A stretch of 29,258 nt of DNA from Chlamydiota bacterium. Lineage in GTDB: Bacteria > Auribacterota > Tritonobacteria > UBA1439. A program made the translations under genes and the position numbers. A model generated the notes under the pieces. It did not search any database, was not told the origin of the DNA, and was given only the letters and a program-made list of their open reading frames with translations. The stretch lies in contig JBAXOY010000026.1 of assembly GCA_037133055.1 (NCBI GenBank), positions 1 through 29,258 of the forward strand, written 5' to 3'. Of the stretch, positions 1 through 29,258 are shown piece after piece (position 1 is the stretch's first letter; the number at the start of each line of letters is the position of its first letter).

Positions 1-500
1 ACTACGAGGAGCCGCTCGAGGACGTCGACGCGACCTTCTTCGGGACCGTCGAGCAAAACTTCGAGGTGGTCCGCCGCATCATCGAGCTCAAGAAGCGGGA
101 GCCGGACCGCGAGGTCGAGGAGCTCGGCAAGATCTGGCCCCTGCGGTTCAAGCACATGGGCACCGTGGTCTGCCCCTTCTTCCGCTACACCGTCCCCTCG
201 GAGATACCGCTCAAGGATTTCACGATGGAGCTTGCCGCCCCGTCGGTCTCGCTCACCGGGACGGTCTCCGACGACCGGCACACGCCGTACCTCCCCGCCG
301 TGATAGGGCTCGACGGGGTCTCCGCGGACGGAAAGAGCCGCCCCCCGATCGAGGTCGTGATCTACGACGGGGCGCAGCGCGGCGAATTTTTCAAGGGCGA
401 CCGCGTGTGGGTGAAGGGCCGCCTCGTGAGAATCACGAAGGACGGAAGGACCCGGGACGCGGCGCTGGTCACGAAACCCGACGAGGTGGGGAAGCGGTAG
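1..500 (+). CDS. Partial (5'-truncated) putative nucleotidyltransferase-like protein, resembling the C-terminal half of the COG1665 type with an OB-like terminal domain
   Basis: Frame is open from position 3 (YEEPLEDVDATFFG...) with a DxD motif. The C-terminal 'GTVSDD...YLPAV...VVIYDGAQRGEFFKGDRVWVKGRLVRI' pattern resembles that family from memory. Stop TAG at 498-500. Confidence 0.45.
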   Translation, partial: YEEPLEDVDATFFGTVEQNFEVVRRIIELKKREPDREVEELGKIWPLRFKHMGTVVCPFFRYTVPSEIPLKDFTMELAAPSVSLTGTVSDDRHTPYLPAVIGLDGVSADGKSRPPIEVVIYDGAQRGEFFKGDRVWVKGRLVRITKDGRTRDAALVTKPDEVGKR

Positions 501-518
501 GAGCCCAAGGAGCGCACC

Positions 519-1631
519 GTGGAATACCTCGCGCTCGCGCGAAAAAACAGGCACGCGGCGATCTACGAGCTGAAAGGCGAGTACGGCGACAGCCTCACCC
601 GCTACATCGCCTCGACGCCCGAGAGCCGCGAGATCTGCAACCGCCCCGAGGTCACCGGCGTACGCTACACCGACCTCCTCGAGTCCGCGGTCACCTCGGT
701 CCTCACCCACCTCCCCATCGCCCCCTCCCTCCGCAGGCTCGACCCGCACACGGTCGGCGTCATACACTTCATGCGGGGGAGCCTGAACTTCGGGATGCGG
801 CACGCCCTCGCGCGCGCCTACGGCTTCAACGCCCACAGCTCGTCCTTCATCACCTCCCAGCGCGACCGGGACAAGTACGGGCGGTGGTTCATCCGGGACA
901 ACCAGTACCGGAAGATCGTGATCCCGCCCCACGCGACGCTCTTTTTCGCCGACGTCATCGCGACCGGCGTCACGATCTCGAACGGGATGGACATCATCGT
1001 CAACCTTGCAAAAAACGGCGGATCCCCCATCCGGCAGATCGTCTTCTTCACCATCGGCTGCCACAAGCTCGAGAAATTCCTCAGGGAATACGCCCGGCGG
1101 CTGAAGGCCATCTTCCCCGAGTACGAGCGCACCGTGGCGGTCTATCTCGAGGGGAAGTTCCACCTCGCCGACTCGAAGACCGCGGTGAAGATCAAGATCC
1201 AGGGGACCGACCTGATGCGGAGCCCGGGCATCCTCGCGCCGGAGTTCGAGCTCTCGCAGTACGACGCGCTCTCCTCCCCGCTGGAGCGGTGCGTGATCTA
1301 CGACGCGGGGACGCGCGCCTTCGACGTGGACGATTACGTGAGGAAGCTCGAGGCCTACTGGCTGGAGGTCCTCCACCACGCCGAAAAGGGCTGGACGCTC
1401 GAGGAGGCGCTGCGGGAGCGGTGGCCGGAAGAGGAGTACGGGCTTCCGTACGAGGGGTTCAAGGCGGCGAAGTCCGCGCAGTGGCGCGGCGTGGGGGACG
1501 CGTTCCTCAGAAAGCTCCACAGCGCCTGCCGCGCCCGCCGGGCGAAGGGCTTCCCGCAGCGGGCGAAGACCTCGCGAGCCCTCGCCGAGCTCTGCGCCCT
1601 GAGGCTCAAAGAGATCGCCCGAGCCCGCTGA
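519..1631 (+). CDS. Phosphoribosyltransferase-fold protein (UPRTase-like), 370 aa
   Basis: PRPP-binding-type loop 'LFFADVIATGVT' and UPRTase-like 'FMRGSL'. AAGGAG SD before the GTG start; normal codon usage. Confidence 0.6.
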   Translation: MEYLALARKNRHAAIYELKGEYGDSLTRYIASTPESREICNRPEVTGVRYTDLLESAVTSVLTHLPIAPSLRRLDPHTVGVIHFMRGSLNFGMRHALARAYGFNAHSSSFITSQRDRDKYGRWFIRDNQYRKIVIPPHATLFFADVIATGVTISNGMDIIVNLAKNGGSPIRQIVFFTIGCHKLEKFLREYARRLKAIFPEYERTVAVYLEGKFHLADSKTAVKIKIQGTDLMRSPGILAPEFELSQYDALSSPLERCVIYDAGTRAFDVDDYVRKLEAYWLEVLHHAEKGWTLEEALRERWPEEEYGLPYEGFKAAKSAQWRGVGDAFLRKLHSACRARRAKGFPQRAKTSRALAELCALRLKEIARAR

Positions 1632-2460
1632 GCAGCGCCTTCCGCATCACCCCGACCGGCGCCTCCACCCCGAGCCAGATCCGCTCCTGCTCCGCCGCCT
1701 GTCGGAGCAGCATCTCCGTCCCCGGGATCACGGTCGCGCCCGCGGCCCGCGCGTCGGCGAGGAGCCTCGTCTCGAGCGGGTTATACACGATATCCATCAC
1801 GGCGAGATCCGCGCGCAGGAGCGTCCCCGCGACGGGGCTTTCCCCCGCGAGGGGGCTCATCCCGACCGACGTCGCGTTGACGAGGATGCCCGCGGAGGCG
1901 AGCGCCTCCTCGAACGCCGCGCCGCTCCCCGGGACCGCCCCGACCCGACCCGCCGCGCCGCGGACCCCCTCGAGGTCCCCCTTCAGCGCCTCCGCGCGGG
2001 AGGGCGTCCTGTTCGCGATGACGACGGACGCCGCCCCGTCCCGGAGAAGACGGAAGCAGATCGCGCGCGCCGCGCCGCCCGCGCCGAGCACCATGACCCG
2101 GGCACCCGCCACGACGACACCGGCATCCCGCAGGGCGCCTATCGCGCCGGGGGCGTCCGTGTTGTACGCGCGCGCCATTCCCGCCTCCCCGACGGCCACG
2201 GTGTTCGCGGCGCCGATCTCCGCGGCGTCGGGATCGACGAACGCGCAGTGCGGGAGGACCGCGGTCTTGTGGGGGATGGTGACGGCGAGCCCGCGGAGAC
2301 CGGACGATGGCAACGCCCGCATGAACGCGTCGAGCCCCTCCGGGGGGACGGCGACGGCGCCGAGGCGGCAACGAAGCCCCAGCGCCTCGAACGAGGCGTT
2401 GTGGATCGCCGGGGACATCGAGTGGCCGAGGGGCCAGCCTATTACCGCATACATGGTCAT
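1606..2460 (-). CDS. aroE: Shikimate dehydrogenase
   Basis: Motifs VIGWPLGHSMSP, VTIPHK, GAANT, YNTD, GAGGAARA, NRT, NATSVGM, DIVYNP. Start reassigned to ATG 2460 inside the longer track ORF. Confidence 0.93.
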   Translation of the reverse strand: MTMYAVIGWPLGHSMSPAIHNASFEALGLRCRLGAVAVPPEGLDAFMRALPSSGLRGLAVTIPHKTAVLPHCAFVDPDAAEIGAANTVAVGEAGMARAYNTDAPGAIGALRDAGVVVAGARVMVLGAGGAARAICFRLLRDGAASVVIANRTPSRAEALKGDLEGVRGAAGRVGAVPGSGAAFEEALASAGILVNATSVGMSPLAGESPVAGTLLRADLAVMDIVYNPLETRLLADARAAGATVIPGTEMLLRQAAEQERIWLGVEAPVGVMRKALLSGLGRSL

Positions 2461-2488
2461 GGATGATGCCGGGCCAGTGGCAGCAATT

Positions 2489-2545
2489 CGTATGCGTGTA
2501 TCGGCGTAAAGATATTTTACGCTCACACGCGCATACGCCCTTACG
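2489..2545. repeat. Octamer tandem repeat arranged as an imperfect inverted repeat (aroC-aroE spacer)
   Basis: Units ttacgctc/acacgcgc/atacgccc/ttacg. Arms 2489-2510 and 2516-2537 are complementary at 18/22 positions around a 5-nt loop. Confidence 0.75.
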
Positions 2546-3653
2546 GTTTTCCCTGCACTCCCTCCCACCCGCGCATCATGAAGAGGGCGTCGAGGATGGC
2601 GATCCGCACCATCGCCTCCGCGACCGGGTAGATGCGGGGGCAGATCGTGGCGTCGCGGCGCGTGATGGCGGCAAGCCTCTCCTCCTTCATCTTCGTTTTG
2701 TCGATCGAGTCCTGCGCGATGGAGATGGTCGGGGTCGGCTTCACGGCCATGCGGATGACGAGGTCCTCGCCGCTCGAGATGCCGCCGAGGAAGCCGCCGG
2801 CGTTGTTGGTGCGGAACCTGACCCTGCCGTTCTCGATGTACGGGGGGTCGTTGCACTCTGAGCCCTTCATCCTCGCCGCCGCGAACCCCGCCCCGATCTC
2901 AACCCCCTTCACCGCCCCGATGCTCATCAGCCCGTGCGCGATGACGGCGGAGAGCTTGTCGAAAACCGGCTCGCCCAGGCCGGCGGGGACGCCGCGGGCG
3001 ATGATCTCGATCACCCCGCCGCAGGTGTCCCCCTCGTCTTTGATTTTGAGGATCTCCGCGATCATCTTCTCCGCGGCTTCGAGGTCGGGGCAGTTCAGGG
3101 GGTTCTTCCGGTAGTTCCTCTTCACCTCGTCGAAGCCCATGGGGCGCGCCGCGATGCCGTGGCTCTCCTTCACGTAGGCGAGGACCTCGATGCCGTGCCG
3201 CAGCAGCACCTGCTTCGCCACGGCGCCCCCCGCGACCCGCCCGACGGTCTCGCGCCCGCTCGCGCGTCCCGCGCCGCACCAGTCGTAGTGCTCGCCGTAC
3301 TTCACGAAGAAGGTGTACTCGGCGTGGCCGGGCCTGAAGAGGTGTTTCACCGCGCGGTACTGGTCCACATGGACCTTGTGCATGTCCACGTTGCGGACGA
3401 TGATCCCCACGGGGGCGCCGGTGGTGAGCCCCTCCTGCCCGATGCCCGCGAAGAGCTGCGCGATGTCGGTCTCCCTGCGCGGCGAGTCGAGCTCGCTCTG
3501 TCCCGGCTTCCGCTTGTCGAGCTCCTCCTGGATCATGGCGTTCGTGAGCGGGATCCCGGCCGGGACACCGTCCACGATGGCCGCGAGGCCGCCGCCGTAC
3601 GACTCGCCGCAGGTGGTGATCCTGAACATCCGTCCGAAGGTGTTGCCGAGCAT
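2541..3653 (-). CDS. aroC: Chorismate synthase (variant motifs)
   Basis: Motifs GNTFGRMFRITT.GES, RPGHAE, GRASGRETVGRVAGG, GDTCGG, GLGEPVFDKL, NNAGGFLGGISSG, KPTPTI. Lies between aroA and aroE. Confidence 0.93.
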   Translation of the reverse strand: MLGNTFGRMFRITTCGESYGGGLAAIVDGVPAGIPLTNAMIQEELDKRKPGQSELDSPRRETDIAQLFAGIGQEGLTTGAPVGIIVRNVDMHKVHVDQYRAVKHLFRPGHAEYTFFVKYGEHYDWCGAGRASGRETVGRVAGGAVAKQVLLRHGIEVLAYVKESHGIAARPMGFDEVKRNYRKNPLNCPDLEAAEKMIAEILKIKDEGDTCGGVIEIIARGVPAGLGEPVFDKLSAVIAHGLMSIGAVKGVEIGAGFAAARMKGSECNDPPYIENGRVRFRTNNAGGFLGGISSGEDLVIRMAVKPTPTISIAQDSIDKTKMKEERLAAITRRDATICPRIYPVAEAMVRIAILDALFMMRGWEGVQGKP

Positions 3654-3657
3654 TTCG

Positions 3658-4935
3658 TTATCCTCCCTCTTCTCTCAGCTCCATATCCGCGCCGCATCGC
3701 CGCATCAGGTCCGTGAAATCGGGGAACGTGACGCGCATCGCCTCGGCGGTGTCCACGACGGTCTCCCCCTCGGCGGCGAGCCCCGCGACCGCAAGCGCCA
3801 TCACCACGCGGTGATCGTGGTGGCCGCTCACCCGGGCACCGCGGAGGGGGCGGCCCCTGATGACGAGGCCGTCCTCCTTCTCCTCGATGTCGGCGCCCAT
3901 CTTCGCGAGCTCCTGCGCCATCACTGCGATCCGGTCGGTCTCCTTGATCCGCGCCTGCGCCACGTTGCGCAGCCTCGTCTCGCCGGACGCGAAGCATGCC
4001 GCGACCGCGAGCGCGGGCAGCGCGTCGGGGGTGTTGTTGAGGTCGAACTCGGCGCCCTTCAAACCGCGGCCCCGTATTTTCAGCGACCCCGGGAGAGGCT
4101 CGACCTCCGCGCCCATCTCGGCGAGCATGCCCGCCACCGCCTTGTCGCCCTGGACGTCCCCCATATCGAGGCCGCCGAGCACGAGCTCCGAGCCGGTGAC
4201 CGCCGCCGCGCAGAGAAAGAAGGCCGCCGAGGAGAAGTCGCCGGGGATCCGGCGCTCGAACGCACGGTATTCCTGCCCCCCCTTGATGAAGAAGCGCTTC
4301 CAGTCCTTCCGCTCCCAGGCCACCCGCTGCCCGTCCAGCCACGCGAGCGTCATCTCGACGTAGGGGATCTCGTTGAGCTGGAGGACCCGCACCTCGGTGT
4401 TCTTCTCCGCGAGCGGGGCGGAGATGAGCAGGCTCGAGAGGAACTGGGAGGTGACCGCCCGGATCTCGGTGCGCCCGCCGGCCATCCTGCCCCTGAGCGC
4501 CGCCGGCGCGCATCCGTTCCCCCGGGTGGTGAACCCCTCGGCGCCCAGAAGCCGGTACGCGTCGATGAGCGGCTGGACCGGGCGGCGCCTGATCTGGTCG
4601 TCGCCGGTAAAGACCGTCCAGCCGTCGCAGAGGGCCGCGGCGCCGAGAAAGAGCCTGAGCGTGGTCCCCGAGTTGCCGACGTCGACGACGTTGTCCGGCA
4701 GCGCGGGGCGCCCCGCCGTCCCCGCGATGATCCAGTCCTCCCCCGCCTCGACCTCCGCCCCGAAGGCGCGGGCGGCGTTGAGCGCGGAGCGCGTGTCGGA
4801 GGAGTCGAGCGGCTTCACGATCCTCGACGTGCCCGACGCGAGGGACGCGATGACGACCGCCCGGATCGTGTGCGACTTCGACCCGGGGATCGGCACGACG
4901 CCCTTCAGGCGCGACGGCCTGATAACGAGCTGCAT
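3658..4935 (-). CDS. aroA: 3-phosphoshikimate 1-carboxyvinyltransferase (EPSP synthase)
   Basis: Motifs PGSKSHTIRA, GNSGTTLR, SQFLSSLL, PGDFSSAAF, RIKETDRI, HDHRVVMA. Start ATG 4935 after a GGAGG/GAGG SD. Confidence 0.95.
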   Translation of the reverse strand: MQLVIRPSRLKGVVPIPGSKSHTIRAVVIASLASGTSRIVKPLDSSDTRSALNAARAFGAEVEAGEDWIIAGTAGRPALPDNVVDVGNSGTTLRLFLGAAALCDGWTVFTGDDQIRRRPVQPLIDAYRLLGAEGFTTRGNGCAPAALRGRMAGGRTEIRAVTSQFLSSLLISAPLAEKNTEVRVLQLNEIPYVEMTLAWLDGQRVAWERKDWKRFFIKGGQEYRAFERRIPGDFSSAAFFLCAAAVTGSELVLGGLDMGDVQGDKAVAGMLAEMGAEVEPLPGSLKIRGRGLKGAEFDLNNTPDALPALAVAACFASGETRLRNVAQARIKETDRIAVMAQELAKMGADIEEKEDGLVIRGRPLRGARVSGHHDHRVVMALAVAGLAAEGETVVDTAEAMRVTFPDFTDLMRRCGADMELREEGG

Positions 4936-4974
4936 TTCCTCATCCCTCCGGAGGGGCACACCATAGCACAACTG

Positions 4975-5106
4975 AATGACAAATGACAAAATCCGAATGA
5001 CAAATGAAAGACCGCTACCCAATGAACAAGATCAAAACCGCCGGCGCCGGCATTTGAATTTTGTCGTTGGAATTATTATTGTCATTTGAGCTTTGCCATT
5101 TGTCAT
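4975..5106. repeat. AT-rich heptamer (AATGACA-type) tandem repeats in inverted orientation
   Basis: Left units aatgaca aatgaca aaatccg aatgaca aatgaaa. Arm 4976-5002 matches the reverse complement of 5080-5106 at 22/27 positions. Confidence 0.85.
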
Positions 5107-6122
5107 CGCCGTTCCCCCGCCAGGTCGGCGATCCTGCAGACGAGATCGGGATAGCTCATCCCGGCGGCCGCGGCGGACCGGGCGAGCCCGGCGTCGGGGG
5201 CGATGCAGGGGTTCGGGTTCACCTCGAGCACGTACGGGACCCCGTCCCGGCCAAGGCGTATGTCCACCCGGGCGTACCCGTCGCAGGAAAGCGCGCGGTA
5301 CGCCGCGAGCGCGGCCTGCTTCACCCGCGCCTCCGCCGCGCGCGGGAGCCGCGCCGGGCAACGAGGCGCGGTGCGCGCGTACTCCTCGCTTCCGGGGACC
5401 CATTTCGCGCGATAGTCGCAGATCCGCGCAGCGCCGCGGGACATGCGCCCCATCTCTATCTCCGAGACCGGGAGGATGAGGGGCTTCAGCGCCCCGAGGA
5501 TCGACACGTTCAGCTCGCGGCCGTCCACGTACCGCTCGACGAGGGCCGGCTGACGGTAGCGCGCGTGGATTCGACGGCACCTCGCGGAGAGCTCGCGGCG
5601 GTTCCTCACGAACGCGTCGCGGCCGATGCCGATGCTCGCGTCCTCCCTCACCGGCTTCACGAAGAGCGGGTAGCGCATCCCCGCGGGCAACGCCAGGGGC
5701 GGCTCACCCGCGCAGACGAAATGCGGCGGCGTCGGGATCCCTCCGGCGATGAAAAGCGCCTTGGCGAGGGCCTTGTCGAGCGCGATGCCCAGCGCCAGGG
5801 GGCCGCATCCCGTATGCGGCATCCCGAGAAGATCGAGAAAGGCGCAGGCGTGCATCTCGCAACGGCTTTCCCCTCCCGCCCCCTCGCAGAGATTGAAGAC
5901 GAGCCGCGGGCTCGCGGCGGCGAGCCGCCGCATGAACGCCCCCGCGCTCCGGCGCATCGGGAGCAGGAAGGCATGACGGCCGCGGGCGGCGAGCGCATCC
6001 CGCACGCTGCGCGCATCGCGGGCGACACTTTCATTCGCCTCCCGCTCCGCGTCGGGGATTTCCCCGCGCGGATGATACCCGTTGTAGACGACGGCGATGC
6101 CGCCCGAGCGCTTCGCATTCAC
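5103..6122 (-). CDS. D-Ala-D-Ala ligase-like ATP-grasp enzyme (non-canonical), copy 1
   Basis: Motifs VFNLCEG, PHTGC...DKALAK, FVKPVREDASIGI, LVERYVDGRELNV, YARVDIRL, LEVNPNP. GTG start with a purine-rich SD. Confidence 0.85.
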   Translation of the reverse strand: MNAKRSGGIAVVYNGYHPRGEIPDAEREANESVARDARSVRDALAARGRHAFLLPMRRSAGAFMRRLAAASPRLVFNLCEGAGGESRCEMHACAFLDLLGMPHTGCGPLALGIALDKALAKALFIAGGIPTPPHFVCAGEPPLALPAGMRYPLFVKPVREDASIGIGRDAFVRNRRELSARCRRIHARYRQPALVERYVDGRELNVSILGALKPLILPVSEIEMGRMSRGAARICDYRAKWVPGSEEYARTAPRCPARLPRAAEARVKQAALAAYRALSCDGYARVDIRLGRDGVPYVLEVNPNPCIAPDAGLARSAAAAGMSYPDLVCRIADLAGERR

Positions 6123-6190
6123 GTCCCCGATTCCTCCGCCTCCGGCCGACCCCCCTCCAGTATAGCGCGCGGGGTGGGGATTCTGACAGG

Positions 6191-6253
6191 ATTTTCAGTT
6201 TCGATTTTCAGGAATTTCAGTTTCAGATGGAGGTGATTATTACTGTGATTAAT
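6191..6253. repeat. Degenerate TTTCAG hexamer repeats and a GTGATTA duplication in the divergent spacer
   Basis: tttcag tttcga ttttcag gaa tttcag tttcag, then gtgattattact gtgattaat. Confidence 0.55.
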
Positions 6254-6256
6254 CGT

Positions 6257-6285
6257 TTGCCCCGCTCCGCACTACGTGCTATAGT
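6257..6285 (+). promoter_or_regulatory. Sigma70-type promoter with extended -10
   Basis: TTGCCC (6257-6262), 17-nt spacer, TATAGT (6280-6285) preceded by TG at 6277-6278. Confidence 0.65.
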
Positions 6286-6291
6286 ATGGGC

Positions 6292-6735
6292 ATGAACTGC
6301 AAAACAAATATCGCGCGCCTCTTCGCCGCGGCGGCGGCCGTGAGTGCGTGTGTCGGCGTCGTTCCTCTCTGTCGCGCGCAGGTCCCTACCGGCCCCATCG
6401 CTCCGCTCAAGAAGATGGAGTTCAAGACGGTCGACCCGCTCGGGGGCGCGAAGCTCCCCTCCGCGGCTCCGGGCGCCGGCTCCGCCTCTCCCGGGGGCGC
6501 CGCGGACAGTCCGATTGCGGTGAGAAAAGCGGGCTCCGCCTACTACTCCGATTCGGCCGCGAGTCAGCAGACGGGGGTGAGCGGCGGGGGCCCCGCCTAC
6601 AGCTGCCCAATGACCTCGCGTCAGCCGATCCGGGGGCATGGGGGCTTCACGGGGTATTCGGACTCCGGCAACAGGCGCGGAGCTCAGAAGGCCTGGAGCG
6701 GCAATGCATCGGATGTAAAAAACATGTATCGATAA
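6292..6735 (+). CDS. Hypothetical secreted low-complexity (G/S/A-rich) protein
   Basis: Signal-peptide-like N-terminus (IARLFAAAAAVSACVGVVPLCRA|Q). ATG 6292 chosen over 6286 because of the promoter position. Confidence 0.65.
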   Translation: MNCKTNIARLFAAAAAVSACVGVVPLCRAQVPTGPIAPLKKMEFKTVDPLGGAKLPSAAPGAGSASPGGAADSPIAVRKAGSAYYSDSAASQQTGVSGGGPAYSCPMTSRQPIRGHGGFTGYSDSGNRRGAQKAWSGNASDVKNMYR

Positions 6736-6760
6736 GCCGCGCCCCTCGGGAAGGGAACAG

Positions 6761-7093
6761 ATGCGCACACGCATAGTCGTTGTCGTTCTCGCCGCATGCA
6801 TCCTGTGCCCGGCGCCCCACGCGCTCGCGCAATGGACGCCCCGCAAGATCGCCCGCGCGCCCCTGCAACGCGGCCCGTTGAAATCTCCTTCGTACCGCGG
6901 GCAGCGCGGCCCGGTGCAGTCCCGGAAGGCGAACGCCTCAGGCCCCATAGTCGGGAATCCGGTAACGCCCCGCGGGATACTTCCCCAGGACGCCGAGTGG
7001 CGTAATTACGAAGCGTATGTCGGGTACAAGGCGTTCGACGCACAGACCTCGGACTCATCCCGTATAGATAGGGGCGGACCCATACCGTGGTAA
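6761..7093 (+). CDS. Hypothetical secreted protein, 110 aa
   Basis: Signal peptide MRTRIVVVVLAACILCPAPHALA|Q; SD AAGGGA upstream. Confidence 0.65.
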   Translation: MRTRIVVVVLAACILCPAPHALAQWTPRKIARAPLQRGPLKSPSYRGQRGPVQSRKANASGPIVGNPVTPRGILPQDAEWRNYEAYVGYKAFDAQTSDSSRIDRGGPIPW

Positions 7094-7136
7094 TCGCGCC
7101 GGTGCGCGCCGGAGCCGGATCATCGAGGTGTGCCCC

Positions 7137-7520
7137 ATGGACAATCGGCGGATGGAACATCTGAGACAGCAGCTCCTTTCCCTCCGGGAAAATATTCAGG
7201 GAGAGGTGGCCAGCCTCCAGCGCGACTCGCTGAGCCAGTCGCCGAGGGAGCAGTCGGGCGACCTCTCGGGCTACTCGACCCATCTCGCCGACACGGCGAG
7301 CGACTCCTACGACCGCGAGTTCACCATCTCCCTGGCGTCGCGCGAGCAGCAGGTCCTGAACGACGTGGACACGGCGCTCGCCAAGATGGGCACCGACGAG
7401 TACGGCATCTGCGAGATCTGCGCGCACCCGATCGACGAAACACGCCTTGCGGCGGTGCCCTACGCGCGGCTCTGCCTGCAGTGCAAGGAACGCCAGGAGA
7501 AGTCCCGGGCGCCCGCATGA
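7137..7520 (+). CDS. DksA/TraR C4-type zinc-finger family protein
   Basis: Coiled coil with HLADTASD tip, then YGICEIC...RLAAVPYARLCLQC. GAGGTG SD before ATG 7137. Confidence 0.9.
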   Translation: MDNRRMEHLRQQLLSLRENIQGEVASLQRDSLSQSPREQSGDLSGYSTHLADTASDSYDREFTISLASREQQVLNDVDTALAKMGTDEYGICEICAHPIDETRLAAVPYARLCLQCKERQEKSRAPA

Positions 7521-7897
7521 GATGCGTCGTCCGCGCCGCCATCCCGATCATCCTCCCGATCGCCTGCCTCGCCGCCGGGCTTGCGCGCCCCGCGCGCGCG
7601 GCGGATCCCGACCGGAACACCGTGGCCACCGTCACGGCGACGCTCCGGTCGGTTGACGCCGCGCGGGGCGTCATCGCCGTCGAAAGGCGCGGGGGGGGGG
7701 GCGCGGAGTTTCGCGTGGACGCCGTGAAAACCCTGATCTTCAAGGGAATACGGACCCTCTCCCTCGACGAACTCGCGCCGGGGATGCGGCTCGATATAGA
7801 CTACCGCCCCGAGGCGGGCGGGGCGATACCGCTCGCGGCATGGGTCGAGGTGACGGGGCCGGAGGGGAACGCGGTCGCTGACCGCAACAAGGACTAG
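7517..7897 (+). CDS. Hypothetical secreted protein, probable small OB-fold (DUF5666-like)
   Basis: ATGA overlap with the upstream stop; signal peptide ending ARA|A; 'LSLDELAPGMRLDIDY' pattern. Confidence 0.65.
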   Translation: MRCVVRAAIPIILPIACLAAGLARPARAADPDRNTVATVTATLRSVDAARGVIAVERRGGGGAEFRVDAVKTLIFKGIRTLSLDELAPGMRLDIDYRPEAGGAIPLAAWVEVTGPEGNAVADRNKD

Positions 7898-7991
7898 ATT
7901 TTTCACCACGAAGAGCAGCGCGCGTCGCAGAGGGATTATTCCGGCCCCGCAAAAGAAGGCGTTGGCCGGCGGAAGAAAGGAAGGGGCAGCG

Positions 7992-8690
7992 ATGCCGGGC
8001 GAGTACATGACGATCAAGGATGCCGCGAAGTTCCTGAACATGAGCGCCGAGGCGGTCAGGCTTCTCGCCGAGAAGGGCATTTCCTCGCGCGACAAGAACG
8101 GGAAGATGATGGTGAAGACGGAGGCGATACGGGACTGGCTCCACAGGGGCATCAGGGACTTCGACCCCGCGCAGCTCAAGATGTTCGAGAAGGACTACCG
8201 CGAACAGGTGACGCGCATCGCGCCCCTCCTGGACCCGAAGTGCATCAAGATGAAACTCGCCGGGGCGGCTAAAACGGGCGTCATCGCCGAGCTCGTCGAC
8301 GTGCTCGTCGAACACGGCGGCGTGGATGCGAAGCACAGGACAAAGATCATGGCGGCCGTCATCGAGCGCGAGCGCATGTGCAGCACCGCCCTCGCGGACG
8401 GCGTGGCGATCCCCCACCCCCGCGAGCCGCTCACGGGGATCATAAAGAAGCCCCGCCTGGTGCTCGGCCTATCCTGGAAGGGGATCGATCTCGAGGCGTT
8501 CGACGGCCAGCTCACGCACGTGGTCGTCCTCCTCTGCACGCCGCGGATCGACATGCATCTGCAGATACTGGCGCGCCTCACCAAGCTCCTGCGCAGCACA
8601 AAGCTGCGGGTGGCCATGTGCCGGGCGAAGGACGAGCAGGCCGCCATCGACGTTTTGGACGCGTACGAAAAGCAGAGCCTGGGCATCTGA
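7992..8690 (+). CDS. PTS EIIA (fructose/nitrogen-regulatory type) with N-terminal excisionase-like HTH
   Basis: N-terminal YMTIKDAAKFLNMSAEAVR; EIIA motif RERMCSTALADGVAIPHPR with the phospho-His; HLQILARL. Confidence 0.88.
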   Translation: MPGEYMTIKDAAKFLNMSAEAVRLLAEKGISSRDKNGKMMVKTEAIRDWLHRGIRDFDPAQLKMFEKDYREQVTRIAPLLDPKCIKMKLAGAAKTGVIAELVDVLVEHGGVDAKHRTKIMAAVIERERMCSTALADGVAIPHPREPLTGIIKKPRLVLGLSWKGIDLEAFDGQLTHVVVLLCTPRIDMHLQILARLTKLLRSTKLRVAMCRAKDEQAAIDVLDAYEKQSLGI

Positions 8691-8804
8691 CGCCCGCGGC
8701 TATTTTCCTCCACCAAGGCACCGACACCCAAATCACCGGGACAACTTATCCGGCGAATTCGGCGTCCGCGGTGGCATTTTTTTTATAAAAATGCAAAATT
8801 TATG

Positions 8805-8833
8805 TTGACATAAAAGTGTCATGGCATTAATAT
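8805..8833 (+). promoter_or_regulatory. Strong sigma70-type promoter for the RHH-ATP-grasp-GNAT-kamA operon
   Basis: TTGACA (8805-8810), 17-nt spacer, TAATAT (8828-8833), within an AT-rich island. Confidence 0.75.
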
Positions 8834-9005
8834 GTTGCAAGATGCGGCATTTTTTTATGCCATGTGCGACATAACTATGTATTTACGTCAATATGTCACA
8901 GGGTAATTTCACGCGCGGGAAGCGCTTCTCCCGCCCTCCGGGGCGAGCGGAGCATGCGGAGAGGGGCACCGCCCGCGCACCAGCAGACGAAAGGCGCGCG
9001 CACGC

Positions 9006-9200
9006 ATGAAGAAGAGAACGACCATCTACATGGATGAGGAGCTTCACAAGAAGGTGCGGATGCTGGCCATCAGGGAGAACACGACGATGGCGAAGATATT
9101 CGTGCACGCCCTGCGGCGCTACCTCGCCGAGATACAGGAAGACCCGCGGCAGGAGAAATTCGCGCAGATACTGGCCGCCCCGGAAAAGGTCATCCGCTGA
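9006..9200 (+). CDS. Ribbon-helix-helix (CopG/Arc/MetJ-like) DNA-binding protein
   Basis: KRTTIYMDEELHKKVRMLAIRENTTMAKIFVHALRRYL is a typical beta-strand plus two-helix RHH pattern. Confidence 0.85.
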   Translation: MKKRTTIYMDEELHKKVRMLAIRENTTMAKIFVHALRRYLAEIQEDPRQEKFAQILAAPEKVIR

Positions 9201-9211
9201 AAGGCCCGGCA

Positions 9212-10234
9212 ATGCGTATCGCGCTCACCTACAACCTCAAGCCGCAGGCATCGCCGGTCCCGCGCCAGGACTACTTCGCCGAGTGGGACGATTCCGCCAC
9301 CATCGACGCGGTTTCGGCGGCGCTCGCGGGCGGGGCGCACGAGGTCGTCAGGGTCGAGGCGGACCGGGACCTCGCGGAGAACCTTAAGGAAGCGAAGCCC
9401 GACATCGTCTTCAACATCGCCGAGGGTATCGATTCCCCGAGCAGGGAGTCGCAGGTTCCCGTCATCTGCGAGATGCTGGGCATCCCCTATACCGGCTCCG
9501 ACGCGTTCACCCTGGCGGCCTGCCTCAACAAGGCGCGCGCCAAGGAGATCATGTCGTACTACCGCATCCCCACGCCGGCGTTCCGGGTCATGGCGTCGCC
9601 GGACGAGCCCCTGAACGGCATGAAATTCCCCGTCATCGTCAAGCCGCTCTGGGAGGGGTCGAGCATGGGCATCCGGGACGACTCCGTCGTGACCGCCCGG
9701 GGGGAGCTCCCCGCGCGCCTCGAGCGGATCCTCGGCGAGTACCGCCAGCCGGCGCTCGTCGAGTCGTTCCTCGGCGGAAGGGAGTTCACCGCGGCGCTCC
9801 TCGGCAACGACGGGGGTATGCGGGTGCTGCCGCTCGTCGAGATTGACTTCGCGACGCTCCCGGAAGGAGCGCACCGCATCTACTCCTGGGAGGCGAAATG
9901 GGTCTGGGACAGGCCCGAGGCGCCGCTGAAGATATTCTCGTGCCCCGCCTCCGTCGACGGCGCGCTGCAGCGCGGCATCGAGGAGGTCTGCAAAAATGCA
10001 TACCGCACGCTCGGGTGCCGGGACTGGTGCCGCATCGACGTGCGCCTGGACGGACGCGGCGCGCCGCACGTGATCGAGCTCAACCCCCTTCCCGGCATCC
10101 TCCCCGATCCGGACGAGAACTCGTGCTTCCCGAAGGCGGCGCGGGCCGCGGGGATGAGCTACGAGGCCCTGGTGCGGGAGGTGCTCGCGATCGCGTGCGC
10201 GCGCTGCGGTGTGGGGAAAGACGGGGCGCGATGA
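9212..10234 (+). CDS. D-Ala-D-Ala ligase-like ATP-grasp enzyme (non-canonical), copy 2
   Basis: Motifs MRIALTYNLK, VFNIAEG, IPYTGSD, NKARAK, IVKPLWEGSSMGI, GREFT, RIDVRLD, IELNPLPG. Confidence 0.88.
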   Translation: MRIALTYNLKPQASPVPRQDYFAEWDDSATIDAVSAALAGGAHEVVRVEADRDLAENLKEAKPDIVFNIAEGIDSPSRESQVPVICEMLGIPYTGSDAFTLAACLNKARAKEIMSYYRIPTPAFRVMASPDEPLNGMKFPVIVKPLWEGSSMGIRDDSVVTARGELPARLERILGEYRQPALVESFLGGREFTAALLGNDGGMRVLPLVEIDFATLPEGAHRIYSWEAKWVWDRPEAPLKIFSCPASVDGALQRGIEEVCKNAYRTLGCRDWCRIDVRLDGRGAPHVIELNPLPGILPDPDENSCFPKAARAAGMSYEALVREVLAIACARCGVGKDGAR

Positions 10235-10716
10235 GCGAGGTGTCCATCCGCCCCGCGACGCCCGACGATCGCGAGGCCATCGCGCGCCTGCTCGCCGGCG
10301 TGGAGGAGTTCAGGGCCGACGAGGCCGCGTGCGCGCTTGAGCTCTTTGACGAATCGTTCGGGGGAGACGGGAGCGACGAGGACTACCACATCCTCTGCGC
10401 GGAGGCCGGGGGGAAGGGGATCATCGGCTTTGTCTGCTGGGGAAAGATCCCCCTGACGCGGGCCGCGTGCGATCTCTACTGGATCGTCACAGACCCGGCC
10501 TTCCGGCGAAGCGGCGTGGGGAAGCGCATGCTGCGGCACCTCGAGGGGGTGCTCCGGGAGAAGGCGCTCACGATCCTCGTCGCGGAGACGTCGTCGCTTT
10601 CCTCGTACGCGCAGGCGCGGGCGTTCTACCTGCAGGAGGGTTTCGCCGAGGAGTCGCACATCAGGGATTTCTACGGGCCCGGCGATGACCGGGTCATCTA
10701 TTGCAAGAGGTTTTGA
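10231..10716 (+). CDS. GNAT-family N-acetyltransferase
   Basis: ATGA overlap with the ligase stop; acetyl-CoA motif A 'DPAFRRSGVGKRML'; 'ARAFYLQEGF'. Confidence 0.88.
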   Translation: MSEVSIRPATPDDREAIARLLAGVEEFRADEAACALELFDESFGGDGSDEDYHILCAEAGGKGIIGFVCWGKIPLTRAACDLYWIVTDPAFRRSGVGKRMLRHLEGVLREKALTILVAETSSLSSYAQARAFYLQEGFAEESHIRDFYGPGDDRVIYCKRF

Positions 10717-10768
10717 GCACGACATTGATCGCTCCCCGCACGGGGGAGTTTCTAGGGAGGAGGCTACG

Positions 10769-11953
10769 TTGCAGCCGCAAGTAAGTGACACGATGTGGAA
10801 AAACGTGCCGGAGACGGACTGGAACAACTGGAAATGGCAGATGCGGAACCGGGTGTGCGCACTCGGCGAGCTCGCGCGCGCGATCACGCTCACCCGCGAC
10901 GAGGAGGCTGGCATTCGGCGCGAGGAGGACCGGCTGCCGATGGCGATCACCCCCCATTTCCTCTCGCTCATCGACCCCGACAACCCCGAGTGCCCCCTGC
11001 GGCGGCAGGTGGTCCCGCGCATCGAGGAGCACTTCCTCTGTTCCCGGGACATGGAAGACCCGTGCGGGGAGGAGAAGGACTCCCCCGTCCCGAGGGTCGT
11101 CCACCGCTACCCGGACCGCGTGCTTCTGATCGCGACCGAGGCATGCGTCTCCTACTGCCGCTACTGCACCCGGAAGCGCATCGTGGGCACCACTCAGCAG
11201 AGCATCAGCCAGGAGGAGCTCGCGCGGGCATGCGAGTACATCGCCGGCAACAGGAAGATACGCGACGTGCTGGTCTCGGGCGGCGACCCTCTCGTCTTCT
11301 GCGACGACCGGCTGGAGGGGATCCTCAAGGCGCTCCGCGCGATCAGGCACGTGGAGGTCATCCGCATCGGGACGCGCGCCCCGGTATTCCTCCCGCAGCG
11401 CGTCACGCCGGAGCTCACCGCGATGCTCAGAAAGTACCACCCGCTCTACCTGAGCATCCACTTCTCGCACCCGCGCGAGCTGACGCCCGCGACCGCGCGC
11501 GCGTGCGAGATGCTCTCCGACGCCGGGATCCCGCTCGGGAGCCAGACCGTCATCCTCAAGGGGGTCAACGACAACCCGTCGACGGTCAAGAAGCTCATGC
11601 ACGACCTGCTGCGGGCGCGCGTCAGGCCGTACTACCTCTACCAGTGCGACCTCGCGGTCGGCACCGAGCATTTCCGCACGCCGATCTCGACCGGCATCAA
11701 CATCATCGAGAAGCTGCGCGGCCACACCTCCGGCTACGCGGTCCCGACCTTCGTCATCGACGCCCCAGGGGGCGGCGGGAAGATCCCCCTCGGCCCGAGC
11801 TACTTCATCTCCCTCGTCGAGGGGCGGGTGGTGCTCAGGAACTACGAGGGGAAAATCTTCGAGTACCCCGAGCCGATGGACGCGCGGAGCCTGAGGCTCA
11901 AGCTCAGGAAAGAGGAGATGCCGGAAAAGGCGCTCCCCATCCTCGTGACCTGA
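10769..11953 (+). CDS. kamA: Lysine 2,3-aminomutase (KamA-family radical SAM, PLP)
   Basis: Motifs HRYPDRVL, CVSYCRYCTRKR (CxxxCxxC), SGGDP, RIGTR, YYLYQCD, VIDAPGGGGKIP (PLP Lys). TTG start at 10769 after GGAGGAGG; ATG 10793 is an alternative. Confidence 0.92.
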   Translation: MQPQVSDTMWKNVPETDWNNWKWQMRNRVCALGELARAITLTRDEEAGIRREEDRLPMAITPHFLSLIDPDNPECPLRRQVVPRIEEHFLCSRDMEDPCGEEKDSPVPRVVHRYPDRVLLIATEACVSYCRYCTRKRIVGTTQQSISQEELARACEYIAGNRKIRDVLVSGGDPLVFCDDRLEGILKALRAIRHVEVIRIGTRAPVFLPQRVTPELTAMLRKYHPLYLSIHFSHPRELTPATARACEMLSDAGIPLGSQTVILKGVNDNPSTVKKLMHDLLRARVRPYYLYQCDLAVGTEHFRTPISTGINIIEKLRGHTSGYAVPTFVIDAPGGGGKIPLGPSYFISLVEGRVVLRNYEGKIFEYPEPMDARSLRLKLRKEEMPEKALPILVT

Positions 11954-11983
11954 CGGCGGTAAAAAATAGTTGCGGATTGTCCC

Positions 11984-12012
11984 TTGACAATCCCGGGGCG
12001 CCATAGTACCTT
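11984..12012 (+). promoter_or_regulatory. Sigma70-type promoter
   Basis: TTGACA (11984-11989), 17-nt spacer, TACCTT (12007-12012). Confidence 0.6.
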
Positions 12013-12074
12013 ATGTGTCAGGGTTGGGGTGCATGTTCAGGATCTTTGTGCATCGATGTGGAAGGAGGTGCCTG

Positions 12075-12551
12075 TTGAAGAAGTGTGTGGCGGCTGTTCT
12101 TGTGATGACCTGCGGTTCGCTGTGCGGCATCGCGCCGGTGCTGGCTGATCAGGGCGCGATGCCCCCCGCTCCGGCGCAGGAGACGCTCGCGGCCCCCGCC
12201 GCCGCGCCCTCCAACACGGGGTCGGCGAAGGGCGATTTGGACCCGATGTGGGTCGGCGCAATGTCGGCCGTGATCCCCTGCACCGGTCAGTGGTACAACG
12301 GCGAGCTCATGACGTGGAAGACCGCCGCGATGGCGGCGATCGAGGCCGGCTCCATATTCGTACTTGCTTTTTTCGCGGCAGGGGGCGCGGGAGACGGCGC
12401 CAAGATGGTGTGCATGGCCGGCGCGGGCGGCATGATCGCCAACCACGCGTGGAGCGGATGGGACGCCTGGAACGTCGCGAAGAAGAACAAGGGCCTCGCC
12501 CTCAACATGGTCAAGGACAAGGTGATGGTGAGCTACAACGTCCCCTTCTGA
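12075..12551 (+). CDS. Secreted/membrane protein, P13/DUF5683-like
   Basis: TTG start after AAGGAGG; signal peptide; 'MSAVIPCTGQWYNG', hydrophobic helices, 'WSGWDAW'; C-terminal VSYNVPF ending in Phe. Confidence 0.6.
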   Translation: MKKCVAAVLVMTCGSLCGIAPVLADQGAMPPAPAQETLAAPAAAPSNTGSAKGDLDPMWVGAMSAVIPCTGQWYNGELMTWKTAAMAAIEAGSIFVLAFFAAGGAGDGAKMVCMAGAGGMIANHAWSGWDAWNVAKKNKGLALNMVKDKVMVSYNVPF

Positions 12552-12578
12552 CGCGCAGCCTCGCCGCATGGATGTACG

Positions 12579-12611
12579 CCCCCGGGCCGAAAGGCCCGGG
12601 GGTTTTGTTTT
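12579..12611 (+). terminator. Rho-independent terminator
   Basis: Perfect 10-bp stem CCCCCGGGCC-GAAA-GGCCCGGGGG followed by TTTTGTTTT. Confidence 0.9.
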
Positions 12612-12685
12612 GCCCCACGAGCCGATTGCAGCCCGGGCGGTATTATGGTATCTATGGGGGAAACCGGCGGGAGCCAGTGACGGCC

Positions 12686-13432
12686 ATGCGGTTCATCTCC
12701 GAGCTCGGCGCGATCGCCCTCTTCGGTGCGAGGACCCTTCTCTGGGCCCTGCGCCCCCCCTACTTCTTCAGGGAGACGTTCAGTCAGATGGCCCTCACGG
12801 GCGAGCGCTGCCTCCTGCCCGTGATTGCGGTCGTCGCCCCGTTCGGCATGGTCATCACGCTCCAGGGGCTCGCGATCGTGCACCTCTTCGGCGTCGAGCG
12901 GATGCTCGGCAGCATCCTCGTCGTGTCCCTCCTCCGCGAGCTCTCGCCCGGCCTCACCGGCATCATGATGGCCGCGCAGGCCGGGAGCACCGCCGCGGCG
13001 GAGCTCGGCGCCATGCGCCTCAAGGAGGAGACGGACGCCCTCTCAGTAATGGGCGTGAACCCGCTTCAGTACCTCGTCGCGCCCCGCCTCGTCGCGATCA
13101 CCCTCATGTGCCCGATCGTCAACGCGATCGCCTGCTCGAGCGGCATCGCAAGCGGCTACGTGGCGGCCGTGCTGTTCAAGGGGGTGAACCGGGGGGCGTT
13201 CATGGCGAACCTCTACGGCTTCGTGCGCGCCGTCGATATCTGGGGGGGGATCGTGAAGACGCTCGTCTTCGGTTTCATCATCGGGCTCGTGAGCTGCTAC
13301 TACGGGTACACCGCCACGGGCGGCGCGGAGGGAGTCGGGAAGGCCGCGAACGACGCCGTCGTGCGGTCGATCATCACGTTCCTCGGGGTGAACTACTTCC
13401 TGACGTCGGCGCTGTTCGCGGTGGGGAGATGA
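12686..13432 (+). CDS. mlaE: MlaE/YrbE-family ABC permease (copy A)
   Basis: Motifs LLRELSPGLTG, AGSTAAAELGAMR, DALSVMGVNPLQYLVAPR, GGAEGVGKA. Confidence 0.92.
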   Translation: MRFISELGAIALFGARTLLWALRPPYFFRETFSQMALTGERCLLPVIAVVAPFGMVITLQGLAIVHLFGVERMLGSILVVSLLRELSPGLTGIMMAAQAGSTAAAELGAMRLKEETDALSVMGVNPLQYLVAPRLVAITLMCPIVNAIACSSGIASGYVAAVLFKGVNRGAFMANLYGFVRAVDIWGGIVKTLVFGFIIGLVSCYYGYTATGGAEGVGKAANDAVVRSIITFLGVNYFLTSALFAVGR

Positions 13433-14211
13433 GCGACATCATGGCGTCCGGACCGACCGGGCACACGATCTTCGCCCTCGCCCTCGCCCGCATCGGGCGA
13501 TGGGGGATATTCAGCGCGCGCGCCGCGCGCCTGACCGTCACCGCGCCGCCGCGCGCGGCGTGGGTGATCGAGGAGGCCTTCCGCATCGGCGTCGGCTCCC
13601 TCTTCATCGTCTGCGCCATCTCCTTCTTCATCGGGAGCACCATCGCGCTCCAGGGCTACTACGCCTTCAGGGAATTCGGCGGGGAGGGGCTCGTCGGGAT
13701 TTTCGTCACGCTCGCCTGCGTGCGGGAGATGGGGCCGATCGTCGCGGGCTCGATGGTGGCGGCGAAGGCGGGGACGGCGATGGCCGCCTCGATCGCCGCC
13801 ATGCGCGTCAAGGGACAGATCGACGCGCTGGAGGTGATGGCGGTCAACCCGTACCGCGCCCTCGTGGCCCCGCGTCTCATCGCGGCCCTCATCGCCCTGC
13901 CGCTCCTCGTCGTCTTCGCCGATTTCTTCACCGTGCTGGCGGGCTACCTCGTCGCGGTCCACCAGCTCGGGGTGAACCCCGGCACGTTTCTGGAGAACGT
14001 GCGGAGCTACACCGGGATGACCGATGTGCTGTACGGCATGGTGAAGGGGGCGTTCTTCGCCGTGATGATCTGCACCTTGAGCTGCTACCAGGGCTTCTAC
14101 TCCGAACCCGGGCCCGAGGGGGTGGGGAGGGCGACGAATCGCGCCGTGGTGAGCGTGTGCGTGGTGTGCATTATCCTGAACTATATCCTGAGCGAGATCA
14201 TGTACGGGTGA
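13429..14211 (+). CDS. mlaE: MlaE/YrbE-family ABC permease (copy B)
   Basis: ATGA overlap; motifs VREMGP, QIDALEVMAVNP...LVAPR, GPEGVGRATNRAVV. Confidence 0.92.
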   Translation: MSDIMASGPTGHTIFALALARIGRWGIFSARAARLTVTAPPRAAWVIEEAFRIGVGSLFIVCAISFFIGSTIALQGYYAFREFGGEGLVGIFVTLACVREMGPIVAGSMVAAKAGTAMAASIAAMRVKGQIDALEVMAVNPYRALVAPRLIAALIALPLLVVFADFFTVLAGYLVAVHQLGVNPGTFLENVRSYTGMTDVLYGMVKGAFFAVMICTLSCYQGFYSEPGPEGVGRATNRAVVSVCVVCIILNYILSEIMYG

Positions 14212-14234
14212 GGCACGTGCGTCTATGTGAGGCC

Positions 14235-14969
14235 ATGATCGAGTATATCAAGGTATCCAAATCGTTTGACTCGCTGCGAGTCCTCGATGACGTTTCCTGC
14301 ACGATCCCGGACTCGAAGATCACCGTCTTCATCGGCCCGAGCGGGGTCGGGAAAAGCGTGCTCATGAAAATGATCGTGGGGCTCGAGAAGCCCGATTCGG
14401 GCGCGGTCCGCGTCGGCGGCGAGGACATCGCGGCCCTGGACGAGCGGGGCCTCTACCGCCTCAGGCGGAAGATGGGGATGCTCTTCCAGGACGGCGCCCT
14501 CTTCGACTCGATGACGGCCGGGGAGAACGTCGCCTTCCCCATGCGGCGGCACACCCGCATGACCGAGCGGGAGATCGGGCGCCGCGTCGCGGAAAAGCTC
14601 TCGCTCGTCGGGATGCCGGGCTGCGAGGAGAAGTACCCGGCGGAGCTCTCCGGCGGGATGCGGAAGCGCGTCGGGCTCGCCCGCGCGATCGCCCTCGAAC
14701 CGGAGATCGTCCTCTTCGACGAGCCGACCTCCGGCCTCGACCCGCTCATGGCGGACGCAATCGACGACCTGATCCTCGACATGCAGCGGAAGCTCGGGTG
14801 CACCTTCGTGGTGAACAGCCACGACATCCCCGGCACGTTCAAGATCGCGGACACCATCGGGGTCCTCTACGACGCGCGACTGATCGCCTGCGGGGAGCGG
14901 AGGGAGATCATGCGGTCGCGCGACCCGGCGCTGGTGAGGTTTTTCGCTCGGCACCGGGGGGAGCAATAA
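14235..14969 (+). CDS. mlaF: MlaF/Mkl-family ABC ATPase
   Basis: Walker A GPSGVGKS, LFQDGALFDSM, signature LSGGMRKRVGLARA, Walker B LFDEPTSGLDP. Confidence 0.93.
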   Translation: MIEYIKVSKSFDSLRVLDDVSCTIPDSKITVFIGPSGVGKSVLMKMIVGLEKPDSGAVRVGGEDIAALDERGLYRLRRKMGMLFQDGALFDSMTAGENVAFPMRRHTRMTEREIGRRVAEKLSLVGMPGCEEKYPAELSGGMRKRVGLARAIALEPEIVLFDEPTSGLDPLMADAIDDLILDMQRKLGCTFVVNSHDIPGTFKIADTIGVLYDARLIACGERREIMRSRDPALVRFFARHRGEQ

Positions 14970-14970
14970 A

Positions 14971-15074
14971 GAAGGTGTGAAGAGTGCGAAGGGTATGAAG
15001 AGTGTGAACGAGACGCGGCGTAGGGGCGTGTGATGTGTCCCATGGGTCCCATAGGACCTATGGGGCCTATAGGA
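14971..15074. repeat. Two adjacent 9-bp-period tandem repeats between mlaF and mlaD
   Basis: tgaagagtg/cgaagggta/tgaagagtg/tgaa (from 14978), and gtcccatgg/gtcccatag/gacctatgg/ggcctatag (15037-15072), which is near-palindromic. Confidence 0.8.
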
Positions 15075-15110
15075 AAAAAAACAACAGCACCAGGACAATA
15101 GGAGGCACCC

Positions 15111-15722
15111 ATGCGCACACGATTCCGGTACGAGGTCTCGGTCGGGCTCTTCGTCGTCGCCGCGGCGCTGATCCTCGGCTACATCTCCCTGAAGATCTCG
15201 AGGGCAGGAGTGCGGGACGGCATCGACATCTCGCTCCTCTTCGCCCACGCCTGCGGCCTCGTAAAGGACTCGCCCGTGGCGGTCTCGGGGGTGGAGGTGG
15301 GCCACGTCACGGGGCTCGACCTCCGCGAGGGGAGGGCGCTCGTGCGCGCGCGCGTGAGCGCGTCCGCCGGGCTCAGAAAGGACCTCCGCGCCACCATCCG
15401 CTCAAAGAGCCTCCTCGGGGAGCCGTACCTCGAGCTCATCCCGTCGGGCGCGGCGGCCCCGCTCCTCCGGGACGGCGACCTCGTCACCGCCACCGCCACG
15501 CCGGTCCAGATCGACCAGATGGTCTCGTGGCTCGGCCGCCTCCTCGAGCGGATCGAGCCGGAGGATGCCGCGCGGTTCCTGAACGCCCTCTCGCAGGACC
15601 CCGAGGCGGCCCGCCGCATCGTGAAGAACGCCGACGCGCTGCTCGCGCGGCTCTCCGCCATGGACGCGGAGGCGCTGAGGAAGTTCGTGCAGGAACTGAG
15701 GATTCGGGCGAGGCTCTTCTGA
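15111..15722 (+). CDS. mlaD: MlaD/MCE-domain protein
   Basis: N-terminal TM 'EVSVGLFVVAAALILGY'; MCE motifs GLVKDSPVAVSGVEVGHV and SLLGEPYLEL; AGGAGG SD. Confidence 0.92.
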   Translation: MRTRFRYEVSVGLFVVAAALILGYISLKISRAGVRDGIDISLLFAHACGLVKDSPVAVSGVEVGHVTGLDLREGRALVRARVSASAGLRKDLRATIRSKSLLGEPYLELIPSGAAAPLLRDGDLVTATATPVQIDQMVSWLGRLLERIEPEDAARFLNALSQDPEAARRIVKNADALLARLSAMDAEALRKFVQELRIRARLF

Positions 15723-15723
15723 A

Positions 15724-16818
15724 ATGACCCGCATCGCGTTCTACATCAGCGGCCACGGACTCGGCCACGCAATGCGGATGAAGGAGCTCCTCATCCGCAT
15801 CCGCGAGCGGCACCCCGCCGCCGAGCTCTACGTCATGGGCTCGATGCCGGGCTGGGTATTCGAGGAGCCGCCCCCCGTCCGGGTCCGGCTCCGCCCGCTC
15901 CGCTGCGACGTCGGGGCGATCCAGCGCGACAGCCTCCACCTCGACGTCCGCCGCACGATCGAGGAGAACGCCGGCTTTTACCGGGGCATAGACGCCCTGG
16001 CGCGCGGCGAGGCCGGGTTTCTCCGCCGCGAGGGGATCGGCCTCGTCGTCGGCGACATCCCCCCCCTCGCGTTCCTTGCCGCGTCCGCGGCGGGCGCGCG
16101 GAGCGTCGCGGTCGGGAACTTCTCGTGGGACTGGATCTACGATTCGTACGCGGAGGAACACCCCTCCTCCCGTTATCTCGTGGACCTCGTCCGGGAGGCG
16201 TACGGCCATGCCGACCTCCTGCTCCGGCTCCCCTTTCACGGCGACATGGGCGCGTTCCGCCGGATCCGGGACATTCCCCTCATCGCCAGGACCGCGCGCC
16301 TTTCGCGGGCGGAGACGCGCCGCGCGCTCGGCATCTCCCCGGAAGAGACCCGGAAGGTCGTCTTTATCTCGATGGGGGGGCACTGCAGCGCTGAGATACG
16401 GGAGGGGGGGGATACTGATTTCGGCGACTATCTCTACGTTTCGTATTTCAGGCCGGGCGGGGCGATGAAACGGCTGGTGCTCCTCGGGGACCGGGCGGGG
16501 CTCTCGCACCCCGACATCGTGGCGGCGAGCGACTGCGTGATCAGCAAGCCCGGCTACTGCACGATCGCCGAGTGCATCGCGAACGGGACGCCGCTCGTCT
16601 ACACCCCGCGCGACAACTTCAGGGAATACCCCGTCATGGTGGCGGGAATCGAGACCTACTGCCTCTCGCGCCTCCTGCCGCGAAAGGATTTCCACGCGGG
16701 GGCCTGGGCGAAACACCTCGACGCCTTCTTCGCGGAAAAACGCACCGCGCCCCCGCCGCACATGCCGTCGAACGGGGCGGAGGTCGCGGCGAAGATCATA
16801 CTTCGGATGGCGCGATAA
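15724..16818 (+). CDS. GT-B fold glycosyltransferase-like protein (resembles the L-arabinokinase N-terminal domain)
   Basis: Motifs FYISGHGLGHAMR, VVGDIPPLAF, GNFSWDWIY, VISKPGYCTIAEC, RDNFRE, NGAEVAA. Confidence 0.75.
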   Translation: MTRIAFYISGHGLGHAMRMKELLIRIRERHPAAELYVMGSMPGWVFEEPPPVRVRLRPLRCDVGAIQRDSLHLDVRRTIEENAGFYRGIDALARGEAGFLRREGIGLVVGDIPPLAFLAASAAGARSVAVGNFSWDWIYDSYAEEHPSSRYLVDLVREAYGHADLLLRLPFHGDMGAFRRIRDIPLIARTARLSRAETRRALGISPEETRKVVFISMGGHCSAEIREGGDTDFGDYLYVSYFRPGGAMKRLVLLGDRAGLSHPDIVAASDCVISKPGYCTIAECIANGTPLVYTPRDNFREYPVMVAGIETYCLSRLLPRKDFHAGAWAKHLDAFFAEKRTAPPPHMPSNGAEVAAKIILRMAR

Positions 16819-16828
16819 GGAGAACGCG

Positions 16829-17086
16829 TTACCGGGTCCGCCGCGTGTTCTCCCACGTCCGGTTCAGCAGCTCCACGATCCGGCGATTGCCCTGGAGAAG
16901 CGAGTCGAGCTTCTGGTTGATCTGTCCGAGTTCCCGTCCAATGTCCTGCTGCGCGTACGCCTGCGCCTGCGAGGGGTAACCGGTCTGCGACTCCCCTCCC
17001 CGCGGATACGCCACGAGCAGGGCCGCCGCGAACCCCGTCGCCATCCCCATGCCGACGAGACCCGCGCGCGCGTGAATGCGTTTCAT
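16829..17086 (-). CDS. Small hypothetical membrane-anchored/secreted coiled-coil protein (85 aa)
   Basis: AAAGGAGG SD before ATG 17086; hydrophobic N-terminus; coiled-coil C-terminus; own promoter. Confidence 0.7.
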   Translation of the reverse strand: MKRIHARAGLVGMGMATGFAAALLVAYPRGGESQTGYPSQAQAYAQQDIGRELGQINQKLDSLLQGNRRIVELLNRTWENTRRTR

Positions 17087-17121
17087 GAAGCGCCTCCTTT
17101 CATGGCTCTCTCCCACCGCAT

Positions 17122-17150
17122 AGTATACCCGCCCCGGGGCCCGGTGTCAC
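17122..17150 (-). promoter_or_regulatory. Sigma70-type promoter for the 85-aa gene
   Basis: Minus strand GTGACA (17150-17145), 17-nt spacer, TATACT (17127-17122). Confidence 0.6.
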
Positions 17151-17225
17151 CAGGAGCCGTACGCACTAATTTTCGTGCAGGCCCGCGGCGCCTGCGCTAT
17201 ACTACCATCCGCCGGAGAGGCCGCT

Positions 17226-17945
17226 ATGCCCGATGCAGAGCATTGTGTCCGCCTCGAGGAGCGGCTGGGCTACCGATTCAAGGACCGCCTGCTCCTGCTC
17301 GAGGCGCTTTCCCATTCCTCGTACATGCACGAAAATCACGCCGAGGGCGCCTCGAGCAACGAGCGCATGGAGTTCCTCGGCGACTCCGTGCTGGGCCTCG
17401 TCATCACGCGGCGCCTGTACACGCGGTACCGCCGGCGCGCCGAGGGCGAACTCACCCTGATGCGATCGGTGCTGGTGAGCCGCGACACGCTCGCCGGCAT
17501 CGCGGCGGGGCTGGGGCTCGGCGAACACCTGTACCTCGGGAAGGGCGAGTCCGCGAGCGGGGGGCGCGAGAGGAAATCGAACCTCGCGAACGCCCTCGAG
17601 GCGGTGCTCGCGGCGGTTTACCTCGACGGCGGGTTCGACGCCGCGCGCGGCGTCACCACGGCGCTCTTCGCGGACGCCCTGGCGCGGATCGACGCGACGC
17701 GGGACAGCCTGAACTACAAGAACATGCTCCAGCAGTACGGCCAGGAGCGCGGGCAGGGGTCTCCCGACTACGTGCTGACGGCGAGCCGCGGCCCCCAGCA
17801 CCGGAAGACATTCGAGGTGGAGGTGCGGCTCGGAGGCGCGCCGCTGGGGCGCGGGGCGGGAGCGAACAAAAAAGAGGCCGAGCAGGAGGCCGCCAGGGCG
17901 GCGCTCGCCGCGGTCGGGGAGCGCGCACCCGGCGGGGCGGGTCGA
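17226..17945 (+). CDS. rnc: Ribonuclease III (no in-frame stop; end coordinate is inferred and the frame continues into ilvD)
   Basis: Motifs [37 protein letters not shown], ds[12 protein letters not shown]...GPQHRKTF...[18 protein letters not shown] before ATG 17226. Confidence 0.9.
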
Positions 17946-17964
17946 GGCCCGGGGGAGGATACCG

Positions 17965-18162
17965 ATGGTCGCGTTCACCGTGCTGTTTTTTCTGCTGCTC
18001 GTATCGGTGATGACCGCCGTGGCGATCATGGCGGCGCTGAAGGCGGTGGATTTCTTCGACGCGAGCCGGGCGTTTTACCGGCGCATGGACGAGATCCACT
18101 ACAGGCTCGAGGAGATCATCCGCCTGCTCGAGGCGGGGGGCGGGGAGAAACGGGGAAAATGA
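17965..18162 (+). CDS. Small hypothetical single-TM protein (65 aa)
   Basis: GGAGGA SD; hydrophobic helix then amphipathic helix; host-like codon usage; its stop overlaps an ilvD-frame ATG (ATGA 18159-18162). Confidence 0.7.
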
Positions 18163-19883
18163 AGGGGTCCGGGATGAAGAAACATGCCAGGAAACCGGCG
18201 CGCCGCCCCGCGGGCGACGCCGCGCCGCGGCTGCGGCACGAGGCGGTCACGAAGGGGATCGAGCGCATGCCCCACCGCGCGCTTCTCTTCGCCACCGGCC
18301 TCGGGAGGCGCGACCTCGAGAAGCCGTTCATCGGCGTCGCGACCTCGTGGAACGACCTCATCCCCGGGCACACGCACATGCGGAGCCTCGAACGCTTCAT
18401 CGAGCGGGGGATATGCGCCGCGGGCGGCGTCCCGTTCTTCTTCGGCATCCCGGGCATCTGCGACGGGATCGCGATGGGGCACGCGGGGATGCGCTACTCG
18501 CTCCCGCTGCGCGAGCTCATCGCCGACTCGCTGGAGTGCGTGGCGCGGGCGCACGCGCTCGACGGGCTCGTGCTCCTCACGAACTGCGACAAGATCACCC
18601 CGGGGATGCTCATGGCGCTCATGCGCCTCGACCTCCCGGGCATCGCGGTCACCGCGGGGCCGATGCTCGCGGGAGACTGGCGGGGCGGGAAGCTCTCGCT
18701 GGTCAAGGACACCTTCGAGGCGATCGGCCGTTTCAAGGCGGGCGAGATCGACGAGGAGGAGGTCAGGGAGCTCGAGATGCGGGCGTGCCCGGGGCCGGGC
18801 TCCTGCCAGGGGATGTACACGGCGAACACGATGGCCTGCCTGACGGAGGCGCTGGGGCTGTCGCTCCCCGGCTGCGCCACCGCCCCCGCCGTCATGGCGG
18901 AAAAGCTCCGCATCGCCCAGGAGAGCGGGGAGCGGGCCGTCGCGCTCGTGCGCGAGGGGCTCAGCGCCCGCATGATCGCGCGCCCGCCCGCCTTCTCGAA
19001 CGCCATCCGCGTCGACATGGCGCTCGGGGGATCGACGAACACCGTCCTGCACGTCCCCGCGATCGCGCACGAGGCGGGGATCGAGCTCCCGCTCGAACTA
19101 TTCGACCGGATATCGAAGACCACGCCGCATATCGCGAGCATGCAGCCGGGGGGAACCTGGTGCCTCGAGGACCTGCACCGCGCGGGGGGGATCCCGGCGG
19201 TCCTCTCCGTGCTCGCCCCGAAGATCGGGGAGAGCCCCACCGTGAGCGGCCGCGGGATACTCGAGATCGCCAGGGGGGGCGTGGTATACGACCGCGAAGT
19301 GATCAGGCCGCTCGACAGGGCCCACGGCCCCGAGGGCGGGATCGCGATCCTGACGGGGAACATCGCGCCGCTCGGGGCGGTCGTCAAGCAGACCGCGGTA
19401 AAACCCGCGCTCAGGCGCTTCAAGGGGCGCGCGGCGGTCTTCGACGGCGAGGAGGACGCGATGAGGGCCGTCATGGGCGGGAGGGTCAAACCCGGGACGG
19501 TCCTCGTGATTCGCTACGAGGGGCCGAAGGGCGGCCCCGGCATGCGGGAGATGCTGTCGCTCACCGCGGCGATCGTGGGGCTCGGACTCTCCGACGACGT
19601 CGCGCTCATCACCGACGGGAGGTTCTCGGGCGGCACCAAGGGCCCCTGCATCGGGCACATCTCGCCGGAGGCGATGGAGGGCGGGCCGATCGCGGTGCTG
19701 CGCGACGGGGACCGGATCGAGATCGACATACCGGGAAGGACCTTGAAGGCCGCCCTCGGCGAGCGGGAGCTCTCCGCCCGGCTGAAGGCATGGAAGGCCC
19801 CCGCCGCAAAGGTGAGCACGGGCTACCTCGCGCGGTACGCGAAGTCGGTCACCTCCGCGTCGACGGGAGCGATATGCACATAA
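18159..19883 (+). CDS. ilvD: Dihydroxy-acid dehydratase
   Basis: Motifs [58 protein letters not shown]. Start is 18159 or 18174. Confidence 0.95.
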
Positions 19884-19902
19884 CATCCGGGGGTATACAC
19901 GT

Positions 19903-21630
19903 ATGAAAGGCTGCGAGATCGTCGTCGACGCGCTGCTCAGGGAAAAGGTCGAGGTCCTCTTCGGGTACCCCGGCGGCTCGGTCATGGACATATTCGACGC
20001 CCTCTACGGGGCGCCGATCAAGTTCATCCTCACCCGCCACGAGCAGGCCGCCGCGCACGCCGCGGACGGCTACGCCCGCGCCACGGGCAAGGTCGGGGTC
20101 TGCCTCGCCACCTCCGGCCCCGGCGCCACCAACCTGGTGACGGGGATCGCCACCGCCGCCATGGACTCGGTCCCGCTCGTCGCGCTCACCGGCCAGGTCT
20201 CGACGCCGATGATCGGCAACGACGCGTTCCAGGAGGCGGACATCGTCGGGATCACGCGGCCGATCACCAAGCACAACTACCTGGTGGACAGCGTGGACGA
20301 CCTGCCGCGGATCCTCAAGGAGGCGTTCGTCATCGCGGCGACGGGCCGCCCGGGGCCGGTCCTCGTCGACCTCCCCAAGGACGTCCTGAAGGCGGAGAGC
20401 TCCGTTCCCTACCCCGCCGCGGTCGAGCTCCGCGGCTACAAGCCGACCTACGAGGGGCACCCGCAGCAGATCAAGCGCGCCGCGGAGGAGATCTCGAAGG
20501 CGAAGCGGCCGGTCATGTACGTCGGCGGCGGCGCCATCATCTCGGGGGCCGACAAGCAGGTCACCGCCCTCGCCGTCAAGGCGGGGATACCGGTCACCAC
20601 CACCCTCATGGGACTCGGCTCCTTCCCCGAGACCCACGGGCTCTCCCTCGGCATGCTCGGCATGCACGGGACCGTCTACGCGAACTACGCGATCGCCGAG
20701 GCGGACCTCATCATCGCCATCGGGGCCCGCTTCGACGACCGGGTCACCGGCAAGCCCTCGACGTTCGCGCCCCAGGCGCGGATCATCCACATCGACATCG
20801 ACCCGACCTCGGTCCATAAAAACGTGAAGGTCGACGTCCCGATCGTGGGCGACGTGAAACAGGTCCTGCGCGAGCTCGTCAAGATCGTCACGCGGTGCGA
20901 CGACGAGGCCTGGCTCGCGAAGGTCGAGGAGTGGAAAAGGAAGCACCCGCTCTCCTACAGCCGGAAGGACGGAAAGCTCAAGCCGCAGTTCGTCATCGAG
21001 AAGCTCCGGGAGCTGACCGGGGGGGACGCGATCATCGCGACCGACGTCGGGCAGCACCAGATGTGGGCGGGCCAGTACTGCAAGGTCGTCAAGCCGCGGA
21101 CGTTCCTCAGCTCGGGCGGCCTGGGGACGATGGGCTACGGCTTCCCCGCGGGGATCGGCGCGCAGGCGGCGTTCCCGAAGAAACTCGTCGTGGTCATCTC
21201 GGGCGACGGGAGCTTCCAGATGAACATCCAGGAGCTCACCACCGCCGTCAACTACGCCCTGCCGGTCAAGGTGCTCATCCTGAACAACCACTACCTGGGG
21301 ATGGTCCGACAGTGGCAGCAGCTCTTCTACCGGAAGCGCTACTCGTCCACCTGCCTCGCGCGGAACATCACGTGCCCGGCGATCTGCGACGGCTCCGGGG
21401 CGAAGTGTCCGCCCTACGTCCCGGACTTCGTCAAGGTCGCCGAGGCGTACGGGGCCGTCGGGATACGCGTGAAGACCGAGCGGGAGGTCGTCCCGGCCCT
21501 CCGCGACGCATTCAGGACAATGAAGCCGGTGGTCGTCGACTTCGAGGTCGCCCACGAGGAGAACGTCTTCCCGATGGTCCCCGCGGGGACTTCGGTGAAG
21601 GAGATGATCGAGGGCGTCGAACTTGTGTAG
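19903..21630 (+). CDS. ilvB: Acetolactate synthase large subunit
   Basis: Motifs [34 protein letters not shown], ThDP motif GDGSFQMN...NN. Confidence 0.96.
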
Positions 21631-21687
21631 TTGTGTCCGCGCGTGTGCTACACTGTCCCGATATCGCGGCCGGGGGAGGGTGACGGC

Positions 21688-22161
21688 ATGAAACACACGA
21701 TCAGCGTGCTGGTGGAGAACAGGTTCGGCGTGCTCGCCCGGGTCGCCGGGCTCTTCAGCGGACGCGGGTACAATATCGACAGCCTCTCCGTTGCCGAGAC
21801 GATGGACCCGACCGTCTCCCGCATGACCATCGTCGCCCACGGCGATACCCGCGTCATCGAGCAGATCACCAAGCAGCTCAACAAGCTCGTCAACGTCATC
21901 AAGGTGCAGGAGTACGCCGCGGGGGACTCGCTGGAGCGGGAGCTCGTGCTGGTCAAGGTGCACACCACCGCCCAGGCGCGCCCGGAGGTGATGCAGATCG
22001 TCACCATCTTCCGCGGGAAGATCGTGGACGTCGGACACACGTTCGTGACGGTGGAGCTCACCGGCACCGAGGACAAGGTCGAGGCGCTGCTCGACCTCCT
22101 GAAGCCGTTCGGCATCAAGGAGCTCGTCAGGACCGGAAGGATCGCCATCGCGCGGAAGTGA
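21688..22161 (+). CDS. ilvN: Acetolactate synthase regulatory subunit
   Basis: ACT domain HTISVLVENRFGVLARVAGLFSGRGYNIDSL; ERELVLVKV; ELVRTG. Confidence 0.95.
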   Translation: MKHTISVLVENRFGVLARVAGLFSGRGYNIDSLSVAETMDPTVSRMTIVAHGDTRVIEQITKQLNKLVNVIKVQEYAAGDSLERELVLVKVHTTAQARPEVMQIVTIFRGKIVDVGHTFVTVELTGTEDKVEALLDLLKPFGIKELVRTGRIAIARK

Positions 22162-22165
22162 GTCG

Positions 22166-22217
22166 GCCGTAAGCCGTACGCTATACGCTTACCGCTTAGG
22201 GCTTACAGCGTAGAGCC
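22166..22217. repeat. Degenerate heptamer tandem repeat (7 units) between ilvN and ilvC
   Basis: gccgtaa gccgtac gctatac gcttacc gcttagg gcttaca gcgtaga. 22169-22181 pairs with 22194-22206 at 11/13. Confidence 0.75.
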
Positions 22218-22231
22218 AAAAGGAGGTTTCA

Positions 22232-23227
22232 ATGACCACGATGTACTACGACAAGGACGCGGACCTCCGCGTTCTCGGGGGGAAAACGATCGCCATCCTC
22301 GGCTACGGCAGCCAGGGGCACGCCCAGGCGCAGAACCTGCGCGACAGCGGCGTCAAGGTGATCGTGAGCGAGCTCGAGGGGACCCCGAATTACGCCAATG
22401 CGGTGAAGGACGGCTTCAAGCCCGTGAGCGCCGCCGAGGCGGCCAAGAAGGCCGACATCATCCACTTCCTCCTGCCCGACGAGGTGCAGGCGAAGGTCTA
22501 CCACGAGGATGTCCGTCCCGCCCTGAAGAAGGGGATGGCCCTCGCCTTCTCCCACGGCTTCAACATCCACTACGGCCGCATCGTCCCGCCGAGGGACGTG
22601 GACGTGTACATGGTCGCCCCGAAGGGCCCCGGCCACCTCGTCCGCCGCGTCTTCACCGAGGGGAAGGGCGTGCCGTGCCTTATCGCCGTGCACCAGGACG
22701 CCACGAAAAAGGCGAAGAAACTCGCCCTCGCCCACGCGCGCGGGATCGGGGGCACCCGCGCCGGCGTCATCGAGACGACCTTCGCGGAGGAGACGGAGAC
22801 CGACCTGTTCGGCGAGCAGTGCGTCCTCTGCGGAGGCCTCACCGAGCTCGTCCGCGCCGGCTTCGACACGCTCGTGGAGGCGGGCTACCAGCCCGAGATC
22901 GCCTACTTCGAGTGCCTCCATGAGATGAAGCTGATCGTGGACCTGATGTACGAGAACGGCATCCAGAACATGCGCTACTCGATCAGCGACACCGCCGAGT
23001 ACGGCGACGTCACGCGGGGGCCGAGGATCATCACCGCAGAGACGCGCCTCGAGATGAAGCGCATCCTCAAGGAGATACAGAGCGGCGAGTTCGCGCGCGA
23101 GTGGATCCTCGAGAATATGGCGGGCCGCCCCGTGTACAAGGCGCTCGTCCGCCAGGGCAAGGAGCACCTGATCGAGAAGGTCGGCGCGAAGCTGCGCGGC
23201 ATGATGTCGTGGATAGGGAAGAAGTGA
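22232..23227 (+). CDS. ilvC: Ketol-acid reductoisomerase
   Basis: Motifs [51 protein letters not shown]. Confidence 0.97.
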
Positions 23228-23232
23228 TGCTG

Positions 23233-23262
23233 AAATCCCAAATCCCAAATCCCAAATCCCAA
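23233..23262. repeat. Perfect heptamer tandem repeat (AAATCCC)x4 between ilvC and leuA
   Basis: Four exact copies at 23233-23260. Confidence 0.95.
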
Positions 23263-23276
23263 TAATGGCGGGAACC

Positions 23277-24818
23277 ATGACCGACCGTCTGATCGTCTTC
23301 GACACGACGCTGCGCGACGGCGAGCAGTCTCCCGGCGCGAGCATGAACGAGCGCGAGAAGGTCGAGGTGGCGCTCCAGCTCGCGCGGCTGCGCGTCGACG
23401 TCATCGAGGCCGGGTTCCCGATCGCCTCTCCCGGCGATTTCTCCGCCGTGCGGAAGATCGCCTCCTCGGTGAAGGGGCCGATCATCGCCGGCCTCGCCCG
23501 CGCGCTGCCCAAGGACATCGAGGCGGCGGCGCGCGCCCTCGAGAAGGCCGCGCGGCCCCGGATACACGTCTTCCTCGCCACCTCCGAGATCCACCGCCGC
23601 TACAAGCTGAAAAAGGCGAAGGGAGAGATCCTGAAGCTGGCCGTGAGCGCCGTGCGGCTCGCCGGGAAGCACGTGGGCGACGTCGAGTTCTCCCCCGAGG
23701 ACGCCTCGCGGACCGAGCCGGACTTCCTGGCGGAGGTCGTCGAGGCGGTCATCGAGGCGGGGGCGGGCACGGTCAACATCCCCGACACAGTCGGCTACGC
23801 GATGCCGGAGGAGTTCGGCGGCCTGATCCGCTACCTGAGGGGGCACGTCCGCTCGATCGGCAGCGCGGTGATAAGCGTCCACTGCCACAACGACCTCGGG
23901 CTCGGGGTCGCGAACTCCCTGAGCGCCATCGCGAACGGCGCCCGGCAGGTCGAGTGCACCGTGAACGGCATCGGCGAGCGCGCCGGGAACGCCTCGCTCG
24001 AGGAGATCGTCATGGCGGTCAGGACCCGCCCCGGCATCTACCGGGTCGACACGGGGATCAACACCCGACAGATATGGAAGACGAGCCGCCTCGTGAGCCG
24101 CCTCACCGGGATACCGGTGCAGCCCAACAAGGCGATCGTCGGCGACAACGCGTTCGCGCACGAGTCGGGGATCCACCAGGACGGCATGCTCAAGCAGCGC
24201 CGGACCTACGAGATCATGACCCCCGAATCGGTCGGCTGGCGGGGCACCTCGATGGTGATGGGCAAGCACTCCGGGAGCCACGCCTTCCGTGAGCGGCTGA
24301 AGCAGCTCGGCCACACGCTCGCGCCGCGCGAGCTCGAGCGGGCCTTCCGCGGGTTCAAGGAGCTCGCCGACAAGAAGAAGCTCGTCTTCGACGACGACCT
24401 CGTCGCCCTCATCGAGGACCAGATCTCCGCGATCCCCGAGGAGTTCCGGCTGGACTACATCAGCATCTCGAGCGGAAACCGCACCCTGCCGACCGCGACC
24501 ATCAGGCTCCGGCACGGGGAGAAGCTCCTCCAGGACGCCGCGTGCGGGGACGGCCCCGTGGACGCGGCGCTGCAGACCATCAGGCGCATCACGGGGATCG
24601 AGGGGAGGCTCGCCGACTACTCCCTGCGCGCCGTCACCGGCGGCACCGACGCGCTCGGCGAGGTCACCGTCAAGGTCTCGCACGGCCCCTACACCGAGCT
24701 CGGCCGCGGGACCAGCACCGATGTCATCGAGGCGAGCGCCAAGGCATACCTGAACGCGCTGAACCGGATCCTCTGGCGGCGCCGCCAGAAGAAGCGGACC
24801 GCGGCGCCCCGGTTCTGA
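23277..24818 (+). CDS. leuA: 2-isopropylmalate synthase
   Basis: Motifs FDTTLRDGEQSPG, HCHNDLG, NGIGERAGN, HESGIHQDG, GKHSG, and C-terminal regulatory domain GDGPVDA. Confidence 0.96.
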   Translation: MTDRLIVFDTTLRDGEQSPGASMNEREKVEVALQLARLRVDVIEAGFPIASPGDFSAVRKIASSVKGPIIAGLARALPKDIEAAARALEKAARPRIHVFLATSEIHRRYKLKKAKGEILKLAVSAVRLAGKHVGDVEFSPEDASRTEPDFLAEVVEAVIEAGAGTVNIPDTVGYAMPEEFGGLIRYLRGHVRSIGSAVISVHCHNDLGLGVANSLSAIANGARQVECTVNGIGERAGNASLEEIVMAVRTRPGIYRVDTGINTRQIWKTSRLVSRLTGIPVQPNKAIVGDNAFAHESGIHQDGMLKQRRTYEIMTPESVGWRGTSMVMGKHSGSHAFRERLKQLGHTLAPRELERAFRGFKELADKKKLVFDDDLVALIEDQISAIPEEFRLDYISISSGNRTLPTATIRLRHGEKLLQDAACGDGPVDAALQTIRRITGIEGRLADYSLRAVTGGTDALGEVTVKVSHGPYTELGRGTSTDVIEASAKAYLNALNRILWRRRQKKRTAAPRF

Positions 24819-24848
24819 TCGCTCGACAGCTCGACAGCTCGATCGCTC
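24817..24848. repeat. Octamer tandem repeat between leuA and pilD
   Basis: gatcgctc gacagctc gacagctc gatcgctc fills the whole spacer. Confidence 0.85.
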
Positions 24849-24850
24849 CT

Positions 24851-25705
24851 ATGCTCTCTCTCTTTGTCTTCGCCCTCGGCGCCATCGTCGGGAGTTTTCT
24901 GAACGTCTGCATCCACCGGCTCCCGCGCGAGGAGTCGATCGTCTTCCCCCCGTCGCACTGCCCCCGCTGCCGCGCGCCGGTCAAGCCCTACGACAACGTG
25001 CCGATCCTCTCCTGGCTCGTTCTCCGCGGGCGCTGCCGGTCCTGCGGCGCCCCCATCTCCCCGCGCTACCTCGCCGTCGAGCTCCTCACGGCGCTCGTGT
25101 TCCTCGGCATCTTCTTCTCGTGCGCCCACGCCCTCGGCATGCTCGTCGTCGCACTCATCTTGGCCTCGAGCCTGATCGTGGTCGTTTTTGTCGACCTCGA
25201 GCACCAGATCATCCCCGACGAGATCAGCCTCGGCGGAATCGCGTTCGGCATCGCGGCGAGCCTCGCGTACCCCGCGCTTCACGCCTCCTCCGTCGAAACG
25301 CCGTTCCTCGGCGACGCCGTCCGAGCCGCGGCGGCGCGGCTGCCCTTCATCCCGGCCGCGTCGGCCCGGTCCCTCGTCAGCGCGGCCCTCGGCATCGCGG
25401 TCGGGGGGGGGCTCTTCTGGCTCATCCGCGCCGTGAGCGGGAAAATCTACGGTGAGGAGGCGATGGGCTTCGGCGACGTCAAGCTGATGGCCTTTTTCGG
25501 GGCGATCCTCGGCCCTGTCCTCGTGCTGCTGACGACCTTTTTCGCCTCGCTCATCGGCTCCGTCACGGGCCTCCTGCTCATCGGCATGAAACGAGCCGAC
25601 CTCAAGTCGAAGCTCCCGTTCGGGCCCTTTCTCTGCATCGGCGCATTCATCGCGTTCCTCTGGGGGGAGCGCTGCATCGCCTGGTACCTCGACCTCCTGC
25701 GGTGA
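24851..25705 (+). CDS. pilD: Type IV prepilin peptidase / N-methyltransferase (A24A)
   Basis: Motifs GSFLNVCIHRLP, SHCPRC...GRCRSC, VDLEHQIIPD, MGFGDVKL, LPFGPFL. Confidence 0.93.
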   Translation: MLSLFVFALGAIVGSFLNVCIHRLPREESIVFPPSHCPRCRAPVKPYDNVPILSWLVLRGRCRSCGAPISPRYLAVELLTALVFLGIFFSCAHALGMLVVALILASSLIVVVFVDLEHQIIPDEISLGGIAFGIAASLAYPALHASSVETPFLGDAVRAAAARLPFIPAASARSLVSAALGIAVGGGLFWLIRAVSGKIYGEEAMGFGDVKLMAFFGAILGPVLVLLTTFFASLIGSVTGLLLIGMKRADLKSKLPFGPFLCIGAFIAFLWGERCIAWYLDLLR

Positions 25706-25727
25706 GTCGCCCGTGGGCCCGTAGGCC

Positions 25728-25756
25728 TTGACTTTACTGCCCGGCCGTGCTATTTA
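25728..25756 (+). promoter_or_regulatory. Possible sigma70-type promoter for the large secreted protein
   Basis: TTGACT (25728-25733), 17-nt spacer, TG-n-TATTTA (25751-25756); the -10 is imperfect. Confidence 0.4.
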
Positions 25757-25907
25757 CTTAAGATGTAGTGGTGTGATGTACGAAGGATCGTCTACATATG
25801 CCGGGCGGCCTTCCGCAGGCCACGCGGGGGGATGTGTTTTTTCAATTCCGTGACAATTCACACCCCGGATGATGGGATACTCGCGGCGAAAGCGGAGGGA
25901 TGTACCC

Positions 25908-28900
25908 ATGAGGGGTATGTCGAGGGTGTTGCGTCTGCTCGCAGTCGCGGCGTGTGCAGCGGCAGCGGCTTCCCCCGTCGCGGCCCAGACGCGGTATATG
26001 CGGGTGTACTACATTCAATATGTCCCTGAAGGCGACTCTTCAACCTACGGCGAGTGCCAGTACTACGAGTTCCCTGGGGCGGACGGAATCCTCGGCACCG
26101 CGGACGACCGCAACCTGCTGATCGACGGGGGCAGGGGCGCCTACGCCGCCGACGTGCTGTTCCCGTTCCTGGACAGCAAGATCGGCGCGGGCGGAACTCT
26201 CTGGTTCATGGCCAATTCTTCCGCGGGTGAAGACCATTACGACGGGCTCTGGGATGTGGCGAACCGGTACCAGGTCAAGAATTTCTACCAGAACCTTCTC
26301 TGGCCCGCGGGAGACAAGGGCTCCTACGACACTCTCATGGCCAAGCTCGACCTCGAGGGGTGCGGACCGAACTCCGCCGCCGGCCACTATTTCGAGGTGG
26401 ATTACGGCGATTATCTAAGTGGCCCCCTTTGCAATCGGCATCCTGCTGACAATCCCTATGGCTTCGACCCGTATGTCGAAGACAGGATTCTCGCCGCCAA
26501 GACAGGCCCCGGCAGCGGAGATGATAATTTTTATTCCGTGGTGCACCAGATACGGTGCGGGGAGAGCGTGTTTTTGAGCGGCGGCGACTCACCAACGACC
26601 GGCCCTGAAAACGGCATCCTGAACGGGAACCCCGCCTACTCCTATCCCGGCGCGGCCGCCGAGCTGGCCGATACGAATGTCTATAAGGTCCACCACCACG
26701 GGAGCAACACATCGAGCAGCCAGAACTTCCTAAACACGATGGGCCCCGACTACGCCGTGGCTCAGATGGCGTACGGCAATGGCCCCGGCACACACGACCA
26801 CCCCACCAAGGAGGCCCTCGGGCGCATTTGGACCTCCGGCGCCATCGTATACCGCAACGATCTCGATGGGACAGTGCTTTTCACCTGCGACAGCCTGGGC
26901 AACTACGACATCACCCGCACACGGGCCTACGTGGACGAGGCAACGACCCCAGGCGGATCGAATGAACTGGTCTTCCCGCCCCCCGGCATCCCGCAGAACC
27001 TGCACGTCACGGACGTCGCCCCGACCTCGGTCAGCCTCGACTGGGACGACATCCCCGGGGCGTACGGCTATGACGTCTTCCGATCCACCATCCAGGGCGG
27101 TGACCCGGGCGGCGGGATGCACGCGAACCCCGGCTGCGACGCCACGGGGATTTATCAGAAGTGCAACGAGTCGAACGTCTCGGTCTCCCAGTATATCGAC
27201 AACACCGCGCAACCAGGCGTTACCTACTACTACCGAGTCTCCTCGAAGATGGTGTACTCGGAGTCGGGGTACAGCGTCTGCTACGAGCGCCGGTACTCGA
27301 ACGAGGCGGCAAACTACATACCCACCCCTACCCCCACCGGCCCCACACCCACGCCGACCATTACACCGACACCCACCATCACGAACACGCCGACCATCAC
27401 TCCCACCGTCACGCCGACCCCCACCATCACGCCGACTCCGACCATCACACCCACGCCGACAATCACCCCCACGCGTCTGCCGGAGGGGGCGTGGCCCATG
27501 TTCCACCGCGACCCCGCGCACACAGGCTCGACCGCCTACCTCGGATCGCTCACCGGGGCGCTCGACTGGAGCTATTCCTTCGATGGCTCGATCTATTCAT
27601 CCCCCATCGTGGACTGCGACGGACAGGTGTACGCCGCCTCCTACCGGGGTGCCCTGTACGCGCTCCATTCGGATGGCGCGCTCCACTGGTCATTCCAGGC
27701 GGGCTCCTCCTACAGCATCTACGGCGCCCCCGCATGGGACCGCCACGGGATGGTGTATCTGGCTGGCGGCATCTCGAATACGCTCTATACCCTCGACAGC
27801 GCGGGGTCATTCGAGTGGAGTTATGTAACCGGCAATAGACTCTACGGCTCCCCCACGGTGACCGACGACGGGAGGGTCTATTTAGGCGCCTACGACAATC
27901 GCCTGTACGCCCTCACGAACACCGGGACCCTTGCCTGGAGCTACTATGCCGGGCGGTTCTACTACGGTTCCCCCTCGCTGTCCCCGCTTTCCGGGGATGT
28001 GTGCGTGGGTACGTCCCCGTCGCGGCTCTTCTCGTTGCGCTCCTCCGGCTCCCTGCGCTGGTCGTACAGGATCGGGGGTACCTGTTACTCGTCGATCGCC
28101 ATTGACGGCAACGGCTCCGTCTACGCGGGCGCGATCGACAACCGCCTCTACTCCCTCTCCTCCGGGGGGGCGCTTCGGTGGTCCTATGCCAGTGCCGACA
28201 CGATTTACCGTTCATCCCCCGCCATCGGACTCTCGGGCTCCGTCCTCATCGGCTCGGAGGATGCGAACCTGTATGCCCTCGGTTCCGGAGGCGCGCTCTC
28301 CTGGAGCTACAACACCGGCACCTATGTGGAGACGGCCCCGGCGATAGACGGGACCGGATATATCTACTTCGGGGCGGGGGACACGACCGGCATCTGCTTC
28401 TGCCTCACGCCCGACGGAGCCCTCGCATGGTCGTACCCCACCGCGGGAGACATGTTCTCCTCGCCCGCCATCGGCTTGGACGGCAGAGTGTTCATCGGCT
28501 CGCACGATGCGACGCTGTACGCGTTCAGCGGCGCGACCCCCCCCATCACCCCCACCCCCACCATCACCCCCACCGGCCCCACCCCCACCCCGACGATCAC
28601 GCCGACCCCCACTATCACCCGCACCCCCACCATCACCCGCACCCCCACCATCACCCGCACCCCCACCATCACCCGCACCCCCACGCGCACGCCGACGATC
28701 ACGAATACCCCGACGATCACCCCGACCGCGGGGGCCAACGCAGTGCGGGTCAACCAGGTCTGCCCGTTTTCGAGCCCCGGGGAGTACGTAGAACTCTACA
28801 ACACCACTGGCTCACCGGTGAACCTCAGCGGGTGGAAGCTCAACGTTTACAGCGGCGACTACACCTTCACCTCCTCCGACATCATTCCCGCGCACGGCTA

Positions 28901-29258
28901 CTTCCTCATCTCCGACACGGACCCCACGGGGAGCGTGACGCCGGACATCTTCACCGACATCGACATCACCGATAACGGGGCGAACAGCTTCGCGCAGCTT
29001 CTGAACGCCTCCTCCGTCGTGGTGGACACGGTGGGATGGGCATCCTCGTCGCTCTACGAGGGGACGATACTCGGGACGCTCGGGAGCGGCAAGGCGTGGA
29101 AGCGCACGACGGACGGCGGGGACACTAACAACAACCTGAACGACTTCTCCGCAATCACCCCGAATCCGCGGAACAGCGCCTACGGCATCCCGACGCCGAC
29201 GGTGACGCCGATGCCCACGGAAACTCCCACCTCCACGGCTACGCCTACCATCACGATG
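25908..29258 (+). CDS. Large secreted multidomain protein (3'-truncated): signal peptide, ComEC/Rec2-like MBL fold, FN3, Pro/Thr linker, PQQ/BamB-type beta-propeller, Pro/Thr linker, lamin-tail domain, Pro/Thr linker
   Basis: My translation from ATG 25908 (GGAGG SD) is open to the window end. MBL: LLIDGG, EDHYDGL, FLSGGD, YKVHHHGS, HDHPTKEAL, YRNDLDG. FN3: PQNLHVTDVAPTSVSLDW...YYYRV. Propeller: WPMFHRDPAHTG plus repeated SSPAI..DG.VY.G..D..LYAL...G.L.WSY. LTD: EYVELYNTTGSPVNLSGWKL. Confidence 0.9.
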   Translation, partial: MRGMSRVLRLLAVAACAAAAASPVAAQTRYMRVYYIQYVPEGDSSTYGECQYYEFPGADGILGTADDRNLLIDGGRGAYAADVLFPFLDSKIGAGGTLWFMANSSAGEDHYDGLWDVANRYQVKNFYQNLLWPAGDKGSYDTLMAKLDLEGCGPNSAAGHYFEVDYGDYLSGPLCNRHPADNPYGFDPYVEDRILAAKTGPGSGDDNFYSVVHQIRCGESVFLSGGDSPTTGPENGILNGNPAYSYPGAAAELADTNVYKVHHHGSNTSSSQNFLNTMGPDYAVAQMAYGNGPGTHDHPTKEALGRIWTSGAIVYRNDLDGTVLFTCDSLGNYDITRTRAYVDEATTPGGSNELVFPPPGIPQNLHVTDVAPTSVSLDWDDIPGAYGYDVFRSTIQGGDPGGGMHANPGCDATGIYQKCNESNVSVSQYIDNTAQPGVTYYYRVSSKMVYSESGYSVCYERRYSNEAANYIPTPTPTGPTPTPTITPTPTITNTPTITPTVTPTPTITPTPTITPTPTITPTRLPEGAWPMFHRDPAHTGSTAYLGSLTGALDWSYSFDGSIYSSPIVDCDGQVYAASYRGALYALHSDGALHWSFQAGSSYSIYGAPAWDRHGMVYLAGGISNTLYTLDSAGSFEWSYVTGNRLYGSPTVTDDGRVYLGAYDNRLYALTNTGTLAWSYYAGRFYYGSPSLSPLSGDVCVGTSPSRLFSLRSSGSLRWSYRIGGTCYSSIAIDGNGSVYAGAIDNRLYSLSSGGALRWSYASADTIYRSSPAIGLSGSVLIGSEDANLYALGSGGALSWSYNTGTYVETAPAIDGTGYIYFGAGDTTGICFCLTPDGALAWSYPTAGDMFSSPAIGLDGRVFIGSHDATLYAFSGATPPITPTPTITPTGPTPTPTITPTPTITRTPTITRTPTITRTPTITRTPTRTPTITNTPTITPTAGANAVRVNQVCPFSSPGEYVELYNTTGSPVNLSGWKLNVYSGDYTFTSSDIIPAHGYFLISDTDPTGSVTPDIFTDIDITDNGANSFAQLLNASSVVVDTVGWASSSLYEGTILGTLGSGKAWKRTTDGGDTNNNLNDFSAITPNPRNSAYGIPTPTVTPMPTETPTSTATPTITM
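27321..27473 (+). repeat. Coding Pro/Thr linker repeat (PTPTIT-type)
   Basis: Encodes PTPTPTGPTPTPTITPTPTITNTPTIT... with degenerate 18-bp periodicity. Confidence 0.85.
28536..28730 (+). repeat. Coding Pro/Thr linker with 18-bp tandem repeat (PTITRT)x4
   Basis: CCCACCATCACCCGCACC repeated at 28608-28679; three copies are exact and one has a single mismatch. Confidence 0.9.

Follow-up and report, generated by a model that had tools for sequence, protein, structure and literature searches.

A radical SAM lysine mutase, PylB, feeds an ATP-grasp ligase, PylC, in the synthesis of pyrrolysine; glutathionylspermidine synthetase (Gsp) carries out an ATP-dependent ligation to a polyamine, and NAGGN is an acetylated dipeptide solute. 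The Pyl, NAGGN and Gsp enzymes belong to families other than those of the gene module considered here, and are absent from the top structure and profile matches of its proteins. In the AblA/AblB pathway, as given in PMC1224877 and PMC11337218, a KamA-type lysine 2,3-aminomutase is co-transcribed with a GNAT acetyltransferase to yield N-epsilon-acetyl-beta-lysine; the first of these sources also mentions NAGGN as a solute. The HsvABC route to phevamine A uses two ATP-grasp enzymes that join amino acids to a modified spermidine, according to PMC6187163.

The locus described here shares features with each. Like AblA/AblB, it places a KamA-type mutase gene beside a GNAT gene, but this GNAT has about 160 residues and is unmatched by the 266-position AblB model, and the module carries two obligate ATP-grasp ligases (LigA and LigB) and no attached mechanosensitive channel gene. 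With the Ddl/Van family the ligases share their fold (TM-score up to 0.78), ATP/Mg residues and a predicted dimer surface; they differ in a rebuilt donor pocket (no E15 motif, H63 replaced by E), a changed acceptor loop in LigB, scores that fall short of every curated cut-off, the lack of any observed link to mur genes and the presence of a canonical Ddl in the genome. The phevamine A system (PMC6187163) likewise combines two ATP-grasp enzymes with an amine-capping transferase to make a small amino-acid/amine conjugate with no NRPS; it has an amidinotransferase in place of the GNAT and no aminomutase. No description of the module was found in the literature searched, nor in passages of PMC11337218, PMC12361552, PMC12397197, PMC3543383, PMC6701809, PMC6187163, PMC1224877 or bioRxiv 10.64898/2026.05.15.725110; the 2009 survey of ATP-grasp amidoligases by Iyer and colleagues lies outside this coverage and may mention these operons.

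A conserved four-gene module

The window analysed is a stretch of 29,258 nt from Chlamydiota bacterium GCA_037133055.1, contig JBAXOY010000026.1 (GTDB Auribacterota; Tritonobacteria; UBA1439), with the following features.

5103..6122, minus strand: LigB, Ddl-fold ATP-grasp ligase, subfamily B (PF07478), a displaced module member
8805..8833, plus strand: predicted sigma-70-type promoter TTGACA-17-TAATAT for the RHH-ligA-GNAT-kamA operon (sequence, conservation)
8868..8880, plus strand: palindrome GACATAACTATGT, likely RHH operator (conserved pattern)
9006..9200, plus strand: ribbon-helix-helix (RHH) protein, likely autoregulator (PF01402, E 3.4e-4)
9212..10234, plus strand: LigA, Ddl-fold ATP-grasp ligase, subfamily A (PF07478)
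10231..10716, plus strand: GNAT acetyltransferase, 161 residues, PDB 2R7H family (PF00583)
10769..11953, plus strand: KamA-type radical SAM/PLP lysine 2,3-aminomutase (TIGR03820 score, 2a5h match)

All five genes named in the preliminary description are present, and Pfam and NCBIfam calls agree with it. RHH, ligA, GNAT and kamA are tightly coupled, with an ATGA overlap of ligA and GNAT at 10231-10234 and a predicted promoter of their own, and the second ATP-grasp gene, ligB, lies about 3 kb away on the opposite strand. A Pfam scan of 42 ORFs likewise upheld the absence of the kamDE, kdd, efp and epmA families from the window.

LigA, LigB, GNAT and KamA form one conserved module, LigB included, and phylogenetic profiling in the host phylum, a second phylum and other groups bears out the earlier proposal that the four genes belong together. 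In the host phylum the module, marked by LigA, occurs in 27 of 41 genomes, with kamA within 2.8 kb of LigA in all 27; the GNAT is found in 25 of these 27 genomes as against 1 of 14 LigA-negative ones. Related ligases occur in 41 of 101 genomes of the second phylum, where the GNAT was found in 30 of 41 genomes with a ligase and in 1 of 60 without, and all four genes lie within one locus in 19 of the 40 loci read. Of 20 loci read in further groups, among them Gemmatimonadota, Bacteroidota/Ignavibacteria and deltaproteobacteria, 15 have LigA-LigB-GNAT-KamA contiguous and in this order. Gene fusions join LigA to LigB (P0125), LigB to GNAT (L110, L122, L126 and L129) and, where no LigB adjoins, LigA to LigA (L102; P0121-P0124). 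When the operon is split, LigA remains with kamA, and LigB adjoins the GNAT (L054, L055 and L056) or lies about 2 kb from it (L057). Stable linkage of ATP-grasp ligases to an enzyme that supplies a building block and to a transferase for tailoring, as seen here, is the arrangement by which NRPS-independent ATP-grasp clusters are recognized. Because the search for the GNAT came up empty in 2 of the 27 ligase-positive genomes of the host phylum and in 11 of the 41 of the second, acetylation is not universal. A fifth module gene conserved across phyla was sought and rejected, the recurring neighbours reflecting lineage synteny. The neighbours scanned also included no gene for transport, export or release that accompanies the module from phylum to phylum, which weakens a role as an osmolyte or secreted product.

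Two ligases of the Ddl fold

Neither LigA nor LigB is, as judged from sequence, a D-Ala-D-Ala ligase: both score under the family cut-offs, and a canonical Ddl is encoded elsewhere in the host genome. Against NF002378 (cut-off 243) and TIGR01205 (cut-off 245.65), LigA reaches 177.7 and 137.9 bits and LigB 163.8 and 130.9 bits. The GGxSxE (E15) motif is missing from both, and the donor-site H63 of Ddl is replaced by E in 45 of 45 LigA and 38 of 39 LigB-like sequences; the host's own Ddl has both the E15 and H63 motifs. The preliminary description was right that the ligases are non-canonical and carry FN(L/I)xEG (FNIAEG in LigA, FNLCEG in LigB) and E(V/L)NPxP (ELNPLP and EVNPNP), but the correspondences need correcting: E(V/L)NPxP stands for the ExNxxPG of Ddl, and FNxxEG for its LHG. 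At an E of 1e-40 or better, the wider ligase family comprises no fewer than 7,873 clusters. Most carry the label D-alanine-D-alanine ligase, which probably makes a large body of annotations incorrect. Atlas clusters are 89–100% bacterial.

Both structure models (pLDDT 95.2 for LigA and 92.4 for LigB) have Ddl enzymes as their best fold matches, and the Ddl ATP-grasp residues K97, K144, E187, K215, R255, D257, E270 and N272 are kept in both ligases, with E270 changed to D in 16 of 66 LigB sequences. Mapped on E. coli DdlB, with conservation taken over 87 sequences, the LigA signature is AE[WF]D, FNxAEG, RE, EGSS, NPLPG and S304; LigA retains the equivalents of G276 (84/87) and of the acceptor-carboxylate serine S281 (78/87). 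LigB, which clusters with operon-linked LigBs in the tree, is marked by an ED[AG]S loop in place of EGSS, NPNP[DC], an acceptor loop AG and a change of G276 to D or C; at the positions of S281 and L282 it has A or S and then an invariant G, so that the acceptor serine is mostly lost. Rhizobial plasmid ligases with 35–39% identity to LigA were rejected as orthologs, because they branch as a separate clade on the B side and have different gene contexts, and a Bradyrhizobium neighbour annotated as lysine aminomutase is without both Asp residues and the PGGGGK motif.

A LigA:LigB heterodimer, as the preliminary description had suggested, is plausible. The modelled complex scored 0.73 against 0.00 for the best control, a level reached by 116 of 157 solved pairs and 2 of 215 mismatched pairs, with at least 83% contact agreement between runs and a partner pLDDT of at least 76; because Ddl homodimers have already been solved, this result may reflect memory. 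The LigA–LigB fusion also fits such a pair.

The altered loops of LigB (ED[AG]S, G276 to D/C and E270 to D in 16/66) could instead mean reduced or no catalysis, in which case LigA alone would be catalytic, LigB would be a structural or regulatory subunit and the product would contain a single new amide bond. Changes to its P-loop, oxyanion glycine and acceptor loop point that way, as do the degenerate first half of some LigA–LigA fusions (P0124, P0126 and L100) and the duplication of LigA where a locus has no LigB (L093, L094 and L102). We consider this quite unlikely: seven ATP/Mg/transition-state residues of LigB (K117, K156, E203, K240, R285, D287 and N302) are present in 66 of 66 orthologs, further residues (W241, N304 and G312) are invariant and particular to LigB, and B-type relatives (LigC and the rhizobial plasmid ligases) exist in loci without LigA.

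The aminomutase, the acetyltransferase and the proposed pathway

KamA is supported as a lysine-type enzyme by its sequence. It scores 508.7 bits against TIGR03820, just under the cut-off of 525.4, and 474 bits against PDB 2a5h, the C-terminal part of which it lacks; its closest family is AblA. The Asp residues of its YQCD and VIDAP motifs, retained as previously reported, align to D293 and D330 of 2a5h, which we take to be the lysine-binding pair. With this pair, the Arg and the PLP lysine, it has the residues looked for in a lysine 2,3-aminomutase; R135, D294, D331 and K338 are invariant in 28 of 28 linked copies, and the substrate residues are kept in 26 of 27 further copies. Translation likely starts at TTG 10769, five bases past GGGAGGAGG, rather than at ATG 10685 within the GNAT gene, because the alignments of relatives begin there. 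No other kamA-family gene was found in the host genome.

The GNAT matches PDB 2r7h with a profile E of 3.3e-52 (next match, 1.5e-9) and so belongs to the family of a structure named 'putative D-alanine N-acetyltransferase of GNAT family', for which no function was found in the literature searched. The AblB model (TIGR03827) matched neither this GNAT, nor anything in the host genome or in four other module-bearing genomes, with controls above cut-off in 2 of 14. This rules out an AblB identity, and the earlier equation of KamA and the GNAT with AblA/AblB does not hold. It remains most improbable that KamA and the GNAT make N-epsilon-acetyl-beta-lysine as AblAB do, beside spare D-Ala-D-Ala (or D-Ala-D-X) ligases that are neighbours by chance. 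The affinity of KamA to AblA and the database labels of the ligases would suit such an arrangement, but gene linkage contradicts it: the GNAT accompanies the ligases and not kamA alone, which occurs without either in three genomes (G017, G025 and G032), and the ligases, at 178 bits or less against a cut-off of 243, are without the Ddl donor-site E15 and H63 in a genome that has its canonical Ddl.

A role in supplying elongation factor P was also rejected. Host EF-P reads TPGNWR and is without a modifiable lysine, the best EpmA (genX) match in the genome is an ordinary lysyl-tRNA synthetase of 513 residues, and the EpmB model gives KamA 232 bits (cut-off 369); the protein modification proposed earlier is thereby excluded, for EF-P, in the host genome.

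On balance, and with somewhat more confidence than doubt, we propose from sequence comparison that LigA and LigB act as a pair to make a small N-acetylated beta-lysyl amide, either a short peptide or a peptide-amine conjugate. KamA would, on strong grounds, turn L-lysine into beta-lysine. LigA would then activate a carboxylate with ATP, probably that of beta-lysine, in a re-acidified donor pocket (E24, D26, E71 and E79), and couple it to an amino acid seated in the Ddl-type acceptor site that LigA has retained. More tentatively, LigB, heterodimeric with LigA, might build a second amide onto an acceptor lacking a carboxylate at the Ddl site; a diamine, a polyamine or the side-chain amine of beta-lysine would be examples. 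A remaining amine would be acetylated by the GNAT, whose gene keeps to that of LigB and is fused to it in some loci.

The beta-lysine, later acetyl-capped, might instead end up on a macromolecule, be it a protein (at a side chain or terminus), a lipid (at its head group) or the peptidoglycan stem, which we hold to be unlikely. After 2R7H the nearest solved relatives of the GNAT are RimI/N-terminal protein acetyltransferases, LigB has lost the small-acceptor carboxylate loop and, with Gly for L282, could have room for a bulky acceptor, several loci are flanked by SAM methyltransferases, and the missing conserved transporter also fits. Yet no target gene is conserved next to the module, EF-P is excluded as a target in the host genome, that genome has separate canonical Ddl and MurF with no mur gene among the scanned neighbours, and both ligase folds are those of Ddl-like enzymes that act on small molecules. 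If the N-acetylated beta-lysyl amide is indeed the product, the beta-amino-acid metabolite would be a new one, and so would the ligases able to form amides of beta-amino acids. The module suggests what many kamA genes outside fermentation, AblAB and EF-P contexts are for, and its four enzymes make up a pathway open to direct reconstruction.

Polyamine neighbours and a putative repressor

In the second phylum, 8 of the 40 loci are immediately preceded by same-strand genes for agmatinase and pyruvoyl arginine decarboxylase, with deoxyhypusine-synthase-like genes in four, a hint that the acceptor is a polyamine; the phevamine A route, which uses a modified spermidine, offers a precedent. The association is a local one. 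In the host phylum arginine decarboxylase is no more frequent with LigA than without it (21/27 LigA-positive versus 11/14 LigA-negative genomes), and four LigA-positive genomes of one family (f6) are without it; in the second phylum it is mildly enriched (27/41 ligase-positive versus 26/60 ligase-negative), among kin that are not independent. Genome-wide co-occurrence was accordingly dismissed as absent in the host phylum and weak in the second. The eight loci, among which LigA is 52–97% identical, may represent one inherited arrangement, and the speB-pdaD genes of the host lie on another contig. It is a doubtful but specific extension that the module makes a new class of N-acetylated beta-lysyl-polyamine conjugate (with putrescine, agmatine or homospermidine), the two subunits of a heterodimeric Ddl-fold ligase catalysing successive amide bonds. 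If true, such a conjugate would be a polycation metabolite that is common among anaerobic and uncultured bacteria but has escaped notice.

The RHH protein, seen only in the nearest relatives (86–92% identical in three), likely represses the operon through the palindrome, of the form ACATA-N2-TATGT. The promoter has 10 of 12 consensus matches and is kept in 7 of 7 aligned genomes of the host's family, with two different upstream neighbours. The palindrome pattern is found at the equivalent position in 7 of 8 family genomes (reversed-pattern control, 0); in the eighth (G001) the contig begins at ligA.

Autoregulation by a small repressor would fit a substrate-induced pathway, and M20 peptidases, an amidohydrolase and a gamma-glutamyltransferase adjoin four loci (L101, L105, L117 and L118). 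Both would suit a catabolic or protective module whose ligases and GNAT mask beta-lysine or a diamine so that it can be used or detoxified, with no end product. We regard this as very improbable: such neighbours occur in just 4 of 40 loci, the kamD model has no match in the genome (92% complete), a weak point as its control matched nowhere either, and the sole BKACE match is a divergent, signal-peptide-like protein. The synthesis of an N-acetylated beta-lysyl amide stays our preferred reading.

In three RNA runs only short fragments from relatives turned up, which is neutral as to expression. The palindrome occurs a second time, upstream of dnaA (G000:C38:8525); this copy was not seen at dnaA in the other 8 genomes searched, and was set aside as chance or strain-specific. 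Near the operon palindrome there are additional ACATA/TATGT half-sites at 8801, 8808, 8831 and 8892, and this upstream region is the only cluster in the genome of at least four half-sites within 100 nt.

Organization of the locus

The same open reading frames were recovered as in the preliminary description, including the ATGA overlap between ligA and the GNAT gene. Two of them, ligA and ligB, encode ATP-grasp ligases with the fold of D-Ala-D-Ala ligase (Ddl).

Features of the locus in the window
5103–6122, minus strand: ligB (open reading frame call)
8805–8833, upstream of RHH–ligA–GNAT–kamA: predicted sigma-70-type promoter (sequence pattern)
8868–8880, upstream of the RHH gene: operator-like palindrome (sequence pattern)
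9006–9200, plus strand: ribbon-helix-helix (RHH) gene (open reading frame call)
9212–10234, plus strand: ligA (open reading frame call)
10231–10716, plus strand: gene for the acetyltransferase GNAT (open reading frame call; overlaps ligA)
10769–11953, plus strand: kamA, lysine 2,3-aminomutase (likely TTG start at 10769, placed after GGGAGGAGG)

A promoter of its own had been proposed for RHH–ligA–GNAT–kamA, and the candidate at 8805–8833 fits this proposal: it is kept, as is the palindrome, in all seven aligned genomes of the window genome's family. The palindrome pattern recurs at the same site in 7/8 family genomes, and a reversed-pattern control gave 0. An exact second copy lies about 60 bases upstream of dnaA on another contig of the window genome (L145, C38: 8525–8537); a search of 8 further genomes showed none at dnaA.

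Between ligB and the RHH gene lie two unknowns, a DksA-like protein, another unknown and a protein joining HTH_17 to a PTS IIA domain; recurrence of these genes is confined to near relatives. The last (7962–8690) is directly upstream of the operon promoter and kept in those relatives. Short direct repeats occupy the intergenic stretch upstream of ligB (6187–6224; three copies of GATTTTCAG and two of a 16-nt unit). Elsewhere, a single 902-residue open frame (17175–19883) covers an RNase III gene and ilvD (dihydroxy-acid dehydratase) with no intervening stop, and is either a genuine fusion or two in-frame genes.

Linkage and distribution of the four genes

Co-occurrence of the ligases with kamA and the GNAT gene holds in other genomes. 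In the phylum of the window genome, whose named close relatives carry the label Candidatus Auribacterota, LigA has an ortholog in 27/41 genomes; in all 27, kamA lies within 2.8 kb of ligA on the same contig, whereas a strong kamA is present in 3/14 LigA-negative genomes. The GNAT family occurs in 25/27 LigA-positive and 1/14 LigA-negative genomes. A second phylum has the ligase family in 41/101 genomes, with the GNAT in 30 of those 41 and in 1/60 ligase-negative genomes; all of these counts overstate significance because kin are not independent. Among 40 loci read in the second phylum, 19 have all four genes, 18 a subset and three only distant paralogs, and the five genomes lacking kamA at the locus all carry it elsewhere.

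The displacement of ligB onto the opposite strand is repeated in three relatives (G002, G003 and G006), and four other family genomes have ligB on a separate contig. Of the 20 loci from other groups, 15 show the order ligA–ligB–GNAT–kamA; the remaining five are reordered, probably fused, truncated or frameshifted. A FastTree tree of 115 sequences, its deep branches moderately supported, resolves LigA and LigB into one clade each regardless of phylum, and the window LigB clusters with operon-linked LigBs. The genes also fuse: A with B (P0125), A with A (P0121–P0124, P0126, L102) and B with GNAT (L110, L122, L126, L129). No fifth gene conserved across phyla was found among the neighbours scanned. 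By gene content and order, ligA, ligB, GNAT and kamA are one module; it is real, widespread and built of known enzyme folds.

Predicted functions of the enzymes

Both ligases were modelled with the Ddl fold (pLDDT 95.2 for LigA, 92.4 for LigB), and their description as non-canonical holds: both score under Ddl family cut-offs, lack the GGxSxE motif and have Glu for H63 (residues mapped onto E. coli DdlB and numbered accordingly). A canonical Ddl is encoded on contig C1 of the window genome, and MurF on C27. LigA retains GSS, G276 and S281 and has extra conserved E24, D26, R78 and E79, a combination that fits a two-amine donor and an amino-acid acceptor. In LigB the corresponding positions read ED[AG]S, D/C (G276) and A/S-G (S281–L282), so its acceptor probably differs from that of LigA and may lack a carboxylate.

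The suggestion of a heterodimer gained a favourable model: LigA:LigB scored 0.73 against 0.00 for the best control, a mark reached by 116/157 solved pairs and 2/215 mismatched pairs, with runs sharing at least 83% of contacts and partner pLDDT of at least 76. The pass may reflect likeness only, because Ddl homodimers have already been solved. The altered LigB motifs would also suit a LigB that is a non-catalytic subunit; we regard this as improbable, the ATP/Mg residues being retained in LigB as in LigA.

On the AblA model, whose cut-off is 525.4, KamA reached 508.7 bits, more than on the glutamate, arginine and EpmB models, and it aligned to PDB 2a5h with 474 bits. Its equivalents of R134, D293, D330 and K337 are invariant in 28/28 linked copies, and the first three are matched in 26/27 further copies; the functions assigned to these positions follow published work on 2a5h. 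The 161-residue GNAT matched PDB 2R7H (E 3.3e-52) and has invariant E31, E37, Y52, Y83, W84, E119 and D152. The idea that it is the AblB of an AblA/AblB pair failed, as the AblB model gave no match. An AblAB pathway accompanied by spare Ddls, to which the AblA-like KamA would lend itself, thus appears highly improbable; both ligases sit in the module with kamA.

Proposed product and related ligases

What is directly observed is the genes with their linkage and fusions, the residue patterns and the conserved promoter; from these we infer every chemical step of a pathway in which KamA would act first, then LigA and LigB, then GNAT, to give a small N-acetylated beta-lysyl amide. We consider this product somewhat probable; its boldest version, in which the acceptor is a polyamine, is possible but doubtful. 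A catabolic masking route, one of the rivals of the amide reading, seems very unlikely. The only recurring metabolic neighbours of the module are polyamine synthesis genes. In 8/40 second-phylum loci, agmatinase and pyruvoyl arginine decarboxylase genes immediately precede the module on its own strand, and four loci also have deoxyhypusine-synthase-like genes, but the eight loci may be a single inherited arrangement. Genome-wide, arginine decarboxylase does not track the module in the phylum of the window (21/27 LigA-positive against 11/14 LigA-negative genomes) and is mildly enriched in the second (27/41 against 26/60). In the window genome, speB–pdaD is on contig C3, unlinked to the module.

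The Ddl-like ligases could instead modify protein, lipid or wall, which we judge unlikely. EF-P was ruled out as a target because it reads TPGNWR and the best EpmA-model match is LysRS. This EF-P (L072: 1486–2052, contig C1) has Asn in its PGNW loop at the position usually Lys or Arg, and is presumably of an unmodified type.

Distant ligase-family members on plasmids adjoin diamino-acid and small-peptide genes, which favours small amine-rich products for the wider family, although these plasmid ligases are non-orthologs of LigA and LigB. In Sinorhizobium meliloti, ectB is near such a ligase, and the neighbours of rhizobial plasmid ligases are MFS exporters, peptide ABC transporters and peptidases. 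A Thioflavicoccus mobilis plasmid (L082: 3656–9137) carries a candidate diamino-acid peptide cluster: diaminobutyrate transaminase, SbnA, an SbnB-like/ornithine-cyclodeaminase-like protein, a Ddl-like ligase and a convergent lysine-type kamA. On a Bradyrhizobium plasmid (L083: 3282–8047), a kamA-like gene accompanies gamma-glutamyltransferase, 7TM protein and Ddl-like ligase genes; it lacks both lysine-binding Asp residues and the PLP-lysine motif, and its annotation as lysine 2,3-aminomutase looks wrong.

By the comparisons above, the module falls outside Ddl, AblAB and EpmAB. Its first step is that of AblAB (PMC1224877, PMC11337218), and it resembles phevamine A biosynthesis (PMC6187163) in its predicted NRPS-independent amide formation by ATP-grasp enzymes. 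Among the titles and abstract openings covered, a set with few subscription journals, nothing described the module, and the pathway is apparently undescribed so far.

Further Ddl-like ligases were seen. A solitary B-type paralog, LigC (L001: 6154–7173, contig C37), is 36% identical to LigB; three paralogous secreted-looking proteins, by eye glycoside-hydrolase-like, lie upstream of it (179–5775). LigC is about 5–6 kb upstream of RHH–ligA in two relatives (G004, G007). Ahead of LigC in G018, and of a related ligase in G013 and G020, comes a protein of about 345 residues; by eye it resembles a Peptidase_Mx match on contig C20 of the window genome, and with LigC it is possibly a separate ligase/peptidase system. 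Fusions of about 805 residues join an L-amino-acid-ligase-type ATP-grasp domain (PF18603) to a B/C-type Ddl-like ligase (P0128–P0141, P0143), one of them from Elongatibacter sediminis, and SAM methyltransferases are fused to Ddl-like ligases in both phyla (L068: 5369–7582; L106: 6387–8327; L107: 4772–6688).
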